Below, one piece after another: positions 1 through 64,000 of a DNA stretch of 64,000 nt. Under the pieces are notes generated by a model. The model had not been told where the DNA came from. It was given only the letters and a program-made list of their open reading frames with translations, and made no database searches. Source of the stretch: Deferribacterales bacterium (GTDB lineage Bacteria; Chrysiogenota; Deferribacteres; Deferribacterales; Geovibrionaceae). How positions within the stretch are numbered: position 1 is the stretch's first letter; each line of letters starts with the position of its first letter. The translations under genes were made by a program, and so were the position numbers. The stretch covers positions 96,001 through 160,000 of the forward strand of contig JBFWJS010000007.1 of assembly GCA_050253075.1 (NCBI GenBank), read 5' to 3'.

Positions 1-58
1 TTCTGTTTTCTTCAGAACCTTTATCTTTCAGGATGCTTAATGTTTCTTCTACTGTCAT
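1..58 (-). CDS. 5' fragment of a CDS running off the window; possibly a DNA alkylation repair (AlkD-like) protein
   Basis: ATG at 58-56 overlaps the upstream TGA (ATGA); reads MTVEETLSILKDKGSEENR...; family guess rests on 19 residues. Confidence 0.4.
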   Translation of the reverse strand, partial: MTVEETLSILKDKGSEENR

Positions 59-1731
59 CTTCCGAGGTATCCTTTTAAAGCGGTGAACAGCGTAGGGTGT
101 CCGCCTGCGTATTTTATAAGTCTGTCAGCGGCGAAGTCGAGCATTGCCTTATCCTTTGGTATGCCCATATAGTCGGCGTAGTCCTCGTATATCTTCACCA
201 TCATACACGCAGGGTTCGGTGTGGAATCGTCGAATGTATCCACAACAGTTCTGTGCTCGTCCAGATGGAATATGCCGTCTTCGTAAAAGAGCTTTGCTGC
301 TGCCTCTGTAAAGGCTGCGGCTTCTGTCAGGAATATCTTTTCGTTTGTGATGTCGAAGAAGTCCAGATACGTCTTGATGGTCTGGGCATAGTCTTCGAGG
401 CATACGGATTTGAAAACTTCCCCTTCGTAATTGATGCGGAAGAGGGCCGTATTGTCCATATGCAGGTGTTTCATCTTATTCAGCAGGGCTGTCGCCTGCT
501 CCATATAATACTCTTTGCCTGACATTTCGAATATCTTTATAAGAGCCGAGCAGAATAGCATATTCTGTGACAGTATGACCTTGCTGTCTTTTCTGGGCAT
601 GCATCTTTCATTTGCTTCACGCAGTTTTTCGAAATGGCTTTCGAGCTTTATGTATGTGTTGTGGTCTGTGTTCTTAAGGTTTATAACCCCTTCGAACAGC
701 TCCACATAGTCTTTTATCGGTTCGATGTGTTCTTCTGATACCAGGTAATAGAAGCCCTCGGCGTTCTCTCCGCCTTCTGCGGGGCTATCTGCATCGATGG
801 AGGATATCAGACCGTATTCGGTGCTGAATTCATCGAGCACAAAGTCTATGGTGCGCTCTGCTATGTGCAGATAGAGCAGATTATGCGTTCTGGAATACAT
901 ATCAAGCAGGAAAGATGCGTTCTGAGCGTTGTCGTACAGCATCTTTTCGAAATGGGGCACATGCCACTGCCTGTCTACGGTATAGCGGTAGAATCCGCCG
1001 TTCACATGGTCGAATATCCCGCTGGTGCACATTTTGTCTGCTGTATGTATGAGGAATTCAGATACTTCCTTATCCTCATAATACGCCATCATGGCATGCA
1101 GCACGGGGGTGTTGGGGAATTTTGCATCCTTCCCCAGACCGCCGTACTCTTTATCAGTCATTTTTTTGAATATTTTCAGTATGTCGTCGGTGTAAAGGTC
1201 TTCCAGAGACTCCTGCTTATGCTCCGCCAGAAGGAACTTTTCGTAAAATCTGTCGAAGTTGTCGGCATATTTCGCCGCTTCCTTCGGGCTGTTCTGATAC
1301 AGCTCACCTATCTGGGTGACGATATCCTTAAAAGCTGGGAGCCCGTGCCTCGGCTCAGGCGGGAAGTATGTCCCTCCGAAGTATGCTCGCCCGTCGGGGA
1401 GGGTGAACACGCTGAGCGGCCATCCGCCTTTTTTCCCTGTGGCATGGAGGTAAAACTGGTATCTTTTATCCACCTCGGGGTGTTCCTCTCGGTCTACCTT
1501 TACGGGGATGAAGTATTTATTTATAACCTCTGCTGCGGCAGTGTCCTCGAATGTTTCATGAGCCATGACATGACACCAGTGGCATGAGCTGTAGCCGATG
1601 CTGATGAACAGCGGCTTGTTTTCTCTCTTTGCCGTTTCCAGTGTTTCTGCCGTATATGGCTGCCATGCAACGGGATTATCTGCGTGCTGTCTGAGGTAAA
1701 GGCTCTGCTGTGATGCAAGGGTATTCTTCAT
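55..1731 (-). CDS. Thioredoxin-domain protein, YyaL/DUF255 family
   Basis: SLYLRQHADNPVAW, GYSSCHWCHVMAHETF, KVDREEHP, GGWPL, PHFEKMLYDNAQ motifs. Confidence 0.92.
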   Translation of the reverse strand: MKNTLASQQSLYLRQHADNPVAWQPYTAETLETAKRENKPLFISIGYSSCHWCHVMAHETFEDTAAAEVINKYFIPVKVDREEHPEVDKRYQFYLHATGKKGGWPLSVFTLPDGRAYFGGTYFPPEPRHGLPAFKDIVTQIGELYQNSPKEAAKYADNFDRFYEKFLLAEHKQESLEDLYTDDILKIFKKMTDKEYGGLGKDAKFPNTPVLHAMMAYYEDKEVSEFLIHTADKMCTSGIFDHVNGGFYRYTVDRQWHVPHFEKMLYDNAQNASFLLDMYSRTHNLLYLHIAERTIDFVLDEFSTEYGLISSIDADSPAEGGENAEGFYYLVSEEHIEPIKDYVELFEGVINLKNTDHNTYIKLESHFEKLREANERCMPRKDSKVILSQNMLFCSALIKIFEMSGKEYYMEQATALLNKMKHLHMDNTALFRINYEGEVFKSVCLEDYAQTIKTYLDFFDITNEKIFLTEAAAFTEAAAKLFYEDGIFHLDEHRTVVDTFDDSTPNPACMMVKIYEDYADYMGIPKDKAMLDFAADRLIKYAGGHPTLFTALKGYLGR

Positions 1732-1743
1732 TGTGATCCTTTA

Positions 1744-1983
1744 CTAGTGCGATATTATCTTGAATATTATAAAGAATAACACCACAAGGAAGGCGGCTAT
1801 CTTTGCCTTGCCTATCATGCGTGAATTCAGCTTTATTGGCTGCGGTCCGTAGAAGTCTTCCTCTTTCATCCCCTGCTGCTGATAGTCAAAGCTCTTGAAC
1901 ATATACTGACAGCCGGGACATGCATTGAACTCGTCCGGCGTAACGTTGCTTCCGCACTCAGGGCATCTTATGGTCTTTTCCAT
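1744..1983 (-). CDS. Small zinc-ribbon protein with C-terminal membrane anchor
   Basis: CPECG...CPGC and hydrophobic tail AAFLVVLFFIIF; AGGAG SD upstream of ATG. Confidence 0.7.
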   Translation of the reverse strand: MEKTIRCPECGSNVTPDEFNACPGCQYMFKSFDYQQQGMKEEDFYGPQPIKLNSRMIGKAKIAAFLVVLFFIIFKIISH

Positions 1984-2047
1984 GTCATTCTCCTGTAGAT
2001 TCTTAAGACAATAACATTCTTTAATAAGATTGCAAGGACTTATCCTT

Positions 2048-3352
2048 TTATCCCTTTGCTTTCAAAAACAAAAAGCCTGTCGTGCCCGCCACGAGAGAAG
2101 CTATCAGGATACCCAGTTTCGCTGTTTGCGCATCTTCGGGGCTGAATGCCATGCCGGATATGAATATCGACATGGTGAGACCTATCCCTGAGAGTATCGC
2201 AGCGCCCAGAAGCCGGCTTCTGTTTATCTCTTCGGGTATGGTTATCATCTTTATCTTTTCAGCGACCAGTACAAAGAGCATGATGCCGACAGGCTTGCCG
2301 AGTATCAGTCCGAATATGATGCCGAGGCTGATGGGTGAGCCTACGCCAGAGAATGCGTCTCCGCTGAGTATCAGCCCTGTGTTTGCAAATGCGAATATGG
2401 GCATGATGAGAAAGGCGGATATGCCGTGAAGGTTGTATTCCAGCCTGCTCATAGGGTTATAAGCAGAGAGTGATGCGTGTATTATCTTGTTGAATATATG
2501 CTTCTGACACTTTGTGGGGATCTCGCTGTCAGGGTTGTTTGTACAGTGTTTCAGCTCTGTCATGAATATACCTATGGATTTGTTGAATGTCATAAGCGGT
2601 ATTCTGGGCTGGCTGGGGATGAAAAATGCGAGGATAACGCCCGCAACGGTGGCATGTACGCCTGATTTCAGGAAGAAGTACCATAAAATCAGCCCGACGA
2701 TAAGGTACACCAGGATAGACTTTACATTTGCAATGTTCATTATGGCGAGGATGACTATCACGACACCCGCATACATAAGGTAAGACATTGCGATGCTGTT
2801 TGTATAGAAGAGGGCGATGACAACGACAGCGATGATGTCGTCCACCACGGCCAGCGATGTAAGGAATATCTTAAGCTGTATAGGCACTCTGTCGCCCAGC
2901 ATAGCCATGATGCCTATGGCAAAGGCGATGTCTGTCGCCATGGGGACTCCCCATCCGGAGAGGTTGCCGTTCTTCATATTGATAACCGTGTAGATAAGGG
3001 CAGGGACGATAGCTCCGCCCAGCGCCGCTATTATCGGGAGCAGAGCCTTGCGCATGGAGGACAGCTCTCCGATGAGAACCTCCCGTTTTATCTCCAGACC
3101 TATCATCAGGAAGAATATTGCCATGAGTCCGTCGTTTATCCAGTATATGAAAGGCTTAAATAGGGACAGAATGCCGAAGGTAAATCCGACCTCCATCTTC
3201 CACAGAGCCTCATACCACCCGGCATATGCGGAGTTAGCTATTATCATAGCGAGAACCATAGCCCCGAGCATGATGATACTACTTGAGGACTGCTTTTTCA
3301 GGAACTGGTTAAAAGGGTCAACGGTGAATGATTTAATAGTATTTATAGTCAT
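2048..3352 (-). CDS. nhaA: Na+/H+ antiporter NhaA
   Basis: WINDGLMAIFF, GLEIKRE, GWGVPMATDIAFA, VDD, SGVHATVAG, GKPVGI motifs. Confidence 0.96.
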   Translation of the reverse strand: MTINTIKSFTVDPFNQFLKKQSSSSIIMLGAMVLAMIIANSAYAGWYEALWKMEVGFTFGILSLFKPFIYWINDGLMAIFFLMIGLEIKREVLIGELSSMRKALLPIIAALGGAIVPALIYTVINMKNGNLSGWGVPMATDIAFAIGIMAMLGDRVPIQLKIFLTSLAVVDDIIAVVVIALFYTNSIAMSYLMYAGVVIVILAIMNIANVKSILVYLIVGLILWYFFLKSGVHATVAGVILAFFIPSQPRIPLMTFNKSIGIFMTELKHCTNNPDSEIPTKCQKHIFNKIIHASLSAYNPMSRLEYNLHGISAFLIMPIFAFANTGLILSGDAFSGVGSPISLGIIFGLILGKPVGIMLFVLVAEKIKMITIPEEINRSRLLGAAILSGIGLTMSIFISGMAFSPEDAQTAKLGILIASLVAGTTGFLFLKAKG

Positions 3353-3354
3353 GG

Positions 3355-3492
3355 TTATTTATACCATACCTTTCTGTCTCTGACAGCCGCAGGTACTAAA
3401 TTACCGTTGTTTCTTTCTCTCGGTTTGAGCTTGATAACGGCAGGTCTGCCGCCTTTTATCCTGTCTAGGATAGATTTGATAAAGTCTTTCAC
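3355..3492 (-). CDS. 45-aa basic small protein between the riboswitch and nhaA
   Basis: GGAGG SD (3502-3498) then GTG at 3492; MKDFIKSILDRIKGGRPAVIKLKPRERNNGNLVPAAVRDRKVWYK; stop 2 nt before the nhaA ATG. Confidence 0.7.
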   Translation of the reverse strand: MKDFIKSILDRIKGGRPAVIKLKPRERNNGNLVPAAVRDRKVWYK

Positions 3493-3526
3493 TATTACCT
3501 CCAGTGTTTTGTGCTGTAGAGGTAAT

Positions 3527-3571
3527 AAAAAAACCTTTACCCACAGCACGGTATTATGCTTGGATAAAGGT
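3527..3571 (-). terminator. Intrinsic terminator in the riboswitch expression platform
   Basis: Minus strand ACCUUUAUCCAAGCA-loop-UGCUGUGGGUAAAGGU followed by a U run; 5' arm overlaps the aptamer P1 3' strand. Confidence 0.8.
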
Positions 3572-3666
3572 CTTGCAAATTTCGTATTAACGAAGCTCCG
3601 GATCCGGGTTTTAACACCGTAATGACGAATCCGAACCGCATAAATGCGGATGCTACTCCCCTTTAC
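3565..3666 (-). ncRNA. yybP-ykoY (manganese-sensing class) riboswitch aptamer
   Basis: Minus strand UAAAGGGGAGUAGCA...CGUCAUUACG...UGCAAGACCUUUA; P2 CCGCAU/AUGCGG, P3 UUCGGAU/AUCCGGA, P4 UUCGU/ACGAA give a four-way junction. Confidence 0.9.
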
Positions 3667-3677
3667 TTCTTAGATGG

Positions 3678-3705
3678 ATAATAATTATATTACGTTCAAA
3701 GTCAA
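3678..3705 (-). promoter_or_regulatory. Putative sigma70 promoter of the riboswitch-sORF-nhaA unit
   Basis: TTGACT-N16-TATTAT just upstream of the aptamer. Confidence 0.55.
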
Positions 3706-3721
3706 GGATTATCGGAAAAAA

Positions 3722-4147
3722 TCAGTGTGCTGCAAGCCATTCTTCCACACGGGATTTTATCGTATCTCTTATCTCACGCACCCCTGCGAGGATGACTGCG
3801 TCTGTGCCTTTCAGCTTTGCAGGGTCTTTTACATCCCACTGAACAGTATCGAGTATATCGGGGAAGATGGGGCATCTCTCTGCAGATGTCTGGTCGCACA
3901 CTTTAAACACGTAATAATACATGCGCCCCTCACGGAAATAGTCTATCACAAGGTCTGTGGTGTTGTTTGAGATGTCTATGCCGACCTCGGCCATAGCTTT
4001 CACCACGAAAGGATTAAGGGGCTGCTGCTCCAGACCTGCGCTCTCTGCGGTGTATCGCCCGCCTGACAGGTGGTTCATGAACGCCTGCGCCATCTGGCTT
4101 CGTCCGCTGTTATGCTCACACACGAATAACACTTTCTTTGTTTCCAT
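3722..4147 (-). CDS. arsC: Arsenate reductase ArsC (LMW-PTP fold)
   Basis: LFVCEHNSGRSQMA P-loop, SAG, VCD...ERCPIFP, WDVKDP. Confidence 0.85.
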   Translation of the reverse strand: METKKVLFVCEHNSGRSQMAQAFMNHLSGGRYTAESAGLEQQPLNPFVVKAMAEVGIDISNNTTDLVIDYFREGRMYYYVFKVCDQTSAERCPIFPDILDTVQWDVKDPAKLKGTDAVILAGVREIRDTIKSRVEEWLAAH

Positions 4148-4234
4148 AGGATCACACTCCGCAATTTAATAAAGTGTATCCCGCTATGTTTAGATTGTTG
4201 TCAAAGTGATGTGAATTTCTTTTAGAGATAATGT

Positions 4235-4268
4235 GCATTACGGGGCGGTGACTAGTCGCCCCGTATGC
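4235..4268 (-). terminator. GC-rich hairpin downstream of maeB (probable 3' end)
   Basis: TACGGGGCG/CGCCCCGTA stem; weak U tract. Confidence 0.5.
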
Positions 4269-4357
4269 TAAAGGGAATGAGGAGTTAGATACATTTTAAT
4301 GGTTTTGCAAACGCCATAAATTATATGTATCTCTTCGGTTAAGGCATTAAACCGATT

Positions 4358-6643
4358 TTACTTATGTTTCAGCTTCGCCTTTTCTGTAGCATCAACTACA
4401 GCGATAGCGGCGAGGTTTACTATTTCGTTCACGTCTACTCCACGCTGAAGTACGTGTACGGAGCTCTGGAATCCCTGAAGGATAGGACCGATGGCGATAC
4501 CGCCGCCGAGTCTCCAGAGGAGTTTGTATGCGCTGTTGCCCGCCTCGAGGTTAGGGAATACCATAACAGTGGCATCGCCTTTAATGTCGGAGAATGGGAA
4601 AGCGTCGTCTACGATAGGTCTGTAGAGTGCGCTGTCTGCCTGCATTTCGCCGTCTATTACGAGGTTAGGGTATTTGGCTTTTACCATCTTCACAGCGTCA
4701 CGGATCTTTTGTGTGCGAGGTATACGCACAGAGCCGAAGTTGGAGAAAGATATCATCGCAACCTTAGGCTCGATCTCGAATTTCGCACATGTATCGGCAG
4801 ACTGTACGGCTATCTGAGCCAGAACATCTGCATCAGGGTCGATGTTTACTGTTGTGTCGGCACAGAGCACGACTCTGTCACGGAATACCATGAAGTAAGC
4901 ACCTGAAGGGCTTGTATATCCTTCCTGCAGAGGGAGGAGCTCCATCAGAGGCTTGATAGCGTCGGGATAGTTTCTTGCGTATCCGTTGAGGAGACAGTCG
5001 GCCTCGCCGTTTGCTATCATCATAGCGCCGAAGTAGTCATGTACACGTACAAGGAGTCTTCTGGCTTCTTCGTGTGTCATGCCTTTTCTCTGGCGCAGTT
5101 CCATGATCTGGTTTGTATACTGACCGAGTTTGTTGGAAAGGATAGGGTTTATGATCTCTATGCCTTTCAGGTCTATATTGTTTTTATCTGCCAGTTCTCT
5201 TATGCGGTCAGGATTACCGAGAAGTATTGGCATAGCGATGCCTTCCTCGACGAGCTTTGTTGCTGCTCTGAGGATCTTCTCGTGTTCGCCTTCAGGGAAA
5301 ACGAGCTTCTTCGGTTTCTGCTTAGCGACAGATATGATGTGTCTTGTGAATTCCTTCGCAAAGGAGAGTCTTGACTCAAGGTAGTCTTTATATTTTTCGA
5401 AGTTAGGGATGTCTTTCTGTGCTACGCCTGTGTCGATGGCTGCCTTAGCCACGGCAGGAGCAACCCATGTGAGAACCCTGTGGTCGAATGGTTTCGGGAT
5501 GATGTAGTCAGGTCCGAATTCTATTTTGCTGACGCCGTAAGCCTTACATACTGTTTCAGGCACGTCCTGCTTCGCAAGGGTGGCGAGGGCGTGTACGGCA
5601 GCGAGCTTCATCTCTTCGTTGATGGCTTTCGCACGGACGTCGAGAGCACCGCGGAAGATGAAAGGGAATCCGAGAACGTTGTTTACCTGGTTAGGGTAGT
5701 CGGAGCGTCCTGTCGCCATGATAGCATCGCCTCTGACCTCTGCCACTTCCTCAGGAGTGATCTCAGGGTCAGGGTTTGCCATAGCCATGATGATAGGGTT
5801 GCGTGCCATGTTCTTAACCATTGCTTTGTCCACGGCGCCTTTAACGGAGAGCCCGAGGAAGACGTCTGCGCCGTCCATAGCCTCTTCGAGTGTGCGTTTA
5901 TCTGTTTCAATGGCGAATTCTTCTTTATATTTGTTCATGCCCTCTTTACGGCCGACATAGATAACACCCTTTGTGTCGCACATATAGATGTTTTCCTGCT
6001 TTCCGCCGAGGAGCATTATGAGCTTTCCGATGGCGATACCGGCAGCACCGGCACCGTTGATAACTATCTTGATAACATCTATCTTTTTATTGATAAGGTC
6101 GAGAGCGTTGATAAGAGCGGCAACGGCGATGATGGCCGTACCGTGCTGGTCGTCGTGGAAAACGGGGATGTTCATTCTCTCTTTCAGTGTTTCTTCGATG
6201 TAGAAACAGTCGGGAGCTTTGATATCCTCAAGGTTTATACCGCCGAATGTAGGCTCCATCAGCTCACATGCCTTGATAACGTCGTCAGGGTTCTGAGAGT
6301 TTATCTCTATGTCGAAAACATCGACATCTGCGAACCTTTTGAAGAGAACGCCTTTACCTTCCATAACAGGCTTACCCGCTGCGGCGCCGATGTTACCCAG
6401 CCCGAGCACGGCTGTACCGTTTGACACGACTGCCACAAGGTTTCCTTTAGATGTATATTCATATACCATGTCAGGGTTTGCCTCGATCTCTCTGCACGGC
6501 TCGGCTACGCCGGGTGTGTATGCAAGAGAAAGGTCTCTCTGTGTGTAGCATGGTTTGATAGGTGTTACTTCGATCTTTCCGTTTCTGGGGGAACGGTGAT
6601 ATTCCAGAGCTTCTTCTTTCGTTACTTTTTTATTGTCGGACAT
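4358..6643 (-). CDS. maeB: NADP-dependent malic enzyme with phosphotransacetylase-like domain
   Basis: [39 protein letters not shown]-terminal [15 protein letters not shown]; start moved to ATG 6643 behind GGAGG. Confidence 0.96.
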
Positions 6644-7135
6644 AGTACCCTCCTGATATTTCATATCAATAACAATATTAAGGTACCTTAAACTATAAAT
6701 CAACTTAAATGTTCACGGCAGGCTTTATTATGAACATTGGTTCGTTAAATTTTTCTATATTTCACGCTGTATTACTATTGGTTTTATCTATAGTAAGTGT
6801 TTTATTTTTGAGAATACTAATAGTTGTAAAATTGGTATTTTTTATATAATGGTGAAGCATTATTGAAAAAACCAATGAGCTCAAAGCCTGTAAAATGCGG
6901 AATAAGGTAAGTCTGGACTATATTTTCTTAGTTGTATAGATTAGTATACATGTGAAATTTGAGCATAATCAGACACTATGATAAGCCTTCTATTTTATCT
7001 ATCAAAAATAACTAATACGGTGTTTGTTTGTATGTTACCATTTGTTAACAATGGTCTGAAAATTTATTCAAAATTTTTTTCTAGTCATGATTTTCAAGTA
7101 GGATTGTGCATTTGGTCGAAATAGTGTATAAATAA

Positions 7136-8071
7136 GTGACAATACAGGGAAAAGCTGTAAATAAGCATCTTTGGCGGTCTGATTTGGATAATGTTCAGCT
7201 AGTGTCAAATTTTACAAACTGGATGAAATATGAGCTGGGTCTCGCTGAAAACAGCGTAAAGGCCTACCGTCAGGATGTCGAAAATTATATGGAATACACC
7301 GCAAAAAACCTCACCGAATGTACTGCGCAGGAGCTTGTGATGTATATGACCCATCTGAGAAAGAGCGGCTCAAGCATCGAGACTGTTCAGCGGAGGCTCT
7401 CCGGCATATCCCGCTTTTACGACTTTCTCATCATGGAGCGCATACTTAAAACAAACCCTGTAGGCTTTATATCAAAACCCTCCAAGTGGGAGAAGCTCCC
7501 CGTTTTTCTAAACTTTGACGAGGTAGAGGCTCTCATAAACGCTCCCGATATATCCAGTGATCTGGGATATAGAGACAGGGTGATATTCGAGACATTATAC
7601 TCCACAGGTATGCGCATCAGCGAGCTCATCGGGCTTCAGGTGGGCGATGTGGACATGCACCGTGAGATAATGAAGGTGACAGGCAAGGGTAGCAAGCAGA
7701 GACTGGTTCCCATGTACGGCTCTCTGGCGGAAAAGATGCGTACATATATAGACATCCGCCACAACGCCCTTGTAAAGGAGCGTGACGAAGGCTGGCTCTT
7801 CCTCAGCAGAAACGGAAAGAAGCTGAACAGGGAGTATGCGTGGATGATGGTTAAAAAATATTGCGAAAGGGCGGGGATAAAGAAAAATGTCTCTCCGCAC
7901 ACATTAAGGCACTCTTTTGCAACTCATCTTTTGACAAACGGCGCAGATTTACGCACAATACAAATATTTCTGGGACATTCCGATCTTTCAACCACCCAGA
8001 GATACACACAGGTGACAGACGACAAGGCGAGAAATACTCTATTAAACTGTCATCCGAGGTTTCGCAGATGA
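7136..8071 (+). CDS. xerD: Site-specific tyrosine recombinase, XerD-like
   Basis: TGMRISEL, GKGSKQRLVP, SPHTLRHSFATHLL, LGHSDLSTTQRY; true start may be the TTG of LDNVQ. Confidence 0.85.
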   Translation: MTIQGKAVNKHLWRSDLDNVQLVSNFTNWMKYELGLAENSVKAYRQDVENYMEYTAKNLTECTAQELVMYMTHLRKSGSSIETVQRRLSGISRFYDFLIMERILKTNPVGFISKPSKWEKLPVFLNFDEVEALINAPDISSDLGYRDRVIFETLYSTGMRISELIGLQVGDVDMHREIMKVTGKGSKQRLVPMYGSLAEKMRTYIDIRHNALVKERDEGWLFLSRNGKKLNREYAWMMVKKYCERAGIKKNVSPHTLRHSFATHLLTNGADLRTIQIFLGHSDLSTTQRYTQVTDDKARNTLLNCHPRFRR

Positions 8072-10710
8072 AGCGCATTGCAATTACTCATAAAAACCCT
8101 GACTTCGATGCTGTTGCCAGTGCATACGGAGCATACCTCCTGCACGGTCTGGACGGCATAGTCACGGCGACATCATATGAGACAAGTGTTAAGGAATTTA
8201 TCACCACGGAGGATGTCAATCTTCCGCTGATACACCTGCGTGAAAAGGATCTGGAGTCTATCGACAGGCTCGAACTGCTCGTGATAACCGACTGCAAGCT
8301 GGAAAGCAGGCTCGAGCCCCTGAACACACTTATCAAAAAAGCAGACAAAATAATTATATATGATCATCACCCGTCCCATGGACAGGATATCGAAGGGGAT
8401 GAAAAGCACATAGAGGACATCGGCTCCTGTACGGCTATCATCGCACACCTTTTAAAAGATAATAATATCGATATATCTCCTATGGATGCAGGCATCCTCA
8501 TGGCGGGGATATACGAAGATACGGGGATGCTCACATTCACCAGCACATCAGTGAAGGATATGGAGGCCGCCGCATGGCTGCTTTCCAAAGGTGCAGACCT
8601 GCAGGTCATCAGCGACTATGTTAAGCGTGAGATGAGCCGTGACCACGTCTTTATCCTGAATGAACTGCTGACGAACATCTCTCTGGTGCGCATCGGTGCT
8701 ATCAGCATCGGCGTTTCCAGTGCATCCAGCGACCAATACATAGGCGAGATATCATACCTCGCCCATAAGATAATGGACATAGAGAGCCTCGACGCTCTTT
8801 TCATAATGGTGCGCACAGGAGACCGTGTGATAATGGTGGGGCGCAGCCGTGCCGACGAGGTGAATGCAGCGACAATAGCTTATCATTTCGGCGGAGGCGG
8901 ACACCCTACGGCGGCGAGTGCCGTTGTGAAAAATCAGACACTGCACGAAGCGATAGACAAGCTGAACCTTATACTCCATGAGGTAGTAAAACCTGTTAAG
9001 CTCGCTTCGGACATTATGAACTCTCCTGTGAAAACACTGAATGCCACCACGACATTCGGTCAGGCGATAGACATCTTTATGAAGCATAACCTGAACATGA
9101 TGCCCGTGGTAGACGGCAAAAAGCCCGTGGGGCTGGTCTCCAGAAGGGATATCCTGCAGGGGCTGAAACATAAGCTGAATAACGAGCCGATCAACAGCAT
9201 CATGCAGGTGGAATACGGTGCGGTCTCTCCGAATGCGCCATATTACGCCGTAGAGGAGCTGATGCTCGGGTCTAACCAGACAATGATAATAGTCGAGGAG
9301 GATGGCGAGCTGAAAGGTGTCGTCACCAGAACAGACCTCCTGCGCCTTATGCATGAAGAGATATCCAGAATGCCTAGATATAAAGACGGCAGACTGGTTA
9401 AAAACGAGATAAAGCGATTTAAAAATATATCGGCCGCTATGGCCAGCGTGATGCCCGAGCGTGTCGTCAACCTGCTGAATGACATAGGCGAGATGGCGGA
9501 CGAACAGAGGTTTAAATGCTACCTCGTGGGCGGTGTCGTGCGGGATATCCTCCTGCGCAAGACTAACGAAGACATTGATATCGTAGTGGAGGGGAGCGCC
9601 CCTACATTTGCGAAGATGTTTGCCGAAAAGCATAATGCAAGGGTTGCCGTACATGCAAAGTTTAAGACCGCCGTCGTGATATTCGACGATGGATTCAGAG
9701 TTGACTTTGCCACCAGCAGGACAGAATATTACAACTTCCCCGCTTCGGCTCCGACTGTGGAGGACGCCTCCATCAGAAACGACCTTTTCCGCAGGGATTT
9801 CAGCATAAACGCCATGGCTGTGAAGCTGAATAAAGGCGAATTCGGCACTTTGCTCGACTTCTTTGGAGGGCAGAGGGATATATCGGATAAAAAGATACGT
9901 GTGCTGCACTCGCTCAGCTTTGTGGACGACCCTTCGAGGGCTCTGCGTGCTATACGCTTTGCCGTGCGCTTCGATTTCAATATTGGTCCGCACACGGACA
10001 GGCTCTTCCGCCATGCGGTCAGCCTGAATCTGTTTGATAAGGTTATCGGGCCGAGGATGTTCCTCGAGCTGAAATATATACTGAGTGAGAAGAACTATCA
10101 AAAAGCTCTGGAGATGATGAAGAAGTACGACATGCTCCGCTTCTTTTCCAAAAAGATACAGATGGACGAGCGTAAGGACAACTTTTACGAGAGTCTGGAG
10201 CTCATCATAGACTGGCACTCATTTCAGTTTGACGAGGAATATGATGTCTATATCCCGCGCTTCATACTGCTCTTCTGGGAGCTGGAGAGGGACGACATCG
10301 ACGAACTGCTCGAGCGGTTTAAGCTGGATGACGGAAAGACTCAGGAGCTGATGCAGAGCTTCAAAGAGACAAAAGACGTGGTCAGCGGGATACTCCGCAG
10401 AAGCATCGATTGTCCGTCCTGCTTCACCAGCTATATGGACAGGCTGGGCATACCTTGTGCCGTTGCCGCTTCTGCCCTTGTGGGGGAGAAGTTCGAGGAC
10501 TATGTTAAAGATTATTTCACTGACTACAGGTTTGTAAAGGCAGATATAGACGGAAACGACCTGAAAAAAGCAGGTGTAAAACCTAATAATATATACTCTA
10601 AGATACTGTCCGTGTTGAAAAATGAGAAAATAGACGGGCAGTGCGTAGGAAAAGAGGCACAGATGAAGAGAGCTCTTGAGCTTGCGAAAGAGATGGTGAA
10701 AAATGGCTAA
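8068..10710 (+). CDS. DHH-CBS-tRNA nucleotidyltransferase (probably A-adding type)
   Basis: HKNPDFDA, DHH, DTG, GGGGHPTAASA, two CBS domains, VGGVVRD..DIDI, RRDFSINAMA, DDPSRALRA; ATG 8068 overlaps the xerD TGA. Confidence 0.88.
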   Translation: MKRIAITHKNPDFDAVASAYGAYLLHGLDGIVTATSYETSVKEFITTEDVNLPLIHLREKDLESIDRLELLVITDCKLESRLEPLNTLIKKADKIIIYDHHPSHGQDIEGDEKHIEDIGSCTAIIAHLLKDNNIDISPMDAGILMAGIYEDTGMLTFTSTSVKDMEAAAWLLSKGADLQVISDYVKREMSRDHVFILNELLTNISLVRIGAISIGVSSASSDQYIGEISYLAHKIMDIESLDALFIMVRTGDRVIMVGRSRADEVNAATIAYHFGGGGHPTAASAVVKNQTLHEAIDKLNLILHEVVKPVKLASDIMNSPVKTLNATTTFGQAIDIFMKHNLNMMPVVDGKKPVGLVSRRDILQGLKHKLNNEPINSIMQVEYGAVSPNAPYYAVEELMLGSNQTMIIVEEDGELKGVVTRTDLLRLMHEEISRMPRYKDGRLVKNEIKRFKNISAAMASVMPERVVNLLNDIGEMADEQRFKCYLVGGVVRDILLRKTNEDIDIVVEGSAPTFAKMFAEKHNARVAVHAKFKTAVVIFDDGFRVDFATSRTEYYNFPASAPTVEDASIRNDLFRRDFSINAMAVKLNKGEFGTLLDFFGGQRDISDKKIRVLHSLSFVDDPSRALRAIRFAVRFDFNIGPHTDRLFRHAVSLNLFDKVIGPRMFLELKYILSEKNYQKALEMMKKYDMLRFFSKKIQMDERKDNFYESLELIIDWHSFQFDEEYDVYIPRFILLFWELERDDIDELLERFKLDDGKTQELMQSFKETKDVVSGILRRSIDCPSCFTSYMDRLGIPCAVAASALVGEKFEDYVKDYFTDYRFVKADIDGNDLKKAGVKPNNIYSKILSVLKNEKIDGQCVGKEAQMKRALELAKEMVKNG

Positions 10711-11647
10711 AGAGACCATTGAGCTTTCACCGACCATCATTCCATCCATACTGGGCAACAAAGACGCCCATATCAGGATGGTGAACAATACTTTCAATGT
10801 TAAGACCAGTGTTTTCGGCGGACAGGTGACCATAGAGGGTGAGCCCGATGCCGTGGCGCAGGCTATAAAAGCCGTGCAGGATATGGCAAACATAGCATCC
10901 GATGCGAACCTCACAACGGAAAAGGTGACAGACATCATCCGCATGGCATCAGACAACACACCCGATGCCTGTGAAGTTATGGCCGACTGCATACAGGTCG
11001 GGGGCAGGGTAAAGAAGGTTTACCCGAAATCCGCCACACAGAAGGCATACGTCAGCGCAATACGTAAGCAGGACATGGTTTTCGGCATCGGTCCTGCGGG
11101 AACGGGTAAGACGTATCTGGCTATGGCTATGGCCGTGCATCACTTCATGCGTAAGAAATGCAGTAAGATAATCCTGACACGCCCCGCAGTGGAGGCAGGA
11201 GAGAACCTCGGCTTCCTCCCCGGTGATATAGCTGATAAGATCAATCCGTACCTCAGACCTCTCTATGATGCTCTTTACGGCATGATGGACTATGCGAGGG
11301 TGACTGCTCTGCTGGAACAGGGGGTTATAGAGGTCGCACCGCTGGCATTCATGCGGGGGCGCACCCTGAACGATGCATTTATCATACTGGACGAAGCACA
11401 GAACACCACAGAGGAGCAGATGAAGATGTTCCTCACCAGGATGGGCTTTCAGTCGAAGGTGGTCGTCACGGGGGACGTGACACAGATAGACCTGCCGACC
11501 AATAAGAACAGCGGACTTTTGCTGGTGCAGAAGATACTGAAAGATATAAACGGCATAGATTTTCTGCACTTTACGGATAAGGACGTCGTGAGGCATCCCC
11601 TTGTGCAGAAGATAGTGAAGGCATACGACAAGTATTACGGAGAGTAA
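10703..11647 (+). CDS. phoH: PhoH-family ATPase
   Basis: GPAGTGKT, RPAVEAGENLGFLPG, MRGRTL, LDEAQN. Confidence 0.95.
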   Translation: MAKETIELSPTIIPSILGNKDAHIRMVNNTFNVKTSVFGGQVTIEGEPDAVAQAIKAVQDMANIASDANLTTEKVTDIIRMASDNTPDACEVMADCIQVGGRVKKVYPKSATQKAYVSAIRKQDMVFGIGPAGTGKTYLAMAMAVHHFMRKKCSKIILTRPAVEAGENLGFLPGDIADKINPYLRPLYDALYGMMDYARVTALLEQGVIEVAPLAFMRGRTLNDAFIILDEAQNTTEEQMKMFLTRMGFQSKVVVTGDVTQIDLPTNKNSGLLLVQKILKDINGIDFLHFTDKDVVRHPLVQKIVKAYDKYYGE

Positions 11648-11648
11648 A

Positions 11649-12128
11649 ATGGATATAAACATTCTTATCACCGACGATACCGGATCATACGACAAAGAAC
11701 AGATGTTTGTGGACTGTGCGGAGATGACTTTTAAAGTGCTTGGAGAGACATTCGGAGAGGATTCAAAGGTAGGCTTTGACGATTGCGAGATATCGCTCCT
11801 TCTGACAGACGATGCACGCATCCATGAGCTGAATAAGGAATACAGGGAAAAGGACAAGCCGACGGACGTGCTCTCTTTCCCTATGGCGGAAGATCCCTTC
11901 GAAGAGGGCGGTATGCTCGGGGATATCGTAATATCTGTCGAAACAGCTAAAGAACAGGCGAAAGACGCCGATATCACACTCGACAGAGAGGTGTCTTTCC
12001 TATTCATCCACGGTCTGCTGCACCTCATGGGATTAGACCACGAGACAAGCACCGAGGACGAGGAAGAGATGTTCGACCTTCAGGAGAATATATTACGAAA
12101 TCTTCTCGAAATAGGTAAAGTGCCTTGA
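11649..12128 (+). CDS. ybeY: rRNA maturation endoribonuclease YbeY
   Basis: LNKEYREKDKPTDVLSF, HGLLHLMGLDH. Confidence 0.95.
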   Translation: MDINILITDDTGSYDKEQMFVDCAEMTFKVLGETFGEDSKVGFDDCEISLLLTDDARIHELNKEYREKDKPTDVLSFPMAEDPFEEGGMLGDIVISVETAKEQAKDADITLDREVSFLFIHGLLHLMGLDHETSTEDEEEMFDLQENILRNLLEIGKVP

Positions 12129-12272
12129 TATTGTCTTTTCAGTATGATAAACAAACTATATGCGATAAATATCGAAATCGTCTGATTTCGAAATCTTCTT
12201 AAATGGCAGGTATATACTAAACAAAATGGACTCGGGCAGTTCGTGTTATTTTAACTATCTGGTGCAGCTCTG

Positions 12273-13577
12273 ATGAATGAAACTCTCACTCTAGAGCTGA
12301 TGGCAATTGGTGCCTGTGTTATCCTTTCAGGATTCTTTTCAGGGAGCGAGACAGCGCTCACATCTCTTGGCGAATTGAAAATCAGGCACATGATCGAAGA
12401 AAACAAAAAGGCAAAGCCTCTTCAGCTTTGGCTTGAACACCCTAATAAGGTTCTTAACACCATCCTTATCGGAAACAACATAGTAAACATTCTCGGCTCT
12501 GTCCTTGCGACAGATTTTGCTGCGAGGCTTTTCGGCGATTCTAAGATAGCCGCCGTTACAGGTATCATGACGCTCTTGGTGCTCTTCTTCGGAGAGATCA
12601 CGCCTAAGACCTTCGCAAAGCATAATGCCGCTACTATAGCTCCGTATGTCATCCGCATACTGAAACTTCCGTATTTCTTCTTTTACCCTTTCTCTTTCGG
12701 TATAAACAAGCTGGTAAAGGCGATGATTGTCATCTCCGGCGGTAAACTGGATAAGAACAAAAGTAGAATCACGGAAGACGAGCTCGAATTTTACATATCT
12801 GAAAGTGAAAAAGAGGGGATCATCGAAAACGGAAAGAGCCGTATGCTTCAGAATATCTTCGACATAAGCGAGATATACGTGAAGGAAGTCATGGTTCCCC
12901 GTACGGATATGGTGGCAATAGACATCACAGACCCTCTGGAAAGCTATATAGACAAGATACTTGCGTCTGAATTTTCTCGTATTCCGGTATACGAAGATAC
13001 GGTGGATAAGATCGTCGGTATCCTTTATGTAAAAGACCTTCTCAGGTTTGTAAATAAGGACAGCGTGACCTTCGACATCAAAAAGGTACTCCGAAAAGCC
13101 TATTTTATCCCTGAGACAAAAAAGATAGATTCCCTCCTCGGTGAATTTCAGAAAAACAGAAACCACATGGCCATCGTAATAGACGAATACGGCGGTGTGG
13201 ACGGACTTGTAACACTCGAAGACATCCTCGAAGAGATCGTGGGCGAGATATGGGACGAGTACGACACAGAGGAAGAGGAAGTGACAGAGATAGCCGACGA
13301 CACATTCATTGTGGATGTGCGTATGGACATAGACGACTTCTGCGAGAAATTCGAGCTGGAGAAAACAGGCGAGATGCAGGAGTATGAGACCGTCGGCGGG
13401 CTTGTCTTCGACATTGCGGAGAAGATACCCGAGGTCGGCGAAAAGTATGAATATGAGAATTATCAGTTCAAAATACTAAACAAACACGAAAGAAGGCTTG
13501 ACAAGGTCGAGCTAAGAAGGCTAGAGAATGAGCCTGACACATTACAGGAGAACTCTGGCGACGATGAAAAAATTTAA
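12273..13577 (+). CDS. HlyC/CorC (CNNM-CBS-CorC) family transporter
   Basis: FFSGSETAL, GEITPK, VMVPR, FSRIPVY, DEYGG, LEDILEEIVGEI. Confidence 0.92.
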   Translation: MNETLTLELMAIGACVILSGFFSGSETALTSLGELKIRHMIEENKKAKPLQLWLEHPNKVLNTILIGNNIVNILGSVLATDFAARLFGDSKIAAVTGIMTLLVLFFGEITPKTFAKHNAATIAPYVIRILKLPYFFFYPFSFGINKLVKAMIVISGGKLDKNKSRITEDELEFYISESEKEGIIENGKSRMLQNIFDISEIYVKEVMVPRTDMVAIDITDPLESYIDKILASEFSRIPVYEDTVDKIVGILYVKDLLRFVNKDSVTFDIKKVLRKAYFIPETKKIDSLLGEFQKNRNHMAIVIDEYGGVDGLVTLEDILEEIVGEIWDEYDTEEEEVTEIADDTFIVDVRMDIDDFCEKFELEKTGEMQEYETVGGLVFDIAEKIPEVGEKYEYENYQFKILNKHERRLDKVELRRLENEPDTLQENSGDDEKI

Positions 13578-14451
13578 AACCGGCTTTGTAACAATAATGG
13601 GCAGACCAAATGTTGGTAAGTCCACACTTCTGAATGCTCTGATGGGGGAGAAGATTGCTATCACCTCATCAAAGCCCCAGACAACCCGTGCTAATATTCA
13701 GGGTATTCTGACAGGCGAGGACTTTCAGCTTGTCTTCATAGACACACCCGGATATCACAAGGCGAAAGACAGCATAAACAAGATGATGGTGCAGCAGGCA
13801 AAGGACGCTCTGGAGGCTGTGGATGCCGTTTATCTTCTCGTTCAGCCGGACGAATATATGGGGCCCGAGCTTACGGGCTTAGTTAAAGTGCTGGAAAAAG
13901 TTGACTGTGTTAAATTCCTTATAATAAACAAAGTAGACAACTTTAAAAAAGAGCTGGTGTACGAGATGGCGAACAAGATGTTTCCCATGCTGGAGTTCAA
14001 ACACGTACTCCCCGTATCTGCTCTGAAGGGTACAAATGTCGACACTCTTTTAAAGCTGACACTGGAAGAAATGGAAGAGGGCGAGCCTATTTTCCCCGAG
14101 GATGAGATCACCACTCAGCCTGAGAAAATGCTTGTTTCTGAATTTATCCGTGAGCAGGTTTTCAGACAGCTTTCAGACGAGATTCCATATCAAATAATTG
14201 TAGAAACGGAAAAAATAGAAGACAGAAGCGATGAATTAATGTATATTGCAGCATCCATCATCGTTAACCGCGACTCTCAAAAAGGGGTCGTGATAGGCAA
14301 GGGCGGTCAGAGGCTGAAAGAGATCAGCACGGCTGCAAGGGTCTCGTTGTCTAACTTTTTCGGGGTCAATATTTATCTTGAGCTCTTTGTAAAAGTAAAA
14401 ACGGGATGGCAGACAAAGGATGAATACCTTAAGATGCAGGGGCTCTATTAG
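13564..14451 (+). CDS. era: GTPase Era
   Basis: GRPNVGKST, DTPG, NKVD, KH-domain VIGKGG; start at ATG 13564. Confidence 0.96.
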   Translation: MKKFKTGFVTIMGRPNVGKSTLLNALMGEKIAITSSKPQTTRANIQGILTGEDFQLVFIDTPGYHKAKDSINKMMVQQAKDALEAVDAVYLLVQPDEYMGPELTGLVKVLEKVDCVKFLIINKVDNFKKELVYEMANKMFPMLEFKHVLPVSALKGTNVDTLLKLTLEEMEEGEPIFPEDEITTQPEKMLVSEFIREQVFRQLSDEIPYQIIVETEKIEDRSDELMYIAASIIVNRDSQKGVVIGKGGQRLKEISTAARVSLSNFFGVNIYLELFVKVKTGWQTKDEYLKMQGLY

Positions 14452-14481
14452 ATAAAAATTTAGTTTTATAAAAGGTTTATT

Positions 14482-15840
14482 ATGCTTACACAATCACTCA
14501 GAGTAAAGCTGGAAACAGTCCGAAAGCTGATCAGACGTAACGCCAGACACCCTCTGGAGAACCTTTTATCAAAACTTCACCCTGCAGATATTGCCTCTAT
14601 TTATAAGAATCTTACCGAGCTGGAAAGGGAAAAGATATGGAACTATATCTCTGACCAGTCAATAATCGCTTCCGCTATCCTTGAGCTGGAAGACGCAGAT
14701 ATTATAAAATTCTTCGAAAACCGACCGATAAAAGAGATTGCGCCGATCATTGACGAGATGGAGTCTGACGACGCCGCCGAGATCGTGCGTATGCTCCCAG
14801 ACGACGTTACTGGCGAGCTCCTTAAGATGATGGGCAAGGACGAGATGAGCGAGGTGGAAACCCTGCTGACATACGCAGAGGACACCGCCGGTGCCATCAT
14901 GAACACCAGCTTCTTCGCACTGCACGAAGACATGACGGTGAAGGAAGCCACGAAGACTCTGCATCAGGCAGAGGATGTGGAGATGGTTTTCTATCTTTAC
15001 GTTGTCGATGCCGAAGGGAAGCTCTCGGGCGTTATATCCCTGAGACAGCTTATACTGAATACACCTGATAAAAAGCTCTCGGACATCATGTCCAGAGAGG
15101 TTATAAAAGTTCATACAGATGTCGACCAGGAAGACGTCGCAAAGATGGTTGAAAGATACGACCTGCTTGCGCTCCCCGTTGTGGATGAGAATTACAAGCT
15201 CGTGGGTATCATCACCGTTGACGACGTTATCGACATTATCCGAGAGGAAGCCACAGAGGATATCTACCGCATGGCGGGTACCAGTGACGACGAGCTCCTT
15301 TTTGGACATAATTCTATCAAAGTAGCCAAGGTGCGCTTGCCGTGGCTGTTTATCACATTCCTCGGTTCTATATGCTCCAGCTTTGTTGTGGCATTCTTTC
15401 AAGGTAAAGTTACGGAGTTTGCGCTCCTTGTGCCTTTCATGCCTGTAATCATGGCTATGGCGGGTAACGTCGGGTCTCAGTCTGCGACAATACTCATCCG
15501 TGGATTCGCCCTCGGAAAGATAGCCCACAGCGAGATAGTCTCCTTCACTCTGAAAGAGATACGGGTGGGGATGATAATAGGCGTTGCCTGCGGGATACTC
15601 CTTTCCATAGTCAGTTACCTCATAGACGGCAATTTTGTCCTCGGGATAGCTGTCGGAACGTCTATGCTGTGCTCACTTACCATTGCAGCTTTCACGGGTA
15701 CATTTGTGCCTGCCACACTTATAAAGATGAACTTTGACCCTGCTGTTGCTTCCAGCCCTTTCATCTCCATGCTGAACGACATTCTGGGTCTCGCCATATA
15801 CTTCGGCACTGCCATACTCTTTTTCAGTTACTTAGGATGA
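14482..15840 (+). CDS. mgtE: Magnesium transporter MgtE
   Basis: LHPADIA, CBS pair, RLPWL, AGNVGSQ, DPAVASSPF. Confidence 0.95.
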   Translation: MLTQSLRVKLETVRKLIRRNARHPLENLLSKLHPADIASIYKNLTELEREKIWNYISDQSIIASAILELEDADIIKFFENRPIKEIAPIIDEMESDDAAEIVRMLPDDVTGELLKMMGKDEMSEVETLLTYAEDTAGAIMNTSFFALHEDMTVKEATKTLHQAEDVEMVFYLYVVDAEGKLSGVISLRQLILNTPDKKLSDIMSREVIKVHTDVDQEDVAKMVERYDLLALPVVDENYKLVGIITVDDVIDIIREEATEDIYRMAGTSDDELLFGHNSIKVAKVRLPWLFITFLGSICSSFVVAFFQGKVTEFALLVPFMPVIMAMAGNVGSQSATILIRGFALGKIAHSEIVSFTLKEIRVGMIIGVACGILLSIVSYLIDGNFVLGIAVGTSMLCSLTIAAFTGTFVPATLIKMNFDPAVASSPFISMLNDILGLAIYFGTAILFFSYLG

Positions 15841-16538
15841 GCAGAGAAAAGACCGAAGCCATTATCTACAAACTCGTACGTTACTCTGACAGCTCTGCCA
15901 TAGCTTTCGCCTTTACTAAGGATTTCGGACGTCTGAAGATGTTCGTGCCGAAGGCATACACGAAAAAGGGCGGGTTGATGTGCATGATGCCGGGGATGCT
16001 CGACTTTGGCAAAAAGCCCACAGACCTTTCAAAGTTTTATTCTCTGGAACACGATGCTGCCTATTATCACTATCTGAATAATCACGAGATAGTCATGCGT
16101 CTGCACCTTGTTTTCGAGATACTAGACGGTCTTTATGAACCCGAACTCCCCGACGTTAAGCTCTTTGAACTCCTTTTAAAATACGACAACGAAAACTTCC
16201 GAAAGATAACCCCGTATATAATATATTTCATCCTGAAACGTTCGGGGGTAATGTTTGACCTTTCCAGATGCCATAACTGCGGAACAGAGGAGGATGTCTT
16301 CTGTGTTTCGGGTAACGGGCTGACATGTGCCGTATGCTCGGAGCAGGCGGGGATAGACAGCTTCTGTGATAAAGAGTCTGCGTATATCGTCAAATCCATG
16401 GGTAACAGCGCACTCTACCGCAATGTAACGGTGAACCGTAAACAGGAGCTTCAGATACTGAAAGCTCTGGGTGAATACTGCGGAAATGTTATGGAAAAAC
16501 CGCTGAAAAGTATCAAGACTGTTCTCGATATCATTTAA
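15837..16538 (+). CDS. recO: DNA repair protein RecO
   Basis: N-terminal OB-like YSDSSAI..FTKDFG, CxxC...CxxC, conserved era-recO context. Confidence 0.75.
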   Translation: MSREKTEAIIYKLVRYSDSSAIAFAFTKDFGRLKMFVPKAYTKKGGLMCMMPGMLDFGKKPTDLSKFYSLEHDAAYYHYLNNHEIVMRLHLVFEILDGLYEPELPDVKLFELLLKYDNENFRKITPYIIYFILKRSGVMFDLSRCHNCGTEEDVFCVSGNGLTCAVCSEQAGIDSFCDKESAYIVKSMGNSALYRNVTVNRKQELQILKALGEYCGNVMEKPLKSIKTVLDII

Positions 16539-16629
16539 AAACTAAATATCCGTTATTTCCTTTACATTCAAGGCACTTTTGCTTAAACTTGAAAAATATT
16601 TCACAAACAAGACTTAATACGAGGGTGTC

Positions 16630-17628
16630 ATGGAAAAAGGCGTAACAAACCTGAATAGATTTTTGTTAGAGGAACAGAGAAATTATCCCGAGGCCACAGG
16701 CGGCTTCACTATTCTCCTTGAATCAATAGCATTCGCATCAAAGATTATCAGCAAACAAGTGAATAAAGCGGGCATCGTAAACATCATCGGCAGAGCGGAC
16801 TCTACGAACGTTCACGGCGAAGACCAGCAGAAGCTCGACATATTCGCAGATACACAGATGATAAAGGCGCTCGACCACCTCGGAAAGCTGTGTGCAATGG
16901 CTTCCGAAGAGAACGACGACCCTATCATGATACCTGAGAGATACCCAAAGGGTAAATACCTCATAGCTTTCGACCCGCTCGACGGCTCCAGCAACATCGA
17001 CGTAAACATAAGCATCGGTACTATCTTCGGCATTTACAAGCGTAAAGACGGAGAGACAGGCGACGCTTGCTGTAAGGAATTCTTTCAGCCCGGTCGTGAT
17101 ATGGTCGCTGCAGGATACGTCATCTACGGCTCGTCCACGATGATGGTTTATTCCTCGGGCAAAGGCGTACACGGCTTTACACTCGACCCTTCCATAGGCG
17201 AATACATCCTCAGTCACCCGAACATAAAGTTCCCCGACTTTGGAAAGATATACAGCATAAACGAAGTGAACTATAACAGATGGGACGACGCTACCAGAAA
17301 CTTTGTAAACCATCTGAAAGAGCACCCTGACAGAGAATACACATCAAGATACATCGGCTCTCTCGTAGCCGACTTCCACAGAAACCTGCTGAAAGGCGGC
17401 GTCTTCGCTTACCCCGGGGATACTAAGAACCCTAGAGGAAAGCTGAGACTGCTCTATGAGTGTGCCCCTCTTGCTTTCATAGCAGAGCAGGCAGGCGGTA
17501 TGGCTGTGAACGACGAGATGAACATACTCGACATCGTGCCGACAGACCTCCACCAGAAAGAGCCTTTCTACATCGGTTCTAAATACGAAGTTGAAGCATA
17601 CCTGAAGGCTAAGCGCGGAGAGCTTTAA
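16630..17628 (+). CDS. fbp: Fructose-1,6-bisphosphatase class 1
   Basis: DPLDGSSNID, SRYIGSLVAD, GKLRLLYE. Confidence 0.97.
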   Translation: MEKGVTNLNRFLLEEQRNYPEATGGFTILLESIAFASKIISKQVNKAGIVNIIGRADSTNVHGEDQQKLDIFADTQMIKALDHLGKLCAMASEENDDPIMIPERYPKGKYLIAFDPLDGSSNIDVNISIGTIFGIYKRKDGETGDACCKEFFQPGRDMVAAGYVIYGSSTMMVYSSGKGVHGFTLDPSIGEYILSHPNIKFPDFGKIYSINEVNYNRWDDATRNFVNHLKEHPDREYTSRYIGSLVADFHRNLLKGGVFAYPGDTKNPRGKLRLLYECAPLAFIAEQAGGMAVNDEMNILDIVPTDLHQKEPFYIGSKYEVEAYLKAKRGEL

Positions 17629-17630
17629 AC

Positions 17631-18452
17631 TTGCTGATTGGTTCACATCAATCGATATCAAAATCTATAGATCTGAGTATACAGAGGGCACTTGCAGACG
17701 GCTGTGAGTGCCTTCAGATTTTTGTAAAGAACAACAACAGATGGATAGGCAAAGAGCTCTCGGAAGCAGAGGCAGAGAAGTTCCGCTCGGAACTGGCTTT
17801 GTCGGGACTGAAAGTTTGCGCCCATTCATGCTATCTGATAAACCTCGCATCATTCAAAGATGACACATACCAGAAATCTCTCACATGTATAAGGGACGAG
17901 CTGTCACGCTGCGACAGGCTCGGCGTGCCTTCGTATGTGATACACCCGGGCTCCCACGTGGGCGAGGGCGAGCAGGCGGGGATAAAGCGCATAGCCGAGA
18001 GTCTGGACAGGATATACGACGAAGGCTATGAGTGCATGACGCTTCTGGAAATGGTCGCCGGCATGGGTACAAACATTGGCTACAGCATAGAAAATATGCT
18101 TGATATAATTAAGTACTCAAACCATAAGGAAAAGCTGGGGATATGCCTTGATTCCTGCCATATATTTGCCGCAGGATATGATGTGAAAGATGATTATGAC
18201 AAAGTATTTAACGATCTGTTCGACGCATTCGGGGATAAGATAAAGGTGTTCCACCTGAACGACAGCTTAAAACCTTTGGGGAGCAGACGTGACAGACATG
18301 CTAAAATAGGTGAGGGTGAGATAGGCGGGGAGTTTTTTAAAAAAGTCGTGAACGACGACAGATTTAATGATATCCTCGGCATATTGGAGACACCCGTTGA
18401 AGAGAATTATTCGGACGAGATAAAACTGCTGAAAAGCTATAGGGAGAAATAA
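17631..18452 (+). CDS. nfo: Endonuclease IV
   Basis: HSCYLINL, HPGS, CLDSCH, HLNDS, DRHA..GEG, LETP. Confidence 0.95.
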   Translation: MLIGSHQSISKSIDLSIQRALADGCECLQIFVKNNNRWIGKELSEAEAEKFRSELALSGLKVCAHSCYLINLASFKDDTYQKSLTCIRDELSRCDRLGVPSYVIHPGSHVGEGEQAGIKRIAESLDRIYDEGYECMTLLEMVAGMGTNIGYSIENMLDIIKYSNHKEKLGICLDSCHIFAAGYDVKDDYDKVFNDLFDAFGDKIKVFHLNDSLKPLGSRRDRHAKIGEGEIGGEFFKKVVNDDRFNDILGILETPVEENYSDEIKLLKSYREK

Positions 18453-18453
18453 G

Positions 18454-19998
18454 ATGGAAATGACTGAGACACCCGTTGTTACGGTTATGAAAGACATACT
18501 GAGACCTGACAAGATACTCGAGACTCACATTTCATATGTTTTTATAAAAGACGACTACGTTTATAAGGTGAAGAAGGGGGTTGATTTCGGCTTCCTTGAT
18601 TTCTCCTCTAAAAAGAGACGCAAAGCTATGTGCCTTGTTGAAAAAGACCTTAACGAAAGATTCTGCAAGGATATATACCTCGAAGTGCTGAAGATAGCCA
18701 GACTGGAAAAGAAGTTTGAGCTGGTCCCCTTCGACAGCAGCCTGCTCACGCTGGACTACTGTCTTAAGATGAAGCGTATCGAGGATGAAAAGTTCCTTTC
18801 CACAAAGGTAAAGAACGGTGAGGTGGATGCCACCGACGCCGTAGAGATAGGTAAGAAGATTGCAGAGCTCTTCAAAGGGCTGGAGACAGACCCTTATGCG
18901 GCGGAGTTCAACGGCAGCGCAGAGATAGTGCGACAGAACTGCATAGAGAACTTTGACCAGATAAAGCCCTTCTGCGGGCGTTTTGTGGATGATGCCGATG
19001 TGGAGTTCATAAAAAAGCAGACTGTCAGATACTTAGATGAAAACAGCGCACTCCTTAATAAAAGGGTGAAAGAAGGCTTTGTGGTGGACGGACACGGCGA
19101 CCTCAGGCTGGAGCATATATACATGGACGGCGACGAATTCGGTCTCATCGACTGCATCGAGTTCAACAAGCGCTTCCGCTTTAACGACGTAATGTCTGAG
19201 ATATCATTCCTCTGCACCGAGTCCGATATGATGGGCGACACAGCCTTCGCAGACGGACTTATGGACGGATTCCTCTCTGTTTATGACGATGCGGAGAGCT
19301 CAAAACTCATTAACTTTTACAAAGCATACAGGGCTATGGTTCGGGCAAAGGTTGCCTGCTTCCTCCTCGCTGATAAAGATGAAAGCTGGGAGCTCTATGC
19401 GGATAAAAAGGCAGAGATAGAGACATACATGCGTATGGCTGTCACCTATGCTCTGAACATGTTCGAGACATCCACAATGATATTCTACGGGCTGATGGCG
19501 AGCGGAAAGACAAAGAACGCCCGACTCTTCGCAGAGCTTTACCCTGTGGAGCATGTGAACACGGATGTTGTGCGCAAGCTCATGCACGGGATAGACCCTG
19601 ATGCTAATGTACATGTGGATTACGGTGCGGATCTCTACTCAGCGGAAAATTCGCAGAAGCTGTATGAAGAGCTCGGCGAAATGGCGGACAGCAACAGACA
19701 GCTCGGACGCATGACCATTATTGACGGCAGTTTCAGCAAGGTAAAATATCTGGACTACCTCAAAGAGAACTACGAAGGCGAATTTATAAAGATACGCTTC
19801 TTTGCCCCTGAGGATGTCGTGATGGACAGGCTGGAAAAACGCAGGGAAAAGGTTTTAGCATCAGACGGCAGACCGGAGATATACGAGGCGCAGAAAGCAT
19901 CCGCAGAGGAGATCGGCGCAGATTTTGAAATAGAAACAACAGGCCATGCGGAAGACAACGCAAAGGCCGTTATCGGATATTTAATTGATAAAGCATAA
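18454..19998 (+). CDS. Aminoglycoside-phosphotransferase-like domain fused to a P-loop kinase (AAA_33-like)
   Basis: ETHISYVF, GFLDFS, HGDLRLEH, DCIEFN, GLMASGKT. Confidence 0.85.
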   Translation: MEMTETPVVTVMKDILRPDKILETHISYVFIKDDYVYKVKKGVDFGFLDFSSKKRRKAMCLVEKDLNERFCKDIYLEVLKIARLEKKFELVPFDSSLLTLDYCLKMKRIEDEKFLSTKVKNGEVDATDAVEIGKKIAELFKGLETDPYAAEFNGSAEIVRQNCIENFDQIKPFCGRFVDDADVEFIKKQTVRYLDENSALLNKRVKEGFVVDGHGDLRLEHIYMDGDEFGLIDCIEFNKRFRFNDVMSEISFLCTESDMMGDTAFADGLMDGFLSVYDDAESSKLINFYKAYRAMVRAKVACFLLADKDESWELYADKKAEIETYMRMAVTYALNMFETSTMIFYGLMASGKTKNARLFAELYPVEHVNTDVVRKLMHGIDPDANVHVDYGADLYSAENSQKLYEELGEMADSNRQLGRMTIIDGSFSKVKYLDYLKENYEGEFIKIRFFAPEDVVMDRLEKRREKVLASDGRPEIYEAQKASAEEIGADFEIETTGHAEDNAKAVIGYLIDKA

Positions 19999-20977
19999 CT
20001 TTGAAATAAAACAGGTGAACTCGCCCTTTGAGGACACCGCATTTTTTGTAAGAAATATATATAAGCCTGACGGGCTCCTCTTTGACTGCGGGCGCATCGG
20101 ACCACTGTCTAACAGTGAGGTGCTCTCCATCACAGAGATACTCATCAGCCACACCCATATAGACCACTTCTACGGCTTTGACCGCATACTCAGAGGCACG
20201 CTCCTCAGCGGGAAGAAGTTCCGTGTTTTCGGCCCCCCGGGGATAATAAAGAACGTGCAGGGGAAGATAGACTCCTACACATGGAACCTGATAAAGGATT
20301 ACCCCGTCAGCTATGAAGTGATAGAGCTGAACATGGAGAAGAAAGAGTATAAAACGGCATACTTCTCCGCTGCGAACGGCTTTATCAGAGAGGATGGTGT
20401 GTTAAAGCACTCTGAGCTCTCTTTAACGGGCGGTTTTAAGCTGGATTTCGAATTTTTCGACCATAGGGTGCCGTCGGTAGGATATCGTGTCACAGAGCCT
20501 GATATGGTCGCTGTGTCGAAGGTGAGGGTGAAGGAGCTCGGCTTCAAAGAAGGGAAGTGGCTCGCAGAGCTGAAGGATAAAGTGCTCGCAGGGCTCATGG
20601 ATGACGACATCGTCGCAGATACCGCAAGCGGAAAGACATCCATGAAGGTGAGCAAAGCAGCAGAGCAGATAATAGAGCCTGTGCAGTCCCAGTCTGTCAC
20701 ATACATCACAGACATTGCGCCGTCTTTCGACAATGTGCGTAAGGCCATCAGCTTTGCAAAGGATTCGACAATACTGCTGATAGAGTCCATGTTCCTGAAA
20801 AAAGATGTGCTCCATGCGAATAATAAGAAGCACCTTACGCTTGAGCTTTCGAAATATATTTTCCGTGAGAGCGGGGCGGGCTTTGTACGCTTTTTCCATT
20901 TCACATCCAGATACGACAGCAGTAAGAAGGACTTTTATAACGCACTTTATGACGGCATGGACGGCCGCATACTTTAA
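19985..20977 (+). CDS. RNase Z-like metallo-beta-lactamase-fold hydrolase
   Basis: SHTHIDHF, LFDCG, YITD, FHF.SRY. Confidence 0.8.
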   Translation: MIKHNFEIKQVNSPFEDTAFFVRNIYKPDGLLFDCGRIGPLSNSEVLSITEILISHTHIDHFYGFDRILRGTLLSGKKFRVFGPPGIIKNVQGKIDSYTWNLIKDYPVSYEVIELNMEKKEYKTAYFSAANGFIREDGVLKHSELSLTGGFKLDFEFFDHRVPSVGYRVTEPDMVAVSKVRVKELGFKEGKWLAELKDKVLAGLMDDDIVADTASGKTSMKVSKAAEQIIEPVQSQSVTYITDIAPSFDNVRKAISFAKDSTILLIESMFLKKDVLHANNKKHLTLELSKYIFRESGAGFVRFFHFTSRYDSSKKDFYNALYDGMDGRIL

Positions 20978-20979
20978 TA

Positions 20980-21903
20980 ATGAAAAAGTATCTGGTATTA
21001 TCAGTTTTAATTATTACAGCGGTGATATACATGAATTCCGGACGACCTTTACACGAGCTTAAACCTTTTACAGACCTTACGGAAGTTGACGATGCAGAGC
21101 TCCTTGATCTGGACTTTAAAAAGTCTGAATCAGAGGATGTGAAGCTGGAGGCGAACTATCCGCAGTTTCACAAAGGGGGCGATGTGGGCGTGCTCATCAT
21201 GCACGGCTTCACGGCTTCGCCGCTGGAGATGCAGCCCATAGCCGACTTTCTCATAGAGCAGGGATTCAGCGTGTATCAGGTGCGCACGTCGGGGCACGGC
21301 TCCATCCCTGAGCATCTAAACCTTACGACGTATCAGGACTGGTACGAATCTGCCAGATACGGCTACTTTGTGCTGAAGCGCAACTGTAAGAAGGTTTTCA
21401 CACTGGGCGAGTCGATGGGCGGGGCTATGGCTCTCACTATATCCGCACACAACGACACGGACGGGGCAATACTCCTTGCGCCGTGTATAAAGATAAGAAG
21501 CAACCTCACAAGGTTTAGCCCTATACTGTCAAAGTTTGTGAAGCTGATACCAAAGGTCGCAGCCAAAGCATGGACAGACGACGTTAAAGGCGTTTACTAT
21601 GAGCAGTGGCCTGTGGTGGGGATATATCAGCTCCTTATGTATACCAATTATTTAAAAGAAAATATGGACCTTTTCAGCTTCCCTATGCTCGGCTTTCAGT
21701 TTCCGAACGATGCCGTTGTCAGCGGGAAAGCCACCAGAGAATTCTTTGAAAATGCGCCGTCAGAAGACAAGACATACGTCGAATTTCCCGACAAGCTGAG
21801 CCTGACGCACATACTGGTTTCAAAGAAAAATGTTTACAGGGACGAAATGTTTACTAAAATAGCGGAATGGCTTAATGAAAGAGGTGTGAAAGATGATCAG
21901 TAA
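20980..21903 (+). CDS. Alpha/beta-hydrolase (carboxylesterase-like), N-terminal anchor or signal
   Basis: HGFTASP, GHG, GESMGG nucleophile elbow. Confidence 0.85.
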   Translation: MKKYLVLSVLIITAVIYMNSGRPLHELKPFTDLTEVDDAELLDLDFKKSESEDVKLEANYPQFHKGGDVGVLIMHGFTASPLEMQPIADFLIEQGFSVYQVRTSGHGSIPEHLNLTTYQDWYESARYGYFVLKRNCKKVFTLGESMGGAMALTISAHNDTDGAILLAPCIKIRSNLTRFSPILSKFVKLIPKVAAKAWTDDVKGVYYEQWPVVGIYQLLMYTNYLKENMDLFSFPMLGFQFPNDAVVSGKATREFFENAPSEDKTYVEFPDKLSLTHILVSKKNVYRDEMFTKIAEWLNERGVKDDQ

Positions 21904-22711
21904 AAACAAGATTGGCTTTATCGGCGGCGGAAACATGGCAGAAGCTCTGCTGAAAGGTATGCTCAGCGCCGCAGGGCCTCTCGACGTGGCTGTCAGCGAT
22001 CTGAATACGAACAGGCTGGAGCTATTCAAAACTCAATACGGCGTGGACGCCATAACAAAAGATAATAAAAAGGTCGTCGAATACGCCGACGTTATAATAC
22101 TGGCTGTAAAGCCGCAGATCATCCCCGTTATACTCGAAGAGGTCAGGGAACTCGTGACAAAAGACAAGCTGATTGTCTCCATAGCTGCGGGCGTGCTGAC
22201 AGGGTCTATCGAGGCTCATCTTCAGGCAGGCAGCAGAGTAGTGCGTGTAATGCCTAATACTCCTGCTCTCGTGGGGCTGGGGGCTACAGGCATATGCAAA
22301 GGTGCAAACGCCACATCGGACGATATCGATCTCGTGGAAAAAATGATGAATACCATAGGCATCAGCGTTGTCGTGGGCGAAGACAGGATGGACGCCATCA
22401 CCGGTCTTTCAGGCAGCGGTCCTGCTTATGTCTATACATTCATAGACGCTCTCGCAGACGCAGGGGTGAACATGGGTCTGACAAGGGTGAACGCTGTGAA
22501 GCTCGCCGCTCAGACCGTCATAGGAGCCGCAAAAATGGTTCAGGAGACAGGCATACACCCTATGCAGCTTAAGGATAATGTTACGACACCTGCGGGCACG
22601 ACAATATGCGCCCTGCACGAGCTGGACAAGGGAGCCTTTAAATCTACCGTAATGAGCGCAGTGGAAGCGGCTACAAAGAAGGCAGCTCTCCTTGGTAAGA
22701 CTAGTAAGTAA
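21893..22711 (+). CDS. proC: Pyrroline-5-carboxylate reductase
   Basis: GFIGGGNMA, LAVKPQ, RVMPNTP, SGSGPAY, PAGTT. Confidence 0.97.
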   Translation: MISKNKIGFIGGGNMAEALLKGMLSAAGPLDVAVSDLNTNRLELFKTQYGVDAITKDNKKVVEYADVIILAVKPQIIPVILEEVRELVTKDKLIVSIAAGVLTGSIEAHLQAGSRVVRVMPNTPALVGLGATGICKGANATSDDIDLVEKMMNTIGISVVVGEDRMDAITGLSGSGPAYVYTFIDALADAGVNMGLTRVNAVKLAAQTVIGAAKMVQETGIHPMQLKDNVTTPAGTTICALHELDKGAFKSTVMSAVEAATKKAALLGKTSK

Positions 22712-22735
22712 TTAATTTATATTTTCAGATAAAAG

Positions 22736-22766
22736 AAAAGGGCATGTTTTTCGCATGCCCTTTTTT
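22736..22766. terminator. Bidirectional terminator between proC and hypD
   Basis: AAAAGGGCATG-TTTTTCG-CATGCCCTTTT. Confidence 0.85.
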
Positions 22767-22768
22767 AT

Positions 22769-25126
22769 TTACGCCGATTCGTGCTCGGTTCTTTTTATGA
22801 TCTCTTCCTGAAGCTCGTCTGTGATGTCTACGAAATAGTCTGAGTATCCCGCAACTCTCACGATGAGGTCTCTGTAGTTCTCAGGTTTTGCCTGAGCCTC
22901 ACGCAGGATCTTTTCGTCCATAACGTTGAACTGTATGTGGTGTCCGTCCATACGGAAGTATGAGCGCACCAGCCTGCATACATTGTCTATACCTTCGTCG
23001 GTATACATGAACTCTTTGGAGAATCTCTGGTTCAGCAGTGTACCGCCTGTGCGGAGGTGGTCTATCTTAGACGCTGATTTTATAACTGCCGTAGGGCCGT
23101 GTCTGTCTGCGCCCTGAACGGGGGAGATACCTTCGGAGAGCGGGATCTTATTCTTGCGTCCGTCGGGCATAGCACCGATAACACTGCCGAAATACACGTG
23201 TGATGTCGTCGGCAGGAGGTTTATCCTGTGGTATCCGTTGCGTACGTTCGGTCTGCCGTTTACAGACTCGTAGAACATCTCGAATATTTCACGCATAAGG
23301 TCGTCTGCATAGTCGTCGTCATTTCCGTATTTCGGAGTATCTTCGAGCAGTATGGCTCTCAGGTCGCCGTATCCTTCGAAGTCTGCTTCCATAGCTTTCA
23401 GCATGTCGTTCATGGATATTATCTTTTTGTCAAAGATATTGTACTTCAGCGATGCGAGACAGTCTGTTATAGAGCCGAGACCGACACCCTGAATGTATGT
23501 GGTGTTATATCTTGCTCCGCCTGCGTTATAGTCCTTTCCGTTTTTGATACAGTCCTGTGTCAGTATGCTGAGGAAAGGGACGGGGATGTATTTGGCGAAG
23601 AGTTTCTCTATCACCATGTTTCCGCGTATTTTCACATCTATGAAGTAGTTGAGCTGAGTTTTATATATTTCCATCAGCTCTTCAAAGCTGGCGAAATCTG
23701 TCTTGGTCTTAAGCCCGACCTGCTTCTCGGTGCGTTTGTCGTATCCGCCGTAGAGAGTAAGCTCGAGAACCTTTGCGAGGTTGAAATAACCTGAAAGGAA
23801 GTAAGCTTCTGTGCCGAATGCGCCTGATTCCACACATCCTGATGCACCGCCGTTTCTGGCGTCTACGATGTCTTTACCCTGACGCATAAGTTCCTGTACG
23901 ATAGCGTCGGTGTTGAATATAGAAGGCTGACCGAAGCCTGTCTTAACTATATGCAGGGCACGCTTGAGGAACCTGTCGGGGTTCTTTTTAGATATCTGCA
24001 CCATAGAGCTGGGCTGAAGAAGGCGCATGTTCTCTATCACATCGAGCAGAACGTATGAAAGGTCGTTCACGGCGTCTGAGCCGTCTTCCTTTACGCCGCC
24101 GATATTGATGAGTGAGAAGTCAGTGTATGTGTTTGACTCCTTTGCCGTTACGCCCACTTTCGGAGGAGAAGGGTGGTTGTTAAACTTCACCCAGAAGGAG
24201 CTGAGGAGCTCTTTTGCGCTCTCTTCCGTTATCCTTCCTGATTCTATATCCGCTTTATAGAATGGATAGAGGTGCTGGTCGAGCCTGCCCGGGTTGAAAG
24301 AGTCCCACGGGTTTGTCTCGGTGATAACACCTATATGCAGAAACCAGTAAAGCTGCAGAGCCTCCCAGAAGCTCTCGGGAGCGTTGCCAGGTACACGGGA
24401 GCATATAGAGCTCATTTCCTGAAGCTCGAGCTTGCGCTTTGTATCTGTTTCGGCATCTGCCATCTTTTTGAGTGCTATTGCGTTTCTCTCGGCGAAGTTG
24501 ATCATGGCGTCCGCAGCGACCAGCATAGCCTGAAGCTCTTCGTTCTTGTCGAATGCTTCGGGGTCGTTGTGATAGTCGAGTGCTGCTATTGCCTCTTTAA
24601 CTTCTTCTTTCAGTCCGTTCAGACCTGTGCTGAAGACCTTTTTGCCGAGTACTGTGTGTCCGGGAGCTCTCTGCTCCTGAAACTCTGTGAAGACACCTGC
24701 GGAATAGGCTGCGTGCCATTCGGGTGTCATGTAGTGCATCACTTTTTCACGGTGGGATTTACCCTCCCAGAAGGGGAGCACTATCTCTTTGTGGAGCTTG
24801 CGGTTTTCATCATCGACCTTAAAGGAGACCTTTGGTCTGTTGTGAAGCATGTCGAAGTCATCCTCTGAGTGTATGCACACTTCAGGGTAGGTCGGCGTTG
24901 CTTTCGCTTTTGGTCCGCGTTCGCCCACTATGAGCTCTCCGTCGTGGAAGCAGAGCTCTTTTTTATCCATGATATAGTAGAAGGCCTTTGCCCTCTGCAT
25001 AGGTATAGACAGTCCGTCGGCGCCTCCGCCAGCAAAAAATTCCGTGAGCAGCACGCCTCTTTCCGAAGAGACCGTCTCCACTGCATTCAGACTGTTTTCA
25101 CGAAGTTTTTTAATCCTGTCTGTCAT
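22769..25126 (-). CDS. hypD: Glycyl radical enzyme, trans-4-hydroxy-L-proline dehydratase
   Basis: RVAGY glycyl loop, SGCVE Cys loop, HypD-type TEFQEQRAPGH, PWDSFNPGRLDQ, KESNTYTDF, GYFN, LLPTT. Confidence 0.88.
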   Translation of the reverse strand: MTDRIKKLRENSLNAVETVSSERGVLLTEFFAGGGADGLSIPMQRAKAFYYIMDKKELCFHDGELIVGERGPKAKATPTYPEVCIHSEDDFDMLHNRPKVSFKVDDENRKLHKEIVLPFWEGKSHREKVMHYMTPEWHAAYSAGVFTEFQEQRAPGHTVLGKKVFSTGLNGLKEEVKEAIAALDYHNDPEAFDKNEELQAMLVAADAMINFAERNAIALKKMADAETDTKRKLELQEMSSICSRVPGNAPESFWEALQLYWFLHIGVITETNPWDSFNPGRLDQHLYPFYKADIESGRITEESAKELLSSFWVKFNNHPSPPKVGVTAKESNTYTDFSLINIGGVKEDGSDAVNDLSYVLLDVIENMRLLQPSSMVQISKKNPDRFLKRALHIVKTGFGQPSIFNTDAIVQELMRQGKDIVDARNGGASGCVESGAFGTEAYFLSGYFNLAKVLELTLYGGYDKRTEKQVGLKTKTDFASFEELMEIYKTQLNYFIDVKIRGNMVIEKLFAKYIPVPFLSILTQDCIKNGKDYNAGGARYNTTYIQGVGLGSITDCLASLKYNIFDKKIISMNDMLKAMEADFEGYGDLRAILLEDTPKYGNDDDYADDLMREIFEMFYESVNGRPNVRNGYHRINLLPTTSHVYFGSVIGAMPDGRKNKIPLSEGISPVQGADRHGPTAVIKSASKIDHLRTGGTLLNQRFSKEFMYTDEGIDNVCRLVRSYFRMDGHHIQFNVMDEKILREAQAKPENYRDLIVRVAGYSDYFVDITDELQEEIIKRTEHESA

Positions 25127-25131
25127 AAGTT

Positions 25132-25923
25132 TTATCCTCCGATACCTGTGTCGAAACCTTTCGACGAAAAGAATTTTCTGATCTTTTCCATGTGTGTCTT
25201 ATCAGGCTGTTCCACATCTTTCATGTGGTATTCCATGCCTAGTCTTCTGTATTTGTCACTGCCTATCCTGTGATACGGCAGCAGATCAATCTTAATATCG
25301 TCAAATCCGCTGAGGAACTCTGCGAGGCTCTCGATGTTTTTCTCCGTGTCTGTTATGCCCGGTATAACGGGGAACCTGACACGGACGTCCTTGCCCGCTT
25401 CTTTCAAATATCTGAAATTGTCCAGTATAGCCCTGTTGGAAACTCCGCAGTATTCCGTATGTTCTGCGTCGTCCATGAGCTTTATGTCATACAGAAAGAG
25501 GTCTGTGAGCGGCATAGCCGCATCGAGCGACTCTTTCTTTGTATACCCTGTCGTGTCTATACATGTATGTATATCATTCTTTTTGCATTCTGCCAGCAGG
25601 GAAATTAAAAAATTCTCCTGTAGGAAAACTTCTCCCCCGCTGAATGTGACTCCGCCGCCGGATTCTTCATAAAAAATGAAGTCCTTTTTAATGACCTGCA
25701 TCACTTCGGACACGGTCATTTCTTTACCGATGAGTTCTTCGCTGACGTGGACGGAATTGTCCAGTTTCAGTTCTTTCAGTATTTTCTGCGGGGCTTTGTG
25801 TCTGCTTTCAGGGTTATGACACCATATACAGGACAGGGGACACCCTTTGAGAAACACAGTGGTGCGTATCCCCGGTCCGTCGTGTACGGCGTATTGTTTA
25901 ATATCGAATACGATCCCTTTTAT
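25132..25923 (-). CDS. Glycyl-radical activating enzyme (radical SAM), short form; start non-canonical
   Basis: Frame extends past the track start: IKGIVFDIKQYAVHDGPGIRTTVFLKGCPLSCIWCHNPE; GGVTFSGGE; LLPYH. Confidence 0.9.
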   Translation of the reverse strand: MKGIVFDIKQYAVHDGPGIRTTVFLKGCPLSCIWCHNPESRHKAPQKILKELKLDNSVHVSEELIGKEMTVSEVMQVIKKDFIFYEESGGGVTFSGGEVFLQENFLISLLAECKKNDIHTCIDTTGYTKKESLDAAMPLTDLFLYDIKLMDDAEHTEYCGVSNRAILDNFRYLKEAGKDVRVRFPVIPGITDTEKNIESLAEFLSGFDDIKIDLLPYHRIGSDKYRRLGMEYHMKDVEQPDKTHMEKIRKFFSSKGFDTGIGG

Positions 25924-25931
25924 AAAGCACC

Positions 25932-26648
25932 TTAACCTTTTTTACCTAGATATGCTTCCTGAACCTTAGGGTCATTCAGGAGCTCTGATGCTGCGCCTTT
26001 TATGGTCACCTGACCTACATCGAGAACATAGCCTCTGTCAGCCAGCTTAAGGGCTGCCTTCGCATTTTGCTCTACGAGGAGGACTGTCACTCCGTGTCCG
26101 GATATCTTCTTCACTGCGGAGAAGATCATCTTGACCAGAATAGGGGCGATGCCCAGTGACGGCTCGTCCAGAAGGAGAAGCTGAGGCTGTGCCATCAGCG
26201 CACGGGATATAGCCAGCATCTGCTGCTCACCGCCGGAGAGTGTTCCTGCGAGCTGCTTTCTTCTTTCCAGCAGTCTGGGGAAAAGCTCGTATATCCAGTC
26301 GAGTGTTTCTTTATCCGCTTTCTTCTGAGTGTATGCACCCAGCTTTATATTTTCCTCGACACTCAGTGTGCCGAAGACCTGTCTGCCCTCGGGGGACTGT
26401 GCCACGCCGTATTTAACGATCTTATGTGCGGGCACTTTTGTGATGTCCTGACCATTATAAATAATCTGGCCTGATTTTGGTTTCAGCAGGCCGCTTATGG
26501 TGCGCAGGGTTGTGGTCTTGCCTGCTCCGTTAGCTCCGAGGATGGAGACTATCTCACCTTTTTTAACATCGAAACTGATACCCTTGATCGCTGCGATACT
26601 TCCGTATGAAACGACAAGGTCTTTTACCTCAAGCATTGTTTCAGCCAT
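25932..26648 (-). CDS. livF: LIV-family ABC transporter ATPase (LivF-like)
   Basis: GANGAGKT, LSGGEQQM, LLDEPSLG. Confidence 0.93.
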   Translation of the reverse strand: MAETMLEVKDLVVSYGSIAAIKGISFDVKKGEIVSILGANGAGKTTTLRTISGLLKPKSGQIIYNGQDITKVPAHKIVKYGVAQSPEGRQVFGTLSVEENIKLGAYTQKKADKETLDWIYELFPRLLERRKQLAGTLSGGEQQMLAISRALMAQPQLLLLDEPSLGIAPILVKMIFSAVKKISGHGVTVLLVEQNAKAALKLADRGYVLDVGQVTIKGAASELLNDPKVQEAYLGKKG

Positions 26649-27435
26649 TGCTCACTTCCTCCTCATCGTCGTCTGTACCGAGGTATGCCTCGATAACCAC
26701 AGGGTCGTTCTGTACGAACTCTGCTGTTCCTTCGCTGATCTTCGAGCCGAAGTTGATAACTGTTATATAGTCTACAAGCTGCATAACCATGTCCATATCA
26801 TGCTCGATAAGAAGTATCGTGATGCCCATGTCTCTTATTTTAAATATGAGATCCACAAGCTCAAGGGTCTCTTTATCGTTGAGTCCTGCTGCCGGCTCGT
26901 CGAGGATGAGCAGCTCAGGCTCTGTCGCCAGTGCTCTGGCTATCTCTACACGGCGCTGTATGCCGTATGCCAGAGAGTTTGTAGGGGTTGTAGCGTATGG
27001 CATCAGGCCGAGAAATTCCATGATCTCTTTTACCTTCAGCCAGTTGGCCTTCTCATCTTTGTTATAAAATGGAGTACTGAGAAGCCCCTGCAGCCAGTTC
27101 TGCTTAGATTTCTGATGGCGTCCGGAGATGATATTCTCTGCCACGCTCATTTTACCGAAAAGGCGTATGTTCTGAAAGGTTCTAACGATGCCGAGCCCTG
27201 CAATGTCGCAAGGGTGCTTGCCGGCTATGTTTTCGCCTTTCCATACTATTTCGCCGTCTTCCGGTTTATATATACCCGTGATGCAGTTGAAAGCTGTTGT
27301 CTTTCCCGCACCGTTGGGCCCGATGATGCCGTATATCTGTCCCTTTTCCACTTTAAAGGAGAGGGCGTCCATGGCTACTACACCGCCGAATTTCTTTGTT
27401 ACGTCTATCAGCTCTAAAAGCGGAAAGTCTTTCAT
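26641..27435 (-). CDS. livG: LIV-family ABC transporter ATPase (LivG-like)
   Basis: GPNGAGKT, RTFQNIRLF, LDEPAAG, IEHDM. Confidence 0.93.
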   Translation of the reverse strand: MKDFPLLELIDVTKKFGGVVAMDALSFKVEKGQIYGIIGPNGAGKTTAFNCITGIYKPEDGEIVWKGENIAGKHPCDIAGLGIVRTFQNIRLFGKMSVAENIISGRHQKSKQNWLQGLLSTPFYNKDEKANWLKVKEIMEFLGLMPYATTPTNSLAYGIQRRVEIARALATEPELLILDEPAAGLNDKETLELVDLIFKIRDMGITILLIEHDMDMVMQLVDYITVINFGSKISEGTAEFVQNDPVVIEAYLGTDDDEEEVSNG

Positions 27436-28376
27436 GCTTTTTCCTCCGTAACATATTTCGGCAGTTTGCCGTATTTAGCAGGGATTATACCCTGTGGTCT
27501 GAGAACCATGGAAACTATCATTGCTATGCCGAATACAAAGTATCTGTATGTCTGAAACTCTTTGAAGACCTCAGGCAGTACGAACATTATGAATGTACCC
27601 GCCAGAATACCCGGTATTGATGCTTTTCCGCCGACCAGTACGATGGCGAAGAACATTACGGATGTCATGAAGTCGAATGCGCTCGGGCTCACAGCTGTGT
27701 ACTGGATGGTGAAGATGAATCCTGCCAGTCCTGCCATAGCAGCTCCTAGAGCGAAAGAGAATACTCTGTAAAAGCGTGTGTTGATACCGATGCTTTCTGA
27801 TGCTATCGGGTCTTCCTGAATGTAGTGGAGCGCACGTCCTGTCTTGCTCTTCTCGAGGTTTCTGATGATAAGCAGTGTTATCAGCAGAAGCCCGAGAGCC
27901 ATGAAGTAGACTATTACGGGGTTATCGAGATAAACACCCATAACGGCGGCATCCACGCCGAATATGCCGTCGTCTCCGCCTGTCAGCCCGAGGAAGTTGT
28001 TCCTGAGCATCTGGATGAAGACTATGTTGAAGCCCACTGTCGCCACAAGGAGGTAGTCGCCTCTCAGGTGTACGATAGGGCTTGATATCAGTATTGCTAT
28101 AAGGGCAGGTACGATTATAGTAACGGGTATCGCCAGCAGAATGTTAAAACCGAAGTGAACATTCATAATAGCCGTGGCGTATGCGCCCATTCCGAAGAAC
28201 ATCGCATGACCCATGTCGAACATGCCCGCACGTCCGAGAACTATGTCTACGCTGAGAGCAACAACGGAGAAGATGCAGAATGTTGTCGCAATTGTTCTCC
28301 AGAGGTCGTTGCTTACTAAGGGGAGGATGATCATCCCCGCAATAAATATTATGTATCCTAATGTTGATTTTTTCAT
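27432..28376 (-). CDS. livM: LIV-family ABC permease (LivM-like)
   Basis: LRGDYL, TGG..GI, GRAL, hydrophobic helices. Confidence 0.9.
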   Translation of the reverse strand: MKKSTLGYIIFIAGMIILPLVSNDLWRTIATTFCIFSVVALSVDIVLGRAGMFDMGHAMFFGMGAYATAIMNVHFGFNILLAIPVTIIVPALIAILISSPIVHLRGDYLLVATVGFNIVFIQMLRNNFLGLTGGDDGIFGVDAAVMGVYLDNPVIVYFMALGLLLITLLIIRNLEKSKTGRALHYIQEDPIASESIGINTRFYRVFSFALGAAMAGLAGFIFTIQYTAVSPSAFDFMTSVMFFAIVLVGGKASIPGILAGTFIMFVLPEVFKEFQTYRYFVFGIAMIVSMVLRPQGIIPAKYGKLPKYVTEEKA

Positions 28377-29278
28377 TATACCTTCTCCGCTACACGCTCA
28401 CCCAGGATACCCGTCGGACGGAATATAAGGATGATGATAAGTAGAATATAAGTGAAAGCCTCTGCCCACACAGACGATACATAACCCGATATAAGAGCCG
28501 TGAAGAGTCCGAGCAGATATCCGCCCACCATAGACCCGGGGATGTTTCCGATACCGCCGAGGATGGCTGCGATAAATGCGCTGAGACCATAGTTCCAGCC
28601 GAGTGTGAACTCTATGCCTCTGTAATATATACCGATAAAAAGACCGCCCACAGAACCGAGCGCAGCACCGATGATGAAGATGATGATGATAACCATGTTA
28701 ACATTGATGCCCATGAGCTTCGCAGCGTCCTGATTTATGGAGCTGGCTCTGATAGCTGTGCCGTATTTGGTAAAGTTGATAAAGATAGTCAGTGTGATCA
28801 TAAGAACGACTGTGAGTATAAGCATGAATGCCTGAATGAAAGTTATCGTGACACCGAACACTGTCCACGCTGTCTCGGGGAATATCCCTGTCGGGAATGT
28901 GAGAAGATTCGGCCCCCAGTAGAGCATGATACCATTTTGTATCATCATAGATGCACCCAGCGCAGAAACAACTGCTGAAAGTCGGGGAGCATTTCTAAGA
29001 GGACGATATGCCAGACGCTCAAGGATGACGCCTGCTGCGGCAATAATTATTGCTGTAATTAGAAATACCAGTAAAATTACTATAGCCTGCGGCATTCCTG
29101 AACCGACGAACTGTGTGTACAGTACCAGACCTACGTATGCAGAGAGTGCTACCATGTCGCCGTGAGCAAAGTTGATAAGTTTCATAACTCCGTAGACCAT
29201 TGTGTATCCGAGAGCTACGAGTGCGAATATACTTCCAATGGTCAGCCCGTTTACTACTTGCTGTATAAAAATATCCAT
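28376..29278 (-). CDS. livH: LIV-family ABC permease (LivH-like)
   Basis: ALGYTMVYGVMKLINFAHG, AILGGIG, RPTGILG. Confidence 0.93.
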   Translation of the reverse strand: MDIFIQQVVNGLTIGSIFALVALGYTMVYGVMKLINFAHGDMVALSAYVGLVLYTQFVGSGMPQAIVILLVFLITAIIIAAAGVILERLAYRPLRNAPRLSAVVSALGASMMIQNGIMLYWGPNLLTFPTGIFPETAWTVFGVTITFIQAFMLILTVVLMITLTIFINFTKYGTAIRASSINQDAAKLMGINVNMVIIIIFIIGAALGSVGGLFIGIYYRGIEFTLGWNYGLSAFIAAILGGIGNIPGSMVGGYLLGLFTALISGYVSSVWAEAFTYILLIIILIFRPTGILGERVAEKV

Positions 29279-29301
29279 AAAATTTCCTTTGATGCTAATA
29301 A

Positions 29302-29329
29302 TAAACAGGGCTGTAATTAAACAGCCCTG
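29302..29329 (-). terminator. Intercistronic hairpin after the binding-protein gene
   Basis: CAGGGCTGT-N6-ACAGCCCTG then TTTATT on the minus strand. Confidence 0.7.
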
Positions 29330-29342
29330 CTGTGAAAACTTG

Positions 29343-30473
29343 CTATTTAATTACAGGATAGTCTACGCCGTAGGAACCATCTGCCTGTACATCATATACA
29401 TAGAAGATAGAACCAAGACGCTCACCTGCTTCGTTCCACTTGAGAAGACCGGAGAAGCCGTTCAGCTCATTAGTGTGGAGCCAGTCGGAAAGCTTTTTAG
29501 TATCTGTCGTGCCTGTTTTCTCGATAGCTGTGAGGAATGCAAGCATACCGTCAGCATTGAGAAGGGCCCATGTAGAAGGCATTTTTGAACCGTATTCTGC
29601 TTCATATGCAGCGAGGAATTTCTTCGCGCTGTCATAAGCGAGCATGTCAGGTGTAGGAACGTTGATGATCTTAGAACCTGCAGCAGCAGAACCGGCAAGG
29701 TTTGCGAACTCTACGTTGTCGTTAGCATCGCCGCCGATGAAGTCAGCTTCTATACCAAGCTGTCTCTGCTGAGCACGGAGGAGGCCGCCGTCAGAGTAAT
29801 AGCCTGAGAAATAGATAGCATCAGGATTCATAGACTTGATCTTTGTAAGAACAGGTGTGAAGTTCTGGCTTTTTGATTTGATTTTGCTGTAATCGATTAC
29901 GTTACCGCCGACAGCTTTGAGCTCTTTGATAACGGAATCAGCAAGACCTGTAGCATAAGAAGAGAAGTCTGAAACAACAGCTATCTTCTTATATTTTTTA
30001 AAGTTTACCATGTAGTCAGCTGTGAAAACAGCCGCTGCAGAGTTAGGGTTAGAGTTCCTGAAGAATGTCCAGTAGGCATCCTTTACAAGGTCGTCTGATG
30101 TACCGTCAGTTGTCTGAAGAACGCCTGCACGGTAGTAAGTTTTCTGAGCTGCGAGAGCTGCACCGGATGTATAAGAACCGATGACCATTATTACGCCTTT
30201 CTGAACAAGTTCTTTAGCGCAAATGGCAGCTTTCATGGCCTGACCTTCATCGTCACAAGTGAATACTTCGAGCTGCTTGCCGAGAAGTCCGCCTTTTTCG
30301 TTGTACTGCTTAGCGAGGAGTCTAGCGGCATTATCGATACCCTGACCTTCGTTAGCGTACTGTCCTGTGATCGGAGCCTGAACACCGACCTTGATTGTGT
30401 CAGCCGCAAATGCCGTAGCTGCAAAAAGTGCAGATAGCAGTACCGCGAGTGACAGTGTAAAAAGTTTCTTCAT
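29343..30473 (-). CDS. LIV-family periplasmic amino-acid-binding protein
   Basis: Signal peptide ending AFA-AD, APITG..A..G, GGLLGK, DD; start ATG 30473 behind GGAGG. Confidence 0.9.
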   Translation of the reverse strand: MKKLFTLSLAVLLSALFAATAFAADTIKVGVQAPITGQYANEGQGIDNAARLLAKQYNEKGGLLGKQLEVFTCDDEGQAMKAAICAKELVQKGVIMVIGSYTSGAALAAQKTYYRAGVLQTTDGTSDDLVKDAYWTFFRNSNPNSAAAVFTADYMVNFKKYKKIAVVSDFSSYATGLADSVIKELKAVGGNVIDYSKIKSKSQNFTPVLTKIKSMNPDAIYFSGYYSDGGLLRAQQRQLGIEADFIGGDANDNVEFANLAGSAAAGSKIINVPTPDMLAYDSAKKFLAAYEAEYGSKMPSTWALLNADGMLAFLTAIEKTGTTDTKKLSDWLHTNELNGFSGLLKWNEAGERLGSIFYVYDVQADGSYGVDYPVIK

Positions 30474-30584
30474 ACAATCCCTCCAGATTATTTCCGTGTC
30501 TATGTAAAGCACGGATAGACGTATAAAGTCCTTATAGTCAAGTTATACTTTACTATATTATCCATACTTTATCAATTAATTAGC

Positions 30585-32219
30585 TTACTCCGCTTCCTGA
30601 TGAGGATATCCGATTCCTACAGGCGACACAAAGTTCTCTTTAATTGTGCGTGTGTTAACCCATCTGATGAGGTTGAGGTAACTTCCCGCTTTGTCGTTTG
30701 TGCCTGAACCTCTACCGCCGCCGAACGGCTGCTGGCCAACAACTGCACCTGTAGGTTTGTCGTTGATGTAGAAGTTTCCTGCTGAATCTTCAAGCACTTC
30801 GAACGCCTTGTTGATAGCTGCTCTTTCTGTTGCGAATATTGCGCCTGTGAGGGCGTATTCGTTGCCGGAGTTGCATTTTTCAAGGTATTCTTCGTACTTT
30901 TCATCCTCATAGAATGTAACTGTGAGGACAGGTCCGAATATTTCTTCTTTGAATGTTTTAAACTCAAGGTTTTGTGTTGTAATAACTGTCGGCTCGATGA
31001 ACCATCCTTTGGAATCGTCATAGTTACCGCCGATAACGATCTCAGCGTCAGAAGCCGCTTTTGCATAGTCTATGTAGCTTGTGATGTCTTTGAATGCTTT
31101 TTTAGACACAACAGCAGTCATGAAGTTTCTGAAGTCGAAAGGTGAGCCCATTGTGATAGAGCCTGTCACTTCTTTCATCTTTTTCAGGTATTCGTCTTTC
31201 ATAGAAGCAGGGATGTATGCACGGGATGCTGCGGAGCATTTCTGTCCCTGATACTCGAATGCGCCCCTTACGGATGCTGTTACGAGTGCGTCTATGTCTG
31301 CGGAGCTGTGTGCGAAGATGAAGTCTTTACCGCCTGTTTCGCCTACGATACGTGGGTAAGATTTGTATCCCCATATGTTTTTACCGATTGTTTCCCAGAT
31401 AGTTTTGAAGACCTTTGTGCTTCCTGTGAAGTGGATACCGCCGAAGTCTCTGTCTGAGAATGTTACGTCGGATACGTCTTTAGATTTACAAGGGATGAGG
31501 TTGATTACGCCGTCAGGCATGCCTGCTTCCTTGAAGATCTTCATGATGAGGTATGGAACGTAAACAGCATCTGTAGAAGGCTTCCATATACAAACATTAC
31601 CCATCATAGCAGGTGATGTTGGCAGGTTGCCTGAGATAGCTGTGAAGTTGAAAGGTGTAACAGCGAGGATAAATCCCTCGAGAGGGCGGTACTGAAGGCT
31701 GTTCCACACGCCTTTAGAGTTGTGGAGCGGCTGCTCGGCATATATCTGCTGCATGAAGTATACGTTGAATCTAAGGAAGTCGATAAGCTCACAAGCAGAG
31801 TCAATCTCGGCCTGTACGGCTGTTTTACCGATGGAGAGCATTGTGGCTGCGTTCATCTGTGCACGGTATTTTGTGCTGATGAGCTCTGCTGCTTTGAGGA
31901 AGATGGCGGCACGGTGGAACCAAGGCATTTTGCCCCATTCAACACGGGCTTCCATAGCTTTATCTATCGCAAGTTTGATCTCTTTTGGTCCTGCCTGGTG
32001 GTATTTACCAAGTTTGATAGAGTGATCGAAAGGTGCTGTGATCTCGACAGTATCGCCTGTCTTGATCTCTTTTCCGTCGATTACCACAGGTATCTCTATA
32101 TACTGCTCGGAAAGTTCTTTAAGAGCTGCTTTGAGCTCTGCTTTCTCTTTACTGCCTTCGCGGTATTCGAGAACCGGCTCGTTAGTAGGGTATGGTACGT
32201 TGAAAACACTATTGTTCAT
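30585..32219 (-). CDS. pruA: L-glutamate gamma-semialdehyde (P5C) dehydrogenase
   Basis: NEPVL, PFNFTAI, FTGST, GETGGKD, EYQGQKCSA, EEIFGP, GSGTNDKAG. Confidence 0.96.
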   Translation of the reverse strand: MNNSVFNVPYPTNEPVLEYREGSKEKAELKAALKELSEQYIEIPVVIDGKEIKTGDTVEITAPFDHSIKLGKYHQAGPKEIKLAIDKAMEARVEWGKMPWFHRAAIFLKAAELISTKYRAQMNAATMLSIGKTAVQAEIDSACELIDFLRFNVYFMQQIYAEQPLHNSKGVWNSLQYRPLEGFILAVTPFNFTAISGNLPTSPAMMGNVCIWKPSTDAVYVPYLIMKIFKEAGMPDGVINLIPCKSKDVSDVTFSDRDFGGIHFTGSTKVFKTIWETIGKNIWGYKSYPRIVGETGGKDFIFAHSSADIDALVTASVRGAFEYQGQKCSAASRAYIPASMKDEYLKKMKEVTGSITMGSPFDFRNFMTAVVSKKAFKDITSYIDYAKAASDAEIVIGGNYDDSKGWFIEPTVITTQNLEFKTFKEEIFGPVLTVTFYEDEKYEEYLEKCNSGNEYALTGAIFATERAAINKAFEVLEDSAGNFYINDKPTGAVVGQQPFGGGRGSGTNDKAGSYLNLIRWVNTRTIKENFVSPVGIGYPHQEAE

Positions 32220-32259
32220 CTTTTTCTCCCTTTTTTATTAGAGTTGTAGTGTTGTTGTA

Positions 32260-33180
32260 TTATCTGCCGCCGGTGAGGAAGCCTTTAATGGCTGAGCCCA
32301 CGATGGCCGGGTTTTCCTGAAGTCTGCGTATGCTGTATGGAAGCCAGTCTTCGCCGAACGGTGTGTAAATACGAAGAAGATGTCCTTCAGCAAGTGTGTT
32401 TTTACGGAGTTCGGAACGCACGCCGAGGAGCATCTGGAACTCGTATTGTTCTTTAGTAAGATTGTGCTTTTTAATAAGCTCTTTAGCGCCGTTTACGAGC
32501 ACATCGTCGTGTGTGGCGATGCCGACGTAGGCGTTCTTTTCAAAAAGAAGGTCAAGGCCTTCAAGGAAGTTTTCCTGAACCTTTTTACGGTCGTGGTATG
32601 CGATGTCTGCAGGTTCTTTGTAAATACCTTTGCAAAGACGTATATTTGCCTTTTTAGTATTAGCTGTGATATTTCTGAGGTCATCCAGAGTACGCTTCAT
32701 ACATGACTGTATAACTGTACCGCATGAGCCTTCCATGTCGTTTACTAGCTGAAGGTAAAGGTCAATTGTGTAGTCAGTGTACGGGTTGTTTTCCATATCG
32801 ATACGTACAAATATGTTTCTCTCATATGCATACTTAACAAGCTCTGTGATGTTTGCTGTACAGAAATCCATACCTACGAGTGCACCGAGTGCGGTTGGTT
32901 TGATAGAAATGTTGGAACCGAGCTTTTGTGAAGCGATGTTGTCAAGCACCAGCTTGTACATATCAACAGTAGCTCTTGCCTTTTCAGGGTCTTCGTTAAA
33001 TTCTCCGAGCAGGTCGATTGTTGTTACTGCTCCTACCTCGTTATATTCTCTGGTGAGGTTAAAAGCATCTTCCGGGAAAGCTCCTGCCACATAACGTTTT
33101 GCGAAGAATCTTACAAATCCTTTCGGCATAAAGGGCATCATGTTAGCGATCATTGCATTTATCATTGTATCTTGCTCCAA
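32260..33180 (-). CDS. Monofunctional proline dehydrogenase
   Basis: RYVAG, DLLGE, SIKPT, RIDME, RLCKGIY, ATHD, EFQMLLG, YSIRRLQE. Confidence 0.95.
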   Translation of the reverse strand: MEQDTMINAMIANMMPFMPKGFVRFFAKRYVAGAFPEDAFNLTREYNEVGAVTTIDLLGEFNEDPEKARATVDMYKLVLDNIASQKLGSNISIKPTALGALVGMDFCTANITELVKYAYERNIFVRIDMENNPYTDYTIDLYLQLVNDMEGSCGTVIQSCMKRTLDDLRNITANTKKANIRLCKGIYKEPADIAYHDRKKVQENFLEGLDLLFEKNAYVGIATHDDVLVNGAKELIKKHNLTKEQYEFQMLLGVRSELRKNTLAEGHLLRIYTPFGEDWLPYSIRRLQENPAIVGSAIKGFLTGGR

Positions 33181-33183
33181 ATA

Positions 33184-33732
33184 TTAGAATGTCGGCGGCG
33201 TATTGACCCATAAGAGTACTGTTTCGCCGTCAAAAATATTTTTCCATCTGTGGGGAACATTTGAGTTATAGAGGGCACTGTCTCCCTCTTCGAGAGTCAT
33301 CTTATTTCCGTCAACGGTGATCTCGACACATCCTTTCAGTACGTATACGAATTCTTCACCCAGATGTATGTTGTACTCGTCACCGCTGTATGCTCCTTTT
33401 TCAAGGATATGATAAAGGGGCTCGAGGACAGAGTTTGCTCCCCTCGGCTTCAGAGATTCATAAACAACCTTTGATGCCTTTGAGCCTATCTTCATTCTGT
33501 TGTCTTTGCGAACTACAACAGCGTCTTTCGGGGAATCGTCGTCTGAGAAGAATGATGTGATGGTAACGCCGAGTGCATCGGCTATCTTTCGGAGGCTGGC
33601 TACAGTGGGGGATATCATGTCGCGTTCGAGCTGCGACAGGAATGATATACTGCATCCGCTGGTCTTGGCCAGATCCCTAAGGGTCATGTTGTGTTTTAGT
33701 CTTAGCTCTTTAATGCTTTTACCAAACTCCAA
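33184..33732 (-). CDS. XRE-family HTH plus cupin transcriptional regulator (PuuR-like)
   Basis: HTH TLRDLA..SISFLSQLER, cupin H.GEE...PH; GGAGG then TTG start. Confidence 0.9.
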   Translation of the reverse strand: MEFGKSIKELRLKHNMTLRDLAKTSGCSISFLSQLERDMISPTVASLRKIADALGVTITSFFSDDDSPKDAVVVRKDNRMKIGSKASKVVYESLKPRGANSVLEPLYHILEKGAYSGDEYNIHLGEEFVYVLKGCVEITVDGNKMTLEEGDSALYNSNVPHRWKNIFDGETVLLWVNTPPTF

Positions 33733-33755
33733 GATAAACCTCCGTTTGATTCATA

Positions 33756-33789
33756 TTGTTCATTATAGTGAACAAATTAAGCATGTCAA
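33756..33789 (-). promoter_or_regulatory. Consensus sigma70 promoter with an overlapping palindrome
   Basis: TTGACA-N16-TATAAT on minus; TTGTTCA-N6-TGAACAA at 33756-33775 covers the -10. Confidence 0.8.
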
Positions 33790-33991
33790 TTAAAATACAC
33801 ACAGGGGTTTGTGTGTAATGTTTAAGTTATTGTGATATTTATGTAAAATATTTGAGTATATCTTTAGTTACAAAGTATTCGATGTGTTAAAATTGAGTAA
33901 CGGTTAATATGTGTTGTTTCATATAATGTATTTTGTTTCAATAAGATAACAGGATTATGGTGAAATTACAGTTTATCGAACAAGGTGAAAC

Positions 33992-34023
33992 AAAAAAAGC
34001 CGCTATGAACACACAGCGGCTTT
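33992..34023 (-). terminator. Terminator after leuB
   Basis: AAAGCCGCT...AGCGGCTTT with a U run on minus. Confidence 0.8.
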
Positions 34024-34044
34024 CTTATTCTCTCTATTTTGAGA

Positions 34045-35118
34045 TTATATTCTGGCAGAGATAAGGTCACCCATCTCGTCTGTTTTAACGAGTTTCTGGT
34101 CAGATCCTTTGGTGTATATATCGCCTGTTCTGTATCCTTCCTCGAGAATAGATTCGATAGCGTTTTCTATAGCACATGCTGCCTCATCCATTGCGAATGT
34201 GTAGCGGAGCATGAGTGCTGCGGAGAGCACCTGTGCGATAGGGTTTGCTATGTTCTGACCTGCGATGTCGGGAGCTGTTCCGCCGATAGGCTCGTAAAGT
34301 CCGAATTTAGACTCGTTGATAGAAGCGGAAGGGAGCATGCCGAGTGAGCCTGTAAGCATAGCGGCAGCATCGGAAAGGATGTCGCCGAACATGTTTCCTG
34401 TAACGATAACGTCGAACTGGGAAGGGTTTCTAACGAGCTGCATAGCTGCATTGTCTACATACATGTGACCGAGCTCTACGTCGGAGTATTCTTTGTGGAG
34501 CTCTGTGATGGTCTCTCTCCATACTATAGAGTTCATCAGTACGTTTGCCTTATCTACGGATGTAACTTTGTTGTTACGTATCTTAGCGGCCTCAAAAGCT
34601 AGTCTGGAGATACGCTCAACTTCAGGCTTGGAATATATCATTGTATCTTTGCCCACTGTTCTGTCTGCGCTGATCTCTTTCGGCTGGCCGAAGTAGATAC
34701 CGCCTGTCAGTTCACGGAAGAAAACTATGTCGAGCCCGTTAGGGATGTATTCTTCCTTAAGGGAGCTGGCTGATTTCAGCGGGTTGAATATCTTGATAGG
34801 TCTGATATTGCAGAAGAGCTTGAAATGAGCTCTCAGAGGGAGCAGGGCGCCTCTCTCAGGCTGCTGGTCAGGTGGGAGAGTCTCCCATTTTGGTCCGCCC
34901 ACAGAGCCGAAAAGGATAGCATCAGACTCTTCGCAGAGCTTCAGTGTGGCATCAGGCAGGGGTGTGCCGTGATTATCTATAGCGATACCGCCTACGTCGG
35001 CGAATGTGAAATCGAATTTTTTACCATATTTTTCAGATACTTTGTTGAGAACCTTGATGGCCTGAGCCATTACCTCAGGTCCTATCCCGTCACCGGGGAG
35101 AACTGCTACTTTTCCCAT
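34045..35118 (-). CDS. leuB: 3-isopropylmalate dehydrogenase
   Basis: [33 protein letters not shown]. Confidence 0.97.
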
Positions 35119-35215
35119 TTATAATACTCCAAAGATTTAATGTTACAGTCGATGATACTATAACAGTATCGGTGTAAAGTCAAACTTAAGATTGTTCCGC
35201 TAGAGTGAAATTATT

Positions 35216-36301
35216 TTAGAGCGCATGCTCACGTCTGTATATCAGAACGAGAGCGAGCGCCATGAAGATACCCAGCGGGATGAAGTTCGCTGCAAGGGGG
35301 GAGAACAGCCCTGTTTTACCGAGGGATTGGAAGGAAGCCATTGTCATCCAGTATGCAAAGCCCGTGAAGAGGGACTTAGAAGCCACCATGATGTATGAGT
35401 GGTTTCTGTTGAAACCGATGCACAGAGGGAATATCACAAGGATTATCACCGGCACGCTGATGGCGTGTGCGTATGATTTATAAAGCTGAAGGTCGTATTT
35501 CGCCGTGTTAAGGTCCTGTCTTTTCATTATCTCTGATGTTTTACGCATCTCTTTGATAGACAGATATTTTGGGCTGAGTACGGGCAGGTCGGCCAGCTCG
35601 TCGAAGAGACTGCGTTTCTCCCTGATCTCAGCATCGTGCTGTTTCAGCATCGGCACAGGATCCATGGTGTAAACATTCTTATTCTGCTCGATCCACTGTC
35701 CTTCTTCGAATGTTGCCGAGTCGTATGTTATCAGCTCGCCCACCTGAAAGTTGTCATTCAAATGATATTCTTTTACACCTATTATCTGTTTAGCTATCGG
35801 GTCCATAAGGGATATGTTTATGAAAACAGTGTCGGATTCCTTGAGCCATAGGTCTGTCAGCTTTCCTGTAACGGTGAATGCCTTATTACGTATTTTTTCA
35901 TATGAGAACTGCTCACGCTTCAGCATTACTTTCGGATTTATGACGTCAGCGGCATAGTAAAGAACCCCTGCGAGAACAAGCCCGCTGAGGATGAAAGGCG
36001 CCGCCAGATTACGTATCTTCCCCCCGAGGGAGACATACGCCGTCAGCTCGTTATTTTTCAGCAGGGTTACCATGCAGAGCATAGTGGATATGACTATTGT
36101 CATCGGCATAGTGGTATAGAGCAGGTAAGGTATCTTCATAAGGTCAAACACGATGAGAGTGAAGAATGTGATGTTATAGTCGTTCAGCATTTTCGTATGC
36201 TGAAAGGTGTTTGCTATGAGCGAAATGATAGCCACGAAAATCTGAACTATCAGTGTATATTTTATGAATAAACGTAAGATATATTTATTAAATTTTGTCA
36301 T
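35216..36301 (-). CDS. lptG: LPS export permease LptG
   Basis: YjgP/YjgQ architecture (NNELTA, C-terminal LAANFIP); ATG 36301 overlaps the lptF stop. Confidence 0.8.
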   Translation of the reverse strand: MTKFNKYILRLFIKYTLIVQIFVAIISLIANTFQHTKMLNDYNITFFTLIVFDLMKIPYLLYTTMPMTIVISTMLCMVTLLKNNELTAYVSLGGKIRNLAAPFILSGLVLAGVLYYAADVINPKVMLKREQFSYEKIRNKAFTVTGKLTDLWLKESDTVFINISLMDPIAKQIIGVKEYHLNDNFQVGELITYDSATFEEGQWIEQNKNVYTMDPVPMLKQHDAEIREKRSLFDELADLPVLSPKYLSIKEMRKTSEIMKRQDLNTAKYDLQLYKSYAHAISVPVIILVIFPLCIGFNRNHSYIMVASKSLFTGFAYWMTMASFQSLGKTGLFSPLAANFIPLGIFMALALVLIYRREHAL

Positions 36302-37347
36302 CTTGCAGCCCTCGCATAAAAGAATAATGCAATAGCCGCAAACAATATATTCGGCAGCCATGCAGCGAGGAAAGGCTCGGCTCTGCCTGATGATGCGAAG
36401 TTCTCCGATGCGAAGAACAGTATGTTATACACAGCCACAACGGCTATGGTGATAGGTATAGCCAGAGAGCGTCCGCTCCTGTGGAAAAAGATGCCGAGGC
36501 TCATACCGAATATGCTCATTATGAGTGCGGCGAAAGGCATGGATATCCTTTTGGAAAATTCGAATTTATAAAGGGGAGACTTGTCAAAGTTTGCTATCAG
36601 ATCCTTTGTCTCCATTACACGCTCAGAGTTCACAGAAAAGCCGTCTGCGTTTATCAGCGGTGTGTTCAGCTTAAAGCTGTCGAAGTTTATCTTTGAGTGT
36701 TTGCCGTCTTCGCTGATTGTTACTATGCGGCCGTGTTTAAGGTTCATCAGCAGGCCAGCATCACCGGAGGGGAGTATCTCTGCCTCGTTTGCCGTGATGA
36801 TGGAGTTCTGATTTTTATCTATTATCACCATCTTCCTGTAGGATTCGTCTGATTTCTTTTCCAGAGTGTAAAAGACCATGCCTGGGAGCTCGTCATAGAG
36901 CTCTTTTTCCTTCAGGTCTTTGATGGAGACCAGCTTTGCTATTTTAGTAAGGTTGCCTATGGCACTCATACTGCCCGCAGGCATCAGCCAGAAGCTCATG
37001 AGTATGCCGAGGAAAAACGCCGTAAATCCGAATATGAGAGTAGGGTATGTGAAAAACTTTTTCCCCGCTCCCGCTGCTCTCATGGCTATTATCTCGCTGT
37101 CTGCGGAAAGCCTGCCGAAGCCGATCATAACGGCCAGCATGGCGGATGTAGGTATCGTGATAACCAGAAATGAAGGCAGATAGAATATGATGGTCTGTAT
37201 AATGAGCCCTGCAGGTACGTTTCGTGTAAAAAACAGATCGGCAAGGTTTATCAGCTTATCCAAAAGGAGGAGAAGCACAAAGAATATGTTGCCCAGTAAA
37301 AAGAGCGGAAATATCTCCCGCAGGATGTATCTATGAAACAGTTTCAT
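36298..37347 (-). CDS. lptF: LPS export permease LptF
   Basis: RYILRE, RLSADSEIIAMRAAG, AAWLPN; start ATG 37347. Confidence 0.85.
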   Translation of the reverse strand: MKLFHRYILREIFPLFLLGNIFFVLLLLLDKLINLADLFFTRNVPAGLIIQTIIFYLPSFLVITIPTSAMLAVMIGFGRLSADSEIIAMRAAGAGKKFFTYPTLIFGFTAFFLGILMSFWLMPAGSMSAIGNLTKIAKLVSIKDLKEKELYDELPGMVFYTLEKKSDESYRKMVIIDKNQNSIITANEAEILPSGDAGLLMNLKHGRIVTISEDGKHSKINFDSFKLNTPLINADGFSVNSERVMETKDLIANFDKSPLYKFEFSKRISMPFAALIMSIFGMSLGIFFHRSGRSLAIPITIAVVAVYNILFFASENFASSGRAEPFLAAWLPNILFAAIALFFYARAAR

Positions 37348-37633
37348 CAGCGTTATCACTGTGCAGTCTGATAACAGGAGTTTCTTTCTCTAATGTTATC
37401 TCGTCTATCCTTACGATAGAGTTAAGGGGGATGTAAGACCTTTCCACATTTTTAAATTTTGCTTTAAGGTTGCCGTCGTCGGGGGATATGATGATGTCTG
37501 ACTTATCGAGAAAGACTATGTCGGATATCTCCACCAGACCGAGAAATGATGAAGGGTTCAGCATGGATGAATGTATCGTCTGGATCTTCTTATCTTCGTC
37601 TATGAATATTATCTTATACAGCTTTTTCCGCAT
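37331..37633 (-). CDS. DUF1820-like protein
   Basis: YKIIF...GLVEI...IIISP...V.RSYIPLNSIVRIDE. Confidence 0.7.
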   Translation of the reverse strand: MRKKLYKIIFIDEDKKIQTIHSSMLNPSSFLGLVEISDIVFLDKSDIIISPDDGNLKAKFKNVERSYIPLNSIVRIDEITLEKETPVIRLHSDNADETVS

Positions 37634-38025
37634 TAATCCTCATCTCCGCCTTTGTAGTAATATACTTTTACATTACTTCTGGAAGAGAATACATCAAAAA
37701 TAACGTTTATGAAACTGATAAATAAAGCACCGAAGAATGCCGACCAGAAGCCTTCGACACTGATACCGCTGAGGAAATTCGCAGTGAGCTTCAGCAGGAA
37801 TGAGTTCACTATCACGTATCCGATGCCCATGCTGAGTATCTGAAACGGAAGTGTAAGGAAGACCAGTATCGGCCTGAGAAATAGCTGGAAGAATGTGAGC
37901 ACTATCCCCGCCACGAAAAGCGGCAGGAAGCTCTCTACCCGAATGCCTGAAAGTATTAAAGATGCGAGACCTATACCTATGAGGTTTACGCATGCTCTGT
38001 AAAATATAAAGTGTACCGGCTGCAT
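37633..38025 (-). CDS. 4-TM YvlD/DUF360 (phage-holin-4-like) membrane protein
   Basis: RPIL..LTLP..ILSMG, V.GFWSAFFGAL; start ATG 38025. Confidence 0.8.
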   Translation of the reverse strand: MQPVHFIFYRACVNLIGIGLASLILSGIRVESFLPLFVAGIVLTFFQLFLRPILVFLTLPFQILSMGIGYVIVNSFLLKLTANFLSGISVEGFWSAFFGALFISFINVIFDVFSSRSNVKVYYYKGGDED

Positions 38026-38183
38026 GATAGAAATATATACGCTTATCTTTTTGAACACAAGAGTATAAATATTAATAATTTGTTCACATTGAGAAATTTT
38101 ATTTAACATTTTTATAGGCAAACTATCGCAACTTATGTGTATCATTTGATATATGCATCAATATTCATTAATTGAGGTTGCCT

Positions 38184-48619: not shown

Positions 48620-49237
48620 ATGAAATTAGATTCAATAGTTGTCGGCCCGCTGGGCGTCAATTGCTATATAGTTTCCGAAAACGGTAAGGCGGTTATAGTC
48701 GACCCGGGCGGACACGGTGACAACATCATAAAATTCCTTGAAAAAGAAGGGCTGGAGCCTGTTGCAGTTGTGAACACCCACGGGCATTTTGACCACATAG
48801 GTGCCGTGGCTCAGATTGTTTCCAAATACGATATCCCTTTCATGCTGCATAAGAAAGACGAGTTCCTCTGTTCCCACGGGGCAGAGACATCTGCGATGTT
48901 CGGCTTTGGACAGACAGAGAACCCTGTAGTGACAGGATATATCGAAGACGGACAGACTGTCAGCCTCGGCGGTATAGACATTACAGTCATCCACACCCCC
49001 GGGCATACCCCAGGCGGAGTGTCTCTATACATCAAAGAACTTGCGTCTGTGCTGACGGGCGATACGCTCTTTCTTGAGTCTGTTGGCCGTTCGGACTTCC
49101 CGTATGCAGATACGGCTCAGCTCATGAACAGTATAAGGACAGGGCTCTTCACTCTGGACGAGGATACAAAGGTTTATCCCGGGCACGGGCCTTCTAGCAG
49201 TATAGGACACGAAAAGAGCTATAATCCATTTCTTTAA
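48620..49237 (+). CDS. MBL-fold hydrolase (glyoxalase II-like)
   Basis: THGHFDHIG, TPGHTPG, GDTLF, PGHG. Confidence 0.92.
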   Translation: MKLDSIVVGPLGVNCYIVSENGKAVIVDPGGHGDNIIKFLEKEGLEPVAVVNTHGHFDHIGAVAQIVSKYDIPFMLHKKDEFLCSHGAETSAMFGFGQTENPVVTGYIEDGQTVSLGGIDITVIHTPGHTPGGVSLYIKELASVLTGDTLFLESVGRSDFPYADTAQLMNSIRTGLFTLDEDTKVYPGHGPSSSIGHEKSYNPFL

Positions 49238-49306
49238 TCACAGCAGTGGATTAAAGATGAATTTGGCATATTGACTTATGCCTCTTTTCCTACTAGTATA
49301 TTTCAA

Positions 49307-49894
49307 ATGAACAAAATCCTCGTGGATACCTCAGGTAAAGGTCTTTCTGCTACATTGTGCGACGGTGACGGCAATATTCTTGCATCCGTTTGTATAAGGC
49401 TGGAAAACCGCATGAGTGAGAAGATAATGTCTGTTATGGACTTCATATTCAAAACAGCAGATATCAGACCGCAGGATATAGATAAATATTATATTGTTAC
49501 CGGACCCGGGTCATTCACCGGCATCAGGATAGGTGTCGGCAGTCTGCTCGGGTTTTGTTTGTCGAGCGGTAAAAAACTCGAGGGTATAAGCTCGCTTGAT
49601 GCTGCGGCCATCGTATCCGGCATGGATAGGGTGAAGACAGCCGTGAAGCTGAGAGGGCGTTTATACGGCTATAGAGAGTATGATTTCACGGCAGGGGCTT
49701 ACTCAGATTATCTCACAGATAAATTTGACGATGTTTCAGATTTTCACGTCATTAATTCGGGCGTGGAATGGTCCGACCTGTCCAAAGCCGTGCTTTCAGA
49801 TAAATTCGACAGATTTATAACAGATTATTCGCCGAAATATATGCGTGCGAGTGAGGCGGAAATAAACTTTGATAAGAGATGCAAAGCCTGCTGA
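49307..49894 (+). CDS. tsaB: t6A biosynthesis protein TsaB
   Basis: DTS, GPGSFTGIRIG, ISSLDA, P.YMRASEAE. Confidence 0.9.
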   Translation: MNKILVDTSGKGLSATLCDGDGNILASVCIRLENRMSEKIMSVMDFIFKTADIRPQDIDKYYIVTGPGSFTGIRIGVGSLLGFCLSSGKKLEGISSLDAAAIVSGMDRVKTAVKLRGRLYGYREYDFTAGAYSDYLTDKFDDVSDFHVINSGVEWSDLSKAVLSDKFDRFITDYSPKYMRASEAEINFDKRCKAC

Positions 49895-50294
49895 TATAGC
49901 CGCTGTGGTAGAGATCGAGGCTGAGTGTTTCGGCAGACCATGGTCGGAATCATCGTTTATGTCCGAGCTGGATAAAGACAATTGCGACTTTCTAGTCTAT
50001 GAAATAGACGGACAGGTAGCGGGGTATATAATTTTCTGGTATATTCTAGATGAGGCTGAGATAGGCAATGTTGCAGTCTCCGGCAGTCATAGAAGAAAAG
50101 GTATAGCCTGCAATCTTTTAGATGAATGTATTTCGAAGCACCCCGAAGTTGGGAATATCTATTTGGAAGTAGATAAAACTAACACGGGGGCTATTTGTCT
50201 ATACAGTAAATACGGGTTTCAAAACTCGGGCTATATAAAAGACTATTATGGTAAAGGAAAGGATGCTCTCAGAATGACTCTGACCATCCGCTAA
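49869..50294 (+). CDS. rimI: Ribosomal protein S18 alanine N-acetyltransferase
   Basis: PWS, EAEIGNVAV, RRKGIA, LEV, YY..G.DA. Confidence 0.9.
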   Translation: MIRDAKPADIAAVVEIEAECFGRPWSESSFMSELDKDNCDFLVYEIDGQVAGYIIFWYILDEAEIGNVAVSGSHRRKGIACNLLDECISKHPEVGNIYLEVDKTNTGAICLYSKYGFQNSGYIKDYYGKGKDALRMTLTIR

Positions 50295-50315
50295 CTATTT
50301 TGAGGGGTATAAGCA

Positions 50316-50546
50316 ATGCTTAAGGTTGAAAATGAAGTAGTCGAGAAAATGATTGAGCAGAACACAGATTTCAAAGAGCTGTTTGAAGCACACGTAAACT
50401 TTGAACAGGATCTGGAAGCACTCTACAGCCTTAAATATTTTCCGCCGGAAGTGGAAGCAAAAATTAAAGAGATAAAGGTTATGAAACTGAGAGGAAAGGA
50501 CAGGATGGAACTGCTCCTCTCTCAGTATAAAGCACAAAACTCATAA
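50316..50546 (+). CDS. DUF465/YdcH-like coiled-coil protein
   Basis: F..L...H....., K..KL..KD; GAGGGG SD. Confidence 0.75.
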
Positions 50547-50562
50547 AGTAGGTGAATATACA

Positions 50563-51702
50563 ATGAATAGCAAAAATTACCTGTTCACATCAGAGTCCGT
50601 GAGTGAAGGGCATCCTGATAAGATAGCAGACCAGATATCTGATGCAGTGCTTGACGCAATGCTGAAGGACGATCCGCTCAGCAGAGTGGCTTGTGAGACA
50701 ATGGTAACGACAGGTCTTGTAGTTGTAGCGGGTGAAGTAACAACTAATACATACGTAGAAATACCGGAAATAGTACGTAACACAGTACGCGAGATAGGTT
50801 ATTCCGATTCATCCCACGGTTTCGACTGTGACACATGCGGCGTTATGGTGACACTTGATAAGCAGTCTCCTGATATCGCTATGGGCGTGGATGTCGGCGG
50901 TGCAGGCGATCAGGGGCTTATGTTCGGATTCGCATGTTCTGAAACAGAGGAGCTTATGCCTCTGCCTATCACACTTTCACATAAACTGACACGTAAGATG
51001 GCCGAGCTCCGCAAAAGCGGCGAGCTTCCTTACCTCCGCCCAGACTGTAAGTCTCAGGTGACAGTGGAATACGACGGCTTTAAGCCTGTACGTGTGGACA
51101 CTGTCGTGATCAGCTCACAGCACGCAGAGGAAGTCGGTCTCGACCAGCTTAAGCAGGACGTTATCAACAAGGTCGTAAAGGAAGTTATACCTACTGACCT
51201 TATTACAGAAGACATAAAATATCATATCAACCCTACAGGCAGATTCGTTATCGGCGGTCCTATGGGCGACTGTGGTCTTACAGGGCGTAAGATCATCGTG
51301 GATACATACGGCGGTATGGGACGTCACGGCGGCGGCGCATTCAGCGGTAAAGACCCGTCGAAGGTTGACCGTTCCGCAGCTTATGCAGCCAGATGGGTAG
51401 CTAAAAACATCGTGGCAGCAGGTCTCGCTCAGAGGTGCGAGCTTCAGGTTGCTTACGCTATCGGCGTTGTAGACCCTGTCAGCGTTATGGTAAACACATT
51501 CGGCACTGCGACAGTGGACGAGGCTAAGATAGAAAAGGCAGTGAGAGAAGTATTTGACCTCACACCGAAAGGCATCATGGATGCCCTCGACCTCCGCAGA
51601 CCAATTTATAAAGCAACTGCTGCTTACGGACACTTCGGACGCAGCGAGTTCCCTTGGGAACAGATCAATAAGGTATCAGACCTTAAGTCAGCAATCGGCT
51701 GA
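50563..51702 (+). CDS. metK: Methionine adenosyltransferase
   Basis: [26 protein letters not shown]. Confidence 0.98.
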
Positions 51703-51721
51703 TATAAAAATAAACAATTAG

Positions 51722-51754
51722 AAGCACCCATAGTGTGAGCTGTGGGTGCTTTTT
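51722..51754 (+). terminator. Terminator-like hairpin between metK and ahcY
   Basis: AAGCACCCATAG-TGTGAG-CTGTGGGTGCTT then TTT. Confidence 0.75.
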
Positions 51755-51775
51755 GTACTTTTGGGGAGTAGATCA

Positions 51776-53185
51776 ATGACAGCAAAAGACTATAAAGTAG
51801 CAGACATAAGCCTTGCGGACTTCGGACGCAAAGAGATATCAATAGCAGAGCACGAGATGCCCGGTCTTATGGCGACCAGAGCGAAATACGCTAAGGAACA
51901 GCCTCTGAAAGGCGTGCGCATTATGGGCTCACTTCACATGACAATCCAGACTGCAGTTCTGATAGAGACACTTGTCGCACTCGGTGCCGATGTCAGATGG
52001 TGCAGCTGTAATATATTCTCCACACAGGACCACGCAGCGGCAGCTATCGCAGCTTCAGGCGTGCCTGTATTCGCTTGGAAGGGCGAAACACTTGAAGAAT
52101 ACTGGTGGTGTACAGAGCAGGCTCTCGCATTCCCTGGCGGAAAGGGACCTCAGCTCATCGTAGACGACGGCGGTGATGCCACTATGATGATACACACAGG
52201 TGTGGCAGCAGAGAAAGATCCTTCTATCCTTAACAAAAAGCCCGGCAGCACGGAAGAGGGCGTTTTCCTCGCTCAGCTTAAAGCAATACTGGCAGCAACA
52301 CCTACAAGATGGACAGAGACCATAAAAGAGCTGAAAGGTGTTTCCGAAGAGACCACAACAGGCGTTCACAGGCTTTATCATATGATGGAGAAAGGCGAGC
52401 TCCTTATCCCTGCTATAAACGTTAACGACTCTGTCACAAAGTCTAAATTCGACAACCTTTACGGATGCCGTGAGTCCCTCGTGGACGGTATCAAGCGTGC
52501 AACAGACGTTATGATAGCGGGTAAAGTCGCATGTGTGTGCGGTTACGGCGACGTGGGTAAAGGATGCGCAGAATCCCTCAGAGGACTCGGCGCCATCGTT
52601 AAAGTCACAGAGATAGACCCTATATGTGCTCTTCAGGCTGCGATGGCAGGATACAGCGTTGTAACAGTGGAAGATACTCTGGGCGAAGCGGACATTTATG
52701 TCACCACAACAGGTAACAAAGACATCATCCGCATCGAACACATGGAAAAAATGAAAGATCAGGCTATCGTTTGTAATATCGGTCACTTCGACAACGAGAT
52801 CGAAGTGGAGAAGCTGAACGCTTTCCCTAACATCGTTAAGACAAACATCAAGCCTCAGGTAGATAAATACACATTCCCTGACGGTCACGAGATATTCATG
52901 CTCGCAGAAGGCCGCCTTGTAAACCTCGGCTGTGCCACAGGCCACCCTTCGTTTGTAATGAGTAACTCATTCACAAACCAGACCCTCGCACAGATAGACC
53001 TCTGGAAGAACAAAGATGTCTATAAACCGGGCGTATACGTACTGAGCAAAAAGCTCGACGAAGAAGTTGCGAGACTGCACCTTCAGAAGATCGGCGCAAA
53101 GCTCACAACACTCAGAAATGACCAGGCAGACTACATCGGTGTACCTGTCGAAGGTCCTTACAAACCCGATCATTATAGGTATTAA
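51776..53185 (+). CDS. ahcY: Adenosylhomocysteinase
   Basis: [42 protein letters not shown] 51776. Confidence 0.98.
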
Positions 53186-53196
53186 GTAAGTCTGCA

Positions 53197-54555
53197 ATGA
53201 AGTACGACGTTTTAGTTATAGGCGCAGGTCCTGCAGGTATAGAAGCGGCTAAAAAGCTGACTGAAGGCGGAAAGAAGGTTTTGCTCGTCGATAAAAACAT
53301 CGGCGGAAACTACTGCACTGGCGGAAGTGTTATATCAAATACACTCCTCCACGTGAGCCACCTTTACGAACGCTTTGTAAATAAAACCTCAAACTTTGTA
53401 AATACTGACTGCGACCATCCGGTCCGCTTTGACTTTAAAAAAGCGAGAAAGCATGTCGAAGGCGTATCCGGCAAAGTTATAAAAGGATTTATAGAAGACC
53501 TTACATCCTGCGGTGTGGAGATACTCGCCGGTTTTGCCGAATTCACAGGCAAGAACAGCGTGAGTGTCAAAACCGAGGGCGGTGTTCAGGAGATTGAGTT
53601 TGAAAAGGCTGTCATAGCCACAGGCTCTAACAACATGAGCACTAATGTGCCGTCCACTAAGAAACTCCTTGATACTACTAATATATTTGACCTTGAAGAG
53701 ACACCGAAGAGTGTCATCGTGGTCGGAGGCGGATTCATCGGTACTGAGTATGCCACATTCTTTAAAAGGATAGGCTGTACAGTAACTCTGGTTGAAAAGA
53801 GCGACCGTATCCTCAGCTCCATCGACCCGCAGGTAGTAAAAGAATTCGAAGATCAATTCAAAAAGAGCGGTGTGGAGATACTGAAAGGTGTGTCCGTTGA
53901 CCGTATCGAAAAAGTCGGTAACAAGACCATCATCTTCCTCAACAACGATGAAAAGATCGAAGGGGAAGAGGTGTTTGTCTCTATCGGACGTGCTCCGAAC
54001 ATCACCAAACTTCAGCCTGCGAAGGCGGATATAAAGTTTGATGAAAGGGGCTATCCGGTACTGACAAAGAAACTGCGCACATCAAACAAAGATATATACA
54101 TGGTAGGCGATGCCACAGGGATGAACATGTTCGTGAACTGGGCATACATGTCTGCCGATATCGCATCAGGCGACATCCTCGAAAAGAAGAGAAACATATC
54201 ACCGGACCTCTGCCCGCGTATACTGAAGCTCGACCCTGAGATCGCCTCCGTCGGACTTTCCGAAGAGGCTGCCAAAGAGGCAGGGCTTGATTTTAAAGTT
54301 GTGAGACACAGCTTTAAAAACTTTGAGAGGTCTGTCGTTCAAGGGACCGTAAAAGGCTTTATAAAGCTCCTTTACGAGCCTGAGAGCAAGAAGATAATAG
54401 GTTGTCATGCTGTGGGAAGCGGTGCTTCTGACCTTGTTTCCACATTCTCTATGATGATACAGGCAAAGATGCCTCTTACAAAGATAGAGGAGTTCGTATT
54501 CAATCATCCGACCTTCTCAAACATCCTCTGCGACATAGCAGGAAAGATAAAATGA
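53197..54555 (+). CDS. Class I pyridine nucleotide-disulfide oxidoreductase-like flavoprotein lacking the canonical disulfide
   Basis: GAGPAG, ATGS, GGGFIG, GD, PEIASVG, HPT; GGNYCTGGSVIS in place of GGxCxxxGCxPS. Confidence 0.8.
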   Translation: MKYDVLVIGAGPAGIEAAKKLTEGGKKVLLVDKNIGGNYCTGGSVISNTLLHVSHLYERFVNKTSNFVNTDCDHPVRFDFKKARKHVEGVSGKVIKGFIEDLTSCGVEILAGFAEFTGKNSVSVKTEGGVQEIEFEKAVIATGSNNMSTNVPSTKKLLDTTNIFDLEETPKSVIVVGGGFIGTEYATFFKRIGCTVTLVEKSDRILSSIDPQVVKEFEDQFKKSGVEILKGVSVDRIEKVGNKTIIFLNNDEKIEGEEVFVSIGRAPNITKLQPAKADIKFDERGYPVLTKKLRTSNKDIYMVGDATGMNMFVNWAYMSADIASGDILEKKRNISPDLCPRILKLDPEIASVGLSEEAAKEAGLDFKVVRHSFKNFERSVVQGTVKGFIKLLYEPESKKIIGCHAVGSGASDLVSTFSMMIQAKMPLTKIEEFVFNHPTFSNILCDIAGKIK

Positions 54556-55277
54556 TAATTTTCTACGCTTTATACAGTGTGTTTGTGTGGTTTGTAGTGA
54601 TATTCCTCACGGTGTTCCTTGTGACACTGGGGCTGTTCCCGCTGATGGTGGGTAAAAACGCATACCTGACCCTTGCCCGCATCTGGGCAAAGGGGATAAT
54701 GCTCTCATGCTGTGCCTCTACAAAGATAGAAGGCATGGAGAAGCTCGACCCTGATAAAAACTATGTCTTTATGGGGAACCATCAGAGCTATGCCGATATA
54801 TTTTTCCTCTTATCTATTATGGATAAAAGATTCCTCTTCATGGCGAAAGAGGAGCTTTTCAAAATACCTGTGTTCGGATTTGCCATTAAGTCCATCGGGC
54901 TTATCCCTATCAACAGAGGCGAGAGCCGTGATGCTCTGAAAAGCCTCTTTGAAGCGGCGAGGAAGATTCAGGAGGGGTACTCCGTACTCCTTTTCCCTGA
55001 GGGGACACGCTCCGCAGACGGCGAGATGCTCCCTTTTAAAAGAGGCGCATTCACCCTTGCCGTGCGTACGGGGCATAATATTGCTCCTTTCATGCTGGAG
55101 GGGACTATGGATGTTCTGCCTAAGGGGAGCTTCATATTCAAGCCGTTCCGCAAGATACGCATAAGATTCTTAGACACTGTCAGCCCCGAAGGGCTTAAGG
55201 ACAGAGAACTTCTCGACATGATCAGGGAGAGAATGGAGCATGAGCAGAAAGAACTCCGTGATTCTAGGGCTGGGTAG
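54552..55277 (+). CDS. plsC: 1-acyl-sn-glycerol-3-phosphate acyltransferase
   Basis: NHQSYAD, FPEGTRS. Confidence 0.92.
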   Translation: MIIFYALYSVFVWFVVIFLTVFLVTLGLFPLMVGKNAYLTLARIWAKGIMLSCCASTKIEGMEKLDPDKNYVFMGNHQSYADIFFLLSIMDKRFLFMAKEELFKIPVFGFAIKSIGLIPINRGESRDALKSLFEAARKIQEGYSVLLFPEGTRSADGEMLPFKRGAFTLAVRTGHNIAPFMLEGTMDVLPKGSFIFKPFRKIRIRFLDTVSPEGLKDRELLDMIRERMEHEQKELRDSRAG

Positions 55278-55743
55278 CAACCTCGGCAGTAAATCACGAA
55301 ATATCTGTGATGCGGTAAGGCTCATCGGCGGTTTCTGCGATATTATCAGTGTTTCACCGGTTTATAAGACAGAATCGCTTCTGAAAGATGATCAGGACTC
55401 ATATTTTAACGCATGCCTGACGGCAGAGACCAATCTGCCCCCGCAGGAACTCCTGCACTGCATCAAAACTGTCGAAAAGAGGCTGGGGCGAACCGTTACG
55501 GGCAGATGGTATACCCGTGTGATGGACATAGATATCATAGACTATAACGGCGAGCCGTTCGAAAGCGGCGACCTCATTATTCCGCATCCTCAGATGGAGA
55601 ACAGGAGCTTTGTTCTTTACCCGCTAATGGACATATGTCCGCAGTATACACATCCTGTAAGTTGCCGAAGTGTCTCAGATATGGTAAAAATACTTAAAGA
55701 CGACCTCGGTATTATCAAACTCGGAGAATTGGTATGGCGGTGA
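55240..55743 (+). CDS. folK: 6-hydroxymethyl-7,8-dihydropterin pyrophosphokinase
   Basis: LGLGSNLG, R.MDIDII, PHP.M.NRSFVL.PL. Confidence 0.95.
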   Translation: MSRKNSVILGLGSNLGSKSRNICDAVRLIGGFCDIISVSPVYKTESLLKDDQDSYFNACLTAETNLPPQELLHCIKTVEKRLGRTVTGRWYTRVMDIDIIDYNGEPFESGDLIIPHPQMENRSFVLYPLMDICPQYTHPVSCRSVSDMVKILKDDLGIIKLGELVWR

Positions 55744-56432
55744 TAACGATATCCAGACAGTACGGCTGCGGAGGCGAATATGTCGCCGAAAGAGCTGCCG
55801 AACTGCTTAAATTCAGGCTTTTCAATAAAGAACTGGTAAGATTTGCGGCGATACTCACGGGCTCAGACGAAGAGAAAGTGAAGATGTTCGACGAGGAACA
55901 GCACTCAAACATGCGTTCCTTCATGTCTAAATACTTCGACATGAACATGTTCACCGACCTTTTCAAAAACACTGACTACAGCCCGAGGACTATGCGCCAG
56001 ATGATGTCTCAGGAGCATGAGGCATTCTTCGACGTTTACAGCAGAGAAGACAACATCACCGATGCAAACTCATTCCACGAGATGCTCCGCAGGATAATAA
56101 ACAAGGCAGCAGACGAGATGAACGCCGTGATCCTCGGCAGGGGCGGTGTATGCATACTGGAAGACCACGAACAGGTGCTCCACTTCAGGCTCGTCGCCAC
56201 TATGGAAGACCGCATAAAGTGGGTTACCATGCGTGAGGAGCTCACAGAAAAAGAGGCCGAGGAAAAGATCAAAGATACCGACAACAGAAAGCGTAAATAT
56301 TTCAAACATTACTTCGGCAGAAGCATAGATGACCACTGGATGTATCACGGGATATTAAACCTGTCAAAACTCGATCTGCAGGAGGCCACCGAGGCAATTG
56401 TCGAGATAGCTAAAATTAAATTTGAATTATAG
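55734..56432 (+). CDS. Cytidylate-kinase-like family protein
   Basis: VITISRQYGCGG, VILGRGG, D..R..Y. Confidence 0.85.
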   Translation: MAVITISRQYGCGGEYVAERAAELLKFRLFNKELVRFAAILTGSDEEKVKMFDEEQHSNMRSFMSKYFDMNMFTDLFKNTDYSPRTMRQMMSQEHEAFFDVYSREDNITDANSFHEMLRRIINKAADEMNAVILGRGGVCILEDHEQVLHFRLVATMEDRIKWVTMREELTEKEAEEKIKDTDNRKRKYFKHYFGRSIDDHWMYHGILNLSKLDLQEATEAIVEIAKIKFEL

Positions 56433-56494
56433 CTATTGGCTGTTGACTACAGTGCCGAAATAGCATATTACTTGAGTTTTGGAGGACAATCTCA

Positions 56495-57757
56495 GTGTAT
56501 AAAAAGGTCAAAGGATTCAGAGATATATACGGTCTGGAATCCCGATACTGGCAGAAAGTTGAAAAAATCTTCAAAGAAACCTTCCGTTCCTTTAATTATC
56601 AGGAGTTTTACTTACCTGTTTTAGAGAAAGTAGAGGTCTTCGACAGGGGTATCGGAGCTTCCACAGATATAGTTGAAAAAGAGATGTTCGCATTCGAAGA
56701 CAGAGACGGCACAAACGTCGCTCTCCGCCCCGAAGGTACGGCATCCATAGTCAGGGCATATGTAGAGAACAAACTCTATAATCCGCCCGCTACATCCAAG
56801 TATTACTACATCGGCCCGATGTTCCGCCGTGAACGCCCTCAGAAGGGACGTTTCAGACAATTCACACAGGCGGGGATAGAGGTTTTCGGCTCCGGCGGAC
56901 CTGCCATAGACGCAGATGTCATATATATACTTTACAAACTGGCATGCAACCTCGGCATAGAGGACTTTGTCTCTATGGAGATAAATTCCATAGGATGCCC
57001 CGTTTGCAGACCTGCATATAACGAAAAGCTGATAGCATTCTTCGAGTCTAATAAAGAGCACCTCTGCGAGGACTGTCTCCGCAGACTCGGTAAGAACCCT
57101 ATGCGCATCCTCGACTGTAAAAACGAGGGATGCAAGGCTATCACAAAGGATGCACCCGTTGCCCTTGATCACCTCTGCGGTGACTGCGAGGAGCACTTTA
57201 AAGGGGTCAGGGAATACCTCGACACCCTCGGCATGCCTTACAATGTGAACCCTATGATGGTTCGCGGTCTCGACTATTACGTGCGCACTGCTTTCGAGCT
57301 GGTGACAGACAAGCTCGGCTCGCAGTCGGCAGTAGGGGCAGGGGGACGTTACGACGGCCTTATCCAGCTTCTTGGCGGACCGGATGTCCCGGGGATAGGC
57401 TTTGCCACAGGCATAGACAGGATGGTGGCTCTCGCCATGCTGAAAGAGACAGAAAAGGAGAATGAAATAGATGCCTTTGTGGTATCATTTGCAGATATAT
57501 CAGACAAAGCAGCCGTGAAGCTCGTGAATGACATGCGCGGAGCGGGCATCAGTGCTGATATGGACTATGACTTTAAAAAGATGAAAAAACAGTTTTCACT
57601 GGCGGATAAGAACGGAGCACGCTTCACCATTATCCTCGGCGAGGACGAAATGAATAAAAACGCTGCCGCCGTTAAGGATATGGAATCGGGCGAGCAGGTT
57701 GAAGTATCACTTGATCAAATCATTAATCACATATCCGATAAACTCAGGAGGAACTAA
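56495..57757 (+). CDS. hisS: Histidine--tRNA ligase
   Basis: LRPEGTA, FRRERPQKGR, VRGLDYY, GGRYD. Confidence 0.98.
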   Translation: MYKKVKGFRDIYGLESRYWQKVEKIFKETFRSFNYQEFYLPVLEKVEVFDRGIGASTDIVEKEMFAFEDRDGTNVALRPEGTASIVRAYVENKLYNPPATSKYYYIGPMFRRERPQKGRFRQFTQAGIEVFGSGGPAIDADVIYILYKLACNLGIEDFVSMEINSIGCPVCRPAYNEKLIAFFESNKEHLCEDCLRRLGKNPMRILDCKNEGCKAITKDAPVALDHLCGDCEEHFKGVREYLDTLGMPYNVNPMMVRGLDYYVRTAFELVTDKLGSQSAVGAGGRYDGLIQLLGGPDVPGIGFATGIDRMVALAMLKETEKENEIDAFVVSFADISDKAAVKLVNDMRGAGISADMDYDFKKMKKQFSLADKNGARFTIILGEDEMNKNAAAVKDMESGEQVEVSLDQIINHISDKLRRN

Positions 57758-57758
57758 A

Positions 57759-59549
57759 TTGCTTTCACACATGGGCGATTGGCGCAGATCACACACATGC
57801 GTACAACTTACAGCTAAAAATATCGGCGAAGAAGTCTGCCTTATGGGCTGGGTTCAGAGACGCAGAGACCACGGCGGAGTAATATTCGTAGACCTTAGAG
57901 ACAGAGAGGGACTGACACAGGTTGTCATGAGCCCTGAATATAATAAAGACGTGCATGCTGTTGCTGACAGCATCAGAAACGAATTTGTAATCGCTATCAA
58001 AGGTAAGGTCGGCATGAGACCTGAAGGCACTATCAACACAAAACTCCCTACGGGAGAGGTTGAAGTGATGGTAGACGAGCTTAAGATACTTAACGCAGCT
58101 CAGACACCTCCTTTCATGATAGACGACTATACAAACGCAAACGAGGACATCAGACTGAAATACAGATACCTCGACCTGCGTAGAAAGAGAATCCAGAGCA
58201 ACCTCATAACACGCCACAACATCGTGCGTACAATGAGAGAATACCTCTACGGCAAAGGCTTCCTCGATATCGAGACACCTTTCCTTACCAAAAGCACACC
58301 GGAAGGCGCAAGAGACTATCTCGTTCCTTCACGTGTTAACCCGGGCAAGTGCTATGCGCTGCCTCAGTCTCCTCAGATGTTTAAACAGCTTCTGATGGTG
58401 GGTGGATACGACAAATACTTCCAGATCGTGAAATGCTTCCGTGATGAAGACCTCAGAGCTGACCGTCAGCCTGAATTCACACAGCTCGATATGGAAATGT
58501 CTTTCATCGACCGTGAGGACCTTATGGACCTTATCGAAGGTATGTTCATACAGATATTTAAAAATATCAAAGGTATAGAGCTTACCCCAGGATTCCCTAG
58601 AATGTCCTATGACGACGCTATGGAAAAATACGGACACGATGCTCCGGATACCAGATTCGATATGTTCCTTAAAACAATTAATGAACTTGTTGCAGATTGC
58701 GGTTTCAAAGTATTTAGAGAAGTGGTTGCCGAAGGCGGCGTGGTTAAAGCTATCAACGCCAAAGGCGCAGGCGAGAAGATGTCCCGTAAGGATATCGACG
58801 AGCTCACAGAGCTTGCTACCAGCCTCGGTGCAGGTGGACTCGCATACATTAAGGTGAATGAAGACGGCTTACAGTCTCCGATAGTTAAGTTTTTAGGAGA
58901 TTCAGCCGATAGTATTGTTAGTGCTATGGATGGACAGCCCGGAGACATCATATTCTTCGGCGCAGGCAAGAAAGAGACAGTTAACCTCTATATGTCTAAA
59001 GTAAGACTGAAGCTCGGAAGAGACCTCGGCCTTCTCGACGGAGAGAAATACTCTTTCACATGGGTTCTCGATTTCCCTCTGCTCGACTACGATGCAGAAG
59101 ATAAGAGATACGTGGCTATGCACCACCCGTTCACAGCGCCGCTTGACGAAGATATTCCGCTGTTTGACACAGACCCCGGTCAGATGAGAGCAAAGGCTTA
59201 TGACCTTGTGCTTAACGGTTCTGAAATAGGCGGGGGCTCCATAAGGATACACCGCAGTGACGTACAGGAGAAAATGTTCAACTCTCTCGGATTTTCCGAA
59301 GAAGAGCGTGAGTATAAGTTCGGCTTCTTCATCGAAGCGCTCAGATACGGAACACCTCCTCACGGCGGTATCGCATTCGGAGTAGACAGGATTTCCACTA
59401 TCCTCACAGGCTCTGACTCTATCAGGGACGTAATTGCCTTCCCTAAAACTCAGAAGGCGACTGATATGATGTCCGATGCACCGAGCAAGGTGGATGATAA
59501 ACAGCTCAAAGAACTGTTTATGAAGTTCGAAGTCGTTGAAAATGATTGA
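57759..59549 (+). CDS. aspS: Aspartate--tRNA ligase (likely non-discriminating)
   Basis: RRRDHGG, LPQSPQ, FRDEDLRADRQPEFTQ, PPHGG; TTG 57759 behind AGGAGG. Confidence 0.97.
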   Translation: MLSHMGDWRRSHTCVQLTAKNIGEEVCLMGWVQRRRDHGGVIFVDLRDREGLTQVVMSPEYNKDVHAVADSIRNEFVIAIKGKVGMRPEGTINTKLPTGEVEVMVDELKILNAAQTPPFMIDDYTNANEDIRLKYRYLDLRRKRIQSNLITRHNIVRTMREYLYGKGFLDIETPFLTKSTPEGARDYLVPSRVNPGKCYALPQSPQMFKQLLMVGGYDKYFQIVKCFRDEDLRADRQPEFTQLDMEMSFIDREDLMDLIEGMFIQIFKNIKGIELTPGFPRMSYDDAMEKYGHDAPDTRFDMFLKTINELVADCGFKVFREVVAEGGVVKAINAKGAGEKMSRKDIDELTELATSLGAGGLAYIKVNEDGLQSPIVKFLGDSADSIVSAMDGQPGDIIFFGAGKKETVNLYMSKVRLKLGRDLGLLDGEKYSFTWVLDFPLLDYDAEDKRYVAMHHPFTAPLDEDIPLFDTDPGQMRAKAYDLVLNGSEIGGGSIRIHRSDVQEKMFNSLGFSEEEREYKFGFFIEALRYGTPPHGGIAFGVDRISTILTGSDSIRDVIAFPKTQKATDMMSDAPSKVDDKQLKELFMKFEVVEND

Positions 59550-59552
59550 TAT

Positions 59553-59580
59553 TTGACAACTTCTGAATTTGACATATAAT
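59553..59580 (+). promoter_or_regulatory. Consensus sigma70 promoter of the LysM lipoprotein gene
   Basis: TTGACA-N16-TATAAT. Confidence 0.75.
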
Positions 59581-59630
59581 AAATGTTATGTTAGCATTTA
59601 AGTAATACTAGAAACTTAAGGGAGGATTCC

Positions 59631-60476
59631 ATGACCAAAGTTTCCAAACTGATTATGTTTGCTGCTTTAATGGCTGCACTCGTTGTTACAGGCTGTTCTA
59701 AACCGCCGGTACAAGAGATGGACAACGCTAAGGCTGCTATGAAAGCTGCACAGGAAAGCGGTGCAGAGAAATGTGCGTCTGAAGAGTACGCAAGAGCAAA
59801 GGCGGCTGTTGCTGCTGCAGAAGCTAAAATGGCTGAAGCAGAGCAGAGCGGCGATAAAGGTGCTCTTTACAAAGAAGCTAAAGAAGAGCTTCTCGCAGCT
59901 ATCGCTGATTTCGAGAAGGCTAAAGAGATCGCCGGTGAGCGTTCTAAGATAAATGATAAAGCACAAGCTGAGCTTGATGCTGTTAAAAAGAAGCTGAATG
60001 CTGCCGCTGCTGAAGATGGCCAGTACTCACCTTCCTATACAGAAGCTGAGGCTAAAATAGCTAAAGCTCAGGCACTCATCGACGAGTGTGAAGGCGAGAA
60101 AGCACTTGCTGTTCTCCAGCAGGTATCTATCGACAGCGATAAGATCCAGCAGGAGATCGTAGAGGGCAAAGCTGCTGCTATGAAAGCTGAAGCTGAGCGT
60201 AAAGCTAAGCTGAGAGCTCAGATGCTCGCTGCTCAGACAGAGGACTACAAAGTTACTAAGGGTGACAACCTCTGGAACATCTCTAAAGCTAAGTACATGA
60301 ACCCATTTATGTGGCCACTCATTTACTGGTCAAACAAAGAGATGATCAAAGATCCTGACCTCATTTTCCCTGGCCAGATCTTTAAGATCCGTAAATACTT
60401 CGAAGATGATGAGAAAGCTAAGGCTGACAACTTCGCAAGAACAAGAGGACCTTGGTCACTCTTCGACGGAAAGTAA
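59631..60476 (+). CDS. Lipoprotein with Ala-rich DUF4398-like helices and a C-terminal LysM domain
   Basis: Lipobox VVTG-C; YKVTKGDNLWNI...WPLIY..N..IKDPDLIFPGQ. Confidence 0.88.
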   Translation: MTKVSKLIMFAALMAALVVTGCSKPPVQEMDNAKAAMKAAQESGAEKCASEEYARAKAAVAAAEAKMAEAEQSGDKGALYKEAKEELLAAIADFEKAKEIAGERSKINDKAQAELDAVKKKLNAAAAEDGQYSPSYTEAEAKIAKAQALIDECEGEKALAVLQQVSIDSDKIQQEIVEGKAAAMKAEAERKAKLRAQMLAAQTEDYKVTKGDNLWNISKAKYMNPFMWPLIYWSNKEMIKDPDLIFPGQIFKIRKYFEDDEKAKADNFARTRGPWSLFDGK

Positions 60477-60499
60477 GAGAACCTCTCATACTATAAACG

Positions 60500-60532
60500 A
60501 AAGGCGGGTACGTTTTGTATCCGCCTTTTTTT
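60500..60532 (+). terminator. Intrinsic terminator
   Basis: AAAGGCGGGTAC-GTTTT-GTATCCGCCTTT plus U run. Confidence 0.85.
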
Positions 60533-60591
60533 ATTTCTACACATCATTTTATGCTGCTTTGAAAAAGCCTCAAGGCGGTTACTAGACGTCT

Positions 60592-60629
60592 GAGACTCTC
60601 ACGTCAGGCTTTGCCTTCCTCAGAGTGAC
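60592..60629. repeat. Possible REP-like element, single copy in this window
   Basis: GAGACTCTCACG...CCTCAGAGTGAC, between two convergent terminators. Confidence 0.3.
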
Positions 60630-60662
60630 GCTTACCATTATATAACCCGGATAATTTTAGAT

Positions 60663-60695
60663 AAAAAAAGAGGGGACAGCAGATACTATCCCCTT
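60663..60695 (-). terminator. Terminator for the gamma-CA gene
   Basis: AGGGGATAG...CTGTCCCCT then CTTTTTTT on minus. Confidence 0.7.
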
Positions 60696-60733
60696 AAGAT
60701 TTTAATATTATGATTAGTCAGATGCTATCTTTA

Positions 60734-61264
60734 CTATGCTTTTTCACAGCCCTCTGAGAGGTACAGAGCCTTATATTTCACATATCTGTCGGCATAGTCT
60801 CTTATGCCCTTTATATCGTCTTCATTCAGTGTCTTAGCGACCTTTGCAGGGCTGCCCATAAGCAGAGAGTTCGGAGGGAATACCTTTCCAGGCGGAACAA
60901 GTGTGCCCGCTGCCACGATGCTGTTTTCGCCTATGACAGAGTTATCCAGCACTATGGCGCCTATGCCTATCAGAACATTGTCTTTTATTGTACAGCCATG
61001 AAGCATGGCGTTGTGACCTATCGTGACGTAGTCGCCTATGACGGTAGGGTATTTATCCAGAGTGGTGTGAATGACTGTGCCGTCCTGAACATTTGAACAT
61101 TTGCCGACGGTTATCTTTTCCACGTCGCCCCTGAGGACAACATTGAACCATATGCTGGAATCGTCAGCAAGTTCAACTTCGCCAATAACATCAGCACTAT
61201 CAGCTATATATACATCTTTACCTACTGTTGGTTTTGTCTTTAATCGCCTTTTTACACTCTCCAT
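60734..61264 (-). CDS. Gamma carbonic anhydrase family (YrdA-like hexapeptide-repeat) protein
   Basis: LRGD, NVQD...H, TIGHNAMLHGC. Confidence 0.92.
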   Translation of the reverse strand: MESVKRRLKTKPTVGKDVYIADSADVIGEVELADDSSIWFNVVLRGDVEKITVGKCSNVQDGTVIHTTLDKYPTVIGDYVTIGHNAMLHGCTIKDNVLIGIGAIVLDNSVIGENSIVAAGTLVPPGKVFPPNSLLMGSPAKVAKTLNEDDIKGIRDYADRYVKYKALYLSEGCEKA

Positions 61265-61421
61265 TTTTGCCCCTCTTAAATTGTAATATTACCTGAAAAT
61301 TATCATAAAGCACTCTTGGGAAAGGTCAATATAAAATATAGTATTGACTATATATTAAATATTTTTAACAACGGATGTATGATGTCTATATATAACAGTG
61401 TAATAAAATTTAACTTACTTC

Positions 61422-61451
61422 TTGACAACGATTCTCAATTTAATATATACT
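61422..61451 (+). promoter_or_regulatory. Putative sigma70 promoter
   Basis: TTGACA-N18-TATACT. Confidence 0.6.
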
Positions 61452-61479
61452 CAACCATTACTATAAGCAGGGGTGAGTT

Positions 61480-62016
61480 ATGTCATATGGAATAAAACTG
61501 AGAGATACCAGAAAAAAACTTGGTATGACTCTCGAGGATATCTCACAAAAGACTGGATTTACAAAGAGTTTCATCAGCCAGATAGAAAACGGAAAGAACT
61601 CTCCGTCTATCGCCTCTTTGAAGAAAATATGCTATGCGCTCGGAACCACCATCAGCGAGCTGTTTGAAGACGAAAGAAACATCGTTAATATTTTCAGCGA
61701 GCCAGACTTTAAAGTTTTGAGAAACAAAAGCATTTCCATGTCTTTTCTCGCATCAAAACTTGTTAACCGCAAAATGGAACCGATACTCATCGAGCTGGAT
61801 CCATACGGTGAAACAGGTTCCGATTACTACCACCACACAGGCGAAGAGCTTGGGTATGTTATAGAGGGTGAGATCTGCGTAGTGATAGGCAATGACGAGC
61901 ATTACCTTACTACAGGTCAGTGCATCTACTTCAGCTCTAATCTGCCTCATAAGATAAGAAACAGGACAGACAAGCCTGCTGTGGCTTTCTGGGTAGGTAC
62001 TCCGCCAAGTTTTTAA
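61480..62016 (+). CDS. XRE-family HTH plus cupin regulator (second paralog)
   Basis: TLEDIS..SFISQIENG..SPS, HTGEE, PH, WVGTPPSF. Confidence 0.9.
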   Translation: MSYGIKLRDTRKKLGMTLEDISQKTGFTKSFISQIENGKNSPSIASLKKICYALGTTISELFEDERNIVNIFSEPDFKVLRNKSISMSFLASKLVNRKMEPILIELDPYGETGSDYYHHTGEELGYVIEGEICVVIGNDEHYLTTGQCIYFSSNLPHKIRNRTDKPAVAFWVGTPPSF

Positions 62017-62051
62017 ACTTGACGTACCTGCTTTAATATACTAACTTAGCT

Positions 62052-62079
62052 GTGCTTGGATCCGGAAGGACCGAGACAC
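62052..62079 (+). ncRNA. pan-motif RNA hairpin in the panB 5'UTR
   Basis: GUG-CUUGG-(A)-UCC-GGAA-GGA-CCGAG-(A)-CAC: stem with two bulged As upstream of panBCD; TTGACG-N17-TAACTT at 62019-62047. Confidence 0.75.
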
Positions 62080-62151
62080 GAGAAAAGTTTAACCTGCCTT
62101 TCACCGTGCTCGAATTGCGTCCTCCGTTACCTTGCAGCGGAGGTGTAAGAA

Positions 62152-62961
62152 GTGAGCAAATATTCAGAGCTTAAAAATTTTAACCTTAATACATTCAAAA
62201 AGATGAAAGAGGACGGTGAGAAGATCACATGCATCACCGCCTACGACTATACATCAGCTAAAATACTGGACAATGCAGGCATCGAGATGATCCTCACAGG
62301 GGACAGCCTCGGCAATGTAATGAACGGTTACGCCAACTCTATACCCGTCACAATGGAAGAGATGATATACCACGCAAAGGCCGTCAAAAGGGCTGTGAGC
62401 CGTGCTTATCTCATCGTCGATATGCCTTTCGGCAGCTTTCAGATTTCTGATGAAGAGACCCTTAGAAATGCAATCAGGCTTGTAAAAGAAACAGGGTTTG
62501 ATTCTGTGAAGTTAGAGGGCGGTAAAAATAAGGCTCCTATCGTTAAGCGTCTCACCGAAGAGGGGATCGCCGTTATGGGGCACATCGGGCTGATGCCTCA
62601 GATGGTAAATGCCATGGGCGGATTCAGAGTTCAGGGGCGTAACGGTCATGAAGCAATGCTCGAGGACGCACTCGCACTGGAAGAGGCGGGAGCATACTCA
62701 ATAGTTATAGAGGGCTGTGTCGCCGATACTGCGGAAAAGGTGTCTAAAGGCATCAAGATACCGACAATAGGCATAGGCGCAGGAGCGGGCTGTGACGGAC
62801 AGGTGCTTGTGTATCACGACGTATTCGGCCTGTACGACGACTTCACGCCGAAATTCGTAAAACAGTACGCAGACGTTAAAAGTGTCATCACAGACGCATG
62901 TAAGCAGTATATCGATGAGGTTAAATCCTCAAAATTCCCAAGTAAAGAATATTCATACTAG
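62152..62961 (+). CDS. panB: 3-methyl-2-oxobutanoate hydroxymethyltransferase
   Basis: TAYD, GDSLG, DMPF, VKLEGG, GHIGL.PQ. Confidence 0.97.
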   Translation: MSKYSELKNFNLNTFKKMKEDGEKITCITAYDYTSAKILDNAGIEMILTGDSLGNVMNGYANSIPVTMEEMIYHAKAVKRAVSRAYLIVDMPFGSFQISDEETLRNAIRLVKETGFDSVKLEGGKNKAPIVKRLTEEGIAVMGHIGLMPQMVNAMGGFRVQGRNGHEAMLEDALALEEAGAYSIVIEGCVADTAEKVSKGIKIPTIGIGAGAGCDGQVLVYHDVFGLYDDFTPKFVKQYADVKSVITDACKQYIDEVKSSKFPSKEYSY

Positions 62962-62968
62962 GCGAAAA

Positions 62969-63814
62969 ATGAAAGTAATAGAAACAGTTAAAGAAACCAA
63001 AGCGGTTATAAAAGCTCTCAAAGCAGAAGGGAAAACAGTGGGGCTTGTGCCTACGATGGGCTTTCTTCATGCAGGCCATGCCAGCCTTGTTAAAGAGAGC
63101 GTTGCGAATAATGACGTAACGATCGTTAGTATTTTTGTAAATCCGACACAGTTTGGCCCCAACGAAGACCTCGAGGCATACCCTAGAGACTTCGAAAGTG
63201 ATAAAGCTCTGCTGACAGAGGCGGGAGCGGACTTCATATTTTACCCTACGCCAAAGGAAATGTATCCCGAAGGGTTCAGTACTAAAGTTGCCCTTACGGG
63301 GCTGACAGAGGCTCTCTGCGGGCTTTCACGTCCGGGGCATTTCGACGGTGTCGCCACTGTTGTCACAAAGCTGTTTAATATAGCAACCCCCGACAGAGCA
63401 TATTTCGGTTCGAAGGATTATCAGCAGCTTCAGGTGATAAAGCGCATGGTAAGCGACATGAATATGGATGTGGAGATTGTCGGGATGCCTATCATACGTG
63501 AGTCTGACGGGCTCGCACTCAGCTCCAGAAATGTGTATCTGGGTGCAGACGAGCGTGAGGCGGCACTCAGCCTTTCACGTTCTTTCGATATCATACAAAA
63601 AGAGCTTGAAAACGGAGAGCGTGACGCCAAAGTTATCAGGCAGAAGGTAATAGACTTTATACACTCCCATAAGGGGACCGCTGTGGACTATGCCGAGCTG
63701 GTACACCCTGCGGAGCTGTATTCACTGGAAAGTATTAAAGGCGACTTTGTCACTGCACTCGCTGTTAAGGTGGGCAGGGCAAGGCTGATAGATAATAAAT
63801 ATTTTACTATATAA
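62969..63814 (+). CDS. panC: Pantoate--beta-alanine ligase
   Basis: [38 protein letters not shown] 62969. Confidence 0.97.
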
Positions 63815-63825
63815 AGAGGTTAGAA

Positions 63826-64000
63826 ATGCTCAGAGAAATGTTTAAATCAAAGATCCACAGAGCAACAGTAACAGATGCAGACCTTCATTATGAAGGGAGC
63901 ATAGGCATAGACGAAGACCTTATCGAAGCCGCAGGCATGAGAGAATACGAAAAGGTCGATATCTGGAACATTACAAACGGCGCACGTTTCTATACATACA
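63826..64000 (+). CDS. panD: Aspartate 1-decarboxylase (truncated by window end)
   Basis: [29 protein letters not shown]...NGARFYTY; not in the ORF track. Confidence 0.95.

Follow-up and report, generated by a model that had tools for sequence, protein, structure and literature searches.

The dehydration of Hyp (trans-4-hydroxy-L-proline) to P5C by HypD is established chemistry for the C. difficile enzyme. In that organism, HypD (structures 6VXC/6VXE), its activase (HypD-AE) and P5C reductase form a route that feeds Prd Stickland reduction (PMC7077986, PMC6219649). Huang et al. 2018 (PMC6219649) point out that most hypD carriers have no neighboring proC and that it is not clear what becomes of P5C in these; where hypD adjoins a dehydrogenase gene, as in Oscillibacter valericigenes, in which the neighbor is a putative P5C dehydrogenase, they proposed oxidation to glutamate. 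No experiment testing this 2018 proposal came to light in the literature. The aerobic Hyp pathway of Pseudomonas and Sinorhizobium runs through an epimerase and a D-Hyp dehydrogenase to 2-oxoglutarate (PMC6219649). In put clusters of the Thermus/Deinococcus type (2EKG, 4H6Q), proline dehydrogenase (PRODH) and P5C dehydrogenase (P5CDH) are split.

The locus described here is from a Deferribacterales bacterium (Geovibrionaceae; GCA_050253075.1, contig JBFWJS010000007.1, positions 96,001-160,000 of the forward strand); this whole 64,000-nt stretch is referred to as the window. It contains a unit of ten co-oriented minus-strand genes encoding an XRE-cupin regulator, PRODH, P5CDH, LivKHMGF, an activase and HypD, with intergenic gaps of -8 to 114 nt (8 nt between livF and the activase gene, 5 nt between the activase gene and hypD). 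All of the genes reported in the initial annotation are present, and ORF and family-profile matches agree with the content, coordinates and strands given there. The features, in window positions, are as follows.

21893..22711, plus strand: proC, housekeeping P5C reductase, flanking and outside the conserved unit (TIGR00112)
22734..22766, no strand assigned: bidirectional intrinsic terminator-like hairpin in the hypD/proC gap (folding versus shuffles)
22769..25126, minus strand: trans-4-hydroxy-L-proline dehydratase HypD (NF043068, above cut-off)
25132..25923, minus strand: radical-SAM activase of a glycyl radical enzyme (GRE), a short form lacking the 2x[4Fe-4S] insert and probably starting at ATA (TIGR02494, above cut-off)
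25932..26648, minus strand: LivF ATPase (profile match)
26641..27435, minus strand: LivG ATPase (profile match)
27432..28376, minus strand: LivM permease (profile match)
28376..29278, minus strand: LivH permease (profile match)
29304..29331, minus strand: hairpin between livK and livH, mRNA stabilizer or partial terminator (z -5.0)
29343..30470, minus strand: LivK-type substrate-binding protein, likely proline/hydroxyproline binder (PF13458)
30585..32219, minus strand: P5C (glutamate gamma-semialdehyde) dehydrogenase PruA (TIGR01236, above cut-off)
32260..33180, minus strand: monofunctional FAD proline dehydrogenase, PRODH (PF01619, above cut-off)
33184..33732, minus strand: XRE-cupin transcriptional regulator of PuuR-like architecture (HTH_3 + Cupin_2)
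33757..33774, no strand assigned: palindrome TGTTCA-N6-TGAACA over the -10 box, putative operator for the XRE-cupin repressor (conservation)
33762..33789, minus strand: predicted sigma-70-type operon promoter, TTGACA-16-TATAAT (12/12 consensus match)

The unit has in common with the C. difficile system the enzyme family, the 14 active-site residues, an adjacent activase and the predicted product P5C. It differs in that hypD shares its orientation with PRODH, P5CDH and ABC importer genes and not with a dedicated proC, and in that the activase lacks the two auxiliary cluster motifs; the genome also yielded neither a PrdA-family gene nor a racemase gene. Cetobacterium has the clostridial-type layout, with proC co-oriented with hypD. 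The proposed course from Hyp through P5C to glutamate is that of the O. valericigenes locus, but here the unit is a complete set of ten genes that also supplies PRODH, an importer, a regulator and a candidate operator; it belongs to a respiring lineage and is conserved in four genera. PRODH and P5CDH are split as in the put clusters of Thermus/Deinococcus type, but here a radical entry for Hyp, sensitive to oxygen, has been added and the regulator is an XRE-cupin protein. Net oxidation of Hyp for carbon and nitrogen would match the aerobic pathway, whereas entry is by radical dehydration and no racemase/epimerase-family gene was found in this genome. The HypD-to-glutamate route itself is not new, having already been proposed by Huang et al. 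2018 (PMC6219649), and all of the enzymes belong to known families; surprise is limited accordingly. New here are the conserved palindrome over the -10 box, the short activase, which likely starts at ATA, and signs of block transfer between genera.

The GRE scores 1237 bits against the HypD family NF043068 (cut-off 1100; next GRE family 646) and 1008 bits to 6VXC among solved structures (runner-up 562), and a representative-protein search returned HypD as the top cluster. With the 14 C. difficile HypD active-site residues named in PMC7077986 as reference, identity is complete (F152, R156, H160, W277, D278, K326, S334, D339, F340, C434, E436, Y450, T645 and G765 in C. difficile numbering). These residues are invariant across nine HypD proteins of the family; an outgroup GRE retains only the C, E and G. 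Judged by scores and residues, the GRE is HypD, as first annotated, and the motifs given for that assignment were all right. The activase, a CxxxCxxC protein, finds its best match in the HypD activase family NF043069 yet falls below the cut-off (320 versus 425 bits), and the two CxxCxxCxxxC motifs of the ferredoxin insert of NF043069 are missing from it. The same two motifs are likewise missing in 70/70 parsed activases next to the closest outside hypD genes, and the protein is a short Bacteroidota-type activase. Its start is most likely the ATA at 25923, which gives a protein of 263 aa, rather than the GTG at 25857.

The adjacent PRODH (PF01619) and PruA (TIGR01236; 761 bits, cut-off 613.6) genes, both above cut-off, constitute a monofunctional put cluster. 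The closest solved relatives of PRODH are 2EKG and 4H6Q; against the Thermus-type equivalog NF045947 it reaches 193, short of the cut-off of 500. The tyrosine of the R[IV]YxPFG motif, which we take to be equivalent to E. coli Tyr540, is retained in all 13 sequences, with RIY aligned to Thermus/Deinococcus PRODH. As described in PMC3718742, this tyrosine enforces proline over hydroxyproline. Because PRODH retains this Hyp-excluding residue, HypD is the likely point of entry for Hyp, and PRODH is unlikely to serve as a Hyp oxidase. LivK, a likely binder of proline/hydroxyproline, has no more than distant relatives among solved binding proteins. Proline-racemase-family and Pyr2C-reductase-like genes adjoin its orthologs (62-63%) in two of the seven regions read, and no proline-related neighbors were seen in the other five. 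Its closest named homologs come from the cultured genera Denitrovibrio, Geovibrio and Limisalsivibrio, so carrier strains are probably obtainable.

We consider it probable that Hyp and proline meet at P5C and proceed to glutamate in support of anaerobic respiration. LivKHMGF is predicted from gene context to import both compounds. The activase would install the radical on Gly760 of HypD, which would dehydrate Hyp to (S)-P5C in a redox-neutral step, while PRODH would oxidize proline to P5C and pass electrons to quinone. PruA would oxidize P5C to glutamate, yielding NAD(P)H, and a large NAD-dependent glutamate dehydrogenase (NAD-GDH) encoded at another place in the genome would liberate ammonium and feed 2-oxoglutarate into the TCA cycle. 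Possible recipients of the electrons are a NapA-like reductase, multiheme cytochromes and further molybdoenzymes. The genome encodes a large catabolic-type NAD-GDH (PF05088), citrate synthase, four 2-oxoacid oxidoreductase subunits, 11 molybdopterin oxidoreductases, a NapA-like protein that is below its family cut-off (664 versus 904), and 20 frames with at least three CxxCH motifs. The joining of HypD to a proline-oxidation cluster makes it likely that Hyp and proline are imported and oxidized to glutamate, fuelling respiration. Oxidation of P5C to glutamate, as suggested in the initial annotation, is favored by the co-inheritance of hypD with PRODH, P5CDH, LivK and the regulator, by the lack of PrdA and racemase matches, and by the respiratory and glutamate-catabolic genes; the accompanying suggestion of a linked proC branch found no support.

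One unit thus combines import, dehydration, oxidation and regulation, and since it is a single unit and no proline reductase was found in the lineage, the proposed oxidative route is directly testable. If the proposal is correct, Hyp would act in anoxic habitats as a source of electrons to reduce nitrate or metals, a role beyond that of a Stickland acceptor.

The use of Hyp as an electron donor for respiration is inferred from gene content, and the same genes would equally serve nitrogen or carbon assimilation alone. The operon might scavenge Hyp and proline for nitrogen, for glutamate/proline building blocks or as osmolyte, with energy drawn from acetate or hydrogen; building blocks and C/N supply are among the HypD roles in PMC6219649. 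A high-affinity ABC importer fits scavenging, and two features could hold HypD flux low: the activase's probable ATA start and the strong hairpin past livK, which may reduce expression of the downstream genes. Denitrovibrio acetiphilus is described as oxidizing essentially acetate only, which counts against the respiration model. However, PRODH is, going by its established chemistry, a quinone-linked catabolic enzyme, the NAD-GDH is of the large catabolic type, and the regulator tracks pruA/PRODH throughout the order (pruA is present in 24/24 relatives with a regulator ortholog). Assimilation alone is therefore judged unlikely.

Of the 16 family genomes, nine carry all of the genes for HypD, PRODH, P5CDH, LivK and the regulator, and the other seven (96-99% complete) yielded none of the five, a co-occurrence that was counted across kin genomes and is not independent evidence. 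The ten-gene order is retained in all nine carriers, from four genera, and is identical in the regions of 8/8 relatives, including different chromosomal sites, which is evidence that the operon may have been transferred between genera as a block. GC and GC3 of the cluster give no sign of recent foreign origin. In the order's other families pruA-PRODH is present, in many cases accompanied by this regulator and by Liv genes. Seven genomes of two of these families carry a different hypD away from put genes, adjoined by a GntR-like regulator gene in the three loci whose ORFs were read, and put genes are nearby in none of the best 80 of 551 outside hypD matches. This distribution would suit a proline operon at whose end hypD and its activase ride as passengers, separately expressed or using another hydroxyproline-like substrate. 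The constant gene order, the movement as a block and the HypD active-site residues make such an arrangement very improbable, and assignment to HplG, HpyG or HpzG (7VUA, 8ID1, 8IOF) is rejected on scores of 375, 494 and 439 bits, each less than half of the 1008 bits to 6VXC.

In the tree, the family HypD is sister to the sampled Bacteroidota HypD and not nested within it, a placement that does not point to direct donation by a member of that phylum. A vertical origin of all hypD genes in the order is disfavored by the tree, by activase architecture and by an AU test (p 0.038) in which the tested group was picked after the tree was seen. We suggest that, in this family, an order-wide proline regulon of regulator, pruA and PRODH was joined by an activase-hypD pair of Bacteroidota type, and that the whole block afterwards moved between genera.

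The proC gene (282.7 bits against TIGR00112, cut-off 196.75) is the only one above cut-off in the genome, where proB is also present. It is preceded by an alpha/beta-hydrolase gene in 10 of the 11 regions fetched, and in four of the nine carriers it lies 190-315 kb from the unit or on another contig. We therefore reject proC as a cluster member and linked branch: it is a single housekeeping copy belonging to a flanking operon beside the insertion site. The PrdA family (PF09338) had no match in 61 genomes; the same search was positive on an Enterococcus replicon, and five other control genomes gave no match. Proline racemase (PF05544) was absent from the source genome and 15 family relatives, with positive controls, and PF07355 (PrdB/GrdB selenoprotein) had no match, but control genomes gave none either. 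The lack of proline reductase genes first noted for the window thus extends, for PrdA, to the whole genome, and Stickland reduction is rejected at the gene level. No ornithine aminotransferase, another source of P5C, was above cut-off. Reductive use, in which proline formed by HypD and the ProC beside it would serve as electron sink through Clostridia-like Stickland reduction or excretion, has on its side that proC is convergent with hypD in five of nine carriers, but is hardly credible given the housekeeping nature and variable location of proC, the lack of PrdA and racemase matches, and a PRODH in the same ten-gene unit that would re-oxidize the proline. In the oxidative route, ProC could leak some P5C to proline and PRODH would recover it; speculatively, this leak might also provide an inducer.

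The TTGAC and TATAAT elements of the predicted promoter are invariant in all nine carriers, and the palindrome over the -10 box is exact in eight, with one mismatch in the ninth. Three genomes of family f2, in which hypD was looked for and not found, carry the same palindrome directly upstream of pruA. The palindrome may resemble the E. coli PuuR box. Tentatively, and with a little less than even confidence, we propose a horizontally mobile, self-contained operon with which nitrate- or metal-respiring Deferribacterales would oxidize collagen- or cell-wall-derived Hyp to CO2 and ammonium, with an XRE-cupin repressor acting on TGTTCA-N6-TGAACA and radical loading damped by the non-canonical start of an activase free of auxiliary clusters. 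The source genome contains only one other exact copy of the palindrome, and 16 sites with at most one mismatch against 8.3 expected. At the other end of the unit, the hairpin in the convergent hypD/proC gap has z-scores of -5.4 and -4.2 on the two strands, with none of the 200 shuffles folding as well on either, consistent with the shared terminator that had been annotated there.

The gene cluster described in the initial annotation is confirmed: open reading frames lie where they had been placed, and family scans of the minus-strand genes identify an XRE-cupin regulator, a monofunctional proline dehydrogenase (PRODH; PF01619), a pyrroline-5-carboxylate (P5C) dehydrogenase (P5CDH, pruA; TIGR01236, 761 bits against a cut-off of 613.6), a five-gene Liv-type ABC importer, a glycyl radical enzyme (GRE) activase and HypD. 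The unit converges with proC (TIGR00112). Its ten genes are separated, in order, by 3, 40, 114, 64, −1, −4, −8, 8 and 5 nt. A 12/12 match to a sigma-70 promoter precedes the regulator gene, and the hairpin between hypD and proC is better than 200 of 200 shuffles on both strands.

Judged by its sequence, the GRE is HypD. It scores 1237 with the HypD model NF043068 (cut-off 1100) and aligns to Clostridioides difficile HypD (6VXC) with 1008 bits, compared with 562 for glycerol dehydratase and 494, 439 and 375 bits for the other hydroxyproline (Hyp) GREs HpyG, HpzG and HplG. Retention of the HypD active-site set, stated in the initial annotation, holds: the 14 C. difficile residues named in PMC7077986 all have identical counterparts in the window enzyme, among them its Cys431, Glu433 and Gly760. 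They are invariant across the 94 HypD proteins counted, and an outgroup GRE shares only the Cys, Glu and Gly. No other PFL-like GRE was found in the source genome, which is 99.9% complete.

The best-supported fate of P5C is the one first proposed, in which Hyp and proline would both be converted to P5C and then oxidized to glutamate; we consider this probable. The alternative is the Stickland route, in which P5C is reduced via ProC and then by proline reductase. The PrdA family (PF09338), part of a prdAB check suggested earlier, has no match in any of the 61 genomes of the order, the source genome included; the same model matches an Enterococcus replicon, an earlier control in five genomes having been blank. 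The proline racemase family was likewise not found in the source genome and its 15 family relatives, in a search that matches five genomes of other families. A PrdB family search gave no matches, nor did it in any control genome. On the oxidative side, the source genome encodes an NAD-glutamate dehydrogenase of 1569 aa plus an NADP-type enzyme, citrate synthase, four 2-oxoacid oxidoreductase subunits not assigned to particular substrates, and 11 molybdopterin oxidoreductases (the best NapA-like match is below cut-off). At least three haem motifs occur in each of 20 frames, with a maximum of 28. Geovibrio ferrireducens has been reported to use proline as electron donor; D. acetiphilus has been reported to be almost specific for acetate. 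The RIY tyrosine of PRODH, which we take to be the equivalent of E. coli Tyr540, is present in 13/13 sequences. Tyr540 is cited as enforcing proline over hydroxyproline in PMC3718742, and PMC6896113 (with its Table 2) gives napMADGH in all eight of its Deferribacteres. The literature covered, with most subscription papers outside its scope, yielded neither an experimental test of the oxidative route nor a description of the operon. The enzymes are known, and the route has been proposed in PMC6219649 for hypD loci with a neighboring dehydrogenase gene; the arrangement is new and unusually complete.

Two other features of the source genome were recorded. A large multiheme cytochrome cluster (contig C3, 108000–130000) encodes a 28-haem protein and an OmcA/MtrC-like protein and is a candidate extracellular electron transfer system. 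A tRNA-Sec at 634849–634945 of contig C1 makes selenoproteins possible.

hypD occurs in 16 of the 61 genomes of the order: 9 of 16 in the Geovibrionaceae, 4/4 in family f4 and 3/3 in family f8. Within the Geovibrionaceae, PRODH, P5CDH, the LivK ortholog and the regulator are found in exactly the same nine genomes, and none of the five genes is found in the other seven, which are 96–99% complete. The ten-gene order is identical in 8/8 relatives' regions. The carriers are kin, and this co-occurrence is a pattern rather than a statistic. The LivK ortholog of genome G001 (C18:84322–85443) contains two internal TAA stops; either the gene is broken or the assembly is wrong at this point.

The proposed link to proC, as a branch to proline, did not survive. 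proC does not travel with the unit: it lies 190–315 kb from hypD in three carriers (G005, G006 and G007) and on a separate contig in a fourth (G011). It is the single above-cut-off copy in the source genome, and is above cut-off in 57/61 genomes. Of 11 regions retrieved, 10 have it after an alpha/beta-hydrolase gene. proB is also found, so proC is needed for biosynthesis. In four regions of genus g4, proC faces leuB at only about 0.5–0.6 kb. Unrelated inserts occupy this spot in two g3 regions; the cassette does so in the four g1 genomes. It is also there in g2, but rearranged in a way that an inversion would account for. Because proC is not part of the unit and occurs apart from it, the shared hypD/proC terminator marks an insertion boundary. 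In L025 and L131 (genome G004) the regulator-to-proC segment appears inverted relative to the window, parting proC from its usual upstream gene. Three carriers outside g1 have, just beyond hypD, an EamA/DMT-family transporter gene that the window lacks:
L019:15445-16305, strand opposite to hypD, EamA/DMT-family transporter gene
L020:15763-16623, strand opposite to hypD, EamA/DMT-family transporter gene
L025:1735-2610, hypD strand, EamA/DMT-family transporter gene

The history of the block was approached through a quick IQ-TREE analysis of 51 HypD rows; named loci were represented by 31 of the 78 that are full-length, two lacking a full ORF having been dropped. A group with 99 support unites Geovibrionaceae HypD with enzymes of Bacteroidota and others that have short activases, and f4 and f8 lie apart from it. 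Forcing all 16 HypD of the order together was rejected (p 0.038), but the value is borderline and the group had been defined once the tree was seen. The f4/f8 hypD is apparently a second acquisition in the order. In those families a GntR-like regulator, a long activase and hypD form a unit unlinked to pruA or PRODH (L026:7860-11864; L032:7582-11535). Since the Geovibrionaceae clade is sister to the sampled Bacteroidota, not nested within them, and named rows were picked by closeness to the query, we leave the donor unnamed. pruA, PRODH, proC, LivK and the regulator were found near hypD in none of the best 80 of 551 loci, 43 of which have full flanks. Genome G006, the sole carrier among seven g4 genomes, groups with g4 by proC, leuB and lptF and with g3 by hypD, pruA (100/100) and PRODH (70/99), which points to transfer of the block between genera.

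The regulator has an ortholog in 24 of 60 relatives, and P5CDH is present in every one of these 24. Two genomes have P5CDH but no regulator ortholog, and their completeness is 64% and 73%. A palindrome, TGTTCA-N6-TGAACA, covers the −10 box of the unit promoter and is exact in 8/9 carriers. In family f2, where no hypD was found, the sole exact palindrome lies just upstream of pruA in three of four genomes searched and overlaps a promoter-like site in both genomes read. Counting against specificity, f4/f8 promoters carry versions with 2–3 mismatches only, and exact palindromes occur elsewhere in cassette-lacking genomes. Our best reading is that the regulator is a putative proline-regulon repressor under whose control hypD came. 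Divergent XRE-cupin regulators also occur at Cetobacterium and Enterococcus hypD loci (L157:4993-5574; L158:6435-6977); they are 39% and 29% identical to the window regulator, and since a source-genome paralog reaches 34%, these values do not support orthology.

The window activase is a short form, with no CxxCxxCxxxC motif between the SAM-cluster and GGE motifs; it scores above the TIGR02494 cut-off and below that of the HypD-activase model. The same architecture is seen in 70/70 activases parsed from the best 80 of 551 named hypD loci (10 were left unparsed), and in 67 of the 70 the spacer, too, has the same 50 residues in length. All seven hypD activases of f4 and f8 have two such motifs. 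No in-frame ATG, GTG or TTG lies upstream of the conserved N-terminus, and an ATA at 25923–25921 (−) yields MKGIVFDIK. An ATA or ATT six bases downstream of AGG is present in six of eight family genomes parsed; among these six, an in-frame ATG exists as well in one and a TTG further upstream in three. The start codon is likely the non-canonical ATA, and standard gene callers would cut the N-terminus short.

The closest named LivK homologs are from Denitrovibrio (79% and 77%), Geovibrio (75%) and Limisalsivibrio (72%), and the source is accordingly likely to be a Denitrovibrio-like bacterium within the Deferribacterales. Since every solved binding protein is remote from LivK, proline and hydroxyproline are put forward as its predicted ligands. 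In two of seven LivK-ortholog regions read (LivK 62–63% identical), the ABC genes directly follow racemase- and cyclodeaminase-family genes; the other five have neither neighbor. The pairs, both in f4, are:
L163:14273-16276 (−), proline-racemase-family gene (Cys/Thr motif pair, closest PDB entry 6R76) and ornithine-cyclodeaminase-family gene, immediately preceding the Liv-system ortholog
L166:7520-9508 (+), the same pair in the same position
The families that match them best, in each case below cut-off, are those of trans-3-hydroxyproline dehydratase and Pyr2C reductase-like proteins. The pair is a candidate route from trans-3-hydroxyproline to proline in anaerobes. Within the window, a chemoreceptor gene at 38172–40520 (+) encodes a nitrate/nitrite-sensing NIT domain, with a zinc-binding CZB domain at the C-terminus.
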